Below are positions 1-64,000 of a stretch of 64,000 nucleotides of DNA, piece after piece. Source of the stretch: Escherichia coli. Its GTDB lineage: Bacteria; Pseudomonadota; Gammaproteobacteria; Enterobacterales; Enterobacteriaceae. The notes below the pieces were generated by a model that made no database searches, had not been told where the DNA came from, and saw nothing but the letters and a program-made list of their open reading frames with translations. The DNA is taken from NCBI RefSeq assembly GCF_003334765.1, contig NZ_QOWT01000002.1; one strand, 5' to 3'. The position numbers and the translations under genes were made by a program. How positions within the stretch are numbered: position 1 is the first letter of the stretch; the number at the start of each line of letters is the position of its first letter.

Positions 1-948
1 GCTGGCACGAGGATCAATATTGCCTGCTGCCCCCTGCAAGGCCAGTTCGGTGGCTAATTTCGCCATTGAAGCAATGGGATAACGCACGGTCGTTAATTGC
101 GGGTCGGTGTAACGGGCGATGGGAATATCATCGAAACCGATGATTGAGAGATGTAACGGAATCGCAATGCCATTATCTTTTAATGCTGTCAGTGCGCCAG
201 CGGCCATATTGTCGTTATAAGCAAATACAGCGGTAAGTTGTAGATTGCGCCCCAGCAGTTCAACCATCGCCGCCTCACCGCCCGGCATGTCCGGCGTACC
301 AGCGCCAATCCAGCTTTCCGGCGGAATAATATCCTGCTCTTTCAACGCACTCATCCAGCCTGCTTTACGCATGGCGTCATCTTCAATGCCGTGGCTGGAA
401 GAAAGATAACCAATACGTTGATGACCGTTATTCAGCAACATGCGCGTCGCCATTCGGGCACCGCTGAGATTATCCAGGCAAACGCAACGATGGGCGTACC
501 CCGGCACAACGCGGTTGATTAACACCATACCGGGAATGTTATCCATAAATTGCGCCAGTTCATCGTCACTCAATGCTTTTGAGTGAACAATCAACGCATT
601 ACAACGCTGGCGAATTAACACCTCAATGGCGTGACGCTCTTTTTCCGCTTCATGATAGCTATTGCCGATTAGCACGTATTTCTGATGCTGCTGAGCGACC
701 AGATCCACCGCTTTTACCAGCGCGCCGAAAAACGCATCAGAAACGTCCATCACCACCACGCCAATGGTGTCGCTAACCTGAGTTGCCAGCGCCTGGGCAT
801 TGGCGTTTGGCCGATAATCCAGCTCACTCACGGCTTTCATTACTGCTTCACGCGTGTCGGCACTGACCAGCGTGCTGTTATTGAGCACCCGGGAAACCGT
901 TGCCACAGAGACGCCAGCCTGACGCGCTACATCACGAATGGTGATCAT
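1..948 (-). CDS. galS: GalS, LacI-family galactose isorepressor; start codon at 946-948, C-terminus runs off the window start (partial)
   Basis: Reverse-complement translation from 948 reads [24 protein letters not shown]..., an HTH LacI-type N-terminus; no stop before coordinate 1, so absent from the ORF track. Confidence 0.9.
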
Positions 949-1089
949 ATTCACTACCTGTTATGAGATTGCAGTAAATGACTGCTTGCTGGCGGCTATT
1001 TTGTCAGCACTGAATACAGGACTTCGTGAATCGAGTCACAGCAATGGAAACGGTTACAGCCGTTTTGTTAACGAATGTGATCCAGATCG

Positions 1090-2247
1090 TTATCTTGATG
1101 TTTTAGATATTGCCGGTCCGGCAGCACGCAAAGTTAACTGACGCCAGAGCCATTCCACCGGCCCCTGGCGGAAGTAACGCAGCCAGATAACAGAGAAGAG
1201 GATATTCGCCAGCCATACCGGAATAACAAACGCCAGCAGCTCCAGGCGGTCAAAATGCATAAACAAACCGAGGTGGTAAAAAAGCGTGGTACAAATCAGC
1301 GTTTGCAATAGATAGTTGGTCAGCGCCATCCGTCCGACGCAGGCGATCGCAAGCACCAGCTTAAAGCGGCTCAATTGCGGCCAGAAGCCATAAAACAGCG
1401 ACGCATAGCCAATCGCCTGAAACGGCGCACTCAGTTCCCGCGGCATTTGAAGTAAGAAGGCACACCAGCGATACGCCCAGTCCAGCTGCCATTGCAGGGC
1501 GATGGCAGGAAGGTTAATGGTCACCCCAATCGCCACCAGCACAAAACCAGTACGACGATAGTGACGTAAGCTGAACTGCCCTTTCAGCCAGCCGCTGCGC
1601 ATCAGCGCCGCACCAATGAGCATCATCCCTGCCAGTTGCCAGCCATACTGTGCGCCCAGTGCCAGTAAACTGTTGCCAACACCATCGGCACGATAACTGA
1701 TCGCTTCAACGCCGCCGTGAAGCTTCCAGTATTTTTCATACAAAATAGCCGATGCATCCGGCGTCCAGGCGCGGCTGGTCTGGCTGTCGGAAATCAGCCC
1801 CAATAACAGCAAAACGCCAAGCCCCACCAGATAAAGCATGACGCCTGTATTAAACAGGCTTTTTACCGATGGCGCATCGCGCACCAGCCGCCAGCAGATT
1901 AAGCCCACCAGCCCGTAAGCCAGCAAAATATCGCCGTCCCAGAACAATAAACCGTGAATAAAGCCCAACAAGACTAACAGCGTTAACCGCGACTGGATCC
2001 AGCGTCTGCCACGGGGCAGCAACATTTGCAGGCCCGCACCAAACAGTAGCGCAAAAAGCGTGAGGAATTTCACCTGGCCGATGAGATCAAGAAATGCCCA
2101 AGTCCATGCATCCCGCGGCGTAATAGCACCGTACCAGGCGGGATTGAGATAAGCCGCCTTTGGTAGCCCAAAGGCGCTGATGTTTAATAGCAGGATCCCC
2201 AGAATGGCGACGCCGCGAACAAAATCGAGCGTGACGTTGCGCTCCAT
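1090..2247 (-). CDS. yeiB: Inner membrane protein YeiB (DUF418 family), 385 aa
   Basis: ORF track 385 aa, hydrophobic multi-pass profile, position between galS and folE. Confidence 0.9.
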   Translation of the reverse strand: MERNVTLDFVRGVAILGILLLNISAFGLPKAAYLNPAWYGAITPRDAWTWAFLDLIGQVKFLTLFALLFGAGLQMLLPRGRRWIQSRLTLLVLLGFIHGLLFWDGDILLAYGLVGLICWRLVRDAPSVKSLFNTGVMLYLVGLGVLLLLGLISDSQTSRAWTPDASAILYEKYWKLHGGVEAISYRADGVGNSLLALGAQYGWQLAGMMLIGAALMRSGWLKGQFSLRHYRRTGFVLVAIGVTINLPAIALQWQLDWAYRWCAFLLQMPRELSAPFQAIGYASLFYGFWPQLSRFKLVLAIACVGRMALTNYLLQTLICTTLFYHLGLFMHFDRLELLAFVIPVWLANILFSVIWLRYFRQGPVEWLWRQLTLRAAGPAISKTSR

Positions 2248-2263
2248 GGTTCCTGCCTTTTAA

Positions 2264-2932
2264 TCAGTTGTGATGACGCACAGCGCGCAGAAACTCGTGG
2301 CGCGTATTCTGACTGGATTTGAACAATCCACCAAGAGAGGTCGTTGTCGTGGCACTGGTTGCATCGCGGATGCCACGCGCCTTCACGCAGTAATGCACCG
2401 CGTCGATCGAGACAGCCACGTTATTGGTGCCCAGCAGCGTTTGTAGCGCAATAAGAATTTGCTGCGTCAGACGTTCCTGCACCTGCGGACGCTGGGCAAA
2501 GAACTGCACAATGCGGTTAATTTTTGACAGACCGATCACCGAATCTTTCGGGATATAGGCCACCGTCGCTTTGCCATCGATGGTAACAAAATGGTGTTCA
2601 CAGGTGCTGGTCAGAGTGATATCGCGCACGGTGACCATTTCATCGACCTTCATTTTGTTTTCAATGAGGGTGATTTTCGGGAAATTGGCGTAATCCAGAC
2701 CGGAGAAAATTTCATCGACATACATTTTAGCGATGCGATGCGGCGTTTCCATCAAACTGTCATCAGCCAGGTCGAGATTCAGCAGCTGCATGATTTCGGT
2801 CATATGACCAGCAATAAGGCTTTTGCGCGTTTCGTTATCCATTTCATGCACGGGCGGGCGCAGCGGTGTTTCCAGTCCTCGCGCAACTAACGCTTCATGA
2901 ACCAGGGCCGCTTCTTTACTGAGTGATGGCAT
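2264..2932 (-). CDS. folE: GTP cyclohydrolase I, 222 aa
   Basis: ORF track 222 aa, recognised FolE sequence ([13 protein letters not shown] motif). Confidence 0.95.
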
Positions 2933-3156
2933 TTATGATTTCTCCTGCAGGTGTGACGCCTCCGCCCTGCGTGGGGGCAAAGTTATTAAGCTGATTTACA
3001 GCCTGATTATTGTGCGTGAGGCGGCGCACATAATCCAGTATTCACAGCGATAATTATTGTAATTGCCGCTGCCTTTCATCAGCAGATGTTAAAACATCGT
3101 TATGCAAATACGGAAGTGAAAGTTACTCACAGCACATTGAATAAACGGTATGATGA

Positions 3157-4026
<870 letters not shown>

Positions 4027-4032
4027 AAGTCC

Positions 4033-4048
4033 GCCCGGTTCGCCGGGC
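4033..4048. terminator. GC-rich hairpin GCCCGG-TTCG-CCGGGC between convergent yeiG and cirA; likely bidirectional terminator
   Basis: Perfect 6-bp stem with tetraloop seen in sequence between two convergent stop codons; flanking U-tracts weak. Confidence 0.5.
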
Positions 4049-4057
4049 ATCTTCTCA

Positions 4058-6049
4058 TCAGAAGCGATAATCCACTGCCATAAAGTAACGACGTCCGTCT
4101 TCGTTATAGCTGTAGTCGTCACGACTGAGATCCTTGTCGCCAAGGTTCAGCACGCCTGCGCGCAGTTTGACGTCTTTAGTCACCTGCCAGGCCGCGCCGG
4201 TATTCCAGATGGTATAACCGCCCGGTGTTTTAGCCGTCGCGCTGTCGGCGCGTTTCTGCCCGGTATAGTGCCCAGAAACATAGAATGACCAGTCTTCCAG
4301 CGCCAGCGGTTTCCAGTCCAGCGTACCGTTAGCAGTATGGAACGGCAGATCGGATAGCGGTTTGTTTTCGCCGTTGCTGACATCACGACCATCGTTGTAG
4401 GTGTAGTTGATCGACAGTTTCCATTCATCGTTGAACGGAATTTTCAGTTCGGTTTCCACGCCCTGAATACGAGCTTTGTTAACGTTGTAGTAGCTAAATA
4501 CCGGTATGCGCCGTCCGTTAGCGCCCGTCTCAAAACCAACAAAGTTTTGGTAGCCCGGTGCAGCGTTGACGTCAGACGTACGGCTGATGCTGATACGATC
4601 TTTCACATCGTTACGGAAAACGGTAACGCTGGATTCAACCCCTTCCAGCCAGCCTTCTTCACCCATGTAGTAAAGCCCCAGCTCCCAACTTTCGCTGGTT
4701 TCTGGTTTCAGATCCGGGCTACCCACAATCTTACATGCGCCACGGCAGGAATTGCTCGTCCAGTCAGGGCTAAGTTGCAACAGAGAAGGTGCTTTAAATG
4801 CCGTCGCCCAGCCCCCTTTCACCGTTACGGTGTCGGTGGCGTTATAAACCAGGTAGGCACGCGGACTCCAGTGTTCACCGTAGGTTTCGTGATCGTCCAT
4901 ACGCACGCCGGTCGTCAGCGCCAGCGGCTCGAAGATCCGCCATTCATCTTCCACAAACAGCGCGTACTGGCTGGCAGACGTTTTGGAGCTGGTTCCCCCG
5001 GTCAGGTTCACCGCATCGCTAAGTTTGTCGTGACGCCATTCACCGCCAACCGTGAGAAACTGATTAATCGCCGTCAGCGGCAACGTGTATTTGCCGTCGA
5101 CCGTATTGCTTTCGGAAGTTATCGGGCTGCTGTTGCCAGGGTTTTTGTTCTCGACTTTCTCACCGTAGTATTTCAGTTCGCTGGTGCCGTAATCCCAACG
5201 CCCATTATGGCTGACGGAGTAGTTCTGGCGTTCCAGGCGGTTTTTGTCCAGCGAGTCGGAATCACGATCCTGACGGTCGAAACCGTATCCGGCAGTAAAA
5301 TCGTGATTTTGATTCGGTGTCCAGGCAAATTCGACATTGCCGTCGCGGCTGGAGAATCCTTCAATACGCGGCGTTTCTCCGGTATCGGTGGTCGTTGAGT
5401 TTTGCGGGTCATCCTTTTCACGTTTTGCCAGGCTGCCGTAAGCTTTCATTCCCAGCACACCATCAATTAATGGTCCACTGGTAAAGAACTGACCGTTATA
5501 GGTGTCACCGCGATCGCGATGTTCCTGAATGGTGGTATCGACGGTAACGGTACCCGACCATTTCTGACCGATTTTTTTGGTGATGATATTCACTACACCG
5601 CCGAGCGCATCGGAACCGTACAGCGACGACATCGGGCCACGGACCACTTCAATACGTTCGATGGAATCGACCGGGATCCAGTTCAGATCGAAATCATTGT
5701 GGCGGAAGACGGCATTGCGGGAGTTCACGCGTTTACCGTCGACGAGAATCAGGGTATAGCTGCTGTCCAGACCACGAATACTAACGCCCTTACGGTTATC
5801 CCCTTCGTTCGTCAGTTGTACGCCAGGCACTTCTTTGAGGACATCCTTCAGATTCTGTACCGGTTTTCGCTGCAGGTCTTCCTGGGTAATGACGCTGATA
5901 CTGGCAGGTGCATCTTTAAGATTTTGTTCCACGGAAGATGCAGTGACAACCATCGTTTCGCCATCATCATCGACCGCTAACACAGGCCATGCACAAGAAA
6001 TAGCGGACAAACACAGCCCGACCCGTACGAAAGGGTTCAACCTAAACAT
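4058..6049 (-). CDS. cirA: TonB-dependent outer-membrane receptor CirA (catecholate siderophore / colicin I receptor), 663 aa
   Basis: ORF track 663 aa; signal peptide, TonB-box region, C-terminal ...VDYRF. Confidence 0.95.
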
Positions 6050-6219
6050 TCCATATCTCCATGAGGTAACTACGAAAATAAAATGGGTTATCGCTCACAT
6101 CTTCTTCACGTCCCCTTGCGTACGGCAGCATCGCGGTGGACTTATTTTTTATGCAGGTGATCATCCCAGAAAGCCGGAACAGCCTCTGATTTGTCAGCCT
6201 TTTTTGATTGCGGCGTAAC

Positions 6220-6247
6220 GATAATGCAAACGATAACAATTATCAAT
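6220..6247 (-). promoter_or_regulatory. Fur-box-like sequence (GATAAC-A-ATTATC core) upstream of cirA
   Basis: gataatgcaaacgataacaattatcaat resembles the Fur consensus GATAATGATAATCATTATC; cirA is a known Fur-repressed gene. Confidence 0.6.
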
Positions 6248-6295
6248 CCAAATGTTAAATTTTATATCCGCATGATTTGTCAGGGAAATGGAATT

Positions 6296-6321
6296 GAAAA
6301 AGCCCTCTCGGTTGAGAGGGC
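6296..6321 (-). terminator. Rho-independent terminator downstream of lysP (hairpin GCCCTCTC..GAGAGGGC followed by a T-run on the minus strand)
   Basis: Inverted repeat plus A-run on the plus strand (T-run on the minus strand) immediately after the lysP stop. Confidence 0.7.
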
Positions 6322-6342
6322 TTAGCAAGGAAGGGAGGAAAC

Positions 6343-7812
6343 TTATTTCTTATCGTTCTGCGGGAACTTCATTTCGCTGTAGCGTACGAAGTGAGTTCCT
6401 TTAATCAGCTTGTAGCCGAACCAAATAATCAGGAACAGCGGGATACCAATATACGTTGCCGCTACGCCGCCCCAGTCAATAGTATCTTTCAGGAACGCTT
6501 CGTAGTTCTGGCCCAAAGTGATAATCAGACACAGAATGAATGCGAAGATCGGCCCCAGTGGGAAGAAACCTGAACGGTACGGCAGATCGTTAATGTCGTG
6601 TCCCTGCAATACGTAACCGCGACGGAAGCGATAGTGGCTAATGGCAATCCCCAGCCAGGCGATAAAACCCGTCATCCCGGAGGTGTTCAGCAGCCACAGG
6701 TATACCGTCTGGTTGCCAAACATGGAGGTCAGGAAGCACAGACCGGCAATCACCGTCGTCGCATACAGCGCATTACGCGGCACGCCACCACGCGACAGTT
6801 TAGCGAAAATGCGCGGCGCTTTACCGTCACACGCCAGGGTGTACAGCATACGAGTAGACGCATACATACCGGAGTTACCCGCTGACAGCACCGCCGTCAG
6901 AATAACTGCGTTCATCACCGCCGCCGCAGAGAGCAGACCCGCGTGCTGGAACACCAGGGTGAACGGACTAACGCTGATGTCTTTAACATCGTTACGCAGC
7001 AGGCTCGGATCGGTGTACGGAATAATCAGGCTGATAATCAGGATCGCGAACACATAGAACAACAGGATTCGCCAGAACACCTGACGTACCGCGCGTGGAA
7101 TGTTTTTCGCCGGATCTTCGGACTCGCCTGCAGCAATACCGATCAGCTCGGTTCCCTGGAAAGAGAAGCCGACAATCATAGCTACGCCGATCATCGCCGC
7201 AAAACCACCAGCAAACGGCGCTTCGCCGATTGTCCAGTTGCTCCAGCCCGCAGGCTGCGCGCCTTTGAAGATACCGATAATCATCAGCACGCCAACGATG
7301 ATAAAGACAATAACTGTCGTGACTTTGATCAGTGAGAACCAGTATTCCGCTTCACCAAAGCCACGAACTGAGATGTAGTTCAGCAGGAAGATAACGCCGA
7401 GGAACAACGCACTCCAGATCCAGCCCGGTGTATCCGGGAACCACCAGCTCATGACCAGCTGAGCTGCAACCAGGTCAACGGCGATAGTCACCGCCCAGTT
7501 GTACCAGTAGTTCCAGCCCAGCGCGAAGCCAAAGCCTTCTTCAACATAGTTCTGACCGTAAGTGGCAAACGAACCGGAAACCGGCATATATGCAGCCAGT
7601 TCACCGAGACTGGTCATCAGGAAGTAAACCATCAGGCCAATCAGCATATACGAGAGCAATGCCCCGCCCGGACCTGCCTGAGAAATCGTTGCGCCAGAGG
7701 CAACAAAAAGACCTGTACCGATGGAACCGCCAATGGCAATCATCGTCAGGTGACGCGCCTTTAATTCACGGCGTAAGCCCGGCGCTTCTGTGGTTTTAGT
7801 TTCGGAAACCAT
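6343..7812 (-). CDS. lysP: Lysine-specific permease (APC family), 489 aa
   Basis: ORF track 489 aa, recognised LysP sequence. Confidence 0.95.
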   Translation of the reverse strand: MVSETKTTEAPGLRRELKARHLTMIAIGGSIGTGLFVASGATISQAGPGGALLSYMLIGLMVYFLMTSLGELAAYMPVSGSFATYGQNYVEEGFGFALGWNYWYNWAVTIAVDLVAAQLVMSWWFPDTPGWIWSALFLGVIFLLNYISVRGFGEAEYWFSLIKVTTVIVFIIVGVLMIIGIFKGAQPAGWSNWTIGEAPFAGGFAAMIGVAMIVGFSFQGTELIGIAAGESEDPAKNIPRAVRQVFWRILLFYVFAILIISLIIPYTDPSLLRNDVKDISVSPFTLVFQHAGLLSAAAVMNAVILTAVLSAGNSGMYASTRMLYTLACDGKAPRIFAKLSRGGVPRNALYATTVIAGLCFLTSMFGNQTVYLWLLNTSGMTGFIAWLGIAISHYRFRRGYVLQGHDINDLPYRSGFFPLGPIFAFILCLIITLGQNYEAFLKDTIDWGGVAATYIGIPLFLIIWFGYKLIKGTHFVRYSEMKFPQNDKK

Positions 7813-8016
7813 ACAAAAATGCTATCCATCTTAAAAATGAGGCGCGATTGTAGCAGACGATTGGCAATCCTTCCGGCAGAAATTCACGGTTATAAGACAC
7901 CTTCATGATCGCCCAGGGATTATAAGTAAAGCAGCCAATCTCTTTTCTGGCGAATGCATGCTGAAGGCGCTGCGTCACGAAATCGACACAGCACCAGCAT
8001 GTTCTTGTACAGCAAC

Positions 8017-8898
8017 TTAACGCGGCACATTTGCGGGATCGCAATAGTCCAGAAAGCGCCGTAGCGCGTTGGAAAGGTGTTTTTGCCGATGATGTATACG
8101 CCACAACGTACGCATCAGGCGCGGCAGAGGGACCGCAACTTCACTTAATGTGCCTGCCTGCAATTGATCTTCAATCACACGTCGCGACAGGCAACTAATT
8201 CCCAACCCATGACGCACCGCATGTTTGATTGCCTCGGAGTTACCTAATTCCATCGCCATCTCAAACTTCGGTAAATGTGACAGCAACAGATAATCGACAA
8301 TCTCCCGCGTGCCGGAACCGCGTTCACGCAGGATCCACGGCGCAGCGGCCAGCTGTTCTAAGGTGACCGGACCACGGGCCAACGGCGAAGTCGGCGCGGC
8401 GAAAACCACCAGCTCGTCTTCCAGCCACGGTTCAGAAATGATTTCAGTGCTGTGGCACGGTCCTTCAATAAAGCCAATATCAACGCGGAAATCCAGCACC
8501 GCTTGCATCACGTCCTGGCTATTCCCAACGCTAAGTTCAATCGGCAACTGCGGATAATCATGGCGATAACGGGCGATAACTGCAGGCAGAATGTAGTTAC
8601 CGATGGTACTACTGGCATAGATACGAATCGCGCCGTTGTCTTCGCGAAACAGTTGTTCGATTTCAACCGCCTGTTCAAGCAATGCCAACGCACGCGGATA
8701 GAGCAGCCGCCCGTGTTCATTAACAACCAGTCTTTTCCCCACGCGATCAAACAGTTGCACGCCAAGCTGCCCTTCCAGGTCGGTCAAGGCTGCGCTCACT
8801 GCTGATTGCGACAACGCCAGCATCACCGACGCCTGGGTGGTTGATCCACTTTTCAATACTTCTGCAAAAACTTCCAACTGCCGGAGGGTGATGTGCAT
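8017..8898 (-). CDS. yeiE: LysR-family transcriptional regulator YeiE, 293 aa
   Basis: ORF track 293 aa; N-terminal LysR HTH ([20 protein letters not shown]). Confidence 0.93.
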
Positions 8899-8996
8899 AG
8901 TCGCTTACCACTTATAAAGATTAATTATAAATATATAATCAATTTTATTTTTAAACCAGTTAGTCGTAACCTTATGCCCGGTTAAAGGAGAGGGTT

Positions 8997-10046
8997 ATGA
9001 CGAATATCACCTTACAGAAACAACATCGTACACTGTGGCATTTTATTCCGGGGTTAGCCCTGAGTGCAGTTATCACCGGGGTCGCCCTGTGGGGTGGTTC
9101 CATTCCCGCGGTTGCGGGTGCCGGGTTTAGTGCCCTCACCCTCGCAATCTTGTTGGGGATGGTTTTAGGCAACACCATCTATCCGCACATCTGGAAAAGC
9201 TGTGACGGTGGTGTGCTGTTTGCCAAGCAATATTTATTACGTCTGGGTATCATTCTTTATGGCTTCCGTCTGACGTTCTCGCAAATTGCCGATGTCGGTA
9301 TCAGTGGGATCATCATTGACGTGTTGACGCTGTCCAGTACCTTCCTGCTGGCTTGCTTCCTGGGGCAGAAAGTGTTTGGTCTGGATAAGCACACCAGCTG
9401 GTTGATCGGTGCCGGTAGCAGTATCTGTGGTGCTGCCGCGGTACTGGCGACTGAGCCGGTAGTGAAAGCGGAAGCCAGTAAAGTAACCGTGGCTGTTGCA
9501 ACCGTTGTTATCTTCGGGACCGTCGCGATTTTCCTCTACCCGGCGATATATCCGCTGATGTCTCAATGGTTTAGTCCGGAAACTTTCGGTATCTACATTG
9601 GTTCTACTGTGCACGAAGTGGCGCAGGTGGTGGCGGCAGGTCATGCCATCAGCCCGGATGCGGAAAACGCAGCAGTTATTTCCAAAATGCTGCGCGTGAT
9701 GATGCTGGCTCCGTTCCTCATCCTGCTGGCGGCGCGTGTTAAACAGCTGTCTGGGGCGAACAGCGGCGAGAAAAGCAAAATCACTATTCCGTGGTTTGCC
9801 ATCTTGTTCATCGTAGTTGCCATCTTTAACTCGTTCCACCTGTTACCGCAGAGCGTGGTGAACATGCTGGTAACGCTGGATACCTTCCTGCTGGCAATGG
9901 CGATGGCGGCGCTGGGTCTGACCACTCACGTCAGCGCGCTGAAAAAAGCTGGGGCGAAACCTCTGCTGATGGCACTGGTACTGTTTGCCTGGCTGATTGT
10001 TGGTGGTGGTGCGATTAACTATGTGATTCAAAGCGTCATCGCATAA
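8997..10046 (+). CDS. yeiH: Inner membrane protein YeiH (UPF0324), 349 aa; divergent from yeiE
   Basis: ORF track 349 aa, multi-pass membrane profile, good RBS (aaaggagagggttATG). Confidence 0.92.
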
Positions 10047-10060
10047 ACCACTACATCTTG

Positions 10061-10112
10061 CTCCTGTTAACCCGCTATCATTACCGTTTTCCTCCAGCGG
10101 GTTTAACAGGAG
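10061..10112 (+). promoter_or_regulatory. Long hairpin (about 16-bp stem with one bulge) whose 3' arm includes the nfo Shine-Dalgarno AGGAG
   Basis: ctcctgttaacccgct (10061-10076) pairs with agcgggtttaacaggag (10096-10112); nfo ATG at 10120. Confidence 0.5.
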
Positions 10113-10119
10113 TCCTCGC

Positions 10120-10977
10120 ATGAAATACATTGGAGCGCACGTTAGTGCTGCTGGCGGTCTGGCAAATGCCGCAATTCGCGCCGCCGAAATCGACGCAACC
10201 GCGTTTGCCTTGTTCACCAAAAACCAACGTCAGTGGCGTGCCGCACCGCTCACGACGCAAACCATCGATGAATTCAAAGCCGCCTGTGAAAAATATCACT
10301 ACACATCGGCGCAAATTCTTCCCCACGACAGTTATCTGATTAACCTCGGACATCCGGTCACTGAAGCTCTGGAAAAATCGCGCGATGCCTTTATAGATGA
10401 AATGCAGCGTTGCGAACAGCTGGGGCTTTCTTTGCTCAACTTCCACCCTGGCAGCCATCTGATGCAGATTTCAGAAGAGGATTGCCTTGCGCGTATTGCC
10501 GAATCCATCAACATTGCGCTGGATAAAACTCAAGGTGTGACAGCGGTGATAGAAAACACCGCCGGTCAGGGCAGTAACTTAGGGTTTAAATTCGAACATC
10601 TCGCGGCGATTATCGACGGCGTGGAAGATAAATCCCGCGTCGGCGTCTGCATTGATACCTGCCATGCTTTCGCTGCCGGGTATGATTTGCGTACTCCAGC
10701 CGAATGCGAGAAAACATTCGCGGATTTTGCCCGTACTGTCGGCTTTAAGTATCTGCGCGGGATGCACCTTAACGATGCGAAAAGCACCTTTGGCAGCCGC
10801 GTTGACCGCCATCATAGCCTCGGTGAAGGCAATATCGGTCATGATGCGTTCCGCTGGATCATGCAGGACGACCGTTTCGACGGCATTCCGCTGATCCTCG
10901 AAACCATCAACCCGGATATCTGGGCAGAAGAGATCGCCTGGCTGAAAGCGCAACAAACTGAAAAAGCGGTAGCCTGA
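10120..10977 (+). CDS. nfo: Endonuclease IV (AP endonuclease), 285 aa
   Basis: ORF track 285 aa, recognised Nfo sequence. Confidence 0.95.
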
Positions 10978-10979
10978 AG

Positions 10980-12068
10980 ATGAATAACCGGGAAAAGGAG
11001 ATCCTTGCAATTTTACGGCGTAACCCGCTGATTCAGCAGAACGAAATTGCGGACATGCTGCAAATCAGCCGTTCGCGCGTTGCGGCGCATATTATGGATT
11101 TAATGCGCAAAGGCCGGATTAAAGGCAAAGGTTACATTCTCACCGAGCAGGAATACTGCGTAGTGGTGGGGACAATCAATATGGATATTCGCGGGATGGC
11201 GGATATCCGTTACCCGCAATCGGCTTCTCATCCCGGTACAATTCATTGCTCAGCGGGCGGCGTGGGACGCAACATCGCCCACAATCTGGCGCTGTTAGGC
11301 CGTGACGTCCATTTGCTTTCAGTGATTGGCGATGACTTTTATGGCGAAATGCTCCTGGAAGAAACGCGCCGTGCCGGCGTGAATGTCTCCGGCTGCGTTC
11401 GTTTGCATGGTCAAAGCACATCGACGTATCTGGCAATTGCCAATCGAGACGATCAAACCGTGCTGGCGATTAACGATACCCATCTGCTGGAACAGTTGAC
11501 ACCGCAACTACTGAACGGGTCGCGCGATTTACTTCGTCATGCGGGCGTGGTACTGGCTGATTGCAACCTGACAGCCGAGGCGCTGGAATGGGTCTTTACC
11601 CTCGCTGATGAAATCCCGGTGTTTGTCGATACCGTTTCAGAATTCAAAGCGGGCAAAATCAAACACTGGCTGGTGCATATTCACACCCTGAAACCCACTT
11701 TACCGGAGCTGGAAATTTTATGGGGACAGGCGATCACCAGCGATGCTGACCGTAATACCGCAGTGAATGCATTGCATCAGCAAGGTGTTCAGCAACTGTT
11801 TGTTTATTTGCCCGATGAGTCAGTTTATTGCAGCGAAAAGGATGGAGAACAATTTTTGCTGACCGCGCCAGCGCATACGACAGTAGACAGTTTTGGTGCT
11901 GACGATGGTTTTATGGCGGGCCTGGTATATAGCTTTCTTGAAGGATACAGTTTCCGCGACAGCGCCCGTTTTGCGGTAGCCTGCGCGGCAATTTCGCGCG
12001 CCAGCGGCAGCTTAAACAACCCTACCCTGTCTGCCGATAACGCGCTTTCATTAGTGCCAATGGTGTAA
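10980..12068 (+). CDS. yeiI: YeiI, N-terminal HTH domain fused to a PfkB/ribokinase-family sugar kinase, 362 aa; substrate unknown
   Basis: ORF track 362 aa; kinase part aligns by eye with PsuK (GGVGRNIA.NLALLG, HTLKP); 2-nt gap after the nfo stop suggests co-transcription. Confidence 0.9.
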   Translation: MNNREKEILAILRRNPLIQQNEIADMLQISRSRVAAHIMDLMRKGRIKGKGYILTEQEYCVVVGTINMDIRGMADIRYPQSASHPGTIHCSAGGVGRNIAHNLALLGRDVHLLSVIGDDFYGEMLLEETRRAGVNVSGCVRLHGQSTSTYLAIANRDDQTVLAINDTHLLEQLTPQLLNGSRDLLRHAGVVLADCNLTAEALEWVFTLADEIPVFVDTVSEFKAGKIKHWLVHIHTLKPTLPELEILWGQAITSDADRNTAVNALHQQGVQQLFVYLPDESVYCSEKDGEQFLLTAPAHTTVDSFGADDGFMAGLVYSFLEGYSFRDSARFAVACAAISRASGSLNNPTLSADNALSLVPMV

Positions 12069-12074
12069 CAATGT

Positions 12075-12167
12075 TGCCGGATGCGACGCTTAACGCGTCT
12101 TATCCGGCCTACAAATCAGGCAATTTCAGCAAGTAAATGTAGGCCTGATAAGCTTGCGCATCAGGCA
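12075..12167. repeat. REP pair (BIME-like) between convergent yeiI and nupX
   Basis: gccggatgcgacgc...cttatccggcctac and gtaggcctgataagc...gcatcaggc imperfect palindromes, typical REP. Confidence 0.8.
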
Positions 12168-12174
12168 ATGACAC

Positions 12175-13425
12175 TCAAGCTAAACCAATAAAGAACCCGG
12201 CAATGGTCGCACTCATCAAGTTGGAAAGCGTCGCCGCCGCCAGCGCCCGTAAACCAAGCTGGGCGATTTCCGGCGCACGGTGTGGCGCAACCGCAGAAAA
12301 CGCCCCCACCACCACCCCGATAGAACCAAAGTTAGCGAAACCGCACAACGCGAAGGAAATAATCGCCACAGTTTTAGCATCGAGAGTGCCAGCCGTTTGC
12401 AGATAGGGTGAGAAATTGAGATAAGCGACAAATTCATTTATTGCCAGTTTCTGTCCAATCAAACTCCCGGCAAGATTCGCATCACTCCAGTCCACACCCA
12501 TCACCCACGCCAGTGGAGCCAGCAGGTAACCTAAAATGGACTCCAGCGAGGCATGTTCAAAACCAAACCAGCCACCAACGCCGCCGATAATACCGTTAAT
12601 CAACGCAATTATTGCAACAAATGCCATCACCACTGTTGCCACACCTGCGGCGATTTTCAGCCCGGTCATTGCCCCTGTCGCAGCGGCTTCAATAATGCTT
12701 TTTGGCGGTGTTTCGGTGAAAGAGAGGTTATTAAAGGAAACCTGCGAAGATTCCGTTGCCGGGCTTAACAGGCGGGCAAACAAGATCCCGCCAGGGATCG
12801 CCATTAATGATGCCGCCAGCAGATATTCCACAGGCACGCCCAGTGCGGCGTAACCAATCATTGTCGAACCAGCAATCGAGGCCATGCCACTACAAATCGC
12901 TGTAAATAATTCATTGCGATTCAGACGATCGATAAAGGGTTTGACGATTGCCGGAATTTCGTTTTGCCCGAGGAAAATGGTGGTGACCGCGACGAATGAC
13001 TCGATCTTGCTGATATTTAATGCTTTCTGGAAGATACCGCCGAGAATTCGAATTAAAATCCCCATCACACCGATGTAGTAGAGAATACTCACCAGCGCGG
13101 TGACGAAGATAATTGCCGGTAACACCCTGAAACCAAAGATAAATCCTGCACCATCAAATAAGGTATCCATTTTCGGTCCGACCAGAGAACCGAAGATAAA
13201 TGCGCTACCCGCGTCGCTGTACGCCATCACTTTATGCACGCCAAAAGCGACTTTTTCAGCGACCCAACGCCCTGGCGGTAACCAAAGCATAATGCCGCCA
13301 ATCACGACCTGTAACACTAACGCCGCGCCAACGGTACGCAGGCTGATCTTCTTCTTGTTTACTGACAGTAAAAACGCAATCGTCAGCAATACCACCATTC
13401 CCAGAACACTTCTCATGACATCCAT
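12175..13425 (-). CDS. nupX: Concentrative nucleoside transporter (CNT family) NupX/YeiJ, 416 aa
   Basis: ORF track 416 aa; highly similar to the psuT product in this window. Confidence 0.92.
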   Translation of the reverse strand: MDVMRSVLGMVVLLTIAFLLSVNKKKISLRTVGAALVLQVVIGGIMLWLPPGRWVAEKVAFGVHKVMAYSDAGSAFIFGSLVGPKMDTLFDGAGFIFGFRVLPAIIFVTALVSILYYIGVMGILIRILGGIFQKALNISKIESFVAVTTIFLGQNEIPAIVKPFIDRLNRNELFTAICSGMASIAGSTMIGYAALGVPVEYLLAASLMAIPGGILFARLLSPATESSQVSFNNLSFTETPPKSIIEAAATGAMTGLKIAAGVATVVMAFVAIIALINGIIGGVGGWFGFEHASLESILGYLLAPLAWVMGVDWSDANLAGSLIGQKLAINEFVAYLNFSPYLQTAGTLDAKTVAIISFALCGFANFGSIGVVVGAFSAVAPHRAPEIAQLGLRALAAATLSNLMSATIAGFFIGLA

Positions 13426-13524
13426 AGTGATTATCTCTTCATGTCATATTGGGCGACGGCTTTCTGCCCATCAGAAATAGCCAGGCCTGCATCTTGCGAT
13501 ACCGGCCCGGCTTGTTATCAACAC

Positions 13525-14466
13525 TTAATGGGTTTTGATGTAGCCGCGCACGCACTCTTCGACTAATCCCCAGAACCAGTCTGTATCAATAGTGATGCCG
13601 ACTTTGGTATTGGCGGGCTTGCCAAGAACGCCCAGCTCGTCGCAGACGGTACGCCCATAGCAAGGGCCACTGTTGACGTCCACTTCGACGTACATCTCCT
13701 GGGTTTTAATGCCATCAGGGTTAATCAGATAACCGATGCAGGTGGCGTCGTGCACCGGGCCGCCAGCAAGGCCGTAGTTTTCGAACTGCGTTTTGAGAGT
13801 GAAGTTCATGATGTCGCTGAACAGCTCTCCGGCGGGGCCGCCTGCCCTTTCCATCCGAGCAATCACGTCCGGGGTGCAAACGGTCTGGTTGGTGAGATCG
13901 AGGCCCATCATCACTAATGGAACGCCGGAGGTGAACACTACGCGTGCGGCTTCCGGGTCGGCAAAGATGTTGAACTCGGCAGATGGCGTGAAGTTGCCTG
14001 TACCGTAAGCGCCGCCCATTAGCACAATTTCACGGATTTTGGGCAGGATCGCGGGTTGCATACGCATTGCCACCGCGATATTTGAAAGCGGACCAACCGG
14101 CACCAGAGTGATATCGCCATCGCTTGCCATCAGGGTATCAATGATATATTTCACCGCATGAGTGCTTTCTGCCTGGCGGGTCAGCGGCTCGAATACCGGG
14201 CCATCCAGTCCGGTTTCACCGTGAATATTATCGGCAACGATTTGTTGACGCATAATGGGCTGCGGCATCCCCGCATAAACCGGAACATTAATCTCCAGTT
14301 TCTGGCAAACATTCAGGCCATTAATTAATGTTTTATCAAGCGTCTGATTACCCGCTACAATAGTGATGCCTAATAAATCTATTGCCGGATGTTTCGCCGC
14401 CATCATTATAGCAATAGCATCATCATGACCCGGATCACAATCCAGAATAATTTTTCTCTTTTCCAT
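13525..14466 (-). CDS. rihB: Pyrimidine-specific ribonucleoside hydrolase RihB (IU-NH family), 313 aa
   Basis: ORF track 313 aa; N-terminal [12 protein letters not shown] nucleoside hydrolase motif. Confidence 0.94.
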
Positions 14467-14634
14467 TGTTTATTTCCTCTGTTTCCAGTTGCGTTATTTT
14501 TCCTACAGCAAAGAAAATTCGACCGGGCCGATGATTGAATCTTAACAACAGCGTACGTATGCTAAATATGAGAAATCTCATAGCGGATAAACATCGTGAA
14601 AGAAATCCACAATAATGATCTTAAGCAGCAATTG

Positions 14635-15294
14635 ATGAGTGAATCCGCGTTTAAGGATTGCTTTTTAACGGATGTTTCAGCCGATACGCGGCTGTTTCAT
14701 TTTTTAGCGCGTGACTACATTGTGCAGGAAGGGCAACAGCCGTCCTGGCTGTTTTACCTGACGCGAGGCCGCGCCAGGCTTTACGCCACGCTAGCTAATG
14801 GTCGCGTGTCGCTGATCGATTTCTTTGCCGCCCCCTGTTTTATTGGCGAGATTGAGTTAATCGATAAAGACCATGAACCGCGTGCGGTGCAGGCTATTGA
14901 AGAGTGTTGGTGCCTTGCGCTCCCTATGAAACATTACCGTCCGCTGTTATTAAACGACACGCTATTTTTACGAAAACTCTGCGTCACCTTAAGTCATAAA
15001 AATTATCGTAATATTGTTTCTTTAACTCAGAATCAATCATTTCCGTTAGTGAATCGCCTGGCAGCATTTATATTACTCTCGCAGGAAGGTGATCTTTATC
15101 ACGAAAAGCATACGCAAGCGGCAGAGTATTTAGGCGTTTCTTATCGACATCTTTTATATGTTCTCGCGCAGTTCATTCACGACGGTTTATTAATTAAAAG
15201 CAAGAAAGGGTATCTCATTAAAAACAGAAAGCAGTTGTCAGGACTGGCGCTGGAGATGGACCCGGAGAATAAATTCTCCGGGATGATGCAGTAA
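14635..15294 (+). CDS. yeiL: CRP/FNR-family transcriptional regulator YeiL (conventional start [10 protein letters not shown]...); track ORF begins 13 codons upstream at 14596
   Basis: ORF track 232 aa; cNMP-binding-like fold plus C-terminal HTH; start choice between 14596 and 14635 is uncertain. Confidence 0.85.
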
Positions 15295-15316
15295 AAATTA
15301 TTTTCAATAGCGCGAT

Positions 15317-15354
15317 TGCCGGATGCAACGCTTAATACGTTTTATCCGGTCTAC
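15317..15354. repeat. REP element downstream of yeiL and psuT
   Basis: tgccggatgcaacgcttaatacgttttatccggtctac, REP-type imperfect palindrome. Confidence 0.75.
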
Positions 15355-15364
15355 AAATCGAGCA

Positions 15365-16615
15365 TTACGCCAGACCAATAAAGAACCCGGCAATAGTCGC
15401 ACTCATCAGGTTGGAAAGCGTTGCTGCTGCCAGCGCCCGTAAACCAAGCTGGGCGATTTCCGGCGCGCGTTTTGGCGAAATAGCCGAAAATGCGCCAACG
15501 ACAACACCGATAGAACCAAAGTTAGCAAAACCACAAAGCGCAAAGGAGATAATCGCAATGGTTTTCACTTCCAGCGTGCCGCCCGTTTGCAGGTATGGGG
15601 AGAAACTCAGGTAAGCGACGAATTCGTTAATCGCCAGTTTCTGCCCAATCAGGCTACCCGCAAGATTGGCATCACTCCAGTCCACACCCATGATCCACGC
15701 CAGCGGTGCCAGCACATAGCCAAAAATACTTTCCAGAGAGGCATTGGCGAAACCAAACCAGCCGCCAATTCCGCCGATAATGCCGTTGATCAGCGCAATA
15801 ATTGCGACAAACGCCATTACCACCGTCGCCACACCAGCGGCGATTTTTAGCCCGGTCATCGCACCGCTCGCCGCCGCTTCGATAAAGCTTTTTGGCGGCG
15901 TTTCGCTGAACGACAGATTTTCAAATGTGACCTGCGAAGGCTCGGTTGCCGGGCTAAGAATACGTGCAAACAAAATCCCGCCAGGGATCGCCATCAGCGA
16001 TGCCGCTAACAGGTAGTCAATTGGTACGCCCATTCCGGCATAACCAATCATCATCGAACCAGCAATGGACGCCATCCCGCTACAAATTGCGGTAAACAAC
16101 TCGTTGCGATTCATGCGATCGATAAACGGTTTAACGATCGCCGGGATCTCATTTTGCCCGAGGAAAATAGTAGTAACCGCAACAAAAGATTCGATTTTGC
16201 TGATGTTGAGGGCTTTCTGGAAAATGCTGCCAAGGATGCGAATCAGCAGCCCCATCACGCCAATGTAGTACAGCAGACTGATGAGCGCAGTAACGAAAAT
16301 AATCGCCGGAAGTACGCGAAAGGCGAAGATAAAACCCGCACCGTCAAACAGGACATCCATTTTCGGCCCAACCAGCGAACCAAAAATGAAGGCGCTACCG
16401 GCATCACTGTAAGACATCACTTTATGAACGCCTAATGCCGCCTGTTCTACTGCCCATTTTCCCGGTGGGAAGTAGAGCATGATGCCACCAATAGCGATTT
16501 GCAGCAGCAGTGCGGCTCCAACCGTGCGCAAACTGATGCTCTTTTTATTCACTGACAACAGAAATGCTATTGCCAGTAACACCACCATCCCCACAACACT
16601 TCTCATTATATCCAT
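15365..16615 (-). CDS. psuT: Putative pseudouridine transporter (CNT family) PsuT/YeiM, 416 aa
   Basis: ORF track 416 aa; paralog of nupX; last gene of the psuK-psuG-psuT unit. Confidence 0.92.
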   Translation of the reverse strand: MDIMRSVVGMVVLLAIAFLLSVNKKSISLRTVGAALLLQIAIGGIMLYFPPGKWAVEQAALGVHKVMSYSDAGSAFIFGSLVGPKMDVLFDGAGFIFAFRVLPAIIFVTALISLLYYIGVMGLLIRILGSIFQKALNISKIESFVAVTTIFLGQNEIPAIVKPFIDRMNRNELFTAICSGMASIAGSMMIGYAGMGVPIDYLLAASLMAIPGGILFARILSPATEPSQVTFENLSFSETPPKSFIEAAASGAMTGLKIAAGVATVVMAFVAIIALINGIIGGIGGWFGFANASLESIFGYVLAPLAWIMGVDWSDANLAGSLIGQKLAINEFVAYLSFSPYLQTGGTLEVKTIAIISFALCGFANFGSIGVVVGAFSAISPKRAPEIAQLGLRALAAATLSNLMSATIAGFFIGLA

Positions 16616-16708
16616 AATGATTTTCCCTTCATGCCGGTAAATCCGGCGTCAGCGCCAGGTTTTGGTATGCTTGATGAGTACGGGCGACGGCTTTCTGCCC
16701 GTCAGAAA

Positions 16709-17647
16709 TTAACCCGCGAGACGCTGATATTCTTTGGCAATTTCGCTCGCCAGAATGGCGTTGTTGAACACCAGCTGGATGTTGGATTTCAGGCTGTCAC
16801 CGCCGGTCAGTTCAGCAACGCGCGCCAGCAGGAATGGCGTACTTTCTTTACCAATGACTCCCTGAGCTTCAGCTTCAGCTACCGCCTGATCGATCGCCGC
16901 ATTGATAGTGTGTTCCGGCATAGCAAACTGTTCCGGGATCGGGTTCGCTACCACGAGGCCACCGTTCAGACCGCTTTGCCATTTCACCGCCATTGCACGG
17001 GCAATTTCGCTGGCGCTGTCGAGACGAATGCTGACGTCAAACGGGCTGGTGCGGCAGAAAAACGCAGGCAGCGCTTTAGTCTGATAGCCAATTAACGGCA
17101 CACCGAAGGTTTCTAAATACTCAGTGGTTAATCCTAAATCGAGAATAGATTTCGCCCCGGCACAAACAACGGTGACATTAGTATTTGCCAGTTCTTGCAA
17201 ATCGGCAGAAATATCGAAGGTATGTTCCGCCCCGCGATGCACACCACCAATTCCCCCGGTGGCAAATACTTTAATTCCGGCAAGCGCCGCAATAATCATC
17301 GTTGAAGCCACAGTGGTTGCGCCATTTTTTCCGGCGGCAACAACAAAAGGTAAATCGCGACGACTAACTTTGGTCACGTTATGCCCTTCACGACCCAGTA
17401 ATTCAATTTCTTCTTTGCTTAACCCCACTTTCATCACGCCGCCAATAATGGCGATCGTGGCAGGTACAGCGCCCTGTTTACGAATAGTTTCTTCAACTTC
17501 AATTGCGGTCTGGGCATTTTGTGGGAACGGCATCCCGTGAGAAATAATGGTCGATTCCAGCGCCACAACCGGTTTTTTGTTTTTTAAAGCGTCCTGCACT
17601 TCCGGGGAAATTTGTAATAATTCAGGGGAAATTTTTAATTCAGACAT
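16709..17647 (-). CDS. psuG: Pseudouridine-5'-phosphate glycosidase PsuG/YeiN, 312 aa
   Basis: ORF track 312 aa; recognised YeiN/indigoidine-synthase-A-like sequence. Confidence 0.93.
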   Translation of the reverse strand: MSELKISPELLQISPEVQDALKNKKPVVALESTIISHGMPFPQNAQTAIEVEETIRKQGAVPATIAIIGGVMKVGLSKEEIELLGREGHNVTKVSRRDLPFVVAAGKNGATTVASTMIIAALAGIKVFATGGIGGVHRGAEHTFDISADLQELANTNVTVVCAGAKSILDLGLTTEYLETFGVPLIGYQTKALPAFFCRTSPFDVSIRLDSASEIARAMAVKWQSGLNGGLVVANPIPEQFAMPEHTINAAIDQAVAEAEAQGVIGKESTPFLLARVAELTGGDSLKSNIQLVFNNAILASEIAKEYQRLAG

Positions 17648-18576
17648 TCTGCGTTCTCCACTAACGATATAACGTTGGCAATCGATAAATCGGGGTTATT
17701 GGTGTATTCACAGGAGAGCGCCATTGACGAACATCCCTGTGCGAAACGAACAGATTCGGCAAACGGCATTCCGTCTACCCAACACGAAGCAAGTCCCGCC
17801 ATCATGGCATCGCCCGCTCCGGTAACATTAATAACATTGGTTTTGATCGGCGCAGACCAGCCACTTTCACCGCTGATATCGCTGTAATAAACGCCGTCGC
17901 CGCCCATGCTCAATACCAGTCGGTTCAGGCCATGTTGATGGAACCAGGCAGCAACTTTTGCCACATCTTCACGCCCTGACAGCGCAATCCCACTCAGGGT
18001 TTCCGCTTCAAGGCGGTTTGGCTTGAGAGTGTGGATCTGATTTAGACGGTCGCGCACTTTGACACATTTCCATGCCGAAACCGGATCGACAAATACGGGT
18101 ACGTTGGCGGCATTATCCAGAATCCATGCCAGTGCCTCTTCACTGATATTACAGTCCGCGACAATGACCTTTGCCCTCTGAATAAATTCACCGTGCTGTG
18201 CGAGATATTCAGCTGTAATAGCGTTGCTAATATTCATGTCATTTATAGCAACCAGCATTTCACCGGTATTATCGAGTAATGATAAATAACTCGACGTATT
18301 TTCTCCCGGCACAATCAGGCATTTATCGACATAAACGCCAGATTGATTGGTTTGCGTTAGCAGCGATTGACCATAAAAATCACTGCCTACGGCGCTCAGT
18401 AGCCAGGCTTTGTTACCCAGCAACGCCAGGTTTTGTGCAATATTGCGCCCTACTCCACCAGGCGTAAATTTTATTTTACCTGGATTTGAATCCGCATAAT
18501 TTAATGATTCATGTGAATATCCGGCGACATCAATATTCGCCGAACCTATAATTACGACATAATCCTTTTCGCGCAT
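17635..18576 (-). CDS. psuK: Pseudouridine kinase PsuK/YeiC (PfkB family), 313 aa; overlaps the psuG start by 13 nt
   Basis: ORF track 313 aa; GGVGRNIAQNLALLG and TGAGDAMMAG ribokinase motifs. Confidence 0.93.
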   Translation of the reverse strand: MREKDYVVIIGSANIDVAGYSHESLNYADSNPGKIKFTPGGVGRNIAQNLALLGNKAWLLSAVGSDFYGQSLLTQTNQSGVYVDKCLIVPGENTSSYLSLLDNTGEMLVAINDMNISNAITAEYLAQHGEFIQRAKVIVADCNISEEALAWILDNAANVPVFVDPVSAWKCVKVRDRLNQIHTLKPNRLEAETLSGIALSGREDVAKVAAWFHQHGLNRLVLSMGGDGVYYSDISGESGWSAPIKTNVINVTGAGDAMMAGLASCWVDGMPFAESVRFAQGCSSMALSCEYTNNPDLSIANVISLVENAECLN

Positions 18577-18643
18577 AGCACGTCCTCTGGTAAAAAATTA
18601 CCAACCCTGTCAATCCACAAGAATATAGATACTGCAAAGACGG

Positions 18644-18679
18644 TTTAAACATGTGTTCATATTTAAACATGTGCTCATA
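18644..18679. promoter_or_regulatory. Tandem direct repeat of an 18-bp unit (TTTAAACATGTG[T/C]TCATA x2), 68-103 bp upstream of the psuK start codon; candidate operator
   Basis: Two adjacent 18-mers differing at one position, seen directly in the sequence. Confidence 0.4.
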
Positions 18680-18823
18680 GTATGCATGTTTTACGTAAAG
18701 TAAATTACCGCCAGAGAGGCAAAATGGGCAGATTTGAGCAGGCTCACAAAATGCGATTAAATGCCTGAATTACAAAAGCGAGGAATTTGTGACGGGATGC
18801 ACAGAACAGAACAATAAAAAAGG

Positions 18824-18852
18824 GCAGAAAATAATCTGCCCTTGAGGAAATA
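18824..18852 (-). terminator. Rho-independent terminator for the fruBKA operon (hairpin GGGCAGA..TCTGCCC with U-run on the minus strand)
   Basis: aaaaaagggcagaaaataatctgccc on the plus strand is a hairpin followed by a T-run on the minus strand, about 150 bp downstream of the fruA stop. Confidence 0.7.
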
Positions 18853-18998
18853 ACCTGAGTGTTTGATGAACGTTTGAAGTTTCTACTGAAAGATAAAACC
18901 ATTTAAATTCATAAAATTACATTCACAAACCGGTCATTCTCTTTGCGCTCATCAAATGTTACAGGACAGGAAATTTCTGCCCTGTAACACACCTTTTA

Positions 18999-20690
18999 TT
19001 ACGCTGCTTTCGCTACTGCGTCCACTTCCGGACGTTTCAGGAAGGCATAGGCCAAACCCGCCACCAGCGTACCGGCAATAATTGCTACCAGGTAACCCAA
19101 TACCGGCGTAATAGCGCCAGGGATCAGCAGAACAAACAGACCACCGTGCGGTGCCATCAGTTTCGCACCAATCGCCATTGAGATTGCGCCAGTCAGCGCC
19201 CCACCCACGATACAGCACGGCAGCACACGCATCGGATCACGAGCAGCAAACGGAATTGCACCTTCCGAAATGAAGCACAGTCCCAATACCAGAGCGGCTT
19301 TGCCACCTTCCTGCTGCGCTTTGTCGAATTTGCGACGCGCCACCATTGTTGCCAGACCCATTGCCAGCGGTGGCACCATACCTGCCGCCATAATCGCCGC
19401 CATCGGGCCATAGGTTTGAGTACTCAGCAGACCCACACCGAATGCGTACGCTGCTTTGTTTACCGGACCGCCCATGTCAGTACACATCATGCCACCGAGG
19501 ATCGCCCCCAGCAGAACCGCATTCGCAGTCCCCATGGTCTGCAGCCAGTGAGTCAGCCCTTCGAGAATGCCAGCAACTGGTTTACCGATCAGGTAGATCA
19601 TCGCCAGACCGACCACCAGACTGGAAATTAGCGGAATGATCAGGATCGGTTTCAGCGCCTCCATACTCTGTGGCAGTTTCAATTGCGTACTGATTAACTT
19701 CGCAATGTAACCAGCCAGGAAGCCCGCAATAATACCACCAATGAAGCCAGAACCGGTGCTGACCGCCAGCATACCGCCAATCAGACCCGGAGTGAGGCCC
19801 GGACGATCGGCAATGGAAAAGGCAATATAACCTGCCAGTACCGGCACCATCAGCGCAAAGGCTGAACCACCACCAATCTGCATCAGCGCCGCAGCCAACG
19901 TACCCGGCTCTTTAAACGCTTCGATACCAAAAGCAAAAGAAAGCGCGATACACAGACCACCTGCAACGACCATCGGCAGCATGTAAGAAACGCCCGTCAG
20001 CAAGTGACGGTATGCGCCTGCACTCTCTTTCTTACTTTCAGTGGTCGCCGTTTGAGCTTTGCCCGCCGGTTCATACGGCGTTGCTTCAGCAACCGCTTTA
20101 TCCAGTTCCTGCGCGGTTTTCTTCAGCGCCAGACCGGTAGAGGTACGATACATCGGTTTACCAGCAAATTTCGCCAGATCCACTTCGATATCTGCCGCCA
20201 CAATCACCAGATCCGCTGCTGCGACTTCTTCGGGAGTGATTGCATTACCCGCGCCAACAGAACCACGGGTTTCAACTTTCACCCACCAGCCACGTTTTTT
20301 CGCTTCGGTTTCAATGGCTTCAGCCGCCATAAAGGTGTGTGCTACGCCAGTCGGGCAAGCAGTCACCGCAACTACGCGTTTCGGACCGCTGGCGGCAACT
20401 GGTGCTGTCGCAGCGACCGGCGCAGTGTAAGGTTTCGCATGGCCTTTGGCTTCACTCAGGAACAGCTCAGGGTGCGCAACTGCCCGGGAAATATCGCCCA
20501 GCCAGACATTTTTACCGTTCAGCGCGCTGTCGTTCGGGATGGAATCACCGAGAACAATCGCCATTTCAGCGTCGTTCGGATTGTCGATGATTTCCAGTTT
20601 TGCTTTTCGCGCCGCCGCGCCCAGCAGGGTCTTCGCCATATAGGCGCGTGCCTGACCGAGATTAGCGTCAATAATCAGCAGCGTTTTCAT
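18999..20690 (-). CDS. fruA: PTS fructose-specific EIIB'BC component, 563 aa
   Basis: ORF track 563 aa; recognised FruA sequence. Confidence 0.95.
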   Translation of the reverse strand: MKTLLIIDANLGQARAYMAKTLLGAAARKAKLEIIDNPNDAEMAIVLGDSIPNDSALNGKNVWLGDISRAVAHPELFLSEAKGHAKPYTAPVAATAPVAASGPKRVVAVTACPTGVAHTFMAAEAIETEAKKRGWWVKVETRGSVGAGNAITPEEVAAADLVIVAADIEVDLAKFAGKPMYRTSTGLALKKTAQELDKAVAEATPYEPAGKAQTATTESKKESAGAYRHLLTGVSYMLPMVVAGGLCIALSFAFGIEAFKEPGTLAAALMQIGGGSAFALMVPVLAGYIAFSIADRPGLTPGLIGGMLAVSTGSGFIGGIIAGFLAGYIAKLISTQLKLPQSMEALKPILIIPLISSLVVGLAMIYLIGKPVAGILEGLTHWLQTMGTANAVLLGAILGGMMCTDMGGPVNKAAYAFGVGLLSTQTYGPMAAIMAAGMVPPLAMGLATMVARRKFDKAQQEGGKAALVLGLCFISEGAIPFAARDPMRVLPCCIVGGALTGAISMAIGAKLMAPHGGLFVLLIPGAITPVLGYLVAIIAGTLVAGLAYAFLKRPEVDAVAKAA

Positions 20691-20706
20691 TATGCCTCTC
20701 CTGCTG

Positions 20707-21645
20707 TCAGTTAAAAGGTTGTAAGTCGACGCGCGCCATCATTGCGGCCAACTGCGGACGATCGGTAATACCCACATTGCTTTGACTTACCGCCAGGGCT
20801 GCAACAGCTGTCGCCAGACGCAGTGTGTGTTCACTGGATTCACGCATCAGCAAGCCATAAATCAGGCCACCAACCATAGAATCCCCTGCGCCAACGGTGC
20901 TTACGACATCGACTGACGGTGGTTTGGCGATCCATTCGCCGGAGGCATTAACCCAAAGCGCGCCTTCGGCACCCAGTGAAATAACAACATGCGCGATGCC
21001 TTGTTCACGTAGCGCATGTGCAGCTTCAATCACATCTTTCATTTCAGGCAGTTTACGGCCTGCCCAGATTTCCAGCTCGCGGCGGTTAGGTTTCACCAGC
21101 CACGGTGCCGCTTTCAAACCTGCTACTAACGCTTCACGGCTACTATCAAAGATAATGCAAGGACACTGACTACGCAGGCGAGTCATCCAGTCGGTGAACG
21201 CTTCCGGGCTGACGCCTGACGGTAAGCTTCCGCTGACACAGACCATATCGAACTGACCGAGCCAGCTCAGAGAATCAGTCACAAAGCGTTCCCAGTCGGC
21301 GGGGGTGACTTCAAAACCCGAGAAGTTGAAGTCGGTCACTTCGCCGTCTTTTTCCGTCAGCTTAACGTTAATTCGGGTGCGCCCCTGTACAACCTGGAAA
21401 CGGTTGGCAATGCCCAGCTCGCTGAACAGTTGCTGAAAACCATCCTGATTGTCTTTACCCAGGAAGCCGCCAACGGTGACATCAATTCCCAGGTCTTTTA
21501 ATACTTTGGCCACGTTGATGCCTTTACCCGCCGCATGCAGACCGGTGGTTTTCACCAGGTTCACTTCGCCGCGTTCAATTTCCGGGCAGAAACCAACAAG
21601 GTCATAAGCCGGATTAAGGGTGATAGTAGCAACACGTCTGCTCAT
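20707..21645 (-). CDS. fruK: 1-phosphofructokinase, 312 aa
   Basis: ORF track 312 aa; PfkB family, position between fruB and fruA. Confidence 0.95.
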   Translation of the reverse strand: MSRRVATITLNPAYDLVGFCPEIERGEVNLVKTTGLHAAGKGINVAKVLKDLGIDVTVGGFLGKDNQDGFQQLFSELGIANRFQVVQGRTRINVKLTEKDGEVTDFNFSGFEVTPADWERFVTDSLSWLGQFDMVCVSGSLPSGVSPEAFTDWMTRLRSQCPCIIFDSSREALVAGLKAAPWLVKPNRRELEIWAGRKLPEMKDVIEAAHALREQGIAHVVISLGAEGALWVNASGEWIAKPPSVDVVSTVGAGDSMVGGLIYGLLMRESSEHTLRLATAVAALAVSQSNVGITDRPQLAAMMARVDLQPFN

Positions 21646-22775
21646 TATGCGCCCTCCCCAAGACCAGCAGCGATAGCGTCGCCGATTGCTTTCAGCGCCT
21701 GTTCAGCATCTGCACCCTGGGCGGTAAAGCGTAGGCGATGACCTTTCTTAACGCCAAGTGCCACAACTTTCATCAGACTACGTCCGTTTGCCGGTTTGCC
21801 GGTACCATCAAGGTTTGTCACGGTAATATCACTGTTAAATTGTTTAATGGTATTGACCAGCATGGTACCTGGACGAGCATGCAGGCCGTGTTCATTGCGC
21901 ACCACAAACTCCGCGCTTAACACGTCGTCGGTCGGCGCATCATCGCTGGTCAGCAGCGCCAGCAACGTTGCCGCATCCGCTTTCAGCAAGCGGTCAGCTT
22001 TATTGTCGAGCAATAAATCAGCGAGACGCTTAAGAACCGCGATGGGCTGATCGTCATTCATCGCCACACTCACCAGCATGGCTGCCGTTTCGCCGTCCAC
22101 ATCAAAAGCATTTGCCGCACGGCTTACCGCAATCGCGCTACGCAGATTGCCTTCGGCGCTATCGCTCAGCCAGATACCCTGTCCGAGATTCAGCGGTTGT
22201 TCATTGATGGCTTTGGTGACGAAAGTGGCGTCAACTGCCCCCGCCTCTTTCAGACGCGCAGCGTTCAGCGCCTGAAGAGTCAGCAGATCGCTGGCGACGA
22301 TATCCAGTGTCAGCATTTCGTTGTCGAGCTTCAGCTGCTCACTCTGCTTTTCGCCCATCAGTAATGCGCGAAGTTCTTCTGCTGTTGTTGCTGACTTCAG
22401 TTGTTCAGCAACGGAATCATCGCTCAGTACGTGGGTCAGCTGGCGTAGCAGGCCCAGATGTTCATCCGAGCTGGCAGCAATACCGATTGCCACGTACGCT
22501 ACCTGACCGTCACCCCAGGTGACGCCTTCCGGGAACTGAAATACCTGAACGCCGGTTTTCAGCACCTGATCGCGGGTGTCGGTAGTGCCGTGTGGAATAG
22601 CAATACCATTGCCGAGGAACGTTGAGGTTTGCTGTTCGCGCGCCAGCATGCCATTGACGTAGCCTTCTGCTACATTACCGGCCTGCACCAGCGCCGCAGC
22701 GACCTGGCGAATCGCCTCTTCTTTGTCTCCGGCCTTTTCGCCCGGATGGATGTCCTGTACGGATAACTGGAACAT
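21645..22775 (-). CDS. fruB: Fructose PTS multiphosphoryl transfer protein (EIIA-M-FPr), 376 aa
   Basis: ORF track 376 aa; C-terminal HPr-like domain. Confidence 0.95.
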
Positions 22776-22789
22776 AGTTCTCCTCTCTT

Positions 22790-22810
22790 GCTGAATTGAA
22801 ACGATTCAGC
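22790..22810. promoter_or_regulatory. Cra (FruR) operator, 21-bp palindrome GCTGAATTGAAACGATTCAGC just upstream of the fruB RBS
   Basis: Perfect inverted repeat gctgaat...attcagc around a TGAAACG core; matches the Cra consensus GCTGAAWCGWTTCAGC. Confidence 0.8.
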
Positions 22811-22861
22811 CTCTATGAGAAAAAAAGCGCCAACCTGGCTTAGGGTTAAAGACAAGATCGC

Positions 22862-22875
22862 GCTGAAACGTTTCA
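22862..22875. promoter_or_regulatory. Second Cra operator GCTGAAACGTTTCA in the fruB promoter region
   Basis: TGAAACGTTTCA is a perfect 12-bp palindrome matching the Cra consensus. Confidence 0.8.
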
Positions 22876-22969
22876 AGAAAGCATAATACTTCTGTTTCAG
22901 CACGCAAGGAAAGCCGTAAAGTTATGAGCAAAAGTTTGATGTGCTGCACAATTTTTTGCCATTTTTCCT

Positions 22970-23002
22970 AATTGCTGATGGGAAAATCCGTTATCAGCAA
23001 TT
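22970..23002. promoter_or_regulatory. Perfect 10-bp inverted repeat AATTGCTGAT-N13-ATCAGCAATT between the divergent fruB and setB promoters; candidate regulator site
   Basis: Seen directly in the sequence; no protein assigned. Confidence 0.35.
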
Positions 23003-23142
23003 TCATTTCAGCAGCGTCAGCAGCCAATCAGCAACAGTGAAATGGCATTTTGACTATTCGTGGCGCTTTTGATTTCGCTGTCTGTTTATTTTCTGACAAG
23101 CAGCGTAAACTCCGCGTCTTCCTCTTCCAGTGATCGACCAGC

Positions 23143-24324
23143 ATGCATAACTCCCCCGCAGTCTCCAGCGCGAAATCGTTTGACCTGACCTCGACGGCGT
23201 TTTTAATCGTTGCCTTTCTCACCGGTATTGCGGGCGCTCTGCAAACCCCGACACTCAGTATTTTTCTTACCGATGAAGTACATGCCCGTCCGGCGATGGT
23301 GGGATTCTTCTTTACCGGCAGCGCTGTCATTGGGATTCTGGTAAGTCAGTTTCTCGCCGGGCGCTCTGATAAGCGCGGCGATCGCAAATCGCTGATTGTC
23401 TTTTGCTGCCTGTTAGGCGTGCTGGCCTGCACCCTTTTTGCCTGGAATCGCAACTACTTTGTTTTGCTATTCGTTGGCGTCTTTCTTAGCAGCTTTGGCT
23501 CGACCGCTAACCCGCAAATGTTTGCCCTTGCCCGTGAACATGCCGACAAAACCGGACGTGAGGCGGTGATGTTCAGCTCTTTTTTACGCGCTCAGGTTTC
23601 ACTGGCATGGGTCATTGGCCCACCGCTGGCTTATGCCTTAGCGATGGGTTTCAGCTTTACGGTAATGTATCTGAGCGCAGCGGTAGCGTTTATTGTTTGC
23701 GGTGTGATGGTGTGGCTGTTTTTACCGTCGATGCAAAAAGAGCTTCCGCTGGCGACCGGCACGATCGAAGCGCCGCGCCGTAACCGTCGCGATACGCTGC
23801 TGCTGTTTGTCATTTGTACATTGATGTGGGGCTCGAACAGCCTGTACATCATCAACATGCCGCTATTTATTATCAACGAACTGCATCTTCCCGAGAAACT
23901 GGCCGGTGTGATGATGGGGACCGCCGCCGGGCTGGAAATCCCGACGATGTTGATTGCCGGATATTTCGCCAAACGTCTGGGTAAGCGTTTCTTAATGCGC
24001 GTTGCTGCCGTGGGTGGCGTCTGTTTTTACGCAGGAATGCTGATGGCGCATTCACCTGTCATTCTGTTGGGCTTGCAGCTGCTAAATGCTATTTTTATTG
24101 GCATTCTGGGCGGCATCGGGATGCTCTATTTTCAGGATCTGATGCCCGGTCAGGCGGGTTCAGCCACCACGCTCTATACCAACACTTCGCGCGTGGGCTG
24201 GATCATCGCAGGATCAGTGGCGGGCATCGTCGCCGAGATCTGGAATTATCACGCTGTGTTCTGGTTTGCGATGGTGATGATTATCGCCACTCTGTTTTGC
24301 TTACTGCGGATTAAAGATGTTTAA
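23143..24324 (+). CDS. setB: Sugar efflux transporter B (MFS), 393 aa
   Basis: ORF track 393 aa; MFS 12-TM profile. Confidence 0.93.
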
Positions 24325-24575
24325 GGCGCGGTCAGCATTTCCAGATCGATAAGCCAGGTCATGGCCTGCTGACGCGAGTTACCGCACATTTCAGCGCTGG
24401 CTTGTAAGCCTGCACAGACTTTCGGTCGCAGTGGCGAGGTGAAAATTTTACAGCGTTGCTGTTCATCAAGCTGAATGCAGGGCGTATTGGCGGGCTTGCC
24501 ATCTGGCATACCGGGAATAGGGCTGGAAATTGAAGGGGCAGTGCAACACGCCCCGCAACCCGGACGGCATTCCAT
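24321..24575 (-). CDS. yeiW: Small cysteine-cluster protein YeiW (UPF0153), 84 aa from [11 protein letters not shown]...; track ORF extends 44 codons further upstream
   Basis: Cys-rich N-terminus (CxxxCxxCC); conventional start is internal to the 128-aa track ORF; stop codon overlaps the setB stop. Confidence 0.8.
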
Positions 24576-24729
24576 ACGTTGTTCTCTTAAGGTTAACCAC
24601 CGGATTGATGAGCGCGCACAGTACCACCTTTTTTGCACCAGCAAAAGTGCGAATACCACTTGCCCGAAAGGCCCGTCGCGAGTACTTTGTCGCGATATTT
24701 TTGACATTTTCGACTACAGGAATTTTTCG

Positions 24730-25302
24730 ATGCCAAGAGCGAACGAAATTAAAAAAGGTATGGTACTGAATTACAACGGCAAACTGCTGCTGGTTAAGGA
24801 TATTGATATTCAGTCGCCCACTGCCCGCGGTGCCGCTACGCTGTACAAAATGCGTTTTTCTGATGTCCGTACCGGGCTGAAAGTAGAAGAGCGTTTCAAA
24901 GGTGATGATATCGTTGACACCGTGACGCTGACCCGCCGTTACGTTGACTTCTCCTATGTCGATGGCAACGAATATGTCTTTATGGATAAAGAAGACTATA
25001 CCCCGTATACCTTCACCAAAGATCAGATTGAAGAAGAGTTGCTGTTTATGCCAGAGGGCGGCATGCCGGACATGCAGGTGCTGACCTGGGACGGTCAACT
25101 GCTGGCGCTTGAGCTGCCGCAGACCGTTGATCTGGAAATCGTTGAAACCGCACCAGGCATCAAAGGGGCATCTGCCAGCGCCCGTAACAAACCGGCGACA
25201 TTGAGCACTGGTCTGGTGATTCAGGTACCAGAATACTTAAGCCCGGGCGAAAAAATTCGTATCCATATCGAAGAACGCCGTTATATGGGGCGTGCTGACT
25301 AA
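24730..25302 (+). CDS. yeiP: Elongation factor P-like protein YeiP (EfpL), 190 aa
   Basis: Internal ATG of the 275-aa track ORF gives [24 protein letters not shown]..., an EF-P-like KOW/OB fold. Confidence 0.92.
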
Positions 25303-25321
25303 CTTCAGCCGCATGCAGAAA

Positions 25322-25348
25322 AGGGATAGCTCAGGCTGTCCCTTTTTT
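25322..25348 (+). terminator. Rho-independent terminator after yeiP
   Basis: Hairpin AGGGAUAGC-UCAG-GCUGUCCCU followed by TTTTTT. Confidence 0.75.
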
Positions 25349-25524
25349 AATTTATTATACCAATCTTCTATTTTGCGCTTCCTGAACACCTTACGCCCTC
25401 AATTTTCACTCGTTGATTGATCGCCCTCACACTTCATCGCATTAACAATCCAGACCAATTTCAATTGCTGTCATATAACTTTACACTGTCGTTGTTAATT
25501 AATCGTTACTAAGACGTGACTCCT

Positions 25525-26991
25525 ATGAATACAATCGCCTCCGTTACGCTCCCGCATCATGTACACGCTCCACGCTATGATCGCCAGCAGTTGCAATCAC
25601 GTATCGTTCATTTTGGCTTTGGAGCCTTTCACCGCGCTCATCAGGCGTTACTGACCGATCGTGTGCTGAATGCCCAGGGCGGCGACTGGGGGATCTGTGA
25701 AATCAGCTTGTTCAGCGGTGATCAACTGATGAGCCAGCTCCGCGCACAGAACCATTTATATACCGTGCTGGAGAAAGGTGCGGACGGCAATCAGGTGATA
25801 ATTGTCGGTGCCGTTCACGAATGCCTTAATGCAAAACTGGATTCCTTAGCGGCAATTATTGAGAAATTTTGCGAGCCACAGGTGGCAATTGTTTCCCTGA
25901 CGATTACCGAAAAAGGCTATTGTATTGACCCGGCCACCGGTGCACTCGACACCAGTAATCCGCGGATTATTCACGATCTACAAACCCCTGAAGAACCTCA
26001 CTCCGCACCGGGTATTCTCGTCGAAGCACTGAAACGCCGCCGTGAGCGCGGCCTTACACCGTTTACCGTGCTCTCCTGCGACAATATTCCCGACAATGGT
26101 CATGTGGTGAAAAACGCGGTGCTGGGAATGGCAGAAAAACGTTCGCCAGAACTCGCCGGGTGGATAAAAGAGCACGTCAGTTTTCCGGGAACCATGGTCG
26201 ACCGCATTGTTCCGGCTGCAACCGACGAATCACTGGTGGAAATCAGCCAGCATCTGGGGGTGAATGATCCCTGCGCGATTAGCTGCGAACCGTTTATCCA
26301 GTGGGTGGTGGAAGATAACTTCGTCGCTGGGCGTCCTGCCTGGGAAGTCGCAGGTGTACAAATGGTGAATGATGTCCTGCCATGGGAAGAGATGAAACTG
26401 CGGATGCTTAATGGCAGCCACTCTTTTCTCGCTTATCTGGGTTACCTCTCAGGATTCGCCCATATCAGTGATTGCATGCAGGATCGCGCATTTCGCCATG
26501 CCGCCAGAACATTAATGCTGGATGAGCAAGCGCCGACACTGCAAATTAAAGATGTCGATTTAACACAATATGCGGATAAGTTAATTGCACGTTTTGCTAA
26601 TCCGGCGCTGAAACATAAGACCTGGCAAATCGCGATGGATGGCAGCCAGAAATTACCGCAACGCATGCTGGCAGGTATTCGCATACATCAGGGGCGCGAA
26701 ACGGACTGGTCGTTGCTGGCATTAGGCGTTGCAGGCTGGATGCGTTACGTCAGCGGCGTTGATGATGCCGGAAATGCCATTGATGTTCGCGATCCGCTTA
26801 GCGATAAAATTCGCGAACTTGTTGCGGGCAGCAGCAGTGAACAACGCGTAACCGCCCTGCTTTCCCTGCGTGAAGTTTTCGGTGATGATCTGCCAGATAA
26901 CCCGCATTTTGTGCAGGCCATCGAACAAGCCTGGCAACAAATCGTACAATTCGGCGCACATCAGGCGCTATTAAACACCCTCAAAATTTAA
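25525..26991 (+). CDS. yeiQ: Mannitol-dehydrogenase-family (long-chain) oxidoreductase YeiQ; ATG at 25525, track ORF starts at GTG 25516
   Basis: ORF track 491 aa; resembles mannonate/altronate oxidoreductase family. Confidence 0.9.
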   Translation: MNTIASVTLPHHVHAPRYDRQQLQSRIVHFGFGAFHRAHQALLTDRVLNAQGGDWGICEISLFSGDQLMSQLRAQNHLYTVLEKGADGNQVIIVGAVHECLNAKLDSLAAIIEKFCEPQVAIVSLTITEKGYCIDPATGALDTSNPRIIHDLQTPEEPHSAPGILVEALKRRRERGLTPFTVLSCDNIPDNGHVVKNAVLGMAEKRSPELAGWIKEHVSFPGTMVDRIVPAATDESLVEISQHLGVNDPCAISCEPFIQWVVEDNFVAGRPAWEVAGVQMVNDVLPWEEMKLRMLNGSHSFLAYLGYLSGFAHISDCMQDRAFRHAARTLMLDEQAPTLQIKDVDLTQYADKLIARFANPALKHKTWQIAMDGSQKLPQRMLAGIRIHQGRETDWSLLALGVAGWMRYVSGVDDAGNAIDVRDPLSDKIRELVAGSSSEQRVTALLSLREVFGDDLPDNPHFVQAIEQAWQQIVQFGAHQALLNTLKI

Positions 26992-27108
26992 CGATTTCTG
27001 CGGTTAAAGCGGATGAAGCTCACCTTCGTCCGCTCTCCCCTTCTCTTTTCTGCCTTTTTTAGCCAGGATTAACGCTCAGTTAACTTACCAGAGTATTGCG
27101 GAGCCGTT

Positions 27109-28095
27109 GTGACCAGGACCAACCTCATCACCGGTTTTCTCGGCAGCGGGAAAACCACGTCGATTCTTCATCTGTTAGCCCATAAAGATCCCAACGAAAA
27201 ATGGGCGGTACTGGTTAATGAATTTGGGGAAGTCGGAATTGATGGTGCTTTGCTCGCCGATAGCGGCGCATTGCTGAAAGAGATCCCCGGCGGCTGCATG
27301 TGCTGCGTTAATGGTTTACCCATGCAGGTAGGGTTGAATACCTTACTGCGTCAGGGAAAACCAGACCGCTTGTTGATAGAGCCGACCGGGCTGGGCCATC
27401 CGAAACAGATCCTCGATCTGTTAACCGCACCAGTCTATGAACCGTGGATAGATCTGCGCGCCACCTTGTGCATTCTCGATCCGCGCTTGCTGCTGGACGA
27501 AAAAAGCGCCAGCAATGAAAACTTCCGTGACCAGCTGGCTGCCGCAGACATCATTGTCGCCAATAAATCCGACCGTACGACGCCCGAAAGTGAGCAAGCG
27601 CTACAGCGTTGGTGGCAGCAAAATGGTGGCGATCGACAATTAATTCACAGTGAGCATGGGAAAGTTGACGGTCATCTTCTGGATTTGCCGCGTCGCAATT
27701 TAGCCGAGTTGCCCGCCAGCGCCGCGCATTCTCATCAGCATGTCGTGAAAAAAGGGTTAGCAGCGTTAAGCCTGCCAGAGCATCAACGCTGGCGTCGCAG
27801 TCTGAACAGCGGGCAAGGATATCAGGCCTGCGGCTGGATATTCGACGCTGATACGGTATTCGACACCATTGGCATTCTGGAATGGGCGCGACTTGCACCG
27901 GTGGAACGCGTCAAAGGCGTGCTGCGTATTCCCGAAGGGCTGGTGCGAATCAACCGTCAGGGCGATGACCTGCACATTGAAACGCAAAACGTTGCGCCAC
28001 CGGACAGCCGTATTGAGCTGATTTCCAGCAGCGAAGCTGACTGGAATGCCTTGCAGAGCGCGCTGTTGAAGCTTCGTTTAGCGACTACCGCGTAA
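27109..28095 (+). CDS. yeiR: COG0523-family GTPase YeiR (putative zinc metallochaperone), 328 aa
   Basis: ORF track 328 aa; P-loop GFLGSGKTT and CxCC motif (GGCMCCVNG). Confidence 0.92.
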   Translation: MTRTNLITGFLGSGKTTSILHLLAHKDPNEKWAVLVNEFGEVGIDGALLADSGALLKEIPGGCMCCVNGLPMQVGLNTLLRQGKPDRLLIEPTGLGHPKQILDLLTAPVYEPWIDLRATLCILDPRLLLDEKSASNENFRDQLAAADIIVANKSDRTTPESEQALQRWWQQNGGDRQLIHSEHGKVDGHLLDLPRRNLAELPASAAHSHQHVVKKGLAALSLPEHQRWRRSLNSGQGYQACGWIFDADTVFDTIGILEWARLAPVERVKGVLRIPEGLVRINRQGDDLHIETQNVAPPDSRIELISSSEADWNALQSALLKLRLATTA

Positions 28096-28133
28096 GGTTG
28101 CCTGCGTTTTTCAGTAAGATAATTAGAGAAAAT

Positions 28134-28847
28134 ATGATTAAAAATTTGCCGCAAATAGTGTTGTTGAATATTGTCGGCCTCGCGCTGTTTCTTTCCTGGT
28201 ATATCCCCGTTAATCATGGATTCTGGTTGCCGATTGATGCGGATATTTTTTATTTCTTTAATCAGAAACTGGTCGAAAGTAAGGCCTTTTTGTGGCTGGT
28301 TGCATTGACCAACAATCGCGCCTTCGACGGTTGTTCACTGCTGGCGATGGGTATGTTGATGCTGAGTTTCTGGCTGAAAGAAAACGCCCCTGGCAGACGA
28401 CGTATCGTGATTATTGGTCTGGTCATGCTATTAACTGCAGTGGTATTAAACCAGCTGGGTCAGGCATTAATTCCTGTAAAACGGGCCAGCCCAACATTGA
28501 CTTTTACCGATATTAACCGCGTCAGCGAACTGCTCTCTGTTCCCACGAAAGATGCCTCACGAGATAGCTTTCCCGGCGATCACGGCATGATGCTGCTTAT
28601 TTTTTCGGCATTCATGTGGCGTTATTTCGGCAAAGTTGCAGGCCTTATCGCCCTTATTATTTTTGTGGTTTTTGCATTTCCCAGAGTAATGATTGGCGCA
28701 CACTGGTTTACTGACATCATTGTCGGTTCGATGACCGTGATATTGATCGGTTTGCCCTGGGTGTTGCTGACGCCATTAAGTGATCGATTAATCACCTTTT
28801 TTGACAAATCACTACCAGGAAAAAACAAACATTTCCAAAACAAATAA
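28134..28847 (+). CDS. lpxT: Lipid A 1-diphosphate synthase LpxT/YeiU (PAP2 family), 237 aa from MIKNLPQIV...; track ORF starts at TTG 28098
   Basis: ORF track 249 aa; PAP2 phosphatase membrane protein. Confidence 0.9.
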   Translation: MIKNLPQIVLLNIVGLALFLSWYIPVNHGFWLPIDADIFYFFNQKLVESKAFLWLVALTNNRAFDGCSLLAMGMLMLSFWLKENAPGRRRIVIIGLVMLLTAVVLNQLGQALIPVKRASPTLTFTDINRVSELLSVPTKDASRDSFPGDHGMMLLIFSAFMWRYFGKVAGLIALIIFVVFAFPRVMIGAHWFTDIIVGSMTVILIGLPWVLLTPLSDRLITFFDKSLPGKNKHFQNK

Positions 28848-29258
28848 CTCACAGTAATTAACATCATCAGGGTTATTTTTATAGTGAGGATAATCCTGAT
28901 GATGCGCACCGTGCTTTCATCTATCGAACGCAAAAATCATTCTCTAAGTAAATGAATGGATTGCATGCGTTTCACTCAATTGTACTTTAATTGACCAACC
29001 CCACTTATTAACTTTCTGTATCACTTTTTCTTATAAAAAATCATGTAAAACCGCTCGCCAAGACCGCACCAATCGGGTAATCTCGAACTCGTTTTGCCTC
29101 GGCGGTAGATTATCCTCACAGCATATAATTTTGTGCGTTAGTCCACAGATTTGGCCTTAAGGAATTGTTTCAACATGCCCAGGTAATTAGTCTCGTGTCG
29201 CTTGGCATTTTTTTATAACGATATTTGTCGTTAAGGACTTCAAGGGAAAACAAACAAC

Positions 29259-29825
29259 ATGGTCAAATCTCAACCGATTTTGAGATATATCTTGCGCGGG
29301 ATTCCCGCGATTGCAGTAGCGGTTCTGCTTTCTGCATGTAGTGCAAATAACACCGCAAAGAATATGCATCCTGAGACACGTGCAGTGGGTAGTGAAACAT
29401 CATCACTGCAAGCTTCTCAGGATGAATTTGAAAACCTGGTTCGTAATGTCGACGTAAAATCGCGAATTATGGATCAGTATGCTGACTGGAAAGGCGTACG
29501 TTATCGTCTGGGCGGCAGCACTAAAAAAGGTATCGATTGTTCTGGTTTCGTACAGCGTACATTCCGTGAGCAATTTGGCTTAGAACTTCCGCGTTCGACT
29601 TACGAACAGCAGGAAATGGGTAAATCTGTTTCCCGCAGTAATTTGCGTACGGGTGATTTAGTTCTGTTCCGTGCCGGTTCAACGGGACGCCATGTCGGTA
29701 TTTATATCGGCAACAATCAGTTTGTCCATGCTTCCACCAGCAGTGGTGTTATTATTTCCAGCATGAATGAACCGTACTGGAAGAAGCGTTACAACGAAGC
29801 ACGCCGGGTTCTCAGCCGCAGCTAA
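29259..29825 (+). CDS. mepS: Murein DD-endopeptidase MepS/Spr (NlpC/P60 lipoprotein), 188 aa
   Basis: ORF track 188 aa; lipobox LLSAC, catalytic Cys in DCSGFV. Confidence 0.95.
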
Positions 29826-29870
29826 TAAACCGTTTGGATGCAATCCCTTGGCTATCCTGACGAGTTAACT

Positions 29871-29900
29871 GAAAGCACTGCTTAGGCAGTGCTTTTTTGT
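29871..29900 (+). terminator. Rho-independent terminator after mepS
   Basis: aagcactgc-ttag-gcagtgctt hairpin followed by TTTTTTGTTTT. Confidence 0.85.
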
Positions 29901-30005
29901 TTTCATTCATCAGAGAAAATGATGTTTCCGCGTCTTGATCCAGGCTATAGTCCGGTCATTGTTATCTTTTAAATGTTGTCGTAATTTCAGGAAATTAACG
30001 GAATC

Positions 30006-31562
30006 ATGTTCATACGCGCTCCCAATTTTGGACGTAAGCTCCTGCTTACCTGCATTGTTGCAGGCGTAATGATTGCGATACTGGTGAGTTGCCTTCAGTT
30101 TTTAGTGGCCTGGCATAAGCACGAAGTCAAATACGACACACTGATTACCGACGTACAAAAGTATCTCGATACCTATTTTGCCGACCTGAAATCCACTACT
30201 GACCGGCTCCAGCCGCTGACCTTAGATACCTGCCAGCAAGCTAACCCCGAACTGACCGCCCGCGCAGCGTTTAGCATGAATGTCCGAACGTTTGTGCTGG
30301 TGAAAGATAAAAAAACATTCTGTTCATCTGCGACCGGTGAGATGGACATTCCACTCAATGAATTGATTCCGGCGCTCGACATTAATAAAAACGTCGATAT
30401 GGCGATCTTACCCGGCACGCCGATGGTGCCGAACAAACCCGCAATCGTCATCTGGTATCGCAACCCTTTGCTGAAAAATAGCGGCGTCTTTGCCGCTCTG
30501 AATCTCAACCTGACGCCTTCACTCTTTTATAGTTCACGGCAGGAAGATTACGATGGCGTCGCCCTCATTATTGGCAATACTGCGCTATCTACCTTTTCTT
30601 CACGTTTGATGAACGTTAACGAATTAACCGACATGCCAGTCCGTGAAACTAAAATTGCGGGCATTCCTCTGACCGTTCGGCTTTATGCAGATGACTGGAC
30701 ATGGAACGATGTGTGGTACGCATTTTTACTGGGCGGCATGAGTGGAACTGTCGTTGGCCTGCTCTGCTATTACCTGATGAGCGTACGTATGCGCCCCGGC
30801 AGAGAAATCATGACCGCCATCAAGCGCGAACAATTTTACGTGGCGTATCAACCGGTGGTGGATACACAAGCTTTGCGAGTAACGGGCCTGGAAGTACTGC
30901 TACGCTGGCGGCATCCTGTCGCGGGAGAAATTCCCCCGGATGCCTTCATTAACTTTGCCGAATCGCAAAAGATGATTGTGCCGCTGACTCAGCACCTGTT
31001 TGAGTTAATTGCCCGCGATGCCGCAGAATTAGAAAAAGTGCTGCCGGTAGGCGTCAAATTTGGTATTAACATTGCGCCGGACCATCTGCACAGCGAAAGC
31101 TTTAAAGCAGATATCCAGAAACTGCTCACTTCCCTGCCCGCACACCATTTCCAGATTGTGCTGGAAATTACCGAGCGCGATATGTTGAAAGAGCAAGAAG
31201 CCACACAACTCTTCGCCTGGCTGCACTCGGTCGGCGTAGAAATTGCTATTGATGACTTCGGCACCGGGCACAGCGCGCTTATCTATCTTGAGCGTTTTAC
31301 GCTCGATTATCTGAAAATTGACCGTGGATTTATCAACGCCATCGGTACGGAAACGATCACTTCCCCCGTACTTGACGCGGTGCTGACGCTGGCGAAACGC
31401 CTCAATATGCTGACGGTTGCTGAAGGGGTCGAAACGCCGGAACAGGCGCGATGGCTAAGCGAACGCGGCGTTAATTTCATGCAAGGCTACTGGATTAGCC
31501 GCCCGTTACCGCTGGACGATTTTGTTCGCTGGCTAAAGAAACCGTATACGCCGCAGTGGTAA
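30006..31562 (+). CDS. rtn: c-di-GMP phosphodiesterase PdeN/Rtn (periplasmic CSS domain + EAL domain), 518 aa
   Basis: ORF track 518 aa; N-terminal TM and periplasmic domain, C-terminal EAL domain (EVLLRW variant). Confidence 0.9.
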   Translation: MFIRAPNFGRKLLLTCIVAGVMIAILVSCLQFLVAWHKHEVKYDTLITDVQKYLDTYFADLKSTTDRLQPLTLDTCQQANPELTARAAFSMNVRTFVLVKDKKTFCSSATGEMDIPLNELIPALDINKNVDMAILPGTPMVPNKPAIVIWYRNPLLKNSGVFAALNLNLTPSLFYSSRQEDYDGVALIIGNTALSTFSSRLMNVNELTDMPVRETKIAGIPLTVRLYADDWTWNDVWYAFLLGGMSGTVVGLLCYYLMSVRMRPGREIMTAIKREQFYVAYQPVVDTQALRVTGLEVLLRWRHPVAGEIPPDAFINFAESQKMIVPLTQHLFELIARDAAELEKVLPVGVKFGINIAPDHLHSESFKADIQKLLTSLPAHHFQIVLEITERDMLKEQEATQLFAWLHSVGVEIAIDDFGTGHSALIYLERFTLDYLKIDRGFINAIGTETITSPVLDAVLTLAKRLNMLTVAEGVETPEQARWLSERGVNFMQGYWISRPLPLDDFVRWLKKPYTPQW

Positions 31563-31643
31563 GGTGTGCTTACGTCCCTTATTATTCATAGTGAAAGCAT
31601 GCCGGATTGCGGCTAATGATGAGTAAAAGGAAATCCGTTGCAG

Positions 31644-33458
31644 ATGATTGTGCGCATACTGCTGCTGTTTATCGCTCTGTTCACCTTTGGTGTGCAGGCG
31701 CAGGCTATCAAGGAAAGCTATGCCTTTGCCGTGCTGGGCGAACCCCGGTACGCGTTTAATTTCAACCATTTTGATTATGTGAACCCCGCCGCGCCAAAAG
31801 GTGGGCAGATAACGTTGTCAGCCCTCGGCACCTTCGATAATTTCAACCGCTATGCACTGCGCGGCAACCCGGGCGCACGCACCGAGCAGCTGTACGACAC
31901 GCTATTTACGACTTCCGATGACGAACCAGGCAGTTATTACCCGCTGATTGCTGAAAGCGCACGCTATGCTGACGATTATTCCTGGGTGGAGGTCGCTATT
32001 AATCCGCGCGCCCGTTTTCATGATGGTTCGCCCATTACTGCCCGCGATGTAGAGTTTACTTTTCAAAAATTTATGACCGAAGGCGTGCCGCAATTTCGTC
32101 TGGTCTACAAAGGCACCACCGTCAAAGCCATTGCACCGTTAACCGTGCGCATTGAGTTAGCTAAACCCGGCAAAGAAGATATGCTGAGTCTGTTTTCGCT
32201 GCCGGTATTTCCAGAAAAGTACTGGAAGGATCACAAACTTAGCGACCCGCTCGCCACGCCTCCGCTTGCCAGTGGTCCGTACCGCGTTACGTCCTGGAAA
32301 ATGGGGCAAAATATTGTCTATTCCCGTGTGAAAGATTACTGGGCAGCAAACTTACCGGTAAACCGTGGACGCTGGAATTTCGACACCATTCGCTACGATT
32401 ATTACCTCGATGATAATGTCGCCTTTGAAGCATTTAAAGCAGGTGCCTTTGATTTGCGTATGGAAAACGACGCCAAAAACTGGGCCACGCGTTATACCGG
32501 TAAAAATTTCGATAAAAAATACATCATCAAAGATGAGCAAAAGAACGAATCAGCCCAGGATACGCGTTGGCTGGCGTTTAATATCCAACGTCCGGTATTC
32601 AGCGATCGCCGGGTCCGGGAAGCTATCACTCTCGCCTTTGACTTTGAATGGATGAACAAGGCGTTGTTTTACAATGCCTGGAGTCGCACGAACAGTTATT
32701 TTCAGAATACCGAATACGCGGCCAGAAATTACCCCGACGCCGCGGAGCTGGTGCTTCTGGCACCAATGAAAAAAGATCTACCGTCAGAAGTCTTCACACA
32801 AATCTACCAGCCGCCGGTATCCAAAGGCGATGGCTACGATCGTGACAACCTGTTAAAAGCCGACAAACTTCTCAACGAAGCGGGCTGGGTGCTGAAGGGT
32901 CAGCAACGCGTTAATGCCACAACGGGTCAGCCACTCAGCTTTGAATTATTGCTTCCCGCAAGCAGCAATAGTCAGTGGGTATTGCCGTTCCAGCACAGCC
33001 TGCAACGGCTGGGTATCAACATGGACATTCGCAAGGTGGATAACTCGCAAATCACTAACCGCATGCGCAGTCGCGACTATGACATGATGCCGCGCGTATG
33101 GCGGGCGATGCCGTGGCCCAGTTCCGATTTACAGATTTCCTGGTCATCGGAATATATCAATTCCACTTATAATGCCCCCGGCGTGCAAAGCCCGGTTATC
33201 GACTCGCTGATCAACCAAATTATTGCCGCGCAGGGAAATAAAGAAAAATTACTGCCGTTGGGGCGAGCACTGGATCGCGTATTAACGTGGAATTATTACA
33301 TGCTGCCAATGTGGTACATGGCGGAAGACCGTCTCGCCTGGTGGGATAAATTCTCCCAGCCGGCCGTGCGCCCCATCTATAGCCTCGGTATCGATACCTG
33401 GTGGTATGACGTCAATAAAGCGGCCAAACTGCCGTCCGCCAGCAAACAGGGAGAGTAG
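31644..33458 (+). CDS. yejA: ABC transporter periplasmic substrate-binding protein YejA (peptide / microcin C uptake); ATG at 31644, track ORF starts at TTG 31638
   Basis: ORF track 606 aa; signal peptide, SBP family 5. Confidence 0.92.
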
Positions 33459-34553
33459 ATGGGCGCTTACCTGATTCGCCGTCTGTTGCTGGTGATCCCA
33501 ACATTATGGGCGATTATCACCATCAACTTTTTCATCGTGCAAATTGCGCCTGGCGGTCCGGTCGACCAGGCCATCGCCGCCATTGAGTTTGGTAATGCCG
33601 GAGTATTACCCGGCGCAGGCGGTGAAGGTGTTCGTGCCAGCCATGCGCAAACGGGTGTCGGCAATATCAGCGACAGTAATTACCGTGGCGGACGCGGATT
33701 AGATCCAGAAGTGATCGCTGAGATCACTCATCGCTACGGTTTTGATAAGCCGATCCACGAACGTTACTTCAAAATGCTCTGGGACTACATCCGCTTTGAT
33801 TTTGGCGATAGCCTGTTTCGCAGCGCCTCGGTGCTGACGCTGATTAAAGACAGTCTGCCGGTTTCCATCACCCTCGGATTGTGGAGCACGCTGATTATCT
33901 ATCTGGTGTCGATTCCGTTAGGCATTCGCAAAGCTGTTTATAATGGGAGCCGCTTTGACGTCTGGAGTAGCGCATTTATCATCATCGGCTACGCCATTCC
34001 GGCCTTTTTGTTTGCCATCCTGCTGATTGTCTTCTTCGCGGGCGGCAGCTATTTCGACCTGTTCCCTCTACGCGGCCTGGTTTCCGCTAACTTTGATTCG
34101 CTGCCGTGGTATCAGAAAATCACCGATTATCTGTGGCATATCACGCTGCCGGTGCTGGCGACAGTGATTGGTGGCTTTGCGGCGCTGACCATGCTGACAA
34201 AAAACTCATTCCTTGATGAAGTGCGCAAGCAATACGTGGTGACCGCGCGTGCGAAAGGGGTAAGTGAAAAAAATATTCTCTGGAAACATGTGTTCCGCAA
34301 CGCCATGCTGCTGGTGATTGCCGGTTTTCCGGCGACGTTTATCAGCATGTTTTTTACCGGCTCGCTGCTGATTGAGGTGATGTTTTCACTCAATGGTCTG
34401 GGCTTACTGGGCTACGAAGCGACCGTCTCGCGCGATTATCCTGTAATGTTTGGTACCTTGTATATTTTCACCCTGATTGGCCTGCTGCTGAATATTGTCA
34501 GTGATATCAGCTATACGCTGGTTGATCCGCGTATTGATTTTGAGGGACGTTAA
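33459..34553 (+). CDS. yejB: ABC transporter permease YejB, 364 aa
   Basis: ORF track 364 aa; immediately follows yejA. Confidence 0.92.
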
Positions 34554-45669: not shown

Positions 45670-48261
45670 TCAGAACGTCCAGACCACACCCGCCTGAGTA
45701 TTCCACGGCGATTCTACCCCTGCGCCATTGCCATAGCTGACTGACAAATGACCGCTTAACGTCGGGGTAAACGATGACCTTATACCAGCCTGATAAACGC
45801 CACTGGTTCCAGCCACATCATTATTAAATTTGCCATCGTCATTAACTTTCACCTGGTTAGAATCGGCGTATTCCTGACGCACGGCCGCTTTCAGCCAGGG
45901 TTCCAGCGTCGTACCGTTTTGCAGGTCCATGTGATAGCTTACCGCCGTTCCCGCTTCAGCGCGTAATATCCGGGTATTTCCCACATCCGCGCGCATGCCG
46001 TTTGATAACGTGTAGTCCTGACCATCTGTGGTAAAGCCGGTAAAGGCCAGATAGGGTCTAACACTCCACAATCCGTCAACCCAACGGAACCCGCTCTCAA
46101 CATGAGCACCCGCGCCGTTACTATTGTAATCGCCAAACGCTGTTGCCCCATTACTCATCTTGCCATGGATGGTGTTGGCAAAACGGTCAACTTTCACCAC
46201 CCCATCAACATAGGCACCGTTCTGATGCTCCCAACCGGCATAAGCCCCCAGGGTATAGCTATCGATATTACCTTTGCCGCCGCGATCAAAACCAATATCA
46301 GAATGAGAGTAACCAAAGATCAAGCCGCGAATTGTACTGCTTTCTTCACGGGAGAAACGGCTATCGATACCGAGCGTCAGGCCCGTCAATGTTTGCTCAA
46401 AACCAGCTCCCGCATCAGTGGTCACGTTGTTGCGGGTGTTAATTGCCGAACTCCACATCGCCGTATCGTAACTAACGCCTTTTACGCTACCAAGACGCTC
46501 ACGCACGGTGTCCAGTTCTGCATCAAATACCAGCGGTTGTGCGGCCGCCATATTCAGCACATCAGTGGTTGAAGGGGTAATTTGCGCGCGATTCTCTGCC
46601 AGACTCCAGCTATGGTTGCCATTATCCAGCAAGGTATATTCATACGTACCGATATCAACAACGCCTCCGGCATTGCCCAACGTAAATGCAGCATCACCGC
46701 CGCCCGTTGTTACCAGTGTAAGGCTATCTCCTGCTGCCGGGCTGGCACCGGTGTCCGTCACGAATATTTTGAAATCACCTGTTGCCTGACCGGTGACGTT
46801 GAGCTGATCGCTCTGATGATTAGCCATATCGGTACGCATATAAAAATTGCCGTTTCCCGACAGGGTATTGGTGGTCAACGTAATGAAATTTTCCGCACTT
46901 GCCGTCACTGATGAACGAGTCACTGGCTCATCCATCATAATCACATTTGCGTCAGACATCGCAAGGTTGGCTAAGTTGAGGAGGGTGTTTTGGTTCGTCG
47001 TAGTGATATCGGCAATGATGGTCCATACGCTATTTTCGAGCGAAACGTCCGCTTTGCTGGTATCCACGGCACCATGCGTTCTAAAAGAAGCGCCCTCAGA
47101 AACCACTACCTTACCCACCAACATTGCGGGTGCATAATTTATTTGCGGCTTCATGACCTCAAGAATGCCATCATTCCCTCTGACTGAAACGTTAACCATT
47201 GTGCCAGCCCAGACGTTAGCGCGGCCATTGTTGATAACCATATTTTCAGAGATGGCTTTTGAGGAATACGTGATACTTCCATTCTGATATGATCGACCGA
47301 GATCATATACCGCATTTGCCTGCACTTTCGTACCAGTATCCTTTCCCAGCGATTGCATAGTGGCATGCTTATCAAGGATAGTATCAATGGCCTGCGTGTC
47401 CTCCATAACAATGAGCCCGGAACCATCATCCAGTTCATAATTTTTTGACACACCATCTTTTATACTAAATTGGCCTTTACTGTTTGGACCACTCACTTCC
47501 AGCGCATTCGTTGAGACAATTAATTTTCCGCCTGCTTTTTTATCAACGCCAGTTACAGTCCCGCCATCCATAACCTCCAGTAAGCCGCCACTATCTACAG
47601 TGGTATTATAAGCGAAGTCATTTTCTTCAACTCGCAAACTTCCGCCGTTTTCCAACAACATATTATTAGCAATACCATTCTTGATATCGAACTGACCGAG
47701 ACGGTTTGTTCCGAATACCTCCATGGCCCGCGTGGTTGTTTTAATAGCACCGCCTGCTTTCTGATCTACCGCAAATGCAAATCCCCCCTCTTTAACCTCC
47801 AGTAGTCCTCCCTTTTCGATAGCGACAAAGACGGCCCCCCCATCTTTTTCAACGATTAAGCGCCCGCCTTTAATCGTGGTATCATTCGCTGCGCCATAAA
47901 CCTGTAGCACACCATTATTGAGCGTAGTCTGGTTTGCCGCGCCACCCATTTGAACAATTTGATAACCGTCATTTAATACTGAGTATTCTGCGGCGCCATT
48001 CATTTCAATGTACTGATACCCTCCGTTAATTTCAGTATTATTACTTACACCAAATTCTTTTATATGCTGTTCTCCGCCAGGATTGATTTTCGTATTATTG
48101 GCGGTCCCATAAACCAGCTGGATATCTTTTTCCAGGACAACACCATCAACTGTCTCACCATACTCAACAGTTGATGCCAATGCTATGGGTGAATATAACG
48201 CTGTAGCCACCAGAACAGATATTGCGGAACGACAAAGAGAAACAGAACCAGATTGATGCAT
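45670..48261 (-). CDS. yejO: Autotransporter (type Va) adhesin-like protein YejO, 863 aa, apparently intact
   Basis: ORF track 863 aa; N-terminal signal peptide, repetitive passenger domain, C-terminal beta-barrel ending ...AGVVWTF; AT-rich upstream region. Confidence 0.85.
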   Translation of the reverse strand: MHQSGSVSLCRSAISVLVATALYSPIALASTVEYGETVDGVVLEKDIQLVYGTANNTKINPGGEQHIKEFGVSNNTEINGGYQYIEMNGAAEYSVLNDGYQIVQMGGAANQTTLNNGVLQVYGAANDTTIKGGRLIVEKDGGAVFVAIEKGGLLEVKEGGFAFAVDQKAGGAIKTTTRAMEVFGTNRLGQFDIKNGIANNMLLENGGSLRVEENDFAYNTTVDSGGLLEVMDGGTVTGVDKKAGGKLIVSTNALEVSGPNSKGQFSIKDGVSKNYELDDGSGLIVMEDTQAIDTILDKHATMQSLGKDTGTKVQANAVYDLGRSYQNGSITYSSKAISENMVINNGRANVWAGTMVNVSVRGNDGILEVMKPQINYAPAMLVGKVVVSEGASFRTHGAVDTSKADVSLENSVWTIIADITTTNQNTLLNLANLAMSDANVIMMDEPVTRSSVTASAENFITLTTNTLSGNGNFYMRTDMANHQSDQLNVTGQATGDFKIFVTDTGASPAAGDSLTLVTTGGGDAAFTLGNAGGVVDIGTYEYTLLDNGNHSWSLAENRAQITPSTTDVLNMAAAQPLVFDAELDTVRERLGSVKGVSYDTAMWSSAINTRNNVTTDAGAGFEQTLTGLTLGIDSRFSREESSTIRGLIFGYSHSDIGFDRGGKGNIDSYTLGAYAGWEHQNGAYVDGVVKVDRFANTIHGKMSNGATAFGDYNSNGAGAHVESGFRWVDGLWSVRPYLAFTGFTTDGQDYTLSNGMRADVGNTRILRAEAGTAVSYHMDLQNGTTLEPWLKAAVRQEYADSNQVKVNDDGKFNNDVAGTSGVYQAGIRSSFTPTLSGHLSVSYGNGAGVESPWNTQAGVVWTF

Positions 48262-48580
48262 TGAGCTTTCATCCTATGAAATTAATTGCTGTTAAAAGCA
48301 TTGGGTACAGAAAATACCCATAGCTCCATACCCGGAGTCAGTTTTTAAAAACTGTTTAAAGAAATGCACAAGTATTGTGATTGATTTTTTAGTTGTTTTT
48401 CTTGATGAGAAGCTGATGCAAAATTCCGTCTTTATAATGAAAATGATGCCAAAGCGAACGACAAGGTTGTAGTTTTCACTACATGTCCATACATAAAATG
48501 GGGTAACATTCACGCGCCTGGTAGCGTTACCAACGCTACGCTCAAACATAATGATTCTAATAAAACCTCAGGAGACTACT

Positions 48581-49228
48581 ATGCCTGAAGCAACGCCTTT
48601 TCAGGTGATGATTGTGGATGATCATCCACTTATGCGACGCGGTGTTCGTCAGTTACTGGAGCTTGATCCTGGCTTTGAAGTGGTCGCCGAAGCGGGCGAC
48701 GGCGCGAGCGCTATCGATCTGGCGAATAGACTGGATATCGACGTGATCTTGCTGGATCTCAATATGAAAGGTATGAGTGGCCTGGATACTCTCAATGCCT
48801 TGCGCAGGGATGGCGTTACCGCGCAAATTATTATCCTGACCGTATCCGATGCCTCCAGCGATGTCTTTGCGCTGATAGACGCAGGCGCAGACGGTTATCT
48901 GTTGAAAGACAGCGACCCGGAAGTATTGCTGGAAGCGATTCGTGCCGGAGCGAAAGGCAGCAAAGTCTTTAGCGAACGCGTCAATCAGTACTTACGTGAA
49001 CGTGAAATGTTTGGCGCGGAAGAAGATCCCTTCAGCGTGCTGACGGAGCGCGAGCTGGATGTTCTGCACGAGCTGGCACAGGGGCTGTCAAATAAACAGA
49101 TTGCCTCGGTGTTGAATATTTCCGAGCAGACAGTAAAAGTACATATTCGCAATCTGCTGCGTAAACTCAATGTCCGCTCACGCGTGGCGGCCACCATTCT
49201 GTTCCTGCAACAACGCGGGGCACAATAA
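48581..49228 (+). CDS. narP: Nitrate/nitrite response regulator NarP (NarL/FixJ family), 215 aa; track ORF begins 10 codons upstream
   Basis: Receiver domain (MIVDDHPLMRRG) plus LuxR-type HTH; RBS aggag 7 nt upstream of the ATG at 48581. Confidence 0.93.
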   Translation: MPEATPFQVMIVDDHPLMRRGVRQLLELDPGFEVVAEAGDGASAIDLANRLDIDVILLDLNMKGMSGLDTLNALRRDGVTAQIIILTVSDASSDVFALIDAGADGYLLKDSDPEVLLEAIRAGAKGSKVFSERVNQYLREREMFGAEEDPFSVLTERELDVLHELAQGLSNKQIASVLNISEQTVKVHIRNLLRKLNVRSRVAATILFLQQRGAQ

Positions 49229-49232
49229 AAAT

Positions 49233-49257
49233 AGCCCGATGGATTTATCATCGGGCT
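49233..49257. terminator. Hairpin (GCCCGATG..CATCGGGC) just after the narP stop; T-run on the minus strand, so likely the distal terminator of the nap-ccm transcript
   Basis: Inverted repeat seen in sequence; paired with a similar hairpin at 49410-49441. Confidence 0.5.
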
Positions 49258-49280
49258 GAGATTTATGACAAACGCAAAAC

Positions 49281-49380
49281 TGCCTGATGCGCTACGCTTA
49301 TCAGGCCTACGTGGATCGATCAATTTATTGAATTTACACAATTTTGTAGGCCGGATAAGGCGTTCACGCCGCATCCGACA
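49281..49380. repeat. REP pair (BIME) between convergent narP and ccmH
   Basis: tgcctgatgcgctacgcttatcaggcctac and gtaggccggataaggcgttcacgccgcatccgaca. Confidence 0.85.
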
Positions 49381-49409
49381 TAAACTAAGCGCACTTTGTC
49401 AACAGTCTA

Positions 49410-49441
49410 GCCCGATGGCATCACCATCGGGCCTCTTTTTA
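49410..49441 (+). terminator. Hairpin GCCCGATGG..CCATCGGGC followed by CTCTTTTTATTT on the plus strand; likely narP terminator, overlapping the ccmH stop
   Basis: Seen in sequence. Confidence 0.6.
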
Positions 49442-50491
49442 TTTACTCTCCTGCGGCGACAAATGTTGCATCGCCTGCGCGATACTACGTTCAATCACCG
49501 CACGGCGAGTATCGTTGGCAGGTAAGAGTTTCAACATCATCTCCCACGCGGCAACGGCTTCGCCAAATCGCTGCTGCTCAAAGGCATTAAACGCATACAT
49601 GCTTAGCACACGGATATTGCTATGGTCCGTTCTCACCAGCTGACGTAGCAGTTCACCGCCGAGGCGGTTGTCGTTGGGATCAGATGAACGAGTCAACGCT
49701 TCAGCGTATCCCAGTGCAGCATCACTGTTTTTCGGATCGAGGCGATACGCAGTGGCGTATGCATCGGTGGCGATACTGGCGTTACCCAGCGCCATGCCAA
49801 CGCGGCCCAACATAATCCAGCCTTCTATATCTCCCGGATTTTTTTGCAGTTGAGTACGCATCCCCAGCGCAAGACGCGACATCTCTTCTTCGTTGAGCGG
49901 ATCGGCTTTCGGATCCAGCGCCCTGTCCAGCAACGCCGGAGCCTGTGCCGTGGCCTGCTGCCAGATTTTCACCTGCTGATAATTGCCAGTCTGGTAGTAG
50001 CTGACGCCAGCCACAATTAACGCCACCACAATACCCGGCAGATAAACAACATATCCGGCACGCTTACCTTCCGGCACGCTTTGTTCAGGAAACGCTTCCG
50101 GCACCACGCGTACCCGACGCCGCGAGCGGGCGTATATGACCCAACCGCCAATGCCAATAGCCACTACTGGCAGCACCCACAGCAGCACGGTCAGCGGCGT
50201 TAACGGCGGATCGTAAGTGACGAAGTTGCCGTAACGCGCCACCATATAATCGACAATCTCTTTTTTACTTTTACCTTCCTGCATCAGTTCATACACTTTC
50301 TGACGCAGGTCGGTGGCAATCATCGAGTTGGAATCGGCAATGCTGTTGTTCTGGCATTTCGGGCAGCGCAGTTCTTCAGTGAGCTGACGGAACTGTTGTT
50401 CCTGTGCTTCATCTTTAAACTGCAACACATCGATGGTCGCCAGCGCTGAGCCGGAGATCATCAGCATCAGCACGCCCAATAAAAACCTCAT
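49439..50491 (-). CDS. ccmH: Cytochrome c maturation protein CcmH (thiol-disulfide / TPR-like), 350 aa
   Basis: ORF track 350 aa; LRCPKCQNNSIADS motif. Confidence 0.93.
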   Translation of the reverse strand: MRFLLGVLMLMISGSALATIDVLQFKDEAQEQQFRQLTEELRCPKCQNNSIADSNSMIATDLRQKVYELMQEGKSKKEIVDYMVARYGNFVTYDPPLTPLTVLLWVLPVVAIGIGGWVIYARSRRRVRVVPEAFPEQSVPEGKRAGYVVYLPGIVVALIVAGVSYYQTGNYQQVKIWQQATAQAPALLDRALDPKADPLNEEEMSRLALGMRTQLQKNPGDIEGWIMLGRVGMALGNASIATDAYATAYRLDPKNSDAALGYAEALTRSSDPNDNRLGGELLRQLVRTDHSNIRVLSMYAFNAFEQQRFGEAVAAWEMMLKLLPANDTRRAVIERSIAQAMQHLSPQESK

Positions 50492-51045
50492 TGTGCGGCC
50501 TCCTTACTGTATTTCTCCCACAGCGGCTTGATCTCTTCTTCCCAGACGCGAGGATTCAGATCGCCCGCATGGCGATAGCGAATGATGCCGTTGCCGTCAA
50601 TAAGAAACGTTTCTGGCGCGCCATAGACACCGAGATCCAGCCCTAACATGCCATCGCCATCAAACAGGCTTAGCGCGTAAGGATTGCCCAGCTCTTTCAG
50701 CCAGCTGATTGCCTTCTGGCGATCGTCTTTATAGTTCATGCCGACCACGCGGATGCCCTGCGCAGAAAGCTGATTCAGATATTGATGTTCCGCACGGCAG
50801 GTCGGACACCAGGTCGCCCAGACGTTAAGCAGTACTGGTTTGCCCTGAGTCAGCACATCCGCCTGATAAAACTGCCCCGGATTGTCCAGTGATTCGAGAC
50901 GAAACTTCGGCACAGGCTTGCCAATGAGCGCCGATTCCAGATTGGTCGGATCATCCCCTTCGGCATTACGCGCCAGCTGCCACAGCAGCGCCGCGGCAAT
51001 CGCCAGGAAGATAATCAACGGAATTAACAATACTTTGCGCTTCAT
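50488..51045 (-). CDS. ccmG: Thiol:disulfide interchange protein CcmG/DsbE, 185 aa
   Basis: ORF track 185 aa; thioredoxin WCPTC motif. Confidence 0.94.
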   Translation of the reverse strand: MKRKVLLIPLIIFLAIAAALLWQLARNAEGDDPTNLESALIGKPVPKFRLESLDNPGQFYQADVLTQGKPVLLNVWATWCPTCRAEHQYLNQLSAQGIRVVGMNYKDDRQKAISWLKELGNPYALSLFDGDGMLGLDLGVYGAPETFLIDGNGIIRYRHAGDLNPRVWEEEIKPLWEKYSKEAAQ

Positions 51046-52985
51046 ACGGCCTCCGGCGCAGTTTTTTGCGGACTCACGCGCTTACGATAGCGAGGATCAA
51101 ACAGACACAGCAGTCCGCCCAACGCCATCATCAGCCCGCCCGCCCAAATCCAGCGAACAAATGGTTTGTAGTAAAGACGCACGGCCCACGCGCCGTTTTC
51201 CAGCTCTTCACCGAGGGCCGCGTACAGGTCACGCGTGATGCCGCCGTCAATTGCCGCTTCGGTCATCATCGACCCGGCAGTGTTGTAATAACGTTTTTCC
51301 GCATACAGCACCGTTTCCGGCTTGCCATCGCGCGTTACGCCGATAGTCGCCACACCGCCACGCCAGTTCGGGCCAGTCACCTCTTTGACATCACGGAAGG
51401 TGAAGCGATATTCATGAATATCGACGCTATCGCCGGACTTCATGCGCACATCACGCTCAACGCTATAGTTCTGGCTAAAGGCAATGCCAACAATTGTCAC
51501 TGCCAGCCCAAGGTGAGCCGCCACCATCCCCCAATAACTGAAGGTGGTTTTCGTGCCGCGTGAAATACGTAGCGCAGCTTCCGCAATTGCCAGCACCGCA
51601 ATCCAGCAGGCCATTGCCAGGCCGAGCACCGTCATCGCCACAACTTTGCTTTCGAACAGCCACGGCAACAGCAGCGACAGCACCAGCGTAGAGATGAAGG
51701 CGATAATCAATAAATTGCGGATCTTACGCGGGCGATCCCGCCCCCAGCGCACCAGAGGACCGACACCAAGCAGTAGCGCAAACGGCACCATCAGCCAGGT
51801 AAACATGGTGTTGAAGAACGGTTCGCCAATCGAAATACTGCCCAGTCCCAGTTGCTTATGCACCAACGGCAGCAGCGTCCCCAGCAACACCACCAGCATC
51901 GCAGCGACCAGCAAAACATTGTTCGCTAACAGCAAAGATTCCCGCGACCACAGCGCATTGTTTACGCGTGAGCGAACTTTGTGTCCACGCGCGGCAAACA
52001 GCAGCAGCGAACCGCCAATCACCAGCACCATAAAGGCGAGGATAAACATACCGCGCGCCGGATCAGACGCAAACGCGTGTACCGATACCAGCACGCCGGA
52101 ACGCACGAGGAAAGTCCCCAACAGACACAACGAGAAGGCACTGATTGCCAGCAGTAATGTCCACGCTTTGAAGCTGGCGCGTTGTTCAGTGACCGCCAGT
52201 GAGTGCATCAGCGCAGTCCCCACCAGCCACGGCATAAACGAGGCGTTTTCTACCGGATCCCAGAACCACCAGCCACCCCAGCCGAGTTCGTAATAGGCCC
52301 ATGCGGAACCGAGCACGATGCCGAGCGTCAGGAAGATCCACGCTGCCAGCGTCCACGGACGAGTAAAACGCGCATAAGTGCTGTCCAGACGCCCGCTCAG
52401 CAAAGAAGCAATGGCAAAAGCAAACGCCACCGAGAAACCCACGTACCCCATATAAAGCAGAGGCGGATGGAAGATCAGCCCCGGATCCTGCAATAGCGGG
52501 TTAAGATCGCGACCTTCAATCGGGAAGTTCGGCAACGTGCGAGAGAACGGGTTAGAGGTAAAGAGAATGAACAGCAAAAAGCCGACACTGACCATCCCCA
52601 TTATCGCCAGTACACGGGCCACAATATCCAGCGGAATACGCTGACTAAAAATCGCCACCGCAAAGGTCCAGCCGCTCATCAGCAGCACCCACAGCAGTAG
52701 CGAGCCTTCATGCGCGCCCCAGGTAGCCGCCACGCGATACCACACCGGAAGCTGGGTATTGGAGTTGCTGGCAACATAGGTGACGGTGAAGTCGTTGACC
52801 ACGAAAGCATTGACCAGCACCAGAAATGCGCCAGCCACAGACATAAACAGCAGCCAGGCAAACAAGCGGGAAGACGCCATCATGCGCGCATCTCCGCGCG
52901 CCACGCCCCATAGCGGATACACGGACAGCAGCAGCGCAATTCCCAGCGCCAGGCACAGCAGTCCGTTACCAATTTCTGGCATCAT
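51042..52985 (-). CDS. ccmF: Cytochrome c heme lyase subunit CcmF, 647 aa
   Basis: ORF track 647 aa; polytopic membrane protein. Confidence 0.94.
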
Positions 52986-53461
52986 GATGCTGGGTCCTTA
53001 TAAACACTCGCCGGGCGACGGTGGTTAGCTTCCATCGCTTTCTCAACTTCTGGCGGCGTATAGTTTTCATCGTGTTTCGCCAGCACTTCTTTCGCGAGGA
53101 TATGATTGCCTTTTTCCAGTTCGCCCTGCACCACAACGCCCTGCCCTTCACGGAACAGATCCGGCAAAATGCCTTCGTAAGAGACATCCACTGAGCCTTC
53201 AGCATCGTAAATGGTGAAGGTCACTTTCAGCGAATTGGGATCGCGCTGCACACTACCCGGCATCACCATCCCGCCAACGCGCAGACGCTGACCGACTTCC
53301 GGCATTTGCTGAGTTTCACGCTTGCCGTAGAGAATTTCCCCCGGCGTATAAAAGAGATCGATATTCGAGCGCAGCGCATATAGCACCAGACCGATAGTCA
53401 GCGCCAGCCCTGCCAACACGGCACAGGCAATCCACAAGCGGTTTTTACGGCGAATATTCAT
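52982..53461 (-). CDS. ccmE: Heme chaperone CcmE, 159 aa
   Basis: ORF track 159 aa. Confidence 0.94.
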
Positions 53462-53667
53462 GCAGCCTCCTGCTGTTGCGCAGCACGTAAACGCGCCTCA
53501 CGCGCCCGCTGTTGCGCCACGCCACGCAGAATTGCGCGATGTTGCATCACCGAGTGCACGACCAAAACCACCAGCGGAATAACGGTCATCACCACCGCCA
53601 GCCAGACAAAAAAGGCGTAACCGCCCATTGCGAAAAATTCATTCCAGGAAGCAAATGCAGGGGTCAT
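53458..53667 (-). CDS. ccmD: Heme exporter protein CcmD, 69 aa
   Basis: ORF track 69 aa; 4-nt overlaps on both sides. Confidence 0.9.
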
Positions 53668-54401
53668 TTACGGCCTCTTTTCAGTATCAGTTCACTCACC
53701 CACGGACGGCGTTTTTCCATCAGCAAAATCAAATTACGCATCCGCATCAGCGTCAGCGTGGCAGACAGGAGCAGGAAGCCAAAAATCGACCAGCGCAGCG
53801 GCGAACGCATCGCCGGATCGATACTTTGCTGCATCCGCGTTGATCCCTGATGCAGGGTGTTCCACCACTCCACGGAGTAATGAATAATCGGCAGATTCAC
53901 CACGCCAATCAGCACCAGGATACCTGCCGCACGGCCCGCCAGACGGCGGTCGTCGAAGGCGTGCCACAGGGCAATCACACCCACATACAAAAACAGCAGC
54001 ACCAGTTCAGAAGTCAGACGTGCATCCCATACCCACCAGGTGCCCCACATCGGTTTTCCCCATGCAGAGCCGGTAACCAGGGCAATAAAGGTAAACACGG
54101 CACCAATGGGGGCCATCGCCGCCACCGCCAGGTTGGCCATTTTCATCTGCCAGACAAGGCCAATAAACGCTGCCACTGCCATTGATGCATAAATGCCCAT
54201 CGACCAGATCGCCGCAGGCACATGCAGGTAGATAATGCGGTAGCTATTTCCCTGCTGATAATCAGCCGGAGCAAAGCCGAATCCCCAGATCCAGCCGACG
54301 GTAAGCACGACCACACTGGCAATTGCCAGCCACGGTATAAACCAGCCACAGATTTGATACAGCCGTGGTGGGATCGCCAGTTGATGCAGTGTTTTCCACA
54401 T
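53664..54401 (-). CDS. ccmC: Heme exporter protein CcmC, 245 aa from MWKTLHQLAIPPR...; track ORF extends 8 codons upstream
   Basis: WGxxWxWD tryptophan-rich motif (WGTWWVWDARL). Confidence 0.92.
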   Translation of the reverse strand: MWKTLHQLAIPPRLYQICGWFIPWLAIASVVVLTVGWIWGFGFAPADYQQGNSYRIIYLHVPAAIWSMGIYASMAVAAFIGLVWQMKMANLAVAAMAPIGAVFTFIALVTGSAWGKPMWGTWWVWDARLTSELVLLFLYVGVIALWHAFDDRRLAGRAAGILVLIGVVNLPIIHYSVEWWNTLHQGSTRMQQSIDPAMRSPLRWSIFGFLLLSATLTLMRMRNLILLMEKRRPWVSELILKRGRK

Positions 54402-54442
54402 AGTTTCGATACCAGACTCGAACAAAAATCAGTAATCCAGCG

Positions 54443-55105
54443 TTATTGAATGCTGATTCGTAACGCTGCCGCCGTCGCAAAAGGACTTAATGTCGCGGTG
54501 CCTGCCAGCAACGCGCCTAAAATTGCCAGATACCCGTCAACGGGCAAATGCATAGAAGCCGCGTCCATCGCGGCGGTGGCAAAGATGAGTAATGGGATAG
54601 TCAGCGGTAACACCAGTATGCTGAGCAGCACACCACCGCGCTTAAGTCCCACTGTCAGCGCCACGCCCGGTGCACCGAGAAAGCCAAGCGTAGGCGTTCC
54701 CAGCAGCAGCGTCAGCGCCATCACTTGCCAGCCATAAACATCCATTCCCAGTAGCATTGCTACCAGTGGCGAAAGGATGAGTAACGGCAGACCGGTTACC
54801 ATCCAGTGCGCCATCACCTTCGCCAGCACAACGGCGGGCAAGGGTAACGGCAACAACATCAATTGTTCAAGACTGCCGTCCTGCAAATCGTCACGGAACA
54901 GTCGTTCCAGCGCCAGCAAGGATGAAAGCAGCGCAGCAACCCAGATAATGCCCGGTGCAATACGCGCCAGCAGTTGCGGCTCCGGACCGATACTGAGCGG
55001 AAAAAGGGTAATTACAATCAGGAAGAACCACAGCGGGTTGGCGATTTCGGCGCTATGGCGAAACGCTACACGCAGCTCAAGACGGAAAATGCGCCAGAAC
55101 ATCAT
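54443..55105 (-). CDS. ccmB: Heme exporter permease CcmB, 220 aa
   Basis: ORF track 220 aa. Confidence 0.93.
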
Positions 55106-55725
55106 GCGGCCCTCGTTTGCGTCAGTGAAATGCGGCGAATTTTACTTTCAGCAACGTTGAGCGGCTGGTGGGTAGTCAGAATCACAATCCCCCCCTGCTC
55201 CGTATGCTGCGCCATACGCTGGGTCAGACGATCGACACCGTTAACGTCAATCGCGGTAAAAGGCTCGTCGAGGATCCATAACGTGGCACGGGTCAGCCAC
55301 AGACGCGCTAAAGCGACGCGGCGTTGTTGCCCGGCCGAGAGCTGATTTACAGGAATATCTTCGAATCCGGCAAGCCCGGCCTGCGCCAGGGCTTCCAGAC
55401 ATTGTGCGGTATCGCCATCGCGATGATAAAAGTGCAGATTTTCTAACGCCGTCAGCCGGGTTTTGATCCCCGGCTGATGGCCTATCCATAACAGGTTTTG
55501 ATGGTAGCTGTCGCGTACCTGATGCAAGGGCTGCCCTTGCCAGAGAACCTCGCCTGCGTCAGGGCGAGACAACCCCGTCAGCAAACGGAGAAGCGTTGTC
55601 TTCCCCGCGCCGTTGCTACCGGTGATTTGTACCCACTCTCCTGCGTTCAGCGTAAATGACAAGCCACTAAATAAGGTTCGTTCATCCCGCTCACAAAGTA
55701 ACTCTCTGGCTTCAAGCATACCCAC
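55102..55725 (-). CDS. ccmA: Heme exporter ATPase CcmA, 207 aa
   Basis: ORF track 207 aa; Walker [10 protein letters not shown]. Confidence 0.93.
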
Positions 55726-55737
55726 GCAATAACCCTG

Positions 55738-56340
55738 TTAAAAACCTGGCTCGACTTCACGCATATCGGGCAGCTTGTGCGCTATCCCTTTATGGCAATC
55801 AATACAGGTTTGCCCATCTTTCACCGCCTGGTCATGCATCTTCGCGGCAACCGATTTCTGGGCGGTTGTATCCATATACTCGAAGTTGTGACAGTTACGG
55901 CACTCCTGCGAGTTATTGTCCTTCATGCGCCGCCACTCATTCTGTGCCATCGTCAGACGATGAGCTTCAAATTTCTGCGGCGTGTCAATAACGCCAAAAA
56001 TTTTACCATACAGCTCTTTACTTGCTTTGAGCTTGCGTATCATCTTCGGCACAAACTCGTGCGGAACGTGACAATCCGGACAGGTCGCACGGACGCCGCT
56101 ACGGTTGTTGTAGTGCACGGAATCCATGTATTCCTGATACACCGTGTTGCGCATTTCGTGGCAGCTAATGCAGAACTCTTCGGTATTGGCTTTTTCCATC
56201 CCGGTGTTAAAGCCACCCCAGAAGACGATGCCGCCAACAAAACCGATCAACAGCAGCGTCCCCAGCGCCAGACGGCTGGGGGTACGCCACCATTTCCACA
56301 GGCGCTTAATCAGACCAGGCTTACGGTCAGAATTTCCCAT
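55738..56340 (-). CDS. napC: Membrane-anchored tetraheme cytochrome c NapC, 200 aa
   Basis: ORF track 200 aa; four CxxCH motifs. Confidence 0.94.
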   Translation of the reverse strand: MGNSDRKPGLIKRLWKWWRTPSRLALGTLLLIGFVGGIVFWGGFNTGMEKANTEEFCISCHEMRNTVYQEYMDSVHYNNRSGVRATCPDCHVPHEFVPKMIRKLKASKELYGKIFGVIDTPQKFEAHRLTMAQNEWRRMKDNNSQECRNCHNFEYMDTTAQKSVAAKMHDQAVKDGQTCIDCHKGIAHKLPDMREVEPGF

Positions 56341-56349
56341 AATAACCTC

Positions 56350-56799
56350 TTATTTCCCGTAACCTTTTGATGGGGTAAAGGTATTCCCCACGATTGGCGC
56401 GGTATCGGCCTGCGGTACGTGACATTGCAGACAGAAATAACGACGCGGAGCCACTTCCGCGCCCACTTTGCCGTCGCTGTCCATAAAGTGAGTAGGACTG
56501 ATACGCGGCGCGCCAGTGGTGCGATAGCTTTCGACACCGTGGCACTGCAAGCAGCGATTGGTATTGGTCGTTACCTGATAACCTTCAACGCTATGCGGGA
56601 TCATTGGCGGCTGATTCACATAGTTCAGCGGCATCCGATCCTGCTCTTTTGGCATCCGAATGGCCCCTTCCTGTGTCCCGGATACTTCCGGCGACTGGCT
56701 AAAATCGACGCCATTAGCCGCCCAAACCGCGCCGCTTACCACCAGGGCCAGCATCGCCGTCCATTGACACAGCGCTTTCTTCAGGTCATGGCTTTTCAT
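56350..56799 (-). CDS. napB: Diheme cytochrome c NapB, 149 aa from MKSHDLKK...; track ORF extends 7 codons upstream
   Basis: Two CxxCH motifs (CLQCH x2), signal peptide; 4-nt overlap with the napH stop. Confidence 0.93.
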   Translation of the reverse strand: MKSHDLKKALCQWTAMLALVVSGAVWAANGVDFSQSPEVSGTQEGAIRMPKEQDRMPLNYVNQPPMIPHSVEGYQVTTNTNRCLQCHGVESYRTTGAPRISPTHFMDSDGKVGAEVAPRRYFCLQCHVPQADTAPIVGNTFTPSKGYGK

Positions 56800-57659
56800 G
56801 ATTTCGCTCCCGAACTCCATCGTGTAGTTATTGTAAATACATCCTCAGAACAGACATCCACGCAGCGACCGCACGTCATGCAATCGCGGCTGGTGACCTG
56901 CACCGGGCTTTGTTCATCCAGCACCGGGGCACGTAGCACATGCGGTTCCGGGCAAACATGAAAACAATCCATACAGCGGTTACATTTCTGCCGATCGGTG
57001 GCCGCAACGGTAATCACACCTTTGCTACCCAGCACGCCATACAGCGCGCCAACCGGACAAATGTGCCCGCACCAGCCGTGTTCAACGACCAGTAGATCAA
57101 ATAAAAACAGCGCGAGAATAAGCAGCGCGCCGCTGCCGAAGCCCATTACCAGGCTACGCCCCATCAGAGAAACGGGGTTGATCCATTCCCAAATGAGCGT
57201 GCCAGTTAAGGCTGATCCCACCAGAATGACCACCAACAGCACGTAGCGAATGTGGCGAGGGATCGTCGCAGACTGATTGAGGTCAAAGCGCCTGCGTAAC
57301 CAGTTCGCTAAGTCGGTAATCGGGTTCAGCGGGCAGACCCAGCTGCAAAATAATCGCTTTCCCGCCAGGGCGTAGAGCACGGTGATAATCACCGCACCGG
57401 TCAACGCCACCGTGGCAGGCAGATGACCACTGGCAAGACTTTGCAGCGTCATCAGCGGATCGGTCAGCGGAACGGTGTCGAATAACAGGCTACTGCTGTA
57501 GTTGCCGTGCAAGATCCACACACCAAACCATGGACCGCTCAAAAACATCCCCAGCACGAAGAACTGACAAAGGCGACGTAACACCAGCCAACGGTGACTG
57601 CGCCACCAGCCTTTTTTCTCCAGCGCCTCGCGCCCGGCGTCACGTTTACGATTTGCCAT
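56796..57659 (-). CDS. napH: Membrane ferredoxin-type protein NapH, 287 aa
   Basis: ORF track 287 aa; TM helices plus C-terminal 4Fe-4S Cys clusters. Confidence 0.93.
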
Positions 57660-58341
57660 TGTTCCCCTCCAGCCAGCCGAAGCGGTAATGGTGACCTAAC
57701 TCCCCTTTCGCCAGTGACAGCGGTAACACCTTGATTGCCGGTTGTTCCAGCACGCATACTTTTTCGCACTTACCGCAACCGGTACAGGCGTCGCTGTGAA
57801 CCGTCGGCAGAAAGCGGGCGTGCTTACCGGTACGCGTGTTGCGCTCCAGCTCCAGGGTGATGGCCTCATCAATTTTCGGGCATTCGCGATAACAAACATC
57901 GCAGCGCAGCCCCTGAAAGTTGAGACAGTTTTCCTGGTCCACCAGTACCGCCAGCCCCATCCGCGCGTCGTCGATCGATTCAATCTCACGATCCAGCGCA
58001 CCGCTTGGGCACACTTTGGCGCACGGAATGTCCTCACACATTTCGCAAGGAATATCCCGTGCGACAAAATATGGCGTGCCCGCCGACAGACCAGAGGCCA
58101 GCGTCGCCAGTTTTAAGGTGTCGTAAGGGCAAGCCTGAACACACTGACCGCAACGCACACAGGCACTGGCAAAGGCGTTCTCGTTTATGGCTCCGGGCGG
58201 GCGCAACCGCACGCCAGATGCGCGTGCGGTTTGCTGTTGTAACCCCAGCGCCACACCCACGGCAGCCAGCCCGCCTGCTGTGCGAACGACATCGCGCAGA
58301 AAGCGGCGGCGACCATTTTGAGGTTTCGCTGACCGGGACAT
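57646..58341 (-). CDS. napG: Periplasmic ferredoxin-type protein NapG, 231 aa, twin-arginine signal
   Basis: ORF track 231 aa; RRRFLR Tat motif; multiple CxxCxxCxxxCP clusters. Confidence 0.93.
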
Positions 58342-58347
58342 AATGGC

Positions 58348-60834
58348 TTACACCTTCTCCAGTTTGACCGCGCACTTCTTGAAGTCCGTCTCTTTCGAGA
58401 GCGGATCGGTCGCATCCAGCGTCAGTTTGTTAACCAACTGTGCGGCGTCGAAGAACGGCATGTACACCAGGCCCTGTGGCGGACGGTTACGACCGCGCGT
58501 TTCAACAATCGAGATCACTTCGCCACGGCGAGAAACCACTTTCACTTTGTCGCCACGGCGCAGATCGCGCGCTTTCGCATCCAGCGGGTGAATAAACAGG
58601 ACCGCTTCCGGGAAGGCGCGGTGCAGTTCTGGTACACGGCGAGTCATACTGCCGGTGTGCCAGTGCTCCAGAACGCGTCCGGTAGAGAGCCACAGGTCGT
58701 ACTCTTCATCCGGTGCTTCCGCCGCCGGTTCGAATGGCAGTGCGAAGATCACCGCTTTGCCATCCGGTTTACCGTAGAACTTATAGCCTTCGCCCGCTTT
58801 CACGTACGGGTCGTTACCTTCGCTGTAACGCCACTGCGTTTCTTTACCGTTCACCACCGGCCAGCGCAGACCGCGCGCTTTGTGGTAGTCATCGAACGGT
58901 GCCAGATCGTGACCGTGACCGCGACCAAACCATGCGTACTCTTCGAACAGCCCTTTTTGCAGATAGAAGCCCAGCTCGCGGGATTCATCGTTCAGCTGAT
59001 CTTCCGCCAGTTCGGATACCGGGAATTTGCTCACTTCCGGTGTGGCATACAGCACTTCGTACAGCGTTTTGCCACGCAGTTCCGGTTTCTTCGCCAGCAG
59101 ATCTTCCGGCCATACTTCTTCAGTTTTGAAGCGGCGGGAGAACTGGACTAACTGCCAGAGATCCGATTTCGCTTCGCCCGGTGCCTGTACCTGTTGACGC
59201 CAGAACTGAGTACGGCGTTCGGCGTTACCGTAAGCGCCCTCTTTCTCTACCCACATTGCGGTCGGCAGGATCAAGTCGGCGGCCAGCGCACTGACTGTCG
59301 GATACGGATCGGAGACGATGATGAAGTTGCGCGGATCGCGCCAGCCCGGCATACGCTCTTCATTGATGTTCGGCCCGGCCTGCATGTTGTTGGTACACAT
59401 GGTCCAGTAAACATTCAGTTTGCCGTCTTTCAGCGCACGGTCTTGTGCCACCGCGTGCAGACCGATTTTCGCCGGAATGGTGCCGCTCGGGATATTCCAC
59501 TTCTTCTCGCAGATATCACGGTGTTTCTCGTTGGTCACCACCATGTCCGCAGGCAGACGGTGAGCAAAGGTGCCCACTTCACGCGCAGTACCACACGCAG
59601 AAGGTTGCCCGGTCAGGGAGAACGGACCGCAACCCGGCTGGGAAATTTTGCCGGTCAGCAGGTGCAGGTTGTAGACCAGGTTGTTAGCCCACACGCCACG
59701 AGTATGCTGGTTGAAGCCCATCGTCCAGTAGGAGATGACTTTCTTGTTCGGATCGGCATACAGCTGCGCCAGTTGTTCTAACTGGTCTTTCGGCACGCCG
59801 GTCATTTCGGCAGTTTTTTCCAGCGTATACTCGGCAACGAAGGCTTTGTAATCTTCAAAGCTCATCGGTTCGGAGGCGTCAGAACCCGGATTCTTCGCTG
59901 CTTTTTCCAGCGGATGGGTCGGACGTAAACCGTAGCCGATGTCCGTCGCCCCTTTGCGCAGGTTAACGTGCTTGCTGAAGAAGTCCTGATTTATCGCATT
60001 GTTTTGAATGATATAGTTGGCGATGTAGTTCAGGATCACCAGGTCAGATTGCGGCGTAAAGATGATGCCGTTATCCGCCAGCTCGAAGCTACGATGCTGG
60101 TAGGTAGAAAGCACCGCCACGGTGACGTTCTGGTTAGAGAGACGACGGTTAGTGATGCGCGACCAGAGGATCGGGTGCATTTCCGCCATGTTTGCGCCCC
60201 ACAGCACAAACGCGTCAGCCTGCTCGATGTCGTCATAGCAGCCCATCGGCTCATCCATACCAAAGGTACGCATAAAGCCAACTACTGCCGACGCCATACA
60301 GTGACGCGCGTTCGGGTCGATGTTGTTCGAACGGAAGCCCGCTTTAAACAGCTTGGACGCGGCATAACCTTCCCAGATAGTCCACTGACCAGAACCGAAC
60401 ATACCGATCGATTCCGGCCCTTTTTCTTTCAGGGCGGTTTTGAATTTCTCTTCCATCACATCGAAGGCCTGATCCCAGGTGATTGGGGTAAATTCGCCTT
60501 CTTTGTCATATTTACCGTTTTTCATACGCAGCAGCGGCTGCGTCAAACGGTCTTTACCGTACATGATTTTGGGCAGGAAATAGCCCTTAATGCAGTTCAG
60601 GCCACGGTTAACCGGTGCGTCCGGGTCGCCCTGACAGGCCACCACACGTCCCTGCTGCGTTCCGACCAGAACGCCGCAACCAGTACCGCAGAAACGGCAC
60701 GGCGCTTTATCCCATTTGATGGCTTCCTGCTGACCAACAACGGCGCGGGCAACGCCCGGCACGCTGAGACCGGCAGCCGCCGCAGCGGCCGCAACGGCGT
60801 TAGCTTTCATAAAGCTACGACGACTGAGTTTCAT
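58348..60834 (-). CDS. napA: Periplasmic nitrate reductase catalytic subunit NapA (molybdopterin), 828 aa
   Basis: ORF track 828 aa; Tat signal SRRSFMK; N-terminal Cys cluster CRFCGTGC. Confidence 0.96.
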
Positions 60835-61094
60835 GGTGTTTCCTCACCTTGCTCTTCCTGCTGGTGATAAACCAGCGACACCGCCAGCACGCCCTCTACG
60901 TTGCGTACTGACTCAATGGTTTGGATCAGCGTTTCGCTGTCTTCTGCTTCCACCACCACAATCAACTGACCGCTCGGCGCGTCGCTGACAGCAACTTCAC
61001 AGCCGGGAAAGGCGTTCAGTTGGGTGCTGATGTCTGAAATTCGTTCGCTTTTGGCCTGCACGACCAGGCTGCAAACTTGCCAGTTAGTGTGCAT
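60831..61094 (-). CDS. napD: NapA chaperone NapD, 87 aa
   Basis: ORF track 87 aa; overlaps napA start by 4 nt. Confidence 0.92.
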
Positions 61095-61578
61095 GGAGAT
61101 ACTCCGCAGTTATGGCTGATACCGGACAGCTGGCTGCACATGCTCCACATCCGTTGCAAAGTTGGCTATTAAGTTGCGGCTGGTAGATCCCGGAGAGCGT
61201 CGGGCGAAAGATAATTGCCATTGGCTCACAGCTATCCTGACAGCGGCGGCATTCAACTGACTGATACGCCAGGCACGCGTCCCCGATGGTGAACTGCAAA
61301 TCCCAGGCCCTGGTGTGGCGCGGAGAAAATAGCGATTCGGGGCAAGCCTGCGCGCAGGCGTAACAGAAGCTGCACTCGTTATTTTTGAAATTAACGCTCG
61401 GATAGCCGCCCGCGCCGCGTTGCAGAATGTTGTTTTCACAAGCATTAATACAGGCGTCGCAGCGGGTGCAATGGGTCAGAAAATGAGATTCATCACCGGA
61501 CCAGGGCGGACGGATACCGTTACTGGCTTTGCGCCAGCGACCAGTGAGTATGCCCCGACGGGATGCATCAATCTTCAC
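61084..61578 (-). CDS. napF: Ferredoxin-type protein NapF, 164 aa
   Basis: ORF track 164 aa; several CxxCxxCxxxCP motifs. Confidence 0.93.
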   Translation of the reverse strand: MKIDASRRGILTGRWRKASNGIRPPWSGDESHFLTHCTRCDACINACENNILQRGAGGYPSVNFKNNECSFCYACAQACPESLFSPRHTRAWDLQFTIGDACLAYQSVECRRCQDSCEPMAIIFRPTLSGIYQPQLNSQLCNGCGACAASCPVSAITAEYLHAH

Positions 61579-61686
61579 ATTGACCTTCCATCATTAACGC
61601 GCTCTGAAAATTGAGAGCGACCAAATAAACCGCATAATTAATAAGCCATTTTTATAGCCGCTAAGATATTAAAGGATGTGTCAAAG

Positions 61687-61851
61687 ATGCATACCCCGAT
61701 CGGGGTAAAACCTGTAGCAGGATCAAAAGAGTGGCGGGAAGCGTGGCAAAAACGGGCTTTTGCTCACATTTCAAATGGTTATAAATATATTTATATAGCG
61801 ATTGATTCACCAGAGATATTTCTGCTGGTTTGCTCTCTCATTAGAATTTAA
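61687..61851 (+). CDS. yojO: Small 54-aa ORF (MHTPIGVKPVAGSKEWREAWQKRAFAHISNGYKYIYIAIDSPEIFLLVCSLIRI) overlapping the napF control region; I recall a small annotated ORF (yojO) at this location in K-12, but expression and function are doubtful
   Basis: My own translation, below the ORF-track length cut-off; start codon lies inside the NarP palindrome; no obvious RBS. Confidence 0.3.
   Translation: MHTPIGVKPVAGSKEWREAWQKRAFAHISNGYKYIYIAIDSPEIFLLVCSLIRI
61692..61707. promoter_or_regulatory. NarP/NarL 7-2-7 binding site TACCCCG-AT-CGGGGTA in the napF promoter
   Basis: Perfect 16-bp palindrome matching the NarL/NarP heptamer consensus TACYYMT in inverted-pair arrangement, about 115-130 bp upstream of the napF start. 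Confidence 0.8.
61714..61727 (-). promoter_or_regulatory. Probable FNR site (TTGATcctgCTACA on the minus strand) about 21 bp upstream of the NarP site
   Basis: One perfect TTGAT half-site and one degenerate half-site; spacing from the NarP site is consistent with the known napF promoter architecture. Confidence 0.5.
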
Positions 61852-61985
61852 CACTAAAAGAGCAGGTAAAATTGTCTGAATGTTCTTTAAGTTATTCATA
61901 AAGCAAATTAATAAATCTGATGAATATGTTAACCTTCAGCGACATCATCGGTGAAAACCTATAAATGAAGAAGGAAAGCAAAAAA

Positions 61986-62474
61986 ATGAAGACCATTCTA
62001 CCTGCAGTATTGTTTGCCGCTTTCGCTACCACTTCCGCCTGGGCGGCAGAAAGCGTCCAGCCACTGGAAAAAATCGCGCCTTATCCACAAGCTGAAAAAG
62101 GGATGAAGCGTCAGGTGATTCAGTTAACCCCGCAAGAAGATGAATCTACCCTGAAAGTAGAACTGTTAATCGGTCAGACGCTGGAAGTCGATTGCAATTT
62201 GCATCGTCTCGGCGGGAAGCTGGAAAACAAAACGCTGGAAGGCTGGGGCTATGATTATTATGTCTTTGATAAAGTCAGTTCCCCGGTTTCAACGATGATG
62301 GCCTGCCCGGATGGCAAGAAAGAGAAGAAATTTGTCACCGCGTATCTGGGCGATGCTGGAATGCTGCGTTACAACAGCAAGCTGCCGATCGTGGTGTATA
62401 CGCCAGACAATGTAGATGTGAAGTACCGCGTCTGGAAGGCGGAAGAGAAAATTGACAACGCGGTAGTTCGCTAA
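61986..62474 (+). CDS. eco: Ecotin (periplasmic serine protease inhibitor), 162 aa from [10 protein letters not shown]...; track ORF begins 7 codons upstream
   Basis: Signal peptide; recognised ecotin sequence. Confidence 0.94.
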
Positions 62475-62476
62475 AC

Positions 62477-63070
62477 TGCCGTGAAGTGCGGCACCCCGTA
62501 GGTCAGACAAGGCGGTCACGCCGCATCCGACATCCAACGCCCGAGCCGGTTGCCTGATGCGACGCTGGCGCGTCTTATCAGGCCTACACCGCTGTGAAGT
62601 GCTCCACCCCGTAGGTCGGATAAGGCGGTTACGCCGCATCCGACATCTAACGCCCAAGCCGGTTGCCTGATGCGACGCTGGCGCGTCTTATCAGGCCTAC
62701 ACCGCTGTGAAGTGCTCCACCCCGTAGGTTGGATAAGGCGGTTACGCCGCATCCGACATCCAACGTCCGAGCCGGTTGCCTGATGCGACGCTGGCGCGTC
62801 TTATCAGGCCTACACCGCTGTGAAGTGCTCCACCCCGTAGGTCGGATAAGGCGGTTACGCCGCATCCGACATCTAACGCCCAAGCCGGTTGCCTGATGCG
62901 ACGCTGGCGCGTCTTATCAGGCCTACACCGCTGTGAAGTGCTCCACCCCGTAGGTTGGATAAGGCGGTTACGCCGCATCCAACATCTAACGCCCGAGCCG
63001 GTTGCCTGATGCGACGCTGGCGCGTCTTATCAGCATACGCCACATCCGGCATACCATGCCGGATGTGGCG
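62477..63070. repeat. Large BIME: five tandem 113-bp units, each a pair of inverted REP palindromes, ending in a perfect 15-bp-stem hairpin (63038-63070) adjacent to the mqo stop
   Basis: tgcctgatgcgacgctggcgcgtcttatcaggcctac recurs at 62551, 62664, 62777, 62890 and 63003 (period 113 bp), alternating with gtaggtcggataaggcggttacgccgcatccgaca-type REPs. Confidence 0.9.
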
Positions 63071-63075
63071 CATCA

Positions 63076-64000
<925 letters not shown>

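Follow-up and report, generated by a model that had tools for sequence, protein, structure and literature searches.

Features of the yeiH-nfo spacer

The genes yeiH and nfo lie next to each other within a 64-kb stretch of Escherichia coli DNA, referred to here as the window. Both are encoded on the + strand, and they are separated by a spacer of 73 bp that holds an inverted repeat together with the nfo Shine-Dalgarno (SD) sequence. The coordinates of the features are collected in Table 1. Window coordinates correspond to those of strain MG1655 minus 2240720, the nfo ATG being at MG1655 position 2250840.

Table 1. Positions of genes, promoter elements and hairpin parts at the yeiH-nfo locus (window coordinates)
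Feature	Position	Strand	Remarks
yeiH	8997-10046	+	Stop codon TAA at 10044-10046
Soxbox/marbox-like 20-mer ATCGCATAAACCACTACATC	10038-10057	+	Overlaps the yeiH stop codon and the nfo -35 position
Hairpin 5' arm CTCCTGTTAACCCGCT	10061-10076	+	From fold, conservation and covariation; carries the anti-SD-like CTCCT
nfo -10 hexamer TATCAT	10076-10081	+	Opens the hairpin loop; 5-6 nt upstream of the mapped transcription start
Hairpin loop, 19 nt	10077-10095	+	Contains most of the -10, the transcription start and about 10 nt at the 5' end of the nfo message
nfo transcription start site	10086/10087	+	Distances of PMC10469882 Table S5 counted from the ATG at 10120
Hairpin 3' arm AGCGGGTTTAACAGGAG	10096-10112	+	From fold and conservation; belongs to the nfo 5' UTR
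nfo SD AGGAG	10108-10112	+	7 nt before the ATG; pairs with CTCCT at 10061-10065
nfo	10120-10977	+	Start codon ATG at 10120-10122

A stem of about 16 bp with one bulge and a 19-nt loop, its 3' arm containing the AGGAG of nfo, had been described in the initial annotation. The description was borne out by the sequence and by RNA folding, which agreed on a stem of 16 bp, GC-rich at its base, with a single bulged U around 10102. The feature had been taken to extend from 10061 to 10122; its start was correct, and its end was not, since 10122 is the last base of the ATG and the stem stops at 10112, or at 10113 when a G10060-U10113 pair is included. The folding energy, which had been suggested as a check, was -23.3 kcal/mol for the 52-nt element, compared with -7.7 +/- 2.2 kcal/mol for dinucleotide shuffles (z -7.1; none of 200 shuffles as good). 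When 89 nt of context were folded the energy was -28.7 kcal/mol (z -5.6), and the same stem was also kept in a 176-nt context. A repeat search with a seed of 6 recovered an ungapped 13-nt core of the hairpin. A whole-window scan for inverted repeats (seed 9, length at least 13, distance at most 40) listed nine other pairs, the nfo hairpin not being among them.

The hairpin was found in 5426 of 5426 complete E. coli genomes, at one place in each genome, and a covariance model of the hairpin (see below) gave a single match in the 64-kb window. Being present in all of these genomes, in one copy per genome, it is therefore neither a chance structure nor a dispersed repeat; these counts rule out a REP, BIME or MITE element. 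A search of positions 9500-10700 against the Rfam covariance models returned no relevant family, the lone match (Sphinx_2, E = 6.1) being at chance level.

The initial annotation had also held that the hairpin is not a simple intrinsic terminator, and this judgement stands. The E. coli sequence following the full stem is UCCUCGCAUG, with no U-tract, and a scan of 9700-10300 gave no terminator-like site on the + strand. A simple Rho-independent terminator is ruled out in E. coli on the grounds of the 19-nt loop (compared with about 3-8 nt) and of the missing U-tract.

The nfo promoter and its relation to the hairpin

The 5' arm of the hairpin lies within the nfo promoter spacer, and the mapped transcription start site (TSS) is inside the loop, downstream of the entire 5' arm. 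Supplementary Table S5 of PMC10469882 gives the distance from the nfo start codon to the TSS as 34 nt in K-12 (RegulonDB v10.5) and as 33 nt in EDL933 (Cappable-seq, eight conditions); the entries in the nfo row are 34, 16290, 33 and -1, and a single nfo TSS is given for each dataset. With its start inside the loop, the SoxS-driven nfo message carries only the 3' arm, so that its translation cannot be under the control of the hairpin.

The presence of the nfo -10 and TSS within the loop was overlooked in the earlier reading of the sequence, in which the stem was proposed to occlude the ribosome-binding site (RBS) on read-through transcripts and an nfo 5' end downstream of 10076 was named as the observation that would speak against the idea. 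The mapped TSS does lie downstream of 10076, which rules out any such role in mRNA made from the nfo promoter. The proposal survives for read-through RNA from yeiH, on which occlusion is predicted and is strengthened by the conservation and covariation of the stem.

The -10 hexamer was compared among the 30 Enterobacteriaceae species in which the inverted repeat was found (see below). The first T, A and T and the final T of TATnnT were invariant, and positions 4 and 5 varied (TATCAT, TATGAT, TATACT and TATTAT). As read in the alignment, such a pattern of variation marks a sigma-70 -10 element and not an RNA loop. The most conserved block of the spacer was ACCCGC-TATCAT. An RpoD holoenzyme SELEX peak has been reported in the spacer between yeiH and nfo (PMC3946193), and nfo is described, in secondary statements, as being regulated by a marbox and SoxS (PMC2989944; PMC3709825).

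The soxbox/marbox-like site (10038-10056) is in the forward orientation, 18 bp from TATCAT. It differs from the consensus AYNGCACNNWNNRYYAAAYN at two positions; the window holds 14 such matches against 16.4 expected, which is the frequency due to chance. Conservation and a fixed spacing to the -10 support the candidate: the site is kept across genera as ATGGCATAAACCACTACAT, and its distance to the -10 was 35 nt in 27 of the 30 species (some rows being counted by hand). The distance from the -10 to the ATG ranged from 29 to 71 nt among species. The nfo promoter was reportedly assigned by Martin et al. in 1999 to class II of the SoxS/MarA/Rob-dependent promoters, in which a forward marbox overlaps the -35 at about 18-19 bp from the -10; work by Jair et al. 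from 1995/1996 and by Li & Demple from 1994 is said to concern promoters of this class as well. The forward soxbox-like site on a poor -35, the fixed spacing to the -10 and the short 5' UTR all resemble such a promoter, although the likeness is to the promoter nested in the hairpin and not to the hairpin itself. We know of no prior discussion of the nesting of the nfo promoter in a conserved RNA stem.

Predicted accessibility of the Shine-Dalgarno sequence

RNA beginning at the mapped TSS was predicted to have its SD unpaired with a probability of 0.64 and at an opening cost of 2-2.7 kcal/mol, and the structure of this RNA was ordinary (z -0.35). For RNA begun upstream of the hairpin, the predicted probability was 0.001-0.004 and the opening cost about 10.5 kcal/mol. 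Opening of positions -13 to +3 in the read-through RNA required 12.7 kcal/mol, compared with 6.2 +/- 1.6 kcal/mol when the sequence preceding the TSS was shuffled (1/200). The same predictions were made for the other species. The cost was greater on the read-through RNA than on RNA from the native start in 29 of 30 species (means of 12.1 and 3.8 kcal/mol, respectively), and in about 22 of the 30 the read-through occlusion test exceeded all 40 dinucleotide shuffles. A general rule from de Smit and van Duin relates translation initiation to the energy needed to open an RBS. If that rule is applied to the modelled gap of 6-8 kcal/mol, initiation on read-through RNA would be lower by orders of magnitude.

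Conservation and covariation in the Enterobacteriaceae

A total of 80 nfo loci from genomes of Enterobacterales were compared, Salmonella and Klebsiella not being among them. The upstream neighbour of nfo was yeiH in most of the 80, and the same inverted repeat was located between the two genes in 30 species of Enterobacteriaceae. The genera concerned included Escherichia, Citrobacter, Enterobacter, Kluyvera, Leclercia, Lelliottia, Kosakonia, Pluralibacter, Pseudocitrobacter, Phytobacter, Shimwellia, Cedecea, Superficieibacter and Pseudescherichia. The covariance model was built from these loci. In the 444 kb searched, its only matches lay in front of nfo, one at each of the 31 Enterobacteriaceae loci with the hairpin; nfo loci outside the Enterobacteriaceae gave no match.

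Pair statistics were taken from the model-fitted alignment of the 30 species, and similar figures were obtained with a MAFFT alignment. Standard pairs occupied 86% of the pair cells, compared with 34-49% when the partners were slid. Changes on both sides were present at 7 of the 16 pairs. The number of cells with double-sided changes was 12, compared with 3.9 +/- 1.8 in column shuffles, none of 500 reaching 12, with the caveat that related sequences can exceed such shuffles even when no structure is present. Relatedness inflates two measures least, the number of pairs with a double-sided change and the number of further pair types, for which the observed values were reached in 5 and 4 of 500 shuffles, respectively. 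Individual examples were a change of U-A to C-G in Shimwellia, which also has an inserted A pairing the bulged U, and changes of C-G to G-C in Enterobacter ENT03, A-U to G-C in Kosakonia and U-A to A-U in Enterobacter Bisph1. As far as these alignments go, covariation of the hairpin is real but modest.

The inner stem ACCCGC/GCGGGT did not vary among the 30 species, and this GC-rich part is uninformative on covariation because it is invariant. Part of the conservation of the 5' arm could be promoter-related, since the arm lies in the promoter spacer. G.U outnumbered A.C by 34 to 16, a ratio that came largely from one terminal pair and does not settle which strand folds. The length of the loop differed widely between species, the distance between the arms ranging from about 15 nt to more than 50 nt, and the arms persisted.

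Proposed function of the hairpin

The hairpin is proposed, with moderate confidence, to act as an insulator that ties nfo translation to the gene's own SoxS-type promoter by burying the RBS only on RNA that has read through from yeiH. Some read-through would be expected, as no other + strand terminator is located between the genes. The hairpin would form only on transcripts entering from yeiH, on which both arms are present. The stem would bury the SD on this RNA and should thereby prevent translation from starting at nfo; the nfo RNA, left untranslated, would be open to pausing, to termination by Rho or to decay. The nfo promoter, with its soxbox, -10 and TSS, fires from inside the loop, and its product, which lacks the 5' arm, escapes the stem with an SD predicted to be open. 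Nfo output would then follow the SoxS/MarA/Rob-type promoter and not the YeiE-controlled transcription of yeiH. The presence of read-through RNA in cells, the block of its translation by the stem and selection for that block are inferred. The hairpin may double as a 3'-end structure for yeiH.

Variant spacers and a possible role at the yeiH 3' end

A different reading is that the hairpin is primarily an element of the yeiH 3' end, serving either as a terminator of a weak or non-canonical kind or as a stem that blocks exonucleases, with RBS occlusion as a by-product of a compact spacer. As an account of the primary role this was considered unlikely. No other terminator is present between yeiH and nfo. 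The E. coli hairpin resembles a Rho-independent terminator in having a GC-rich inner stem directly after the stop codon and a TTT after that inner stem, and the inner stem CCCGC/GCGGG was followed by TTT(T) in every species with the hairpin. Terminator-like derivatives were found in Cedecea and Citrobacter. In Cedecea and Enterobacter Ag1 the inner stem is longer and is followed by TTTT(G), the SD is outside the inner stem, and occlusion is weak. Citrobacter and Kluyvera have no AGGAG, yet keep the stem, which is long, has a loop of 9 nt and is followed by TTTAATTT. A T-run directly after the full stem was seen in several genera (e.g. GGAGTTTTTT), some having U5-6, and the tail was variable. 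Little excess occlusion was found in Pluralibacter gergoviae, Kosakonia, Enterobacter sp. R1(2018) and Escherichia sp. ESNIH1. The cases of weak occlusion (Cedecea, Enterobacter Ag1, Pluralibacter gergoviae and others) are compatible with a role in which termination comes first. Serratia and other non-Enterobacteriaceae often have a separate canonical terminator after yeiH in the same spacer, and termination after yeiH therefore appears to be needed.

Against the 3'-end reading, the E. coli hairpin differs from a Rho-independent terminator in its 19-nt loop and in having no U-tract after the full stem, so intrinsic termination in E. coli should be poor. In Cedecea, CTCCTG is still complementary to CAGGAG despite an insertion that separates CTCCTG from the inner stem. 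Hairpins of unrelated sequence cover the RBS in Serratia oryzae, Yersinia, Pectobacterium and Morganella, and S. oryzae has a canonical terminator as well, apart from this hairpin. A role at the yeiH 3' end and a role as an insulator are compatible with each other and not exclusive.

Stems of unrelated sequence but the same layout, in which the 5' arm precedes the -10 and the 3' arm covers the SD or the ATG, were found in front of nfo in some Serratia, Yersinia, Pectobacterium, Rouxiella, Photorhabdus and Morganella. An extended -10, TGnCATAAT, is conserved about 25 nt before the ATG in Serratia, Yersinia, Pectobacterium and others. In the shuffle test on loci from outside the Enterobacteriaceae, 8 of about 36 were such that no more than 2 of 40 shuffles reached the observed value. 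A universal occurrence of this architecture across the Enterobacterales was not upheld, only these 8 of about 36 loci standing out from their shuffles; outside the Enterobacteriaceae the promoter-in-loop layout is recurrent and not universal. The variants within the Enterobacteriaceae suggest that the outcome that is conserved is the absence of Nfo from yeiH transcripts, whether by occlusion, by termination or by both.

Other explanations

The structure might instead exert translational control on nfo mRNA from a second promoter upstream of 10061, as a thermosensor or as a stem opened by an sRNA or by RNase III. A stem of this length could be a substrate of RNase III, and the evidence that the structure is under selection would suit such control. 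However, only one nfo TSS, located in the loop, is given by RegulonDB and by Cappable-seq of EDL933 under eight conditions, a scan of 9700-10060 gave no promoter-like site, and the structure matched no Rfam family. Control of this kind is quite improbable.

The inverted repeat could also act as DNA, either as the operator of a dimeric regulator or as a cruciform, and so control the nfo promoter whose -10 and TSS it flanks. The repeat brackets the -10 and the TSS exactly, and its inner half-sites are invariant. The variable distance between the arms is difficult to reconcile with this reading, as is the tendency of the arms to change jointly, which keeps them complementary instead of keeping a fixed recognition sequence. 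In E. coli about 36 bp separate the centres of the half-sites, an imperfect repeat is poorly extruded as a cruciform when its spacer is 19 nt long, and we know of no candidate protein for the operator. A DNA-level element is thus given very little credence.

That the palindrome is a chance product or relic with no function of its own, one arm being constrained as promoter spacer and the other as SD and 5' UTR, is scarcely credible: the SD is in the right arm, the left arm is flanked by the soxbox and the -10 and the inner stem never varies, but the sequence of a promoter spacer is normally free to vary, and the compensatory substitutions, the compensating indel, the fold z-score of -7 and the keeping of stems despite loop turnover all speak for the pairing.

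Comparison with known systems

The closest parallels to the proposed insulator are in insertion sequences. In IS10 (Tn10) and IS50 (Tn5), read-through transcripts of the transposase gene fold and are not translated, a behaviour called fold-back inhibition. It is reportedly the subject of work by Davis, Simons & Kleckner in 1985, Krebs & Reznikoff in 1986 and Schulz & Reznikoff in 1991. The nfo spacer has the same arrangement: the SD is part of the 3' arm of a stable stem, the 5' arm precedes the TSS of the gene itself, and the native transcript starts between the arms. External transcripts fold and are untranslated in the insertion sequences and the native one is translatable; for nfo this behaviour is predicted, the RBS being closed on external RNA and open on native RNA. 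The differences are that nfo is a chromosomal, stress-inducible DNA-repair gene, that the outside transcription comes from a specific neighbour, yeiH, that the -10 itself is in the loop, and that the element may double as the 3'-end structure of that neighbour. If the insulator reading is true, the nfo hairpin would represent a known type of mechanism, fold-back inhibition, extended to an ordinary chromosomal gene pair.

The left end of IS200 combines a terminator against impinging transcription with an inverted repeat that sequesters the SD (PMC4513863). It is like the nfo spacer in joining a guard against upstream transcription to sequestration of the SD in a stem-loop. In IS200, however, the SD stem is within the transposase 5' UTR and represses the native mRNA, and insulation is provided by a separate bidirectional terminator, whereas the single nfo stem would do both jobs and spares the native mRNA.

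Retroregulation by lambda sib offers a further comparison. The sib element is downstream of int and acts through RNase III and decay from the 3' end. In both systems the presence of the structure depends on the promoter from which the RNA was made; with sib this is a matter of where transcription ends, and with the nfo hairpin of where it starts.

A more general interpretation, which is put forward as speculation and is probably too broad, is that 'promoter in the loop' hairpins are a general, as yet unrecognised means by which bacteria insulate regulated genes from a co-directional upstream neighbour. Possible outcomes within it would be translational silence, Rho-dependent polarity on read-through RNA or a conditional switch, with the stem being opened by RNase III or by a factor acting in trans and Nfo then also being made from transcripts driven by yeiH/YeiE.

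Biological significance

If the insulator reading is wrong, the element would be an odd 3' stem of yeiH that overlaps a promoter. If it is right, operon predictions that merge yeiH and nfo from the continuity of RNA-seq signal would overestimate their co-expression, and constructs, whether reporter fusions or synthetic ones, in which a foreign promoter drives nfo through sequence upstream of 10061 should translate nfo poorly. The gene nfo, a textbook case in the soxRS regulon, needs a low basal level for its induction ratio. An insulating hairpin would explain how nfo keeps its tight dependence on SoxS across a 73-bp spacer with no canonical terminator. The design is neat, yet it would be no great surprise to a specialist; it would mean that a mechanism of insertion sequences also serves ordinary chromosomal gene pairs.

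Variation of the yeiH-nfo spacer hairpin

Within E. coli the 61-nt element was found at 95-99% identity in 109 of 5426 genomes. The rare deletion carried by one E. coli locus (L082; Table) fell in the 5' arm of the hairpin and, by the same loss of TG, shortened the spacer between the soxbox-like site and the -10 by 2 bp. It could be either an assembly error or a natural mutant of promoter and stem together.

In the Citrobacter and Kluyvera loci the stem was longer by ATACTC/GAGTAT and enclosed a loop of 9 nt, and its end, TTTAATTT, was placed immediately 5' of the nfo ATG. An AGGAG-type Shine-Dalgarno (SD) was absent ahead of the nfo start in these loci; the start itself, MKYIG, was conserved.

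Outside the Enterobacteriaceae an extended -10 (ATGnCATAAT) was conserved upstream of nfo. Inverted repeats unrelated in sequence to the Enterobacteriaceae stem were present there in some species, with the 3' arm covering the SD or the ATG and the 5' arm lying upstream of the -10; in Serratia a canonical yeiH terminator was present in addition. The predicted cost of opening the ribosome-binding region was reached by no more than 2 of 40 dinucleotide shuffles in only 8 of approximately 36 non-Enterobacteriaceae loci.

Features located in the window and in the compared nfo loci
Feature	Sequence or loci	Position	Remark
2-nt (TG) deletion	L082 (NZ_CP031215.1, E. coli ST80)	equivalent to window 10065-10066	rare variant
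Citrobacter and Kluyvera nfo loci	L004, L006, L012, L014	last 50 nt before nfo ATG	
Non-Enterobacteriaceae nfo upstream regions	L034, L035, L037, L038, L040, L046, L048, L068, L072, L079	~110 nt before nfo, ending at locus position 2000	
CCUCC	window	10091-10095	anti-SD-like; among first nucleotides of nfo mRNA
Promoter-like site TTAACA-17-TACATT	window	10103-10131	9/12 matches; overlaps 3' arm and first nfo codons
nfo ORF end	window	10977	
yeiI start	window	10980	2 nt from nfo stop

Start of the nfo mRNA and the 3' arm

Weak pairing of the CCUCC run with GGAG (10109-10112) is conceivable; its predicted effect on SD accessibility was small. A C-rich run (UUUCCCC) was common at this position in other genera. 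The promoter-like site overlapping the 3' arm is probably spurious, since no transcription start site (TSS) is reported for it (PMC10469882 Table S5); the start predicted from it would lie inside nfo.

Neighboring genes

For yeiH (window 8997 region) the TSS distance is 51 nt in RegulonDB as against 17 and 16 nt by EDL933 Cappable-seq (PMC10469882 Table S5), a disagreement hinting that the divergent region between yeiE and yeiH may hold more than one promoter for yeiH. Downstream, the short gap between the nfo stop and the yeiI start suggests co-transcription of these two genes, and possibly translational coupling. An RpoD SELEX peak has nonetheless been given for the nfo>yeiI junction (Shimada et al., PMC3946193).

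Follow-up and report, generated by a model that had tools for sequence, protein, structure and literature searches.

Two PfkB-family kinases, two CNT-family transporters and two enzymes of nucleoside catabolism lie within 7.6 kb of Escherichia coli DNA, and the question is how they came to be there. A first-pass annotation saw two paralogous modules, yeiI/nupX/rihB and psuK/psuG/psuT, with the regulator gene yeiL sitting between them, and proposed an ancient local duplication of a kinase-transporter pair. The window analyzed here, 64,000 nucleotides in length, is from E. coli and is colinear with K-12. Comparison with related loci favors a different reading, to which we give a probability of roughly 0.6: the region is composite, with two functional units put together in at least three steps and YeiI regulating psuKGT, and is not a pair of duplicated modules.

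The seven open reading frames are placed as in the first-pass annotation and have the same names in RefSeq, both in a 100%-identical E. coli genome and in K-12 MG1655. Upstream, nfo (endonuclease IV; 10120–10977, plus strand) stops 2 bp before yeiI (10980–12068, plus strand), which is therefore probably co-transcribed with it; the adjacency is kept in Enterobacter, [E.] lignolyticus and C. koseri. A REP-type palindromic element with a sub-threshold naRNA4 match (12062–12109) separates yeiI from nupX, and a similar element is found after psuT (15264–15351). On the minus strand are nupX (12175–13425; 416 aa) and rihB (13525–14466), the latter encoding a pyrimidine-specific IU-NH ribonucleoside hydrolase, with a spacer between them at 13426–13524. 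Divergent from rihB is yeiL (14596–15294, plus strand), for a CRP/FNR-family regulator, whose start is GTG 14596 in PGAP (232 aa) and ATG 14635 in the K-12 annotation (219 aa). The remaining genes, also on the minus strand, are the psuKGT (yeiC-yeiN-yeiM) operon of E. coli: psuK (17635–18576), encoding a pseudouridine kinase without a helix-turn-helix (HTH); psuG (16709–17647), encoding pseudouridine-5'-phosphate glycosidase and overlapping psuK by 13 nt; the psuG-psuT intergenic leader (16616–16708); and psuT (15365–16615; 416 aa). PsuG has no HMM match in NCBIfam; the gene is named psuG in RefSeq and its product is 89–91% identical to PF04227-bearing proteins of Salmonella, Enterobacter and lignolyticus. 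The intrinsic terminator of fruA (18820–18843, minus strand) bounds the psuK regulatory region.

Both paralogies are real. NupX and PsuT align without gaps at 367 of 416 positions (88% identity, above the 50% below which the proposal would have been refuted), and exactly nine of their first 50 residues differ, as had been counted by eye. The cores of YeiI and PsuK align with 39% identity over 307 residues (E = 7e-76), which places the kinases in sister, not unrelated, PfkB subfamilies. Each is the other's second-best NCBIfam family, at 255–260 bits versus 100–130 bits for ribokinase. RihB and PsuG are unrelated as stated, with no similarity on comparison (E = 4.2). The antisense open reading frames that had been cited as a further sign of transporter similarity (12203–12406 and 15411–15614) do exist and represent the same frame through the best-conserved 3' stretch of nupX and psuT, but they carry no independent weight because many others, comparable in length or longer, are listed across these genes.

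YeiI, a protein of 362 residues, is a winged helix-turn-helix (wHTH) fused to a PUKI-like PfkB domain. The wHTH (PF13412, HTH_24; E = 2.3e-10) spans residues 1–48 (nt 10980–11123) and the PfkB domain (PF00294; E = 2.5e-67) residues 58–348 (nt 11151–12023). The protein meets its own equivalog, NF007416 "sugar kinase", with 811 bits against a cut-off of 561, and scores 255 bits on the PsuK equivalog NF007355, below the cut-off of 540. It shares the fold and the Ser30/Asn143/Lys170 triad of the PUKI/PsuK kinases with known structures (7VKP, 7VTD and others). The roles of the pseudouridine-contact and catalytic residues have been established in PUKI (PMC9061257), and all the contacts are kept in YeiI (N67, D69, S83, Y150, N165, N196 and K223), as is Asp309, the equivalent of the catalytic base. 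Here, the nucleobase triad Ser/Thr30, Asn143 and Lys170 and the ribose contacts Asn14 and Asp16 correspond to S83, N196, K223, N67 and D69, each retained in at least 45 of 47 YeiI-clade members.

The catalytic motifs are where YeiI departs from PsuK. T240 replaces the Asn of NxxE (Asn187), giving TxxE, and D308 replaces the second Gly of GAGD (Gly255), giving GADD, so that the PsuK combination of NxxE and GAGD is absent. Position 187 is T, S or A in 47/47 of the YeiI clade and N in 48/49 of the GAGD-type group; Gly255 is replaced in all 47 of the former (by D in 45) and present in all 49 of the latter. The catalytic Asp256 and the NxxE Glu190 (YeiI Asp309 and Glu243) are each kept in 43 of 47 clade members; a pure sensor would not need them, which hints at retained or altered chemistry, so that residual or altered activity in YeiI is possible. 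According to PMC12506659, citing Preumont 2008, a psuK mutant is unable to use pseudouridine as a carbon source; on that account, YeiI does not substitute for PsuK.

The DNA-binding domain is the more conserved half of this family. HTH-psuK-psuG-CNT is the gene order in Yersinia, Serratia and Pasteurella, and HTH-psuK-psuG that in Shewanella. Between the YeiI and HTH-PsuK groups the HTH domains are 65–74% identical, and the recognition-helix segment SRSxVAxHIM is nearly invariant across both (23 family members). Throughout the family the kinase domain is the less conserved of the two, so the divergence seen in that of YeiI is not clearly an acceleration.

A candidate target for this domain lies 72–99 bp upstream of the psuK ATG (18648–18675, minus strand), in the form of tandem AACAnnTGTT dyads, AGCACATGTT at 18675–18666 and AACACATGTT at 18657–18648, spaced 18 bp apart. 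In 11 of 12 loci the tandem dyad precedes psuK or HTH-psuK, and the dyad has 15 matches in 286 kb, where the null mean is 0.47; Salmonella has a single box only, at the homologous position. This distribution, alongside the HTH-PfkB gene family, suggests that the dyads are an operator for the YeiI wHTH. No other intergenic AACAnnTGTT box is present in the locus. Besides the lone box in Salmonella, two features count against the assignment: there is no box upstream of yeiI, and the 2-bp nfo-yeiI spacing is unusual for a dedicated local regulator. Next to the dyads is a candidate psuK promoter (18677–18704, minus strand), with a putative –35 of TTTACT (18704–18699), a 16-nt spacer and a putative –10 of TACTAT (18682–18677). 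Adaptive mutations recur in the psuK promoter region (PMC9509342, PMC7858067), and the recurrent SNP at –126 (A to C at window position 18702, plus strand) converts the candidate –35 to TTGACT. The recurrent SNPs in this region could in part be standing variation in K-12 stocks. No regulator of psuKGT is described in the literature searched, and a regulatory role for YeiI is apparently unpublished.

The genes yeiL and rihB have a separate origin from the psu genes and, judged by their comparative record, form one unit that is also present in Enterococcus. RihB meets NCBIfam equivalog NF007417 with 727 bits (cut-off 459) and is 76% identical to the Enterococcus malodoratus enzyme, which scores 604 bits on the same model and is encoded beside a yeiL homologue. 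YeiL scores 418.7 bits on NF007707 (cut-off 180) and is ~59% identical to its Enterococcus counterpart; its homologues carry PF00027 and PF13545, a cNMP-binding-like domain and a Crp-type HTH. The rihB/yeiL spacer contains TATGAGAAATCTCATA (14567–14582), a perfect 7-2-7 palindrome with a TGA-N6-TCA core of CRP/FNR type, unique in the window. The Enterococcus counterpart, TATGAGAATTCTCACA, has 14 of the 16 positions conserved. There, yeiL is divergent from an operon of rihB, ribokinase (rbsK) and a nucleoside-type (bmp/ABC) transporter; in E. coli the downstream transporter is instead a CNT copied from psuT, and ribokinase is absent from the operon. TATGAGAAATCTCATA is a candidate YeiL box through which YeiL may control rihB-nupX. 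The position assigned to yeiL between the modules is correct, but the gene does not merely sit there and most likely belongs to rihB-nupX. The earlier remark that no substrate is established for YeiI, NupX and RihB as a unit presupposes a grouping for which the comparative data give no support.

The transporters are members of the CNT (NupC/vcCNT) family with different measured substrates despite their 88% identity. Both pass TIGR00804 (CNT, NupC/NupG family; curated cut-off 442 bits, full-length match), NupX with 499.5 and PsuT with 517.6 bits. They fall in a vcCNT-related clade, and NupX transports uridine and cytidine, weakly, whereas PsuT does not (PMC11241209). Uridine and cytidine are also substrates of RihB. 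Their conserved GQNE, INEF and CGFANFG motifs do not differ, so other positions must account for the difference in specificity; the first ~100 residues hold a disproportionate share of the substitutions. PsuT adjoins psuG and is 92–93% identical to the single-copy CNTs of the Salmonella, Enterobacter and lignolyticus psu operons, and is the true orthologue of the single psu-operon CNT of other Enterobacteriaceae. NupX follows rihB, not psuG, is 85–88% identical to all PsuT-type proteins, and does not group with the single-copy CNTs; it is not a PsuT orthologue. Its branch lies inside Affinibrenneria and outside the clade formed by PsuT of E. coli, Salmonella, Enterobacter and lignolyticus. About 18% of E. 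coli genomes carry the gene with an internal deletion.

The DNA around nupX records its source. Detectable duplicated DNA comprises psuT and the psuG-psuT leader, starting at the psuG stop codon, and no kinase sequence was found within it. The nupX-proximal ~55 nt of the rihB-nupX spacer are a copy of that leader (ATTTCTGAYGGGCAGAAAGCCGTCGCCC ... RBS) without its 41-nt hairpin segment; the rihB-proximal part folds as a strong hairpin. The leader is conserved in Salmonella, lignolyticus and Enterobacter and is the template of the nupX leader. The gene nupX is a copy of psuT and its 5' leader that is restricted to E. coli and Shigella. At the DNA level the two genes are 78.8% identical (52.5% at third codon positions), with dS of about 1.4 and dN/dS of 0.055.

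How these pieces were joined can be judged against the gene orders. One ancient local duplication of psuK and psuT into yeiI and nupX, each copy later recruiting a different glycosidic-bond enzyme, would account for two pairs of true paralogues at such close quarters, and for YeiI and PsuK being each other's nearest curated family. However, YeiI and an HTH-less PsuK occur together in seven genomic contexts from six taxa (including two E. coli haplotypes), and five of these have one transporter and neither rihB nor yeiL. The order there is yeiI, then convergent CNT, psuG and psuK (yeiI-> <-CNT<-psuG<-psuK), in Affinibrenneria, lignolyticus, Enterobacter, C. koseri and Salmonella, where an accessory island carries the four genes. 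As the two kinases coexist with a single transporter, their split is older than the transporter duplication, and by transporter trees and identities NupX and PsuT separated after Affinibrenneria diverged, in which YeiI and PsuK are already distinct. Moreover, the duplicated DNA is leader and transporter only, yeiI is on the opposite strand to nupX-rihB with the psu operon as its historical neighbour, and rihB came together with yeiL. The paralogies are local, as proposed, but their origin in one joint event is very improbable. It is only somewhat unlikely that nupX was imported from another enterobacterial lineage, arriving within a yeiL-rihB-CNT block and recombining at the psuT already present. 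The position of NupX outside the PsuT clade fits this, as do saturation of the 5' 450 nt of nupX against every CNT (pS about 0.8), a dS to other genera of 1.95–2.1 for NupX against 1.34–1.74 for PsuT, the demonstrable mobility of yeiL-rihB across phyla, and yeiL and CNT genes on what, by their matching lengths, are putatively the same contigs in Buttiauxella, Kluyvera and Entomohabitans. Set against it are the homology between the nupX leader and the psuG-psuT spacer, which begins at the very stop codon of psuG, the 3' two-thirds of nupX, whose synonymous sites resemble those of E. coli psuT most (pS 0.54 vs 0.65), and the failure to find a NupX-type protein outside E. coli and Shigella. With synonymous sites saturated, nupX may have arisen by local duplication or by import.

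The role of YeiI has its own alternatives. It is unlikely, if conceivable, that YeiI is an active self-regulating kinase for another nucleoside, such as a uridine derivative or a modified pseudouridine, with T240, D308 and T167 retuning catalysis and specificity instead of abolishing them. The largely conserved catalytic Asp and NxxE Glu would suit such an enzyme, as would purifying selection on the three clade-specific substitutions themselves, a dN/dS of 0.10 between two E. coli yeiI alleles, M114T in the nucleobase pocket and, according to PMC9247573, the ability of the EcPsuK pocket to take N1-methyl-pseudouridine. Against this, the NxxE Asn is lost throughout the clade, an acidic residue occupies the anion hole beside the gamma-phosphate site, and the three hallmark pseudouridine-recognition residues are unchanged; there is also no dedicated downstream enzyme, because the only conserved partners of yeiI are psu genes. 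The dyads, in turn, could be the site of a different regulator, neither YeiI nor HTH-PsuK. The 16-bp DeoR operator, TGTTAGAATTCTAACA, has TGTT/AACA ends, and TGTTTAAATATGAACA, the segment between the boxes, agrees with that palindrome at 11 of 16 positions; the psu genes are nucleoside-catabolic, like the DeoR regulon. Yet the dyads, but not the sequence between them, are conserved alongside the HTH-PfkB family all the way from Shewanella to E. coli, and these taxa share a nearly invariant wHTH recognition helix, which makes DeoR or another factor an improbable occupant.

The composite reading draws on the gene orders, identities, trees, motif states and operator conservation observed here. 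Its first unit would be an ancestral pseudouridine unit, the psuK-psuG-psuT operon with convergent yeiI. The first kinase of this operon combines an N-terminal winged helix with intact catalytic motifs in Yersiniaceae, Pasteurellaceae and Shewanella. Enterobacteriaceae and Affinibrenneria divide the two roles between two genes, PsuK being the enzyme without HTH and YeiI keeping the HTH and a complete pseudouridine pocket with altered NxxE and GAGD. From these sequence features we infer DNA binding, ligand, loss of catalysis and sign of regulation: YeiI would be a pseudouridine-responsive transcription factor, most likely a repressor, acting on the tandem dyads over the psuK promoter. The second unit, yeiL divergent from rihB-nupX, would serve uridine and cytidine uptake and hydrolysis. 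In this unit yeiL-rihB is a horizontally shared pair with its own palindrome that was inserted between yeiI and psuT, and nupX the copy of psuT and leader, now behind rihB, that has diverged in specificity.

A stronger version, held tentatively and at somewhat less than even odds, is that YeiI is a catalytically silent PfkB pseudokinase and pseudouridine-responsive psuKGT repressor that arose by partition of a bifunctional HTH-PsuK. Here, an ancestral enzyme and autoregulator, still seen in Yersinia, Pasteurella and Shewanella, would have given rise to an enzyme-only psuK and a sensor-only yeiI. The PsuK kinase domain shares 58–60% identity with the HTH-fused PsuK found in Yersinia, Serratia and Photorhabdus. 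In a neighbor-joining tree the YeiI clade (100% support) lies outside PsuK and the HTH-PsuKs, which would also fit YeiI as an old paralogue or a transfer in place of a neat partition of one ancestor.

Regulators and trigger enzymes derived from enzymes are familiar: the ROK repressors NagC and Mlc beside the ROK kinases, and BirA, NadR and PutA. The likeness is an HTH fused to an enzyme fold that serves as ligand sensor. HTH-PsuK would resemble the bifunctional BirA/NadR type and YeiI the sensor-only NagC/Mlc type, its loss of catalysis being read from the motifs; the fold here is PfkB, not ROK or biotin ligase. The plant proteins FLN1 and FLN2 are fructokinase-like members of the PfkB family reported to lack kinase activity, and they likewise keep the fold for a non-catalytic role in transcription; they are, however, eukaryotic, associated with the plastid polymerase, without an HTH, and related to YeiI at the superfamily level only. 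To our knowledge, no bacterial PfkB-derived transcription factor has been characterised. If the pseudokinase account is true, YeiI would be the first, and its repression of psuKGT would explain the repeated selection of psuK promoter-up mutations in the gut and in long-term stationary phase.

The seven genes between window positions 10980 and 18576 lie in the order yeiI (+), nupX (-), rihB (-), yeiL (+), psuT (-), psuG (-) and psuK (-), with nfo preceding yeiI and fruA beyond psuK. All seven open reading frames are placed exactly as in the first-pass annotation and carry these names in RefSeq. By nucleotide search, the 7.6-kb locus is 100% identical to that of strain H3 and is found in all 5,426 complete genomes, while the window is colinear with K-12 MG1655 at an offset of 2,240,720. 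The annotation had described two like transporters, two alignable PfkB kinases and two unrelated enzymes, and each description holds. NupX and PsuT, both concentrative nucleoside transporters (CNTs), are each 416 residues long and agree without gaps at 367 of 416 positions (88%), with nine differences within the first 50 residues; YeiI and PsuK are 39% identical over 307 residues (E = 7e-76); and alignment of RihB with PsuG gave no similarity. NCBIfam assigned every protein as expected, with YeiI and PsuK each the second-best match of the other's model and ribokinase far below. The transporters thus lie above the 50% identity below which their proposed kinship was to be given up, and the kinases do not fall in unrelated subfamilies. 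Antisense ORFs, which had been offered as a further sign of kinship, do exist, but are a by-product of coding conservation at the transporter 3′ ends. As genes they were rejected, since they sit in the most conserved coding stretch and the locus carries many similar ORFs on the antisense strand. What was observed holds and, in the form given, was known before: textbook E. coli annotation includes the genes and their paralogy, the NupX/PsuT relation and the sisterhood of YeiI with the pseudouridine kinase PsuK (PUKI) are published, and NupX substrates have been measured, making the finding as written an ordinary one.

The first-pass annotation went further, and suggested that yeiI/nupX/rihB and psuK/psuG/psuT arose from one ancient local duplication of a kinase-transporter pair. 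Both paralogies stand, but synteny shows separate events. Module co-occurrence was profiled using 12 genomic contexts obtained by exact-protein look-up, together with protein searches. In five taxa, Affinibrenneria salicis, [Enterobacter] lignolyticus, an Enterobacter, Salmonella enterica and Citrobacter koseri, yeiI points toward an oppositely oriented psuK-psuG-CNT operon with a single transporter and a PsuK that has no helix-turn-helix (HTH), and rihB, yeiL and a second transporter are absent. Therefore, yeiI is a conserved partner of the psu operon and not a member of a natural yeiI/nupX/rihB unit; the YeiI/PsuK split is older than the second transporter; and nupX-rihB-yeiL was inserted between yeiI and psuT in E. 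coli. In addition, YeiI and PsuK are only 37.5% identical over the PfkB domain, and kinases so much more divergent than the transporters speak against a single duplication. A composite history of the locus, built by separate events, is thus very probable. In the Salmonella enterica genome compared here (locus L013, 1-21095), yeiI-CNT-psuG-psuK is not between nfo and fruA but on an accessory island. This island also bears transposase genes and a RelB/ParE pair, and after it come a thymidine-phosphorylase-like gene and one of the IF-2B family (MtnA-like). In C. koseri (locus L014, 11361-14569), CNT, psuG, psuK and the neighbouring fru genes are split into many short ORFs, reflecting either widespread pseudogenisation or a low-quality assembly.

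YeiI itself comprises an HTH_24 domain (residues 1-48, E = 2.3e-10) followed by a PfkB domain (58-348, E = 2.5e-67), and its closest solved structure is E. coli PsuK (E = 1.8e-66), which fixes its fold. A search for YeiI homologues showed that the winged HTH (wHTH)-PfkB architecture is broadly distributed across Gammaproteobacteria, with a further example in one Burkholderiaceae metagenome-assembled genome. The 96 full-length sequences of the family alignment divide into two groups. The YeiI clade (47 sequences) consists of Enterobacteriaceae and Affinibrenneria. The GAGD-type group (49 sequences) consists of E. coli PsuK and 48 HTH-fused proteins from Yersinia, Serratia, Photorhabdus, Xenorhabdus, Erwinia, Pasteurellaceae, Shewanella, Aliivibrio, Ferrimonas and Burkholderiaceae. 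The HTH-fused genes among the latter hold the operon position of psuK: Yersinia, Serratia and Pasteurella have the operon HTH-PfkB - psuG - CNT with the fused kinase first, and Shewanella has HTH-PfkB - psuG. Xenorhabdus carries two HTH-PfkB paralogues per chromosome, of 363 residues (P0085/P0098) and 355 residues (P0086/P0096), which is an independent duplication of the fused kinase; the one 355-residue sequence aligned (P0103) has GAGD-type motifs.

Published residue roles in EcPUKI allowed the YeiI pocket to be read residue by residue. In EcPUKI, Asn14 and Asp16 bind ribose, Ser30 contacts N1 of pseudouridine and is the specificity trigger, Asn143 contacts N3/O4, Lys170 contacts O2 and Asp256 is catalytic (PMC9061257). 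On alignment to these residues, all EcPUKI nucleoside contacts are kept in YeiI: Asn14/Asp16 as N67/D69, Ser30 as S83, Tyr97 and Asn112 as Y150 and N165, Asn143 as N196 and Lys170 as K223, with the catalytic Asp256 present as D309. YeiI differs from EcPUKI at three positions, namely Met114 to Thr, Asn187 of the NxxE motif to Thr and the second Gly of GAGD (position 255) to Asp. In ribokinase-family enzymes, NxxE has a Mg-ATP/phosphate role and GAGD forms the anion hole. Across the 96 sequences the three changes co-vary perfectly with clade. Position 187 is Thr, Ser or Ala in 47/47 of the YeiI clade, position 255 is non-Gly in 47/47 (Asp in 45) and position 114 is Thr in 45/47; the GAGD-type group has Asn187 in 48/49, Gly255 in 49/49 and Met114 in 49/49.

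If the HTH regulates the operon, a site should be conserved wherever the HTH is found. Unbiased 10-mer enumeration returned the palindrome AACACATGTT in nine of ten upstream regions, where sites of this type form tandem dyads 18-19 bp apart. In E. coli these lie at -99 (box 1, window 18675-18666) and -81 (box 2, 18657-18648) relative to psuK. Tandem dyads are also present in the second E. coli haplotype (AR_0055), lignolyticus (perfect), C. koseri, Enterobacter and Affinibrenneria, as well as in Pasteurella (-32/-14) and Shewanella (-57/-38). A scan of 286 kb gave 15 tandem matches against a null mean of 0.47, and a tandem dyad is directly upstream of psuK or HTH-psuK in 11 of the 12 loci, Salmonella alone having a single box. 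In Yersinia and Serratia (loci L005/L006, 9996-10027), the dyad overlaps the called HTH-psuK start (MFKNKQVS...); the true start is therefore probably an internal Met (MTSREK...) 27 nt downstream, and all other family members start at the equivalent Met. No such box was found in the window upstream of yeiI, nfo, nupX, rihB, yeiL or psuT, nor upstream of yeiI in Salmonella and Affinibrenneria. Both groups share a wHTH recognition segment, ISRSxVAxHIM, that hardly varies, and their HTH domains are 65-74% identical. As YeiI is the only E. coli protein with this HTH, it is the natural predicted occupant of the boxes.

A recurrent adaptive mutation falls next to these boxes. In long-term stationary phase, a psuKp allele, intergenic (-126/+297), A to C, was reported in three populations, and the -126 site is also listed among differences already present in the parental strains (PMC7858067). 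The psuK/fruA spacer in the window is 422 bp, exactly 126 + 297 - 1, which maps the substitution to window position 18702, equivalent to K-12 position 2,259,422. Read on the psuK sense strand, TTTACT becomes TTGACT; 16 nt downstream of this hexamer is TACTAT (18682-18677), immediately next to box 1. From these motifs, the change is a predicted -35 improvement directly upstream of the predicted operator. A promoter-region A-to-C substitution of psuK also arose in five of seven mouse-gut populations and in one resident strain, where it alters growth with and without pseudouridine, an effect attributed by the authors to changed psuK expression (PMC9509342); it is probably the same -126 change, the match being the base change A to C only. 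The TTTACT/TACTAT promoter would place the two boxes at about -5 to +23, a position typical of a repressor. However, a consensus scan returned an alternative promoter candidate directly downstream of box 2, so that the repressor sign is tentative.

Taken together, gene order, pocket and boxes suggest that YeiI, derived from an HTH-fused kinase, senses pseudouridine and regulates psuKGT, a reading which appears to be unpublished and to which we give a probability of roughly 0.6. Here, YeiI would keep the pseudouridine pocket as a sensor, with its phosphoryl-transfer machinery disabled or altered. A machine-learning method has called YeiI a pseudouridine kinase. That call has been argued to be a paralogue error, on the ground that a psuK mutant cannot use pseudouridine (PMC12506659). 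Elsewhere, YeiI has been treated as an uncharacterised sister of PUKI (PMC9061257). The changes at 187 and 255 suggest impaired or altered chemistry, but Asp309 and Glu243 are kept in 43 of the 47 YeiI-clade members, and it is chiefly this retention that calls for caution; loss of catalysis is given even odds. A suspected acceleration of the YeiI kinase domain relative to its HTH was weakened, because other deep comparisons within the family give a similar ratio of HTH to PfkB identity. The regulator reading would itself give a rationale for the machine-learning mis-annotation.

The second transporter has a different history. The nupX and psuT genes are 78.8% identical in DNA (52.5% at third codon positions), with dS ~1.39, dN 0.076 and dN/dS 0.055 by NG86, pointing to strong purifying selection on both copies. 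E. coli psuT is equally distant from its Salmonella or lignolyticus orthologues (dS 1.34-1.40), so the duplication is old, at roughly genus-divergence depth. PsuT shares 92-93% identity with the single-copy CNTs of Salmonella, Enterobacter and lignolyticus, and NupX shares 85-88% with PsuT and with those CNTs alike; both E. coli transporters are ~80% identical to the Affinibrenneria CNT and ~75% to that of Yersinia. In a neighbour-joining tree, NupX joins the core-Enterobacteriaceae PsuT clade at its base, inside Affinibrenneria, and in a set of 108 close homologues the NupX type (96-100%) was confined to E. coli and Shigella. DNA homology between the two genes starts at the psuG stop codon and takes in the psuG-psuT leader (ATTTCTGAYGGGCAGAAAGCCGTCGCCC ... 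RBS), minus a 41-nt hairpin segment, and REP-type elements lie downstream of both; the duplicated unit was thus leader plus transporter.

At synonymous sites nupX (12175-13425) is a mosaic: against every CNT, E. coli psuT included, the first 450 nt show saturation (pS ~0.8), and its 3′ 800 nt are closer to E. coli psuT (pS 0.54) than to other genera (0.65). This pattern may reflect old partial gene conversion between the paralogues, and would be compatible either with local duplication long ago and partial conversion since, or with import followed by recombination. Rfam at a permissive threshold gave sub-threshold REP/naRNA4 matches only, with no riboswitch or known leader, and folding of the transporter leader in four species (z = -1.6, -3.05, -3.05 and +0.56) did not consistently support a structured RNA. 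A predicted strong hairpin, AGCCGGGCCGGUAUCGCAAGAUGCAGGCCUGGCU (13476-13512, minus strand), lies 3′ of the rihB stop, before the psuT-type leader, and the rihB-nupX spacer folds with z = -3.05 against shuffles; such a hairpin could attenuate nupX relative to rihB expression. The transporters also differ in substrate: NupX takes up uridine and cytidine with low efficiency, PsuT takes up neither of these nor xanthosine (PMC11241209), and deletion of psuT strongly reduces pseudouridine uptake (PMC13090712).

The gene for YeiL, a CRP/FNR-type regulator, had been noted between the two modules. YeiL homologues share 70-77% identity across many enterobacterial genera and, surprisingly, 57-59% in Enterococcus. 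The E. malodoratus yeiL gene diverges from an operon that encodes an IU-NH hydrolase, a ribokinase and a Bmp/ABC transporter. Of these, the hydrolase has 76% identity to E. coli RihB and scores above the cut-off of the RihB equivalog, and the kinase satisfies the ribokinase model. The two yeiL/rihB divergent spacers (window 14467-14595; Enterococcus locus L016, 7899-8000) have a 16-bp palindrome in common. The E. coli copy (14567-14582), TATGAGAAATCTCATA, is a perfect 7-2-7 repeat, and the Enterococcus copy is TATGAGAATTCTCACA. The palindrome holds the TGA-N6-TCA core shared by CRP/FNR sites, occurs once in the 64-kb window, and is centred 60 bp upstream of the K-12 yeiL ATG and 108 bp upstream of the rihB ATG. 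Annotations differ on where yeiL starts, with GTG 14596 in PGAP (232 residues) and ATG 14635 in K-12 (219 residues), and the Enterococcus homologues have 223 residues; depending on the start, the candidate box ends 14 or 53 nt before it. According to a summary of RegulonDB, YeiL has one credited target, itself (PMC9308461). Given this and the shared palindrome, we propose that YeiL regulates a rihB-nupX unit and does not arbitrate between two modules; the hypothesis is specific and testable, and appears to be unpublished. In this scheme, yeiL and rihB(-nupX) would form a single regulatory unit that moves horizontally and serves to hydrolyse pyrimidine nucleosides, and the sharing of pair and palindrome would imply inter-phylum transfer of a regulator-enzyme unit.

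The locus also varies within E. coli. Approximately 975 of 5,431 records (~18% of complete genomes) lack nupX, giving only a 79-80% cross-match to psuT. In AR_0055 (locus L002, 3590-3860), nupX is reduced to its first ~70 nt and last 48 nt, which meet at a GTT microhomology, with ~1.14 kb deleted between them (window 12223-13358). As remnants persist at both ends, the deletion is a derived loss, and nupX is dispensable in a large lineage. This haplotype has ordinary nucleotide identity to the window at yeiH (99.3%), nfo (98.2%), rihB (96.4%), yeiL (98.1%) and fruA (96.8%), whereas yeiI (10980-12068; 80.8%, dS 0.95) and psuK (17635-18576; 80.5%, dS 1.38) are as different as between genera; psuT and psuG are intermediate (89%), and dN/dS is low in all genes. 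Across genomes yeiI alleles are bimodal, with 3,361 at 95% or above, two at 90-95% and 2,060 at 80-90%, and ~1,208 genomes have no megablast match to the window psuK. As the counts for yeiI, nupX and psuK differ, recombinant mosaics exist. The deep dimorphism of yeiI and psuK could be due to introgression, or to long-lived polymorphism of the putative regulator and the kinase together. Strain IH5 has a truncated yeiI (62% coverage) and strain BL12 an IS1 insertion in psuK.

The comparison gives yeiI, a long-standing y-gene, a testable function, with pseudouridine as ligand, psuKGT as target and a predicted operator of 28 bp. The yeiI/psuK pair would offer a natural example of an enzyme-plus-regulator fusion that split into an enzyme and a sensor. 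Similarly, the orphan regulator YeiL gains a plausible target in rihB-nupX, with a candidate box whose conservation extends to Enterococcus. Pseudouridine salvage bears on gut fitness, the psuK promoter being a repeated target of adaptation, and on industrial pseudouridine production, in which psuT is routinely deleted, so an unrecognised repressor of the psu operon would be of practical use.

Follow-up and report, generated by a model that had tools for sequence, protein, structure and literature searches.

YeiI of Escherichia coli as the candidate regulatory half of a split pseudouridine kinase-repressor

What is the function of a protein that joins a DNA-binding domain to a nucleoside kinase fold and carries an altered catalytic motif? 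This question is raised by yeiI, which we analysed within a 64,000-nucleotide stretch of Escherichia coli DNA (hereafter the window). In MG1655 the gene is annotated as yeiI/b2160, a 'putative sugar kinase', and the protein is called 'uncharacterized' wherever it is named in the literature that we searched, where we found neither a paper on its function nor a published YeiI kinase assay. Searching for b2160 gave nothing useful, and no paper naming both pseudouridine kinase and helix-turn-helix (HTH) was found. A machine-learning annotation made yeiI a second pseudouridine kinase, a call that curators questioned (PMC12506659). Judging from comparison across genomes, we consider it fairly probable that YeiI is instead one half, the regulatory one, of a pseudouridine kinase-repressor that has become two proteins. 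Both yeiI and its domain composition are known already, while the operator, its predicted target and the evolutionary scheme proposed here appear to be new. The gene and its two domains are located as follows.

10980..12068, plus strand: yeiI coding sequence, 362 aa plus stop (ORF list and sequence)
10980..11144, plus strand: winged HTH domain, residues 1-55 (Pfam HTH_24 and AlphaFold2 topology)
11151..12023, plus strand: PfkB (ribokinase-like) domain of the PsuK type, residues 58-348 (Pfam PF00294, E = 2.5e-67)

An earlier note on this DNA had proposed an HTH domain at the N-terminus of YeiI and a resemblance of the remainder to PsuK. Both proposals are borne out, and the translated ORF opens with the very residues given there. 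Pfam places HTH_24 at residues 1-48 (E = 2.3e-10), with weaker matches to HTH_11 and MarR_2, and in agreement the AlphaFold2 model (pLDDT 93.8) has three helices and a beta wing at residues 3-53, with helices at 3-14, 20-27 and 31-43 and strands at 47-49 and about 52-53. The recognition helix (about residues 31-43, ISRSRVAAHIMDL) is conserved throughout the family, with no clade-specific change between YeiI and its canonical fused relatives, and Ser30, Arg31, Val34, Ala35 and Met39 of the domain are invariant in both clades in a 12-sequence alignment (A1). The HTH is followed by a conserved linker, KGKGYIL. No close relative of the isolated domain was found among solved structures (best E-value 0.04), and the PADLOC match at the locus, to CasR (E = 7.5e-5), is weak and at the level of the HTH, and thus does not suggest a defence role. 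Over residues 55-359, YeiI is 38% identical to E. coli PsuK/PUKI (7vkp, E = 1.8e-66). YeiI shares the PfkB fold of this enzyme (7vkp, 7vtd, 7vva), with Foldseek returning EcPUKI and ribokinases at TM-scores of 0.85-0.96 and EcPUKI 7vtd at 0.96. The di-glycine motif of the PfkB family is also present (SAGGVGRNIA, residues 91-100, with Gly93 and Gly94 invariant). Among curated protein families, YeiI falls within the NCBIfam 'sugar kinase' equivalog NF007416 over residues 1-362 of 362 (811 bits, cutoff 561) and outside the pseudouridine-kinase equivalog NF007355 (PRK09850; 255 bits, cutoff 540).

The residues that set the YeiI clade apart from PsuK lie mostly in the ATP, Mg and phosphoryl-transfer elements (4 of 5 clade-defining substitutions), with the nucleoside pocket retained. 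Four of the altered sites can be placed on the DNA.

11895..11906, plus strand: GADD replacing GAGD (codons GGT GCT GAC GAT)
11697..11708, plus strand: TLPE replacing NXXE (PsuK N187-R-L-E190), from the alignment with PsuK
11820..11822, plus strand: Ser281 codon, replacing Gly228, the last Gly of the PsuK S-M-G-G-D-G loop
11478..11480, plus strand: Thr167 codon, replacing PsuK Met114, which lines the base pocket

The replacement of GAGD by GADD, which had been noticed before, is confirmed in the 7vkp alignment, where GADDGFMAG stands opposite GAGDAMMAG of PsuK. Here, Asp308 takes the place of the anion-hole Gly255, so that YeiI departs from the GXGD motif of the PfkB family, while the catalytic base itself, Asp309 (PsuK D256), is kept. 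In EcPUKI, D256 serves as the catalytic base, and a D256A substitution lowers kcat 3280-fold (PMC9061257). GADD is found in 47 of 47 YeiI orthologues, whereas the catalytic Asp follows a Gly in all 157 canonical relatives, a set selected for that Gly, and this distribution is not due to chance. The earlier note had overlooked that NXXE is altered as well: KPNRLE of PsuK reads KPTLPE in YeiI, keeping the Glu and losing the Asn. Thr occupies position 187 in 45 of 47 orthologues and Asn in 157 of 157 canonical relatives (selected for N..E), and Asn187 is among the residues around putative Mg2+ density in EcPsuK (PMC9247573). Directly after TLPE, Leu244 replaces the conserved Ala191. Position 228, in a loop assigned to ATP binding by homology to ribokinases, is Ser in 40 of 47 YeiI-clade sequences and Gly in 155 of 157 canonical relatives, and position 114 is Thr in 46 of 47 as opposed to Met in 151 of 157. 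T187, L191, S228 and T114 each predominate in the YeiI clade, occurring in 40-46 of 47 sequences.

The pseudouridine pocket, by comparison, is kept in both the YeiI and the canonical clades. YeiI N67, D69, S83, Y150, N165, N196 and K223 correspond to PsuK N14, D16, S30, Y97, N112, N143 and K170, residues whose roles are taken from work on EcPUKI (PMC9061257). The hallmark triad Ser30/Asn143/Lys170, together with the ribose ligands Asn14 and Asp16, is present in YeiI and in 43-44 of 44 orthologues, and ribose- and uracil-contacting residues are thus common to YeiI and PsuK. YeiI could, with its metal site rearranged, have remained an active kinase, since the equivalents of D256, K185, E190 and D164 are all retained and the gene is under purifying selection, with a dN/dS of 0.10 between two deep E. 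coli alleles (0.055 in the HTH and 0.11 in the kinase domain). A bifunctional YeiI resembling its Yersinia-type relatives, at once an active kinase for pseudouridine (or a close analogue) and a psuKGT repressor, would draw on these same features and on the di-glycine motif. Its G255D and N187T changes would be a compensated rewiring of Mg2+ and phosphate handling, in which the loss of a metal-water ligand could be made up by the carboxylate gained next to it. We regard this as unlikely given that no member of the canonical set, selected for this residue, lacks the Gly next to the catalytic Asp, that four independent positions of the ATP/phosphate apparatus have changed together, and that a separate, canonical PsuK is always encoded alongside. 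In addition, a psuK mutant is reported to be unable to use pseudouridine, as cited in PMC12506659; going by that citation, YeiI would not substitute for PsuK in vivo, which counts against a bifunctional protein.

HTH-PsuK fusions are common well beyond E. coli. Fully canonical pseudouridine kinases fused to the same HTH are encoded in Yersinia, Serratia, Photorhabdus, Pasteurella, Shewanella, Vibrio, Aeromonas, Neisseriales, Clostridia and Spirochaetes, and HTH-PsuK proteins as a whole occur in Proteobacteria, Firmicutes, Spirochaetes and Bacteroidota. The canonical members are annotated as 'PfkB family carbohydrate kinase' or 'winged helix-turn-helix transcriptional regulator', and no characterised one was found. 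They share with YeiI the two-domain architecture, the recognition helix and 41-57% identity. Unlike YeiI, they keep GxGD and NxxE, with GxGD in 70 of 70 fused genes directly before psuG, and are the first gene of the psuG operon, so that they presumably act as enzyme and regulator at once. Of the top-ranking relatives in a library clustered at 50% identity, non-GxGD motifs were seen in about 20 of 114 HTH-fused proteins as opposed to 0 of 28 unfused ones. Of the independent degenerate-motif lineages, P0183 is encoded at the start of an operon that includes a nucleoside hydrolase gene but lacks psuG, which suggests a pure regulator, while two others (P0145 and P0189) lie on short or uninformative contigs.

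The loci of the YeiI type follow a different rule of gene order. In 10 of 10 loci with a convergent psuT-psuG-psuK arrangement in which psuK is unfused, yeiI encodes GAD[DE], [TS]xxE and S228, and three further loci (L087, L093 and L094) have the same arrangement, so that yeiI is convergent with, and outside of, psuK-psuG-psuT in 13 of 13. Because the YeiI clade has a single evolutionary origin, this association of motif and gene order represents one event and not 13. In a neighbour-joining tree, the unfused enterobacterial PsuK groups with the Yersinia-type fused PsuK (60% identity), and YeiI forms a long-branched sister clade, in a tree that is crude and open to long-branch effects. YeiI is also the faster-evolving protein, at 77-81% identity between genera versus 87-95% for Nfo, PsuT and PsuG, and two very divergent yeiI alleles coexist within E. 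coli. The neighbours in the window are the following.

10120..10977, plus strand: nfo (endonuclease IV), ending 2 nt before yeiI
17635-18576, minus strand: psuK (ORF and MG1655 annotation)
16709-17647, minus strand: psuG (ORF and MG1655 annotation)
15365-16615, minus strand: psuT (ORF and MG1655 annotation)
15365..18576, minus strand: predicted regulated operon comprising these three genes

The psuK gene lies 5.6 kb from yeiI and encodes a 313-aa PsuK that has no HTH and carries canonical GAGD and NRLE. psuT-psuG-psuK are the only constant neighbours of yeiI, which is not accompanied by a gene for an enzyme that would act on a phosphorylated product. This bears on whether YeiI is a kinase for another nucleoside, such as a modified uridine or another C-nucleoside, with an HTH that tunes only its own expression or that of its neighbours. 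Such a reading could appeal to M114T, which alters one wall of the base pocket in nearly all orthologues, to the NCBIfam equivalog separate from that of pseudouridine kinase, and to nupX-rihB, the nucleoside uptake and hydrolysis genes that adjoin yeiI in E. coli. It is nonetheless improbable: YeiI keeps all three hallmark residues of pseudouridine recognition, its departures from the phosphoryl-transfer motifs speak against efficient catalysis, nupX-rihB-yeiL is an E. coli-specific insertion among the loci compared, and the family operator described below is absent upstream of yeiI itself.

The close spacing of nfo and yeiI, with the nfo stop ending at 10977 and the yeiI ATG at 10980, is as the earlier note had stated, and the 2-nt gap is conserved in Escherichia, Citrobacter, Enterobacter and Leclercia. 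A simple promoter and terminator scan of the nfo-yeiI junction found no terminator-like site, and the only promoter-like match near it was a weak 9/12 site inside nfo (10659-10686). Co-transcription in E. coli is possible on these grounds. The link is positional and not functional, however, since yeiI occurs with psuT-psuG-psuK and without nfo in Salmonella, Affinibrenneria and a metagenomic relative (L087), the Salmonella four-gene cassette adjoining transposase and toxin-antitoxin genes.

We then located the DNA element to which the HTH might bind. In several phyla, psu operons carry paired AAACA-N2-TGTTT sites, 18-20 bp apart, in front of their kinase gene, and an unbiased enumeration of palindromes ranked one and the same motif first in each of three separate sets of upstream regions. 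In the window, the pair and its surroundings are as follows.

18647..18676, minus strand: predicted YeiI operator pair, GAGCACATGTTT (18676-18665) and GAACACATGTTT (18658-18647), with starts 18 bp apart
18677..18704, minus strand: putative psuK promoter, with -35 TTTACT (18704-18699), a 16-nt spacer and -10 TACTAT (18682-18677)
18733..18748, minus strand: putative CRP-like site TGTGA-N6-TCAAA, upstream of the psuK promoter

This pair, at the psuK promoter, is the only one in the window, and 50 shuffles gave 0. In 1.34 Mb of related loci, 25 of 25 paired sites lie directly upstream of a kinase gene that heads a psu operon, the consensus having been derived from the same loci in which this specificity was then measured. 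Specificity is obtained only by the paired-site criterion, as a search of the window for the single site AAACANNTGTTT (up to 1 mismatch) was not significant, with 6 found versus 2.9 expected. The motif is found upstream of psuK in every YeiI-clade locus examined, although only one good copy is present at L004, L011, L013 and L014, and at L008 it is a distant one (-276). In the enterobacterial alignment, the pair coincides with conserved blocks (phylogenetic footprints). The layout of promoter and operator at psuK, TTTACT-N16/17-hexamer-operator, is conserved across loci and collinear with that of the fused operons of Yersinia, Serratia and Photorhabdus, where, as in E. coli, the operator pair lies directly downstream of the predicted -10. 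Upstream, TGTGA-N6-TCACA (up to 1 mismatch) occurs in 9 of 10 enterobacterial psuK regions, and its TGTGA core is invariant in the alignment. The promoter and terminator scan also gave an alternative promoter-like TTTAAA-16-TATATT (18649-18622), which likewise overlaps the operator. An Rfam scan of 9900-19500 found no RNA family, so that a riboswitch in the psuK leader has no support from it. Mutations recur in the psuK promoter when E. coli adapts to life in the mouse gut (PMC9509342, PMC7518454), and the recurrent gut-adaptive SNP maps to position 18702, converting the -35 element to TTGACT.

Elsewhere at the locus, a scan allowing up to 2 mismatches found no operator in the nfo upstream and coding regions or in the yeiE/yeiH, yeiI/nupX, nupX/rihB, rihB/yeiL, yeiL/psuT and psuT/psuG intergenic regions. 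At the same threshold, the four loci in which yeiI has its own promoter gave a single match ahead of the gene, 405 bp upstream of it in L093. With control regions this nearly empty of the motif, neither autoregulation of yeiI through AAACA-N2-TGTTT nor control of nupX-rihB is supported. Since the motif is absent at nupX, rihB/yeiL and nfo, and nupX-rihB-yeiL is specific to E. coli, the predicted target is the psuK promoter only. Co-variation of the helix (…VAGHIM… or …VAVHIS…) with the operator (AAACA or AAGCA) was also considered; the trend follows phylogeny and has exceptions, and was therefore excluded as evidence. These results leave very little room for a YeiI that controls nupX-rihB (and psu) and acts with nfo through co-transcription, for which the conserved 2-nt gap and the lack of a terminator-like site would speak, given the motif-free nfo, nupX, rihB/yeiL and psuT control regions, the three lineages without nfo and the confinement of nupX-rihB-yeiL to E. 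coli. The central idea of the earlier proposal, that a kinase became a metabolite-sensing regulator, draws indirect support from the HTH, the kept pocket and the operator at psuK; its nupX-rihB and nfo parts are not supported.

Another transcription factor could in principle occupy the conserved psuK site, but that YeiI is a decaying duplicate with no role, leaving the operator to some other regulator, is most improbable despite its degenerate motifs, fast evolution and divergent alleles. A 2.2-kb nfo-yeiI query finds a match in each of the 5,426 complete E. coli genomes, over 80% or more of its length in 5,422 of them, and none of the yeiI copies that we translated is interrupted. Moreover, dN/dS is lowest in the HTH, the derived residues are themselves conserved across genera, and the locus encodes no further member of this HTH family.

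It is hypothesized that the split kinase-repressor arose and works in the following manner. The ancestor would have been a single protein of the kind still extant in many bacteria, an HTH joined to a fully canonical pseudouridine kinase, encoded by the first gene of a psuK-psuG(-psuT) operon behind two AAACA-N2-TGTTT operators. Following duplication in the Enterobacteriaceae lineage, the PsuK copy would have shed the HTH and stayed an enzyme, while the YeiI copy, now outside the psuG operon, would have retained the HTH together with the small domain through which dimers form and a pseudouridine pocket complete with Ser30/Asn143/Lys170, and fixed G255D in the anion hole, N187T and A191L in the NXXE region, and G228S. 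A YeiI dimer, or two dimers, bound to the operator pair at 18647-18676, just downstream of the -10 element, would block psuKGT transcription and so act by repression rather than activation. The predicted effector is pseudouridine, which shifts the quaternary arrangement of EcPUKI from about 66 Å to about 51 Å (PMC9061257). By closing the small domain as is documented for EcPUKI, it would reposition the two HTHs and release the DNA. With its altered catalytic site, and the loss of kinase activity that this suggests, YeiI would hold pseudouridine without consuming it.

Comparable systems are of two kinds. BirA (biotin ligase), NadR, PutA and the archaeal riboflavin kinase/regulator RbkR are bifunctional enzyme-repressors, in which occupancy by substrate or product controls the genes of the pathway itself and enzyme activity is retained. 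All of them combine an enzyme with a DNA-binding domain, as YeiI does, but their folds and families are different, and YeiI looks like the next step beyond them, in which a paralogue has taken over catalysis and the former enzyme domain serves for sensing. Inactive sensor regulators derived from enzymes are likewise known, among them the ROK repressors NagC and Mlc (as compared with ROK glucokinases) and archaeal ThiR with its inactive ThiN, while FLN1 and FLN2 of the plant plastid transcription complex are PfkB-like and are not HTH fusions. These proteins resemble YeiI in the reuse of a kinase or other enzyme fold in transcription, as a module for ligand binding or structure, and in their degenerate catalytic motifs, the inactivity of YeiI being a prediction. 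Their DNA-binding parts are not homologous to that of YeiI; the PfkB fold is common to YeiI and the FLN proteins.

For the family as a whole, we see an even chance that HTH-PsuK proteins are an undescribed, widespread family of enzyme-repressors with a paired operator, of which YeiI would be a pseudokinase offshoot that became, by subfunctionalisation, a pseudouridine-sensing repressor of psuKGT. As one of the remaining uncharacterised genes of E. coli K-12, yeiI now has a specific hypothesis with a 30-bp target site. Knowing the regulator and the -35 element of psuK would make the mouse-gut adaptive mutations easier to read. Pseudouridine is also an industrial product for mRNA manufacture that engineered E. 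coli strains produce, and, if the hypothesis is true, YeiI and its site would provide a ready-made pseudouridine-responsive repressor/operator pair, usable as a biosensor. It would, moreover, give a function to a long-standing E. coli y-gene and show a bifunctional enzyme-regulator resolved into an enzyme and a pseudoenzyme sensor, with the ancestral cis-element left in place.

The yeiI open reading frame (window 10980-12068, + strand) encodes a 362-residue protein and corresponds to E. coli yeiI (b2160), annotated as a 'putative sugar kinase', with a full-length match to the NCBIfam YeiI equivalog. A 2.2-kb nfo-yeiI query matched all 5,426 of 5,426 complete E. coli genomes, with at least 80% query coverage in 5,422. 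Residues 1-48 are a winged-helix HTH_24 domain (Pfam, E=2.3e-10) and residues 58-348 a PfkB domain (Pfam, E=2.5e-67). In a confident AlphaFold2 model (pLDDT 93.8, with 108 relatives as input), three helices and a beta wing precede a PfkB fold whose TM-score to E. coli pseudouridine kinase is 0.96. The HTH-PfkB fusion occurs in no solved structure. In the HMMER alignment to PsuK (7vkp, E=1.8e-66), GADD sits opposite GAGD. The yeiI ATG lies 2 nt past the end of nfo; at this junction a simple scan detected nothing terminator-like, and the one promoter-like match nearby is weak and lies within nfo. An earlier note, made from sequence alone, had described this architecture, and every detail of its observation is confirmed: the N-terminus it quoted is identical in the ORF product, the HTH is recovered by both Pfam and the model, and the PsuK-like remainder with GADD for GAGD and the 2-nt gap are exactly as described. 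Downstream, the yeiI-nupX intergenic region (window 12070-12170) holds REP-like palindromes (GCCGGATGCGACGC...GCGTCTTATCCGGCCTAC, then TGTAGGCCTGATAAGC...GCATCAGGC) and no clear intrinsic terminator.

The substitution in the anion hole has company. In an alignment of 92 full-length relatives, all those of about 64% identity or more carry GADD together with KPT..E for KPN..E (Escherichia, Salmonella, Citrobacter, Enterobacter, Leclercia, Pseudocitrobacter and Phytobacter), and the remoter HTH-PfkB fusions of Yersinia, Serratia, Photorhabdus, Xenorhabdus, Pasteurella and Shewanella carry canonical GAGD and NxxE. When 47 YeiI-clade proteins were compared with 157 canonical relatives, the latter chosen for GxGD and N..E, only five positions were at least 80% conserved within each group and different between them.

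Clade-defining positions of the YeiI clade (PsuK numbering)
Position 114: canonical M, YeiI clade T; base pocket
Position 187: canonical N, YeiI clade T; NXXE motif
Position 191: canonical A, YeiI clade L; directly past NXXE
Position 228: canonical G, YeiI clade S; final Gly of the SMGGDG loop
Position 255: canonical G, YeiI clade D; anion hole

Four of the five fall in ATP, Mg or phosphoryl-transfer elements; as judged from these alignments, the alteration of the active site extends beyond GADD, and is fixed. The catalytic base D256 is retained in the clade, as are K185, E190 and D164. In the crystal structure of E. coli pseudouridine kinase (EcPUKI), pseudouridine is bound by N14, D16, S30, Y97, N112, N143 and K170, with S30 contributed by the partner subunit (PMC9061257). 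All seven pocket residues are kept in YeiI and its orthologues, and YeiI very probably binds pseudouridine. In contrast to PfkB kinases, YeiI fails two defining sequence motifs, and it scores below the curated NCBIfam pseudouridine-kinase cutoff; on these sequence grounds, it should not be filed as a pseudouridine kinase. Among its 142 closest relatives in a library clustered at 50% identity, 114 are HTH-fused, and non-GxGD variants make up about 20 of these 114, versus 0 of the 28 unfused proteins.

In a simple neighbour-joining tree of the kinase domain, unfused enterobacterial PsuK clusters with the Yersinia-type fused PsuK (60% identity), and YeiI forms a long-branched sister clade that shares 38% identity with PsuK and 48% with the Yersinia protein. 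Three other HTH-PfkB lineages (fetched loci L088, 180-5473, L089 and L090) have independently lost the catalytic motif (GAAS, GTSG and GAED). Their genes are not adjacent to psuG, one being first in an operon with a nucleoside hydrolase, and their products may represent additional regulators of kinase origin that respond to different ligands. Xenorhabdus ehlersii (L020, L025) has two extra canonical HTH-PfkB paralogues lacking a 3′ psuG.

Gene order follows motif state. The fused canonical genes of Yersinia, Serratia, Xenorhabdus and Pasteurella each have psuG and a gene for a CNT nucleoside transporter behind them in the same orientation. Across 78 loci, scanned at one genome per species and spanning Gamma- and Betaproteobacteria, Clostridia, Spirochaetes and Bacteroidota, GxGD is present in 70/70 fused genes with psuG directly 3′, and the GAD[DE]-type gene lies tail-to-tail with psuT-psuG-psuK in 10/10 loci, where the PsuK opposite is about 313 aa long and has no HTH. 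Because the YeiI clade has a single origin, this perfect association counts as one evolutionary event. The convergent arrangement recurs in Affinibrenneria (GADE), a metagenomic relative (GIDN) and two Salmonella strains. The Salmonella cassette has no nfo nearby and sits at a location other than the nfo-fruA locus; in the two S. enterica assemblies (L093, 308-7590; L094, 533-1805) it adjoins transposase genes, and in one of them also a RelB/ParE toxin-antitoxin pair. The different location suggests a mobile or accessory status for the four-gene module in Salmonella. Only Escherichia, Citrobacter, Enterobacter and Leclercia have nfo next to yeiI; with nfo absent in Salmonella and psuT-psuG-psuK convergent across YeiI-type loci, the psu operon is the constant partner of yeiI. 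Between yeiI and psuT, nupX-rihB-yeiL (window 12175-15294) occurs in E. coli only, being absent from E. albertii, Citrobacter, Enterobacter, Leclercia and Salmonella. NupX is also closely paralogous to PsuT, the two being 89% identical in amino-acid sequence in the E. coli strain of locus L009, so the block has the look of an insertion involving a transporter duplication. One O157:H7 genome has nupX annotated as frameshifted.

A candidate operator emerged when upstream regions, divided into three groups and analysed group by group, were searched exhaustively for 5-mer palindromes with 0-7 nt spacers. One core motif led the ranking, or came within one region of the leader, in each group.

Core motif by group of upstream regions
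Proteobacterial fused genes: CAAAC-N4-GTTTG (= AAACA-N2-TGTTT), 18/26 regions; best in shuffles, 7
Fused genes of other phyla: TAAAC-N4-GTTTA, 22/44 regions; best in shuffles, 10
psuK upstream regions of YeiI-bearing enterics: GAACA-N2-TGTTC, 8/10 regions; best in shuffles, 4

The single higher-ranked motif in the enteric group was CRP-like TGTGA-N6-TCACA (9/10 regions, up to 1 mismatch allowed). Operator sites are paired, 18-20 bp apart. Allowing at most 3 mismatches in total, a search of 1.34 Mb of fetched loci returned 25 paired sites, 25/25 directly upstream of a kinase gene heading a psu operon. The consensus was drawn from the loci used to measure this specificity, a circularity mitigated by the three separate enumerations and the lack of matches elsewhere. 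The 64-kb window contains exactly one paired site, before psuK, versus none in 50 shuffles; the E. coli nfo, nupX, rihB/yeiL and psuT control regions lack the operator site. In further YeiI-clade loci the operator is again upstream of psuK and none is near the yeiI start, and some enterobacterial psuK promoters have only one good copy. YeiI is the sole protein of its HTH family found in the locus, and its recognition helix carries no clade-specific substitution. Aeromonas fused proteins (L028, L033, L034, L040, L041) have a different recognition helix, SRSALASHISSL, and at the thresholds used no AAACA-N2-TGTTT pair was found upstream of their genes, which together suggest a shifted operator specificity.

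In ten aligned enterobacterial psuK upstream regions, the two operators stand as conserved islands amid divergent sequence, alongside a TTTAC(T) box, a TAnnAT box and the CRP-like TGTGA. The E. coli psuK layout is collinear with the fused operons of Yersinia, Serratia and Photorhabdus: TTTACT, 16-17 nt, -10 hexamer, operator 1, 6 nt, operator 2.

Features at the psuK promoter (window coordinates)
18647-18676: predicted paired operator, before psuK
18704-18699, - strand: TTTACT, inferred -35 element
18733-18748, - strand: CRP-like site TGTGA-N6-TCAAA, about 70 bp upstream of the inferred psuK start

The conserved sites and collinear layout indicate that an ancestral cis-element persists before a PsuK that lost its DNA-binding domain. 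An A-to-C SNP in the psuK/fruA intergenic region (position 2257444) is recurrent in mouse-gut-adapting E. coli, reportedly in 5/7 mice (PMC7518454, PMC9509342). Assuming NC_000913.2 numbering (+1978 relative to.3), it maps to window 18702 (- strand), the third base of TTTACT and just upstream of the predicted YeiI operators, and would change the inferred -35 to TTGACT, a promoter-up change. For the fused genes of Yersinia (L002, 8001-8027) and Serratia (L005, 6001-6027), the called starts (MFKNKQVS.M...) precede the conserved MT(S)REKQIL start by 9 codons; they are probably mis-called, since the added stretch spans the predicted operator pair.

Between the K-12-type and a second E. coli allele, yeiI shows purifying selection (dS 0.91, dN/dS 0.10) in both the HTH (0.055) and the kinase-like domain (0.11). 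With both domains constrained, the gene is not decaying. These alleles are deeply diverged: 52/362 residues differ between window yeiI and that of L091 (8982-10070), another E. coli locus; dS for the flanking genes yeiH, nfo, nupX, rihB, yeiL, psuT, psuG and psuK is 0.02-0.17. Over the nfo-yeiI region, about 2,047 of 5,426 E. coli genomes have a DNA identity of 80-90%, and the non-K-12 allele is nearer E. albertii (93% identity). The final ~75 codons encode the same residues in both alleles, which suggests a recombination breakpoint within yeiI.

Existing records already list the gene with its two domains and label it a 'hypothetical transcription factor'; a literature search found no paper describing YeiI function, a YeiI operator or the HTH-PsuK family as regulators. 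Conceptually, YeiI resembles the enzyme-repressors BirA, NadR, PutA and RbkR and the inactive enzyme-derived sensors NagC/Mlc, ThiR and the plant PfkB-like FLN proteins. We consider it likely that YeiI regulates psuKGT through the predicted operator. In the proposed mechanism, YeiI dimers would bind both sites just downstream of the psuK -10 and repress the operon. The effector would be pseudouridine, triggering small-domain closure as known for EcPUKI, in which it shortens a marker distance from roughly 66 Å to roughly 51 Å (PMC9061257). Closure would shift the HTH domains, joined via a short KGKGYIL linker. Loss or strong reduction of kinase activity is slightly favoured; G255D, N187T, G228S and A191L would cripple phosphoryl transfer, and YeiI would thus be a sensor that leaves its pseudouridine signal unconsumed.

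Follow-up and report, generated by a model that had tools for sequence, protein, structure and literature searches.

Genes and features of the psuKGT locus

The psuKGT operon follows fruA on the minus strand of the stretch of E. coli DNA that we analysed (the window, 64,000 nucleotides at full length). The window matches E. coli K-12, and a window position equals the NC_000913.3 position minus 2,240,720. fruA ends at 18999, and an intrinsic terminator separates fruBKA transcription from the psuK promoter. Past psuT lies a nupX-rihB-yeiL cassette, and beyond it yeiI, which starts 3 nt past the stop codon of nfo and is apparently co-transcribed with that gene. Table 1 collects the coordinates of these genes and of the promoter elements discussed below.

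Table 1. Features of the psuKGT locus in window positions, listed in the direction of psuK transcription
Feature	Position	Strand	Remark
fruA intrinsic terminator	18820-18843	-	hairpin and T-run; separates fruBKA transcription from the psuK promoter
CRP-like site TTTTGTGAGCCTGCTCAAATCT	18730-18751	-	core 18748-18733; 14 of 22 columns invariant in 7 promoters
Predicted -35, TTTACT	18699-18704	-	TTTAC invariant in 11 species
Predicted -10, TACTAT	18677-18682	-	conserved block in the alignment; 16-bp spacing to -35
Tandem repeat, 2 x 18 bp	18644-18679	-	psuK-sense: TATGAGCACATGTTTAAA followed by TATGAACACATGTTTAAA
O1, putative operator	18663-18678	-	16-bp imperfect palindrome ATGAGCACATGTTTAA; PWM score 20.8; core kept in 11 species
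O2, putative operator	18645-18660	-	16-bp imperfect palindrome ATGAACACATGTTTAA; PWM score 22.7
psuKGT operon	15365-18576	-	controlled by the psuK promoter
psuK	17635-18576	-	
psuG	16709-17647	-	
psuT	15365-16615	-	
yeiL	14596-15294	+	CRP/FNR-family regulator; in the nupX-rihB-yeiL cassette between yeiI and psuT
yeiI	10980-12068	+	362 aa; winged HTH aa 1-48, PfkB aa 58-348; proposed cognate repressor

An 18-bp tandem repeat lies in front of psuK. On the plus strand of the window, TTTAAACATGTGTTCATA is followed directly by TTTAAACATGTGCTCATA, and the two copies differ by a single mismatch, T at 18656 in one and C at 18674 in the other. Tandem Repeats Finder returned the same coordinates (period 18, 2.0 copies, 94% matches, score 65). 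With psuK read from the minus strand, the repeat falls 68–103 bp upstream of the A of its ATG, which confirms the initial annotation in its account of a one-mismatch repeat at this distance from the gene. A search for further copies of the 18-mer, which that annotation had proposed and which we ran on the 64-kb window with up to 3 mismatches allowed, recovered the two repeat copies and no others; none of 100 dinucleotide-preserving shuffles contained two 18-mer matches. The repeat, mismatch included, is identical in six diverse E. coli promoters, in which intergenic divergence reaches about 4%. Compared by eye with consensus sequences, the 18-mers do not fit LexA, Cra/LacI-type, ARG or Pho boxes or CpxR repeats.

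Conserved blocks point to a weak psuK promoter

Comparison across genera resolves the region upstream of psuK into discrete conserved blocks. A genome scan with PsuK yielded 11 loci, from Escherichia species, E. albertii, five Citrobacter, two Buttiauxella and a Raoultella metagenome-assembled genome (MAG). Alignment of their upstream regions (11 promoters, 5 genera) left variable spacers between six blocks: a CRP-like TTGTGA-N6-TCA(A/T)AT, TTTAC(T), TACTAT, two GAACA-YR-TGTTY cores and a Shine-Dalgarno sequence. Among 7 non-redundant promoters, the fraction of invariant columns was 0.64 in the CRP-like block, 0.83 in the -35, 0.67 in the -10, 0.57 in each of the two cores (O1 and O2 below) and 0.73 in the Shine-Dalgarno sequence; in the spacers it was 0.16–0.25.

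Two of these blocks have the form of a promoter. TTTACT and TACTAT, 16 bp apart, predict a transcription start near the A at 18670, or about position 2,259,390 of NC_000913.3. We assigned the -35 and -10 from their conservation and from an adaptive mutation that creates a better -35, and the start position is derived from them. A consensus scan also proposed TTTAAA-16-TATATT (18649–18622); its conservation does not extend beyond Escherichia and the adaptive mutation falls outside it, so we dismissed this candidate as the main promoter.

That mutation has arisen repeatedly in evolving E. coli populations. During colonisation of the mouse gut, an A-to-C change was found in the psuK/fruA intergenic region at NC_000913.2 position 2257444 (PMC7518454, PMC10340439). 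The offset from NC_000913.2 to NC_000913.3 is +1978 here, as verified by four of four srlR amino-acid changes in the same paper. Cultures kept in stationary phase for 1,200 days acquired an intergenic A-to-C change in 'psuKp' (-126/+297) (PMC7858067), and evolved formaldehyde-assimilation strains acquired A-to-C at NC_000913.3 position 2,259,422, again -126/+297 (PMC10733421). With the verified offset, all of these reports point to window position 18702. Read in the sense of psuK, a T becomes G and TTTACT becomes TTGACT, close to the -35 consensus; the promoter assignment gains support from this. Recurrence of one base change, and not of scattered ones, fits an up-mutation in the -35 of a weak, activator-dependent promoter.

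The likely activator site is the CRP-like block. The initial annotation had named CRP among possible binders of the repeat itself, and this was not borne out: on inspection the repeat does not accommodate TGTGA-N6-TCACA, and its sole half-site match in either register is TGTGT. The separate element TGTGA-GCCTGC-TCAAA fits 9 of 10 consensus positions and is conserved. It is centred at about -70.5 from the predicted start, a class I position. The Footprint-seq CRP paper lists nothing near psuK in its main-text table.

The repeat as two adjacent palindromes

The 36-bp repeat is best read, from its sequence and its conservation, as two adjacent 16-bp imperfect palindromes with centres 18 bp apart, which are putative operators (O1 and O2). 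The symmetrised consensus of 13 distinct enterobacterial sites is TTGAACAYRTGTTCAA, with the core GAACA-YR-TGTTY. Within it the A-C-A and T-G-T cores are invariant, and the central step is always a pyrimidine followed by a purine. Both sites are dyad-symmetric with both half-sites conserved, so that all four half-sites are kept. The 18-bp spacing from centre to centre is likewise invariant in the 12 Enterobacteriaceae loci where both sites score at least 17 with a position weight matrix (PWM) of the motif.

The units that evolution has kept are these dyads and not the direct repeats. In Citrobacter, Buttiauxella, Raoultella, E. albertii and a second E. coli allele, the two units have only the dyad core in common, as in the pair TATGAACATGTGTTTGAT and GATGAACATGTGCTCTAA from outside the K-12-type Escherichia allele. 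The initial annotation had seen an operator built from direct repeats and had made its conservation in related enterobacteria a test. An operator at the psuK promoter is indeed what the conserved, dyad-symmetric sites suggest, and the paired sites do persist in the relatives; the direct repeat as functional unit gives way to the dyad, and the repeat in its near-perfect form is confined to the K-12-type allele of Escherichia.

The motif appears to belong to this operon. In the 64-kb window, the PWM built from these sites scores nothing else above 9.5 besides O1 and O2, and in about 160 kb of related loci matches of at least 17 occur exclusively upstream of psuK. Within the DNA scanned, the motif is local and confined to a single operon. 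We set aside a 12-mer of similar sequence at window position 34284, which is inside a coding region and scores low with the full model.

Both sites would lie where a repressor acts. O1 spans about -8 to +8; it is centred on the predicted start and overlaps the end of the predicted -10. O2 spans about +11 to +26, its centre 18 bp downstream of that of O1. Instead of standing 5' of the promoter, as first thought, the sites thus overlap the predicted -10, the start and the first 26 or so transcribed bases, which we read as a repressor position. The predicted order in the direction of transcription is CRP-like site, weak -35, -10, O1 on the start, and O2. From the 18-bp spacing of their centres, dimers bound at the two sites are predicted to face different sides of the helix and may not cooperate, a point against the operator model proposed below.

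YeiI as the candidate repressor

We judge with moderate confidence that the best explanation of the locus is a pair of operators at the psuKGT start, accompanied by a CRP-like site, and that YeiI is the most likely repressor to bind them. The initial annotation knew of no dedicated pseudouridine regulator in E. coli, and the literature that we searched agrees; it also contains no description of a psuK operator or of the operon's control (EcoCyc, RegulonDB, RegPrecise and subscription journals lay outside this search). YeiI function was still called uncharacterised in papers of 2022 and 2025 (PMC9061257, PMC12506659). The protein joins a winged helix-turn-helix (HTH_24, E 2.3e-10) to a PfkB domain (E 2.5e-67), an architecture written wHTH-PfkB below. 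PsuK has no closer paralogue than YeiI, and among solved structures the best relative of YeiI is the E. coli pseudouridine kinase itself (7vkp, E 1.8e-66); the HTH is covered by no solved chain.

Genes of this architecture travel with pseudouridine operons. wHTH-PfkB homologues are widespread and adjoin or sit inside a psu operon in 11 genera or groups. A yeiI-type gene is convergent with psuT in E. albertii, Citrobacter, Buttiauxella, Raoultella and Salmonella, with nfo next to it. The psuG operons of Yersinia, Pasteurella, Shewanella, Aliivibrio, Xenorhabdus and a Burkholderiaceae MAG all open with the wHTH-PfkB gene; a nucleoside transporter usually follows these two genes, and the six operons have no separate psuK.

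The motif accompanies the gene as well. We scanned the six distant loci (13–15 kb each) with a PWM trained on enterobacterial sites only. In four of the six taxa, the best match of the whole locus lay no more than 120 bp upstream of the wHTH-PfkB start, with empirical p values of 1e-4 each for Yersinia, Pasteurella and Aliivibrio and 0.009 for Shewanella (site GCAAACATATGTTTGC). Fisher's method gives a combined p of about 4e-11. Each of the four loci also has a weaker site, at a distance of 18 bp in Yersinia and Pasteurella and of 19 bp in Shewanella and Aliivibrio.

Constraint on the protein falls where a regulator would need it. All of these proteins, from E. coli YeiI to the Shewanella wHTH-PfkB protein, keep the segment ISRSxVAxHIMxL of the recognition helix, and in Enterobacteriaceae YeiI, residues 8–57 are nearly invariant against 79–86% identity over the whole protein. 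The catalytic motif follows another pattern: it is GAGD in PsuK and in the operon-encoded fusions and GADD in YeiI of E. coli, Salmonella and Citrobacter, in which the DSNPG substrate loop is altered too. GADD in place of GAGD fits a sensor that has lost catalysis. This distribution suggests that an ancestral bifunctional kinase/autorepressor was duplicated in the Escherichia-Salmonella-Citrobacter lineage into a PsuK enzyme and a YeiI sensor-regulator. On the wider proposal our judgement is evenly balanced: wHTH-PfkB proteins may form a family of pseudouridine-sensing, kinase-fold transcription factors, a single kinase/autorepressor in most gamma-proteobacteria and split into PsuK and YeiI in Escherichia, Salmonella and Citrobacter.

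Several observations count against YeiI. The E. coli gene lies three genes away from the psu operon. The site in the Burkholderiaceae MAG is weak (p = 0.058), and the PWM scan found no clear site or pair near the start of the Xenorhabdus wHTH-PfkB gene. Nearly all complete E. coli genomes (5,423 of 5,426) have yeiI, in two classes, of at least 95% identity (3,361 genomes) and of 80–90% identity (2,060), which are not strictly linked to the two psuK promoter alleles described below. Finally, the examined tables of the evolution studies in which the -35 mutation recurs list no loss-of-function mutations in yeiI. A simple repressor gene is a large mutational target, so this absence weighs against a YeiI repressor model; it would be surprising unless the inducer was already there and promoter strength limited expression.

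Proposed mechanism of control

From sequence comparison we infer the start site, binding of YeiI to O1 and O2, repression and an inducer, and these would combine as follows. When pseudouridine is lacking, a YeiI dimer would sit on each palindrome and occlude the start and the promoter-proximal DNA, and the bound repressor would block either binding or escape of RNA polymerase. Pseudouridine or its 5'-phosphate would act as inducer by binding the PfkB-fold domain, shifting its conformation and freeing the DNA. cAMP-CRP at about -70 could next recruit RNA polymerase to the intrinsically weak TTTACT promoter. The T-to-G change to TTGACT would strengthen that promoter and may be favoured where RNA turnover supplies pseudouridine as a useful source of pyrimidine or carbon.

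This reading yields a testable regulatory map, composed of a CRP-like site, a weak -35, two putative operators on the start and a named candidate repressor. Under it the orphan gene yeiI gains a proposed function, and the recurrent -126 A-to-C change is explained by a stronger -35. Work on pseudouridine bioproduction strains and on gut adaptation would have specific bases and a specific gene to manipulate. If true, the wHTH-PfkB reading would supply E. coli's first dedicated regulator of a modified-nucleoside salvage pathway.

Alternative readings of the conserved sites

The palindromes could be operators of a regulator other than YeiI, whether some other factor of local or global action or RutR, a TetR-family protein that responds to uracil; we consider this unlikely. 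Operator-like anatomy and conservation do not by themselves name a protein, and the lack of yeiI mutations noted above suits another regulator. RutR is linked to pyrimidine and uracil catabolism, and pseudouridine breakdown yields uracil, the RutR ligand. Its consensus, TTGACCAnnTGGTCAA, has the same 7-2-7 dyad geometry as the psuK sites and differs from their consensus by one base per half-site. That base, position 5 of the half-site, is nevertheless A or G and never C in 13 of 13 distinct enterobacterial sites. The distribution of the motif also tracks wHTH-PfkB genes, which it accompanies into Pasteurella, Shewanella and Aliivibrio, where the sites (such as the Shewanella site given above) are further from the RutR box. 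The searched literature links RutR with psuK only through a shared table.

Action in the mRNA is a second and quite improbable reading, in which the right half of O1 would pair with the left half of O2 at the 5' end of the transcript, and the resulting hairpin would act on stability, translation or pairing with the sRNA RprA. The predicted 5' untranslated region does fold with this hairpin (z = -2.85), RNAalifold retains it in 9 species, and contacts between RprA and psuK have been reported by RIL-seq and TRIC-seq. Adjacent palindromes, however, confer hairpin potential automatically, and the apparent covariation at the central positions is expected anyway from the constraint to a pyrimidine-purine step. 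The hairpin also leaves unexplained the outer half-sites, O1-left upstream of the predicted start and O2-right, which are equally conserved. Rfam gave no match, its sole hit being a chance one to an unrelated lncRNA model (E 0.51).

YeiL, another binder that the initial annotation had considered, is in our judgement very unlikely to bind the sites. It is encoded next to psuT in E. coli, its homologues are present in several Enterobacterales, and on inspection the 5-N4-5 geometry of TGAAC-N4-GTTCA suits a CRP/FNR-family dimer, resembling an FNR or PrfA box. But the operator pair persists in E. albertii, Citrobacter, Buttiauxella, Raoultella and Salmonella, in whose loci yeiL does not adjoin the psu genes; of the 11 loci that carry the motif, 8 have no yeiL next to psu, and yeiL stands beside psuT only in loci of the E. 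coli clade. The yeiL genes of Buttiauxella, Hafnia and Enterococcus always diverge from a gene for a rihB-type nucleoside hydrolase, with no psu genes nearby, and the rihB-yeiL spacers examined, that of the window included, contain no PWM match of 11 or more. The pairing of yeiL with rihB away from psu marks nupX-rihB-yeiL as a self-contained cassette inserted between yeiI and psuT. A nucleoside transporter is usually present at the Buttiauxella, Hafnia and Enterococcus pairs too.

Variation within E. coli bears on a last alternative. Of the 5,426 complete E. coli genomes, about 4,220 have the K-12-type psuK and promoter. Among the genomes without this allele, at least one, strain S5, has psuK and its promoter in a divergent form that resembles E. 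albertii, and its O1 and O2 do not make an exact repeat (TATGAACATGTGTTTAAA and TCTGAACACATGCTCTAA). Within the K-12-type allele the repeat behaves as a variable-number tandem repeat, with exactly one copy in three related cheese isolates and exactly three copies in six genomes; UC4224 has the one-copy promoter and 210205630 the three-copy one. Copy polymorphism alongside two maintained sites indicates that the near-perfect repeat is a lineage-specific homogenisation that can slip. That the repeat is nothing but a neutral slippage duplication, as this copy-number variation and its restriction to the K-12-type Escherichia allele might suggest, is hardly credible, since genera with diverged flanks still have both sites with equal cores and equal 18-bp spacing and since about 4,210 of 4,222 E. 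coli genomes with the K-12-type allele keep exactly two copies.

Relation to known regulatory systems

The closest parallel to the proposed role of YeiI is the ROK family. ROK-family repressors such as NagC, Mlc and B. subtilis XylR join an N-terminal winged helix to a sugar-kinase fold that senses a substrate of the pathway. They are paralogues of kinases and bind palindromic operators at the promoters of catabolic operons, often alongside CRP. YeiI as proposed here would resemble them in its plan of winged helix and kinase fold, in its kinase paralogy, in the palindromes and in the association with CRP. Its sensor fold is PfkB/ribokinase, whereas that of the ROK repressors is ROK/ASKHA. The operators differ as well: the psuK sites, whose binding by YeiI is predicted, are abutting 16-bp dyads 18 bp apart, and ROK operators are distant sites joined by looping.

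A second parallel is with enzymes that regulate their own expression. Like BirA, NadR and PutA, the wHTH-PfkB proteins of Yersinia, Pasteurella, Shewanella and Aliivibrio are each predicted to be an enzyme and its own regulator; they keep GAGD, are the only kinase of their operon and have the motif in front of their own gene. Unlike BirA, NadR and PutA, the proteins of E. coli, Salmonella and Citrobacter would have split these roles between PsuK (GAGD, no HTH) and YeiI (HTH, GADD).

The regulatory logic proposed for psuK has precedents among nucleoside operons. DeoR, and CytR with CRP, combine a local repressor with cAMP-CRP at palindromic operators that overlap the promoter. Proposed control of psuK resembles this logic, with different motifs: DeoR binds TGTTAGAA.TTCTAACA and CytR binds TGCAA repeats. 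The operator pair as such is an ordinary kind of element. Tandem ARG boxes are also two 18-bp units side by side at a promoter, but they lie 21 bp apart and read TGAAT-N4-ATTCA, while at psuK the flanks of the units diverge between genera and the internal dyads are conserved.

Natural and laboratory variation at the psuK promoter

Natural isolates vary the number of operators at an otherwise unchanged psuK promoter. Three E. coli strains (UC4224, UC4315 and UC4316) carry one copy of the 18-mer that makes up the proposed tandem operators O1 and O2, and six (210205630, GB089, 09-00049, O22:H8 154, 158274-3 and OkiPb01715) carry three, with promoters otherwise identical. These alleles are ready-made variants of operator dosage. 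A second kind of variation touches the core promoter. A recurrent A-to-C substitution, which arose in E. coli evolving in the mouse gut, in cultures kept in stationary phase for 1,200 days and in ALE strains, changes the psuK -35 element from TTTACT to TTGACT; laboratory stocks also differ from one another by this same change. We did not find the -35 reading in the evolution-study literature examined.

A conserved CRP-like site precedes the promoter, and the main-text table of CRP Footprint-seq has no entry for it. The terminator-like hairpin abutting the -35 may be due to chance or may form a second barrier against read-through from fruA. On the transcript, contact between the sRNA RprA and psuK mRNA has been reported from both RIL-seq and TRIC-seq (bioRxiv 10.1101/2025.09.11.675593). 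At the protein level, PsuG and PsuK belong to the proteins whose expression is most strongly reduced in ciprofloxacin-exposed recA mutants of several clinical isolates (PMC11039860). The psuK promoter has no evident LexA box, and the recA effect may be indirect, through pseudouridine released by RNA turnover or lysis.

The wider locus is also polymorphic. K-12-type psuK and its promoter are absent from about 1,200 of 5,426 E. coli genomes. In strain S5, the sole such genome examined, positions 15405-15859 of its locus (L027), compared with 18577-18998 of the window, hold a divergent, E. albertii-like psuK and promoter. yeiI falls into two allele classes (at least 95% identity, and about 81%), whose linkage to the promoter allele is not strict. 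Together, the divergent allele and this loose linkage suggest recombination or introgression at psuK/yeiI. Individual genomes show gene damage: IS1 interrupts psuK in BL12 (NZ_CP079780.1), and the annotation of 02E060 (NZ_AP027197.1) lists psuK as a truncated pseudogene. In the laboratory strain ER1709 (NZ_CP030240.1), the psuK upstream sequence matches over just its first 60 bp, inside a region annotated as fruB, a pattern that looks like a deletion.

Features of the psuK, yeiI and related loci (window coordinates unless a locus is named)
Feature	Position	Strand	Remark
nfo stop / yeiI start	10977-10980		gap 3 nt
YeiI GADD and substrate-loop motifs	aa ~303-316 and ~81-86		yeiI at 10980-12068
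nupX, rihB, yeiL block	12175-15294		in E. coli inserted between yeiI and psuT
psuK 5' UTR	~18577-18670	minus
Recurrent A-to-C substitution	18702		NC_000913.3 2,259,422; -126 from psuK ATG
Terminator-like hairpin, short, TTGCCTCTCTGGCGG, then TAATTTACTT	18708-18722	minus	directly upstream of and overlapping -35
CRP-like site TGTGA-GCCTGC-TCAAA, conserved	18730-18751	minus	centre ~70 bp upstream of inferred psuK start
Single extra psu-type palindrome CCAAACACTTGTTTGG	L019 (Yersinia) ~6745-6766
Single extra psu-type palindrome ACAAACAGATGTTGGT	L025 (Xenorhabdus) 5711-5733

YeiI and neighbouring regulators

The gene for YeiI, the proposed psuK repressor, starts only 3 nt past the nfo stop, so it is probably co-transcribed with nfo, which is under SoxRS control. 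The DNA upstream of nfo contains no psu-type operator, so E. coli YeiI would lack autoregulation, in contrast to the operon-encoded fusions of other taxa. In E. coli, Salmonella and Citrobacter, YeiI has GADD at the position of the catalytic GAGD of PsuK and the operon-encoded wHTH-PfkB proteins, and its DSNPG substrate loop is altered to ASHPG, SSSPG or ASNPG. Judged by these motifs, YeiI may be a sensor with impaired catalysis.

The extra Yersinia and Xenorhabdus palindromes precede the wHTH-PfkB gene by 250-290 bp, and each may serve as a distal operator or belong to a second promoter. The divergent yeiL/rihB pair also occurs in Buttiauxella, Hafnia and Enterococcus (YeiL 57-58% identical) without psu genes. 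The yeiL-rihB(-nupX) block thus behaves as a portable cassette, which makes rihB/nupX the likely targets of YeiL.

Follow-up and report, generated by a model that had tools for sequence, protein, structure and literature searches.

A conserved, helically phased array of GCTGA/TCAGC pentamers lies upstream of fruBKA beyond the CRP site and is possibly read by Cra

The control region of the Escherichia coli fruBKA operon carries, in addition to its two Cra operators and its CRP site, a conserved array of four or five GCTGA/TCAGC pentamers at positions 22970-23032 of the stretch analysed here (64,000 nucleotides of one strand, hereafter the window). This operon, the founding target of the flux-sensing global regulator Cra, which controls central carbon metabolism, is among the best-studied sugar operons and is widely used as a model and biosensor promoter. 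As judged from orthologous spacers, purifying selection acts on the array across Enterobacteriaceae and, in Yersiniaceae, on its C/D pair. We regard the array as very probably functional, serving as a protein-binding element in the control of fruB. A more specific reading, in which weak, helically phased Cra half-sites serve fruBKA as an auxiliary operator region, is proposed tentatively and with slightly less than even confidence. Published work already covers the two Cra operators (O1 and O2) of this spacer as well as its single CRP site. The array is unannotated and new: accessible descriptions omit 22970-23032, and we found no description of it in the searchable literature and supplements.

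Results

Locus and genomes compared

According to the ORF listing and the annotation of MG1655, the fruB coding sequence, the first gene of fruBKA, occupies 21645-22775 on the minus strand, and the setB coding sequence occupies 23143-24324 on the plus strand. The 367-bp spacer between them is identical to that of E. coli K-12 MG1655 (NC_000913.3, 2263496-2263862) and is present as a single copy in 5414 of 5426 complete E. coli genomes at an identity of at least 95%. A scan of species-representative genomes with FruB yielded 80 Enterobacteriaceae loci; the geometry counts below are given over 81 loci. setB is divergent from fruB in 72 Enterobacteriaceae loci, with a spacer of ~330-372 bp. Unsupervised alignment and pentamer counts were carried out on 73 orthologous spacers. 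Outside this family, seven Yersiniaceae were included (Yersinia pseudotuberculosis, Y. enterocolitica, Y. ruckeri, Serratia liquefaciens, Rahnella, Ewingella, and Chania), and the Enterobacterales sample therefore consists of these two families. Because the loci share descent, their counts overstate the number of independent events; despite this, several genera each show the distance classes and the orientation changes described below.

Cra operators, fruB promoter, and CRP site

Two palindromes matching the Cra consensus, GCTGAATTGAAACGATTCAGC at 22790-22810 and GCTGAAACGTTTCA at 22862-22875, had been noticed in a preliminary description of this spacer. Their positions were confirmed by the sequence and a repeat finder, and both are Cra operators that agree letter for letter with the published fruBdistal and fruBproximal. 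O2 (fruBdistal, GCTGAATCGTTTCAAT, 22795-22810, minus strand) is located just upstream of the fruB RBS, and the published form GAGGCTGAATCGTTTCAA corresponds to 22813-22796 on the minus strand. O1 (fruBproximal, GCTGAAACGTTTCAAG, 22862-22877, plus strand) overlaps the predicted fruB transcription start; its published form TTCTTGAAACGTTTCAGC corresponds to 22879-22862 on the minus strand. Each operator matches the Cra consensus GCTGAAWCGWTTCAGC at 14/16 positions. O2 is conserved in 73/73 aligned spacers and in Yersiniaceae, and O1 is present in all orthologues. An extra GCTGA beside O2 (22790-22794, plus strand) completes the palindrome GCTGAAT-N7-ATTCAGC, and its columns are conserved in the alignment.

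A putative -10 hexamer of the fruB promoter, TATTAT (22883-22888, minus strand), was recognized from the sequence. It is separated by 18 bp from TTTCCT, the same spacer length that PMC7897506 cites for the fru promoter of E. coli. The hexamer is not conserved outside Escherichia in the alignment, and the predicted promoter has a weak -35. Within the promoter spacer there is a TCAGC (22897-22901, plus strand) found only in Escherichia, Citrobacter, and Salmonella. Published biochemistry reports only two Cra operators at fruB, and by atomic force microscopy no fru promoter fragment was seen to carry more than two separate Cra dimers.

A CRP-like site, TTTGATGTGCTGCACA at 22935-22950, had been missed in the preliminary description. 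It matches TGTGA-N6-TCACA at 8/10 positions, against a mean best score of 6.9 in shuffled spacers, and is present in 81/81 loci. The distance from its centre to that of O1 is 73 bp in 76 of the 81 loci. Genomic SELEX has reported a single CRP site in the fruB/setB spacer, which is a known cAMP-CRP target.

The inverted repeat as an E. coli form of two array units

Further toward setB, the preliminary description had reported a perfect 10-bp inverted repeat, AATTGCTGAT-N13-ATCAGCAATT, and proposed that it might bind a dimeric regulator acting on setB or on a distal fruB promoter. The repeat is present as described, with arms at 22970-22979 and 22993-23002 that are 100% complementary and 13 nt apart. 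For perfect inverted repeats with arms of 10 bp or more and loops of 3-20 nt, block-wise dinucleotide shuffles of the 64-kb window gave a count of 1.2. The actual window contains ~10 distinct ones, and by simple arithmetic ~0.007 would be expected by chance in the 367-bp spacer. The repeat was thus confirmed as a real, non-random feature.

Its conservation in relatives, which had been named as the refuting test, gave a divided answer. Enterobacteriaceae as a family keep the 5-bp cores of the arms but not the 10-bp palindrome, which is perfect only in E. coli (K-12 and the divergent strains examined) and at locus L001 and reaches 9/10 in E. albertii, so that it is confined to E. coli and its closest relatives. 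Even within Escherichia, arm A is destroyed at locus L002 and arm B at locus L004. A symmetric dimer site was rejected, as the right arm is absent in about half of the loci, the distance between the arms varies from 17 to 21 bp, sequence beyond the pentamers is not conserved, and either arm can be lost within Escherichia. On this comparison, the 10-bp repeat represents units A and B of a longer array in a form peculiar to E. coli, and the unit that functions, as far as orthologues indicate, is the array of four or five pentamers and not one dimer site.

The repeat might alternatively act as an E. coli-specific nucleic-acid structure, namely a hairpin in the setB leader or in a distal fruB transcript, or a DNA cruciform. 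The predicted RNA fold is stable on either strand (-13.6 and -13.4 kcal/mol, z ~ -3.8), and the perfect repeat in K-12 and the divergent E. coli strains, with 9/10 in E. albertii, would suit such a structure. However, the promoter/terminator scan found no terminator-like site or U-tract on either strand, an Rfam scan of 22400-23500 returned chance matches only, and the arms are not kept within the genus. Across species, the flanks of A:B, A:C, and A:D paired no more frequently than permuted pairings did, with exceptions of marginal size, which for A:B were two inner positions (P ~0.01-0.02, uncorrected for phylogeny and multiple tests). An intrinsic terminator or structured RNA was rejected on these grounds. 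In addition, the hairpin would lie outside the setB mRNA, because the putative setB -10 is located ~100 bp downstream of the repeat. This -10-like sequence, TAAACT at the predicted position 23106-23111, belongs to the conserved block CTGTTTATTTTCTGAC...GCGTAAACTCCGC (23083-23116, plus strand), which holds the most conserved columns of the setB-proximal part and is probably the setB core promoter. Given the lack of a terminator and of an Rfam match and the control-level pairing, the hairpin is at best a peculiarity of E. coli, and we consider a structural role of the repeat very improbable.

Composition and conservation of the pentamer array

The core GCTGA/TCAGC, in the extended form TTCAGCAA, occurs at 22974, 22994, 23008, 23017, and 23028. 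Three of these copies lie just downstream of the repeat and had been overlooked. All five sites are given here on the plus strand. Site A is the left arm of the repeat (22970-22979; core GCTGA at 22974-22978, extended TTGCTGA). Site B, the right arm (22993-23002; core TCAGC at 22994-22998), is optional: it is found 17-21 bp from A in ~30 of 72 array-bearing loci, and about half of the genera are without it. Site C (TTCAGCAG, 23007-23014; core 23008-23012) falls in columns that are at least 95% conserved in the unsupervised alignment. Site D, CGTCAGC, has its core at 23017-23021, and the arrangement TCAGC-N4-7-TCAGC is found here in 77/81 loci. C and D together form a 9-bp direct repeat, with two copies of TCAGCAGCG in K-12 and four in E. 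coli E89. Site E (ATCAGCAA, 23028-23032) is specific to Escherichia.

GCTGA/TCAGC is the commonest 5-mer of the spacer in 73/73 aligned orthologues. Each spacer contains 7.8 copies on average and at least 6, compared with 1.2 in dinucleotide shuffles (6.5-fold). In the distal part of the spacer, the commonest 6-mer is GCTGAA/TTCAGC and the commonest 8-mer is TTCAGCAA/TTGCTGAA; the array elements can also be written with the extended consensus GCTGA[A/C]G. The unsupervised alignment gave a footprint-like pattern, in which the pentamer columns are 80-95% conserved or better and the intervening sequence is unconserved. At A, C, and D, 72-77 of the 81 loci share an invariant core. In 364 kb of K-12 sequence, sampled so as to include major Cra targets, the fru array is the only cluster of at least four TCAGCA/TGCTGA hexamers within 100 bp.

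A coding explanation of the array was also considered. A 43-aa ORF at 22941-23072 was rejected as a small protein gene, because the inter-site spacings vary by 1-2 nt between orthologues and such shifts break the frame between species. A second pentamer cluster, located inside the fruB coding sequence (22265-22410), exceeds synonymous-codon shuffles by a ratio of 1.8, which equals that of other genes of the window; it is therefore explained by composition and codon context.

Helical phasing of the array

The array lies at approximately -100 to -155 relative to the predicted fruBKA start, beyond the CRP site. The starts of O1 and site A are 112-115 bp apart; moving further away from O1, C follows A after 31-34 bp and D follows C after 9-11 bp. 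Measured from the CRP centre, the centre of A is at +33.5 to +35.5 in 63 loci, at +24.5/+25.5 in 7, and at +15.5 in 2. The centre of C is at +66.5 to +69.5 in 59 loci and otherwise at ~57, 36.5, or ~77; that of D is at 75.5-79.5 in the main class and otherwise at ~67, 47.5, or ~88. The distance classes of A, C, and D are thus ~10 bp apart with nothing in between. Since the distances fall in such discrete classes, insertions and deletions of whole helical turns appear to be tolerated and others not, and this restriction is, on the evidence of the aligned loci, a signature of a stereospecific protein-DNA assembly.

Position is more constrained than orientation, as D in Klebsiella and Raoultella is a GCTGA at the same place. 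At ~10.5 bp per turn, which all phasing figures assume, the centre of the E. coli C/D pair is separated by 145 bp, or ~13.8 turns, from that of O1 and by 72 bp, or ~6.9 turns, from that of the CRP site. From these values we infer that O1, CRP, and the C/D pair are placed on roughly one face of the helix. A fixed helical register with whole-turn length changes, as would be expected of a looping auxiliary operator, was thus found in Enterobacteriaceae, and the Yersiniaceae use the same classes. The same phasing fits equally well another protein that contacts CRP or RNA polymerase.

The array accompanies fruB

Seven loci without an intact setB (in Phytobacter, Siccibacter, some Kosakonia, and Enterobacter) keep the array upstream of fruB at an unchanged distance. 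Of the conserved blocks nearer setB, the one at 23038-23052 (GAAATGGCATTTTGA, near-palindrome AAATG-G-CATTT, with conserved columns in the alignment) is decayed or lost in these loci, and the one at 23083-23116 is absent. In Yersiniaceae, the neighbour of fruB is different, being a NUDIX gene or another MFS gene. All seven nevertheless contain O2, O1, and a CRP-like site 73 bp from O1. They also contain a GCTGA pair with a separation of 10-11 bp, at CRP+55.5 to +56.5 and +66.5 to +67.5, or at CRP+66.5 and +77.5 in Y. ruckeri. These are the position classes of C and D, with the orientation flipped in 7/7. Compared with these seven, site A is an addition specific to Enterobacteriaceae. As the array persists without setB and in Yersiniaceae with other neighbours, it is tied to fruB and not to setB, and the proposal that the inverted repeat acts on setB was not borne out.

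More distant relatives were informative in another respect. A Vibrio sp. and Aeromonas caviae, in which fruR lies next to fruB and diverges from it, carry full FruR operators in tandem, 22-25 bp apart and 160-190 bp upstream of fruB, in agreement with the three-operator arrangement described for V. cholerae. Such operators in a comparable place would be compatible with the array being an evolutionary relic with little present function, left by the decay of tandem FruR operators or produced by slippage of a 9-11-bp unit; the C/D unit is indeed microsatellite-like, with TCAGCAGCG present twice in K-12 and four times in E89. Neutrality, on the other hand, would neither hold the pentamers invariant amid randomised neighbours across two families nor limit insertions and deletions to ~10-bp steps, and the 6.5-fold pentamer excess over shuffles, seen in each of the 73 spacers, also argues against it. 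We therefore consider a relic improbable.

Comparison of the array with known binding motifs

To characterize the array by consensus, the best score in the array region was compared with the mean best score in shuffled spacers. For the Cra 16-mer (GCTGAAWCGWTTCAGC), the best match within 22961-23040 was 11/16 (GCAATTTCATTTCAGC, with no central CG), and the shuffled spacers gave a mean best of 10.1 and a maximum of 12; site A, counted by hand, matched at 8/16. The Cra 14-mer of Ramseier scored 11/13 (shuffled 10.7). The other scores were 6/10 for the CRP motif TGTGA-N6-TCACA (6.9), 8/14 for the FlhDC half-box AAYGSSNNAAATAGCG (9.8), 7/10 for the cre tag (7.3), 6/8 for the CytR octamer GTTGCATT (6.3), 10/18 for PhoB (11.6), and 6/10 for FNR (7.0). 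No match above chance was thus obtained for FlhDC, the cre tag, CRP, full Cra in its two published forms, CytR, PhoB, or FNR. The scan for known factors that had been suggested earlier accordingly left the array unmatched and scored the CRP-like site at 22935-22950 instead. SgrR, the regulator of the paralogous setA locus, was also rejected, as the sgrS and alaC promoters are without the GCTGA/TCAGC motif.

The earlier statement that the repeat has no obvious match to the Cra or CRP consensus holds for the full consensus and requires amendment for the core. No full Cra operator with a central CG was found in the array, and the flank logo departs from the inner half-site: the site logos read c[g/t]TCAGCAa, whereas an inner Cra half-site would read CG[A/T]TTCAGC. 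The core of the array, however, is the Cra outer half-site GCTGA(A), the part contacted by the helix-turn-helix domain. Extra half-sites are not a general property of Cra operators in K-12. Those of epd, pfkA, glk, ppsA, pykF, and tpiA have none, with 0-2 pentamers within 180 bp against a background of 1.46 per 360 bp in the K-12 sample, and a general class of Cra satellite half-sites was rejected because it was unseen at these six operators.

Candidate readers of the array

Whether Cra itself reads the elements, as low-affinity outer half-sites looped to O1/O2, we judge to be about evenly balanced. The Cra reading is favoured because the core is the outer half-site found in O1 and O2 of the same operon; for an unrelated factor, the chance that its core coincides with that of the operon's own repressor is roughly estimated at ~2%. 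It is further supported by the full tandem FruR operators of Vibrio and Aeromonas at a comparable distance upstream of fruB, and by the pentamer excess, the footprint-like conservation, the fixed and quantised geometry, the linkage to fruB, the conservation in Yersiniaceae, and the uniqueness of the array in the K-12 sample. It is weakened by the lack of a full operator in the array, by flank preferences unlike those of the inner Cra half-site, by the six other K-12 Cra operators without extra half-sites, and by the publication of only two Cra operators at fruB.

The main rival to Cra half-sites is binding by another protein, conserved throughout Enterobacterales and recognising ~7-8 bp (GCTGA[A/C]G / TTCAGCAA), which would act upstream of CRP as a co-activator, a CRP-linked anti-activator, or an architectural factor. 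Such a protein would explain why the extended motif carries information missing from Cra operators (A-A after TCAGC and C/G beside the core) and why such arrays are absent at other Cra operators. Pairs spaced by about one turn that tolerate orientation changes would suit independently binding domains, and the weak -35 of the predicted fruB promoter and the biochemical reports of only two Cra operators point in the same direction. Against it, the protein would have to share the exact outer half-site of the operon's repressor by coincidence. Furthermore, none of the consensus sequences tried (FlhDC, cre tag, CRP, CytR, PhoB, and FNR) rose above chance, SgrR-dependent promoters are without the motif, no linked regulator gene was found at the fru locus in any family examined, and the searchable papers and supplements report no further factor here. 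We hold this alternative to be less likely than Cra. As to published binding data on the setB side, the one ChIP-exo peak labelled setB (PMC8464067) is located within the setB coding sequence.

One named factor has been connected with this spacer. In FlhDC genomic SELEX, the fruB/setB spacer had the highest listed intensity (82), a spacer probe was shifted in gels, and fruBKA and setB mRNA were lower in an flhD mutant, so that the array might be the FlhD4C2 site behind this peak. The best half-box match in the array (8/14) is nevertheless below the shuffled-best mean of 9.8, and the box assigned by the SELEX authors lies within the setB coding sequence. The array is moreover conserved in Klebsiella and Raoultella, which are non-flagellate genera. 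The new targets of that study coincide with the classic Cra regulon, which suggests that Cra may have been carried over. A FlhDC site is, in our estimate, the least credible of the explanations considered here.

Discussion

We propose a model in which Cra uses the array as a set of half-operators. The flexibly tethered headpieces of Cra would contact pairs of pentamers one helical turn apart, without a proper central CG, in a manner similar to the use of half-sites by CytR, in direct or inverted order, beside CRP. A DNA loop to Cra bound at O1/O2 would stabilise the complex, and a bridging partner, for example FruK, may join it. The effect would be a tighter and more cooperative repression of fruBKA that is relieved by fructose-1-phosphate. 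Tetrameric Cra and FruK-bridged Cra complexes, which could form loops, have been proposed in published work.

The proposed arrangement resembles the repression loops of the LacI/GalR family, in which lac O1-O3 are 92 bp apart and gal OE-OI ~113 bp apart. As with the auxiliary operators of lac and gal, weak extra elements are placed upstream of the promoter, beyond or around a CRP site, and at near-integral helical turns from the main operator. In fru, 145 bp separate the C/D centre from that of O1; in the most frequent spacing class, the dyad of a 16-bp site beginning at A would be ~114 bp away from the centre of O1. The ~10-bp length steps are what a loop would tolerate. The two differ in the elements themselves: lac O3 and gal OE are pseudo-palindromes of full length built around a CG-type core, whereas the fru elements are isolated outer half-sites of 5-8 bp in variable orientation, to which Cra binding is putative.

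CytR offers a second comparison. It is a LacI-family member with flexibly tethered headpieces that forms complexes with CRP on short half-sites. The fru array likewise consists of short half-sites, direct or inverted, with tolerant spacing and in a fixed register next to a CRP site. In contrast, the CytR octamer GTTGCATT reaches at best 6/8 in the array, which is the chance level, and a CytR-like flexibility or a contact with CRP is supposed for Cra by analogy.

The fruR-fruB region of Vibrio cholerae contains three operators (PMC7897506). As in V. cholerae, FruR/Cra or Cra-like elements in Enterobacterales are distributed over ~250 bp upstream of fruB and include a distal pair. The Vibrio operators, however, are complete 16-bp sites footprinted by FruR, which acts as an activator at the promoter overlapped by the distal ones. 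Enterobacterales have a proximal promoter instead, with distal elements that only resemble half-sites.

A conserved and stereospecifically placed array is not explained by the two-operator picture or by the accessible binding studies. Somewhat less confidently than for the auxiliary operator itself, we suggest that fruBKA may have a third layer of control, in which phased half-sites in either orientation would be read by Cra in a non-canonical way, possibly with FruK or CRP as a bridge, or by an undiscovered conserved protein with the same half-site as Cra. If Cra reads the array, a non-canonical mode of half-site binding would be added to its repertoire, possibly one that also operates unrecognised elsewhere in the genome, with consequences for quantitative modelling of Cra occupancy and fructose induction. 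If the reader is another protein, the E. coli network would lack a conserved regulator of fructose uptake. A practical consequence is that fru promoter fragments ending at the CRP site would be without the array.

Conserved elements in the fruB–setB spacer

Inspection of the 367-bp spacer revealed a CRP-like site, TTTGATGTGCTGCACA (22935-22950), that was absent from the preliminary description. This site was found in all 81 Enterobacteriaceae fruB loci compared and in the seven Yersiniaceae genomes, and its centre lay about 73 bp from that of the Cra operator O1 (22862-22877) in all of these loci. Two strongly conserved blocks were identified on the setB side of the spacer: GAAATGGCATTTTGA (23038-23052), which forms the near-palindrome AAATG-G-CATTT, and CTGTTTATTTTCTGAC...GCGTAAACTCCGC (23083-23116), which contains a -10-like element, TAAACT, at 23106-23111. 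The latter block is probably the setB core promoter. In loci without setB, both blocks were decayed or lost.

GCTGA/TCAGC pentamers in and around fruB

Sites C and D of the pentamer array upstream of fruB (23008-23024) are made up of the 9-bp unit TCAGCAGCG. E. coli strain E89 carries four copies of this unit versus the usual two, and this 18-bp insertion indicates that the array can grow by slippage within E. coli.

Further pentamers were identified outside the array. A GCTGA at 22790-22794, beside the fruB ribosome-binding site, abuts the second Cra operator, O2 (22795-22810), with which it forms the palindrome GCTGAAT-N7-ATTCAGC; it was kept in nearly all orthologues. A TCAGC at 22897-22901, within the inferred fruB promoter spacer, was restricted to Escherichia, Citrobacter and Salmonella. 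The window holds 35 long ORFs, and of these the fruB coding sequence (21645-22775) was the densest in pentamers, at 15 per kb, with six copies in 150 bp at 22265-22410. The excess over synonymous-codon shuffles was 1.8-fold, which is similar to that of other genes; thus, amino-acid composition and codon context account for this density.

FlhDC genomic SELEX and Cra

A genomic SELEX study of FlhDC presented ptsHI, fruBKA, pfkA, epd-pgk-fbaA, adhE, aceBAK and iclR as 'new' carbon-metabolism targets; its strongest peak was at the fruB/setB spacer (region compared, 22776-23240), and the FlhDC box given for that peak falls within the setB coding sequence, at 23196-23238 (PMC9962212). Every one of these genes and operons is a classic target of Cra. 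Carry-over of Cra in the FlhDC protein preparation could possibly explain these SELEX targets.

fruB neighbours and replicon records

Among the Yersiniaceae, Rahnella and Ewingella resemble E. coli in that the gene divergent from fruB encodes an MFS transporter; the protein is about 391-394 aa long, and a spacer of about 450-510 bp separates its gene from fruB. A NUDIX gene takes its place in Yersinia, Serratia and Chania.

Chromosomal fruBKA loci were also observed on records filed as plasmids, namely Aeromonas caviae pKAM479_3 (4.9 Mb), Yersinia pYPSE1-1 (502 kb) and, within the plasmid collection, several E. coli entries that are 4.8-4.9 Mb long. These records have the size of a chromosome or a chromosome fragment, and are probably mislabelled replicons.

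What the first reader, a model, noticed from the sequence alone, without database searches (positions are those of the whole stretch)
49229..49441. Mirror-image hairpins flanking a REP pair between convergent narP and ccmH
Two near-identical hairpins (GCCCGATGG..CCATCGGGC) sit at either end of the 210-bp convergent spacer. The one at 49410-49441 has a U-tract on the plus strand and overlaps the ccmH stop; the one at 49233-49257 has its U-tract on the minus strand and abuts the narP stop. Each gene therefore appears to terminate next to the other gene's stop codon, with a REP pair sandwiched between, so the two convergent transcripts would overlap by about 200 nt.
Basis: seen in the sequence. 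Interest (0 to 1): 0.25.

Follow-up and report, generated by a model that had tools for sequence, protein, structure and literature searches.

The report
Shared terminator hairpin duplicated around BIME-1
Between narP and ccmH, a known E. coli repeat (a BIME-1/REP pair) sits between two copies of a hairpin that in most strains is a single terminator shared by both genes; the locus itself is ordinary, but the same hairpin duplication recurs at many BIME-1 copies and hints at how these repeats insert.

Summary
Two near-identical GC-rich hairpins (49233-49257 and 49410-49432) bracket a REP pair. The left one has its U-tract only on the minus strand, the right one only on the plus strand.

The REP pair is a complete BIME-1 (RIB/RIP) element. 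The hairpins are a direct duplication of one 23-nt stem-loop. About 72% of 5,426 complete E. coli genomes lack exactly 176 bp here. They carry a single hairpin with an A-run on one side and a T-run on the other, in a 34-bp spacer. The long form also occurs, diverged, in E. albertii and another Escherichia lineage. The insertion is therefore old, and the short E. coli form is best read as a later deletion between the hairpin copies.

Published 3'-end maps of MG1655 show ends at both distal hairpins: 49440 (+), strong, and 49227 (-). They also show ends at both proximal hairpins: 49259 (+) and 49404 (-).

The same "hairpin | BIME-1 | hairpin" versus "one hairpin" dimorphism occurs at four other convergent gene pairs. 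About 40% of sampled BIME-1 copies show it. The locus is ordinary; the duplication signature may be a useful clue to how BIME-1 moves.

The parts
48581..49228 (+). narP coding sequence (start as annotated in K-12; the mechanical ORF starts at 48551)
   Evidence: MG1655 narP is 2290500-2291147; the offset between window and MG1655 coordinates is 2241919.
49223..49257 (-). Hairpin 1 plus its U-tract on the minus strand (AGCCCGAUGauaaaucCAUCGGGCU-A-UUUUU-A-UUG). This is the distal intrinsic terminator for the nap-ccm transcript. On the plus strand it is a hairpin without a U-tract.
   Evidence: A minus-strand 3' end is mapped at 49227 (PMC10687069). A plus-strand 3' end at 49259 lies 2 nt past the stem.
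49257..49409 (.). Complete BIME-1 (RIB/RIP) element, 153 bp. It consists of the A motif TGAGATTTATGACAAACGCAAAAC (49257-49280), the Y REP (49281-49310), the L linker (49311-49345) with an IHF-like core GATCAATTTATTG (49318-49330), the Z1 REP (49346-49379) and the B motif (49380-49409).
   Evidence: It aligns end to end with BIME-1 copies at yjbR-uvrA, aspC and entD-fepA and with about 20 further loci. The REP arms form an inverted repeat (I2). Rfam gives only sub-threshold hits, to ES036/CssrF on L and to naRNA4 on Z1.
49410..49444 (+). Hairpin 2 plus its U-tract on the plus strand (GCCCGAUGGcaucaCCAUCGGGC-CUCUUUUUAUUU). This is the distal intrinsic terminator for narP. On the minus strand it is a hairpin without a U-tract, immediately after the ccmH stop codon.
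   Evidence: Plus-strand 3' ends are mapped at 49440. A minus-strand boundary at 49404 comes from bidirectional-terminator entry 181.
49243..49418 (.). The 176-bp segment present in the window but absent from about 72% of E. coli genomes. This is one of several equivalent placements within the repeat TAGCCCGATGG. It equals the BIME-1 (153 bp) plus one hairpin copy (23 bp).
   Evidence: (alignment A1), plus (1512 of 5426 genomes carry the intact long form).
49439..50491 (-). ccmH coding sequence, the last gene of the nap-ccm operon

Best explanation
The spacer is a BIME-1 (RIB/RIP) repeat element flanked by a direct duplication of the stem-loop that originally served as one bidirectional intrinsic terminator for the convergent narP and nap-ccm transcripts.

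The insertion separated the two halves of that terminator. The left copy kept only the upstream A-run, which is a U-tract for minus-strand RNA. The right copy kept only the downstream T-run, a U-tract for plus-strand RNA. Each transcript therefore first meets a hairpin without a U-tract. 3' ends are seen 1-7 nt past those stems; I infer these come from hairpin-only or collision-assisted termination, or from exonuclease trimming. Transcripts that read through cross the BIME-1 and stop at the canonical distal terminator beside the other gene's stop codon. This gives roughly 212-nt 3' UTRs that overlap by 214 nt.

The insertion predates the E. coli / E. albertii split (inferred). Most E. coli later lost the BIME-1 plus one hairpin copy by recombination or slippage between the hairpin repeats, which restored a single bidirectional terminator (inferred).

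The duplication is a target-site duplication of the whole stem-loop, made when the BIME-1 integrated. This is inferred from the recurrence of the pattern at other loci.
For: Anatomy.

Indel: 1505-1512 of 5426 complete genomes have the long form. The rest are exactly 176 bp shorter and read AAAAATAGCCCGATGGCATCACCATCGGGCCTCTTTTTATTT.

Age: the same hairpin1-BIME-1-hairpin2 arrangement, with many substitutions, is found in E. albertii (L010), Escherichia strain SCPM-O-B-8794 (L009) and E. coli E69 (L008). E. whittamii (L040) has one hairpin whose loop resembles that of hairpin 1. Salmonella diarizonae (L016) has one hairpin, GCCCGATGGcctggcaCCACCGGGC.

Deletion origin of the short form: the short E. 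coli allele shares its loop (CATCA) and T-run (CTCTTTTTATTT) with the right half of the K-12-type long allele, not with E. albertii or E69.

Transcript ends: + 49440, - 49227 and + 49259, - 49404.

Generality:
- In 24 sampled BIME-1 loci, 9 have left and right flanks that align with score >=12, against 0.5% of 552 non-cognate flank pairs.
- The duplicated unit is 16-28 nt, equals the stem-loop and abuts both element ends. Identity in direct orientation is at least that in inverted orientation in all 10 pairs, and strictly higher in 9.
- Filled/empty pairs at mog-satP, uspB-pitA, pbp4b-yfeX and metE-ysgA all show exactly one hairpin in the empty allele.
Against: - No insertion event was observed. 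A target duplication of variable length (16-28 nt) is unlike classical transposases, and relatives of the REP-associated transposase make no target duplication (PMC3333891).
- The two narP-ccmH copies differ at 4 of 6 loop positions. This requires either long divergence or a non-copying origin.
- About half of the sampled BIME-1 copies have a hairpin on one side only, or none.
- E. whittamii's single hairpin could be the pre-insertion state rather than a second deletion.
- The 3'-end data come from aerobic LB or minimal-medium cultures, where nap-ccm is poorly expressed. The minus-strand end at 49227 was significant in only 2 of 3 libraries.
- I inferred the meaning of the columns in the bidirectional-terminator table from its entries; I did not read its header.
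Confidence: 0.8

Rival explanations
1. The arrangement is a purpose-built regulatory device (excludon-like). Crossed terminators would be selected so that narP and nap-ccm transcripts overlap and repress each other through RNase III or transcriptional interference.
For: Distal 3' ends on both strands give a 214-nt overlap. NarP regulates the nap-ccm operon (established knowledge), so cross-talk would make biological sense. The arrangement has persisted since before the E. albertii split.
Against: 72% of E. coli genomes have lost it. The same architecture arises at unrelated gene pairs wherever a BIME-1 sits. Proximal 3' ends exist for both genes. No narP or ccmH entry appears in the p19-captured RNase III dsRNA tables. 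Each 3' UTR is predicted to fold on itself into a long quasi-palindrome, which would compete with intermolecular pairing.
Confidence: 0.1
2. The long form is a recent insertion into an ancestral single terminator within E. coli, and the short form is simply the untouched ancestral state.
For: Long-allele genomes cluster at >=99.3% identity to the window, whereas short-allele flanks are 97-98.7% identical. Salmonella diarizonae and E. whittamii have single hairpins.
Against: Orthologous long alleles, diverged in sequence, exist in E. albertii, a second Escherichia lineage and E. coli E69. About 100 E. coli genomes carry a second, diverged long haplotype. The short allele's loop and T-run match the right half of the K-12-type long allele.
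Confidence: 0.12
3. The two hairpins are not a target duplication. They are decayed REP units, so the whole spacer would be an old composite REP cluster.
For: In several Citrobacter species a true REP, GCCCGATGGCGCTACGCTTATCGGGCCTAC, sits at the same place after the narP stop codon and shares the arms GCCCGATGG and ATCGGGCC.
Against: At nine other BIME-1 loci the flanking hairpins are locus-specific sequences unrelated to REPs, and they equal the single hairpin of the empty allele. The Escherichia hairpins lack the GTAG/CTAC tetranucleotide.
Confidence: 0.1
4. Only the proximal hairpins matter. Each gene ends at the hairpin next to its own stop codon, and the distal signals are minor read-through.
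For: Proximal ends are reported at 49259 (+) with signal 0.52 and at 49404 (-) in log and stationary phase.
Against: The strongest and most reproducible 3' end in the spacer is the distal narP end at 49440. It appears in three Term-seq datasets and has TRS signal 0.96-0.99. The proximal ends lie only 2 and 6 nt (49259 and 49404) past stems that lack a U-tract, which fits trimming or assisted termination.
Confidence: 0.15

Closest known systems
BIME-1 / RIB / RIP elements of E. coli (a Y REP and a Z1 REP in inverted orientation, separated by the long L linker with an IHF site)
   Same: The element has the same parts in the same order, about 150 bp in total. It is a single copy, extragenic, and lies at the 3' end of transcription units (description in PMC3333891).
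   Different: Nothing in the element itself differs. What I could not find in the searchable literature is the duplicated target hairpin at its borders.
Overlapping bidirectional intrinsic terminators between convergent genes (a list of 306, reused in bioRxiv 10.64898/2026.03.23.713779; I attribute it to Ju et al. 2019 from memory)
   Same: The short allele is a textbook case: A-run, GC-rich hairpin, T-run in a 34-bp spacer. Hairpin 2 of the long allele is itself entry 181 of that list, associated with REP160.
   Different: In the long allele the A-run and the T-run are 176 bp apart on two separate hairpin copies, so the canonical terminators are crossed.
REPIN excision leaving a single long palindrome (Pseudomonas fluorescens SBW25; PMC3337134)
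   Same: The central element is lost between two palindromic units, leaving one palindrome.
   Different: There the remaining palindrome is built from the two REPs themselves. Here the repeats are duplicated host terminator hairpins outside the element.
Miniature inverted-repeat transposable elements with target-site duplications
   Same: The element has imperfect terminal inverted repeats (TGAGAcTGATGACAAA / TTTGTCAAcAATCTGA), flanking direct repeats and presence/absence polymorphism.
   Different: The duplication length is not fixed. It equals the length of the target stem-loop (16-28 nt). The candidate enzyme (RAYT/TnpA-REP) belongs to a family that makes no target duplication.
Excludons / overlapping convergent 3' UTRs
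   Same: Convergent transcripts overlap by about 200 nt.
   Different: There is no evidence for mutual repression or RNase III processing at this locus.

Membership tests
BIME-1 / RIB / RIP | One Y-type REP and one Z1-type REP in inverted orientation | tested here: met
   49281-49310 reads TGCCTGATGCGCTACGCTTATCAGGCCTAC and 49346-49379 reads GTAGGCCGGATAAGGCGTTCACGCCGCATCCGAC. They form inverted repeat I2 and align with other copies.
BIME-1 / RIB / RIP | Long L linker carrying an IHF consensus site (WATCAANNNNTTR) | tested here: inconclusive
   The 35-nt linker contains GATCAATTTATTG (49318-49330), which matches 12 of 13 consensus positions (read). IHF binding was not tested.
BIME-1 / RIB / RIP | Conserved outer flanking motifs, single copy per locus, extragenic position at the 3' end of transcription units | tested here: met
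   The flanks TGAGAtTtATGACAAACGCAAAAC and GCGCACTTTGTCAACAgTCTA are shared with about 20 other loci. The element lies between two stop codons.
Intrinsic (Rho-independent) terminator | GC-rich stem-loop directly followed by a U-tract on the transcribed strand | tested here: met
   Met for hairpin 2 on the + strand and hairpin 1 on the - strand. Not met for the opposite strand of each hairpin.
Intrinsic (Rho-independent) terminator | RNA 3' end mapped within the U-tract in vivo | tested here: met
   Published data: 49440 (+) and 49227 (-). Independence from Rho was not tested.
Bidirectional terminator (short allele) | A single hairpin flanked by an A-run and a T-run between convergent genes | tested here: met
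   Alignment A1 of O157, AR437 and O2:H6. 3' ends in a short-allele strain were not examined.
Mobile element with target-site duplication | Direct repeats of host sequence abutting both element ends, and an empty site holding one copy | tested here: met
   Seen at narP-ccmH, mog-satP (63), uspB-pitA (64), pbp4b-yfeX (71) and metE-ysgA (72).
Mobile element with target-site duplication | Demonstrated transposition by a cognate enzyme (TnpA-REP/RAYT) | not testable with these tools
   Requires an in vitro or in vivo assay.
Excludon | Overlapping convergent transcripts that reduce each other's expression | tested here: inconclusive
   The overlap is supported by 3' ends. No functional data exist, and the locus is absent from the p19 dsRNA tables.

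The most novel reading that the evidence does not exclude
BIME-1 elements integrate specifically at GC-rich terminator palindromes through a structure-directed staggered break at the two feet of the stem-loop. The whole hairpin (16-28 nt) is therefore duplicated as a variable-length target-site duplication, and the element can later be lost by recombination between the copies.

This would toggle convergent gene pairs between a shared bidirectional terminator and two half-terminators with ~200-nt antisense 3' UTR overlap. It would also give the first sequence signature of how BIME-1/REPIN-type repeats enter new sites.
Probability: 0.35. Interest if true: 0.6.

Novelty: new member of a known kind. 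Interest (0 to 1): 0.33.

Why it matters
For this locus alone, it matters little. The REP (REP160), hairpin 2 as a terminator, and the 3' ends are all already in public tables.

The value lies in the explanation. A common repeat element converts a shared bidirectional terminator into two half-terminators, and it does so polymorphically among strains. Otherwise identical genes therefore carry 3' UTRs of either a few nucleotides (both 3' ends fall within the 34-bp spacer) or about 212 nt.

If the hairpin duplication really is an insertion footprint, it constrains the still-unknown mechanism of REP/BIME dissemination. It also identifies intrinsic terminators as the preferred target.

Tried and rejected
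- My first hypothesis was that the long form is a recent K-12-lineage insertion. I dropped it after finding diverged long alleles in E. albertii and other Escherichia.
- I considered that the hairpins travel with the element. I rejected this because the hairpin sequences are locus-specific and equal the hairpin of the empty site.
- I looked for other BIME-1 copies in the window and found only this one.
- Literature that could not be used:
  - Bachellier et al. 1997 (PMC1207841, 'excisions of a whole BIME-1') is not held.
  - The searches on RIB/RIP terms and on REPIN/RAYT plus terminator plus duplication turned up no description of a hairpin duplication at BIME-1 borders.
  - The nanopore (PMC8848933) and Conway 2014 (PMC4161252) papers have no supplements held.
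  - The p19/RNase III supplements have no narP or ccmH entry.
- Rfam gave only sub-threshold hits to REP-derived families.
- An apparent third allele in metagenome contig L119 lacks the B motif and the left arm of hairpin 2. It has no counterpart in the complete genomes, since the left-part and right-part counts are both 1512. It may be a low-coverage assembly artefact.

Full report
**Observation**

The window is E. coli. narP ends at 49228 on the plus strand, and ccmH (49439-50491) converges on it from the minus strand. The offset to MG1655 coordinates is 2241919.

The 210-bp spacer starts with hairpin 1: AGCCCGATG-gatttat-CATCGGGCT (49233-49257). It ends with hairpin 2: GCCCGATGG-catca-CCATCGGGC (49410-49432). 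The consensus terminator scan calls hairpin 2 on the plus strand (tail CTCTTTTTAT) and hairpin 1 on the minus strand (tail ATTTTTATTG). All four RNA versions fold at -15.9 to -20.5 kcal/mol, with z-scores of -4.2 to -5.3.

The arm motif occurs only at these two places in 64 kb, where 0.00 occurrences are expected. The copies are a 25-nt direct repeat, 84% identical, spaced 176 nt apart. The one correction is that the hairpins are direct repeats of a palindrome; only the A- and T-runs are arranged as mirror images.

**What lies between the hairpins**

The 'REP pair' is a complete BIME-1 (also called RIB or RIP), spanning 49257-49409. Its parts are:
- an outer motif TGAGATTTATGACAAACGCAAAAC,
- a Y REP,
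- a 35-nt L linker with an IHF-like core GATCAATTTATTG,
- a Z1 REP,
- and an outer motif ending TTTGTCAACAGTCTA.

The same element, end to end, is present at yjbR-uvrA, aspC and entD-fepA. It is also present at about twenty further loci recovered from metagenome contigs. Ton-Hoang et al. describe BIME-1 as a single-copy y + z1 pair with a long, IHF-binding linker (PMC3333891). Rfam gives only sub-threshold hits to REP-derived families.

**The hairpins are a duplication of one terminator**

All 5426 complete E. coli genomes contain the locus. Only 1505-1512 carry the long form. The others are exactly 176 bp shorter. In O157:H7 Xuzhou21, AR437 and an O2:H6 strain the spacer is 34 bp and reads TAAAAATAGCCCGATGGCATCACCATCGGGCCTCTTTTTATTT. 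That is one hairpin with an A-run upstream and a T-run downstream, the classic bidirectional terminator for a convergent pair. The 176 bp equal the BIME-1 (153 bp) plus one hairpin copy (23 bp).

In the long form, the left copy keeps only the A-run and the right copy keeps only the T-run. That split produces the 'crossed' appearance.

**Direction and age**

I first assumed a recent insertion. The genome-collection scan with NarP overturned that. E. albertii, a second Escherichia lineage (SCPM-O-B-8794) and E. coli E69 all have hairpin1-BIME-1-hairpin2 at the same position, with many substitutions. About 100 E. coli genomes carry a second, diverged long haplotype.

Salmonella diarizonae has a single related hairpin, GCCCGATGG...CCACCGGGC. 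E. whittamii has a single hairpin whose loop (ATTAA) resembles that of hairpin 1. The short E. coli allele shares its loop (CATCA) and its T-run (CTCTTTTTATTT) with the right half of the K-12-type long allele, not with E. albertii or E69.

The most economical history has three steps (inferred):
1. One hairpin in the Escherichia/Salmonella ancestor.
2. BIME-1 arrival with hairpin duplication before the E. coli / E. albertii split.
3. Later loss of the BIME-1 plus one copy by recombination or slippage within TAGCCCGATGG. This form is now in about 72% of E. coli. A separate event, or retention of the ancestral state, explains E. whittamii.

The old age also explains why the two loops differ at 4 of 6 positions while the stems are intact.

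**Transcript ends**

Four published 3' ends fall in the spacer.

| Window position | Strand | Hairpin | Source and strength |
|---|---|---|---|
| 49440 | + (narP) | distal (hairpin 2), last U of the U5 run | Term-seq, Adams et al. 2021 (the only 3' end in the spacer, three occurrences in the supplementary tables); TRS signal 0.96-0.99 |
| 49259 | + (narP) | proximal (hairpin 1), 2 nt past the stem, no U-tract | TRS 'Primary narP', signal 0.52 |
| 49227 | - (nap-ccm) | distal (hairpin 1), in the U-run, inside the narP stop codon | TRS signal 0.51, significant in 2 of 3 libraries |
| 49404 | - (nap-ccm) | proximal (hairpin 2) | Boundary of bidirectional-terminator entry 181 (2291323-2291356), log and stationary phase, tagged REP160 |

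The TRS values come from PMC10687069 (LB cultures). Entry 181 comes from a table reproduced in a 2026 preprint, which lists hairpin 2 alone as the narP / nap-ccm overlap. I inferred the table's column meanings from neighbouring entries and did not read the header. The preprint text attributes the list only to its reference 47; that this is the SEnd-seq study of Ju et al. 2019 is from my memory.

Each gene therefore has a proximal end at a hairpin without a U-tract and a distal end at a canonical terminator. Transcripts that reach the distal sites overlap by 214 nt.

All these data come from aerobic cultures, in which nap-ccm is weakly expressed. I found no dsRNA or RNase III evidence for the locus.

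The full 216-nt spacer RNA of either strand is predicted to fold into one long quasi-palindrome (-83.7 and -91.8 kcal/mol; z -8.9 and -7.6). This intramolecular fold would compete with sense-antisense pairing.

**Generality**

I sampled BIME-1 copies from metagenome contigs, which gave 24 locus clusters. In 9 of them, the 42 nt left of the element and the sequence right of it align with score >=12. Only 0.5% of 552 non-cognate flank pairs reach that score.

The repeated unit is always a GC-rich stem-loop of 16-28 nt that abuts both element ends. The left copy usually follows an A-run and the right copy usually precedes a T-run. Identity in direct orientation is at least that in inverted orientation in all 10 pairs, and strictly higher in 9.

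Four more convergent pairs show the same dimorphism among genomes.

| Gene pair | Filled genomes |
|---|---|
| mog-satP | 467 (K-12 is empty) |
| uspB-pitA | 1940 |
| pbp4b-yfeX | 1401 |
| metE-ysgA | 0 in E. coli; filled in a ~93%-identical Escherichia contig |

In every case the empty allele holds exactly one hairpin. The hairpin sequences are locus-specific, so they are host target sequence and not cargo of the element.

I therefore read them as a target-site duplication whose length is set by the stem-loop. That implies a structure-directed staggered break at the feet of the hairpin, or of an extruded cruciform. The mechanism is inference only. The REP-associated transposase family is described as making no target duplication, and the in vivo route of REP insertion is stated to be unresolved.

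About half of the sampled copies have a hairpin on one side only, or none. The signature is therefore common but not universal, or it decays.

**Comparison with known systems**

- The element is an ordinary BIME-1.
- Hairpin 2 is already catalogued as a bidirectional terminator.
- REPs inside such terminators are known: 78 of 306.
- Loss of a central REPIN leaving one palindrome is described in Pseudomonas (PMC3337134).
- 'Excisions of a whole BIME-1' among E. coli isolates were reported in 1997. That is my recollection of the abstract of Bachellier et al. 1997; the paper is not held.

What I could not find in the searchable library is a statement that BIME-1 copies are bracketed by a duplicated terminator hairpin. 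The older BIME papers may contain it.

**Verdict**

The finding is real, and it is explained by a repeat element that split a shared terminator. The functional reading is partly supported. Interest in the locus itself is low. The recurrent hairpin duplication deserves a proper genome-wide census.

Noticed in passing
L019, L020, L022, L027, L028 (Citrobacter spp.), first ~60 nt after the narP stop codon; L016 (Salmonella diarizonae): At the position of the Escherichia hairpin, Citrobacter carries a true REP (GCCCGATGGCGCTACGCTTATCGGGCCTAC) paired with an inverted REP. S. diarizonae has GCCCGATGGcctggcaCCACCGGGC. The arms GCCCGATGG and ATCGGGCC are therefore conserved across genera, and the terminator hairpin may itself descend from a REP.
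   Followed up: partly
L119, around its match at 1968-1993 (-); corresponds to window ~49370-49425: A metagenome contig (coverage about 2x) shows a third narP-ccmH form. In it the Z1 REP is fused directly to the right arm of hairpin 2 (GCCGCATC|ACCATCGGGCC), removing the B motif and the left arm. No complete E. coli genome appears to have it, since the left-part and right-part counts are both 1512. It is possibly an assembly artefact.
   Followed up: partly
window 49376-49422 (probably 49378): In this 47-nt stretch only 4 of the 1512 long-allele genomes match the window exactly. K-12 strains differ at one base. I guess the difference is A49378, which breaks the last G-C pair of the Z1 REP stem (CATCCGAC here, CATCCGGC in the other BIME-1 copies seen), but I did not align K-12 to check.
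   Followed up: no
window 45670-48261 (-): The yejO autotransporter ORF is intact here (863 aa). In MG1655 it is a pseudogene interrupted by IS5K. The window therefore comes from a K-12-like strain that is not K-12; strain H3 is identical over the 461-nt query.
   Followed up: no
L006 (E. coli AR_0119, downstream of aspC), locus 440-660: An IS621 (IS110 family) copy is inserted exactly at the end of the Y REP of the aspC BIME-1 and replaces the rest of the element. This is an example of the known REP targeting by this insertion sequence. In strain F5656C1 an IS1 sits within the pbp4b-yfeX region matched by the L127 query (H100).
   Followed up: no
window 49226-49441, both strands: Because the two hairpins share their arms and the BIME-1 is itself an inverted repeat, the whole spacer is a 216-nt quasi-palindrome. 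The minimum-energy fold pairs hairpin 1 arms with hairpin 2 arms across the element (-83.7 and -91.8 kcal/mol). At the DNA level this is a potential cruciform.
   Followed up: partly
window 49303-49345 (-): The L linker scores 35.6 bits against Rfam ES036 (CssrF sRNA), just under its gathering score of 37.6. That 'sRNA' family looks like a BIME-1 linker.
   Followed up: no
window 49712-49727 (+): A weak terminator-like site (CAGTGCAGCATCACTG followed by TTTTTCGG) lies antisense inside ccmH. It is probably chance: 3 sites were found in the scanned region against 1.0 expected.
   Followed up: no
MG1655 2549407-2549445 (pbp4b-yfeX), seen in the supplement of bioRxiv 10.64898/2026.03.23.713779: In K-12 the left hairpin copy at the filled pbp4b-yfeX locus is itself listed as a bidirectional terminator (entry 368). 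Half-terminators next to BIME-1 are therefore scored as bidirectional in that list at other loci too.
   Followed up: no
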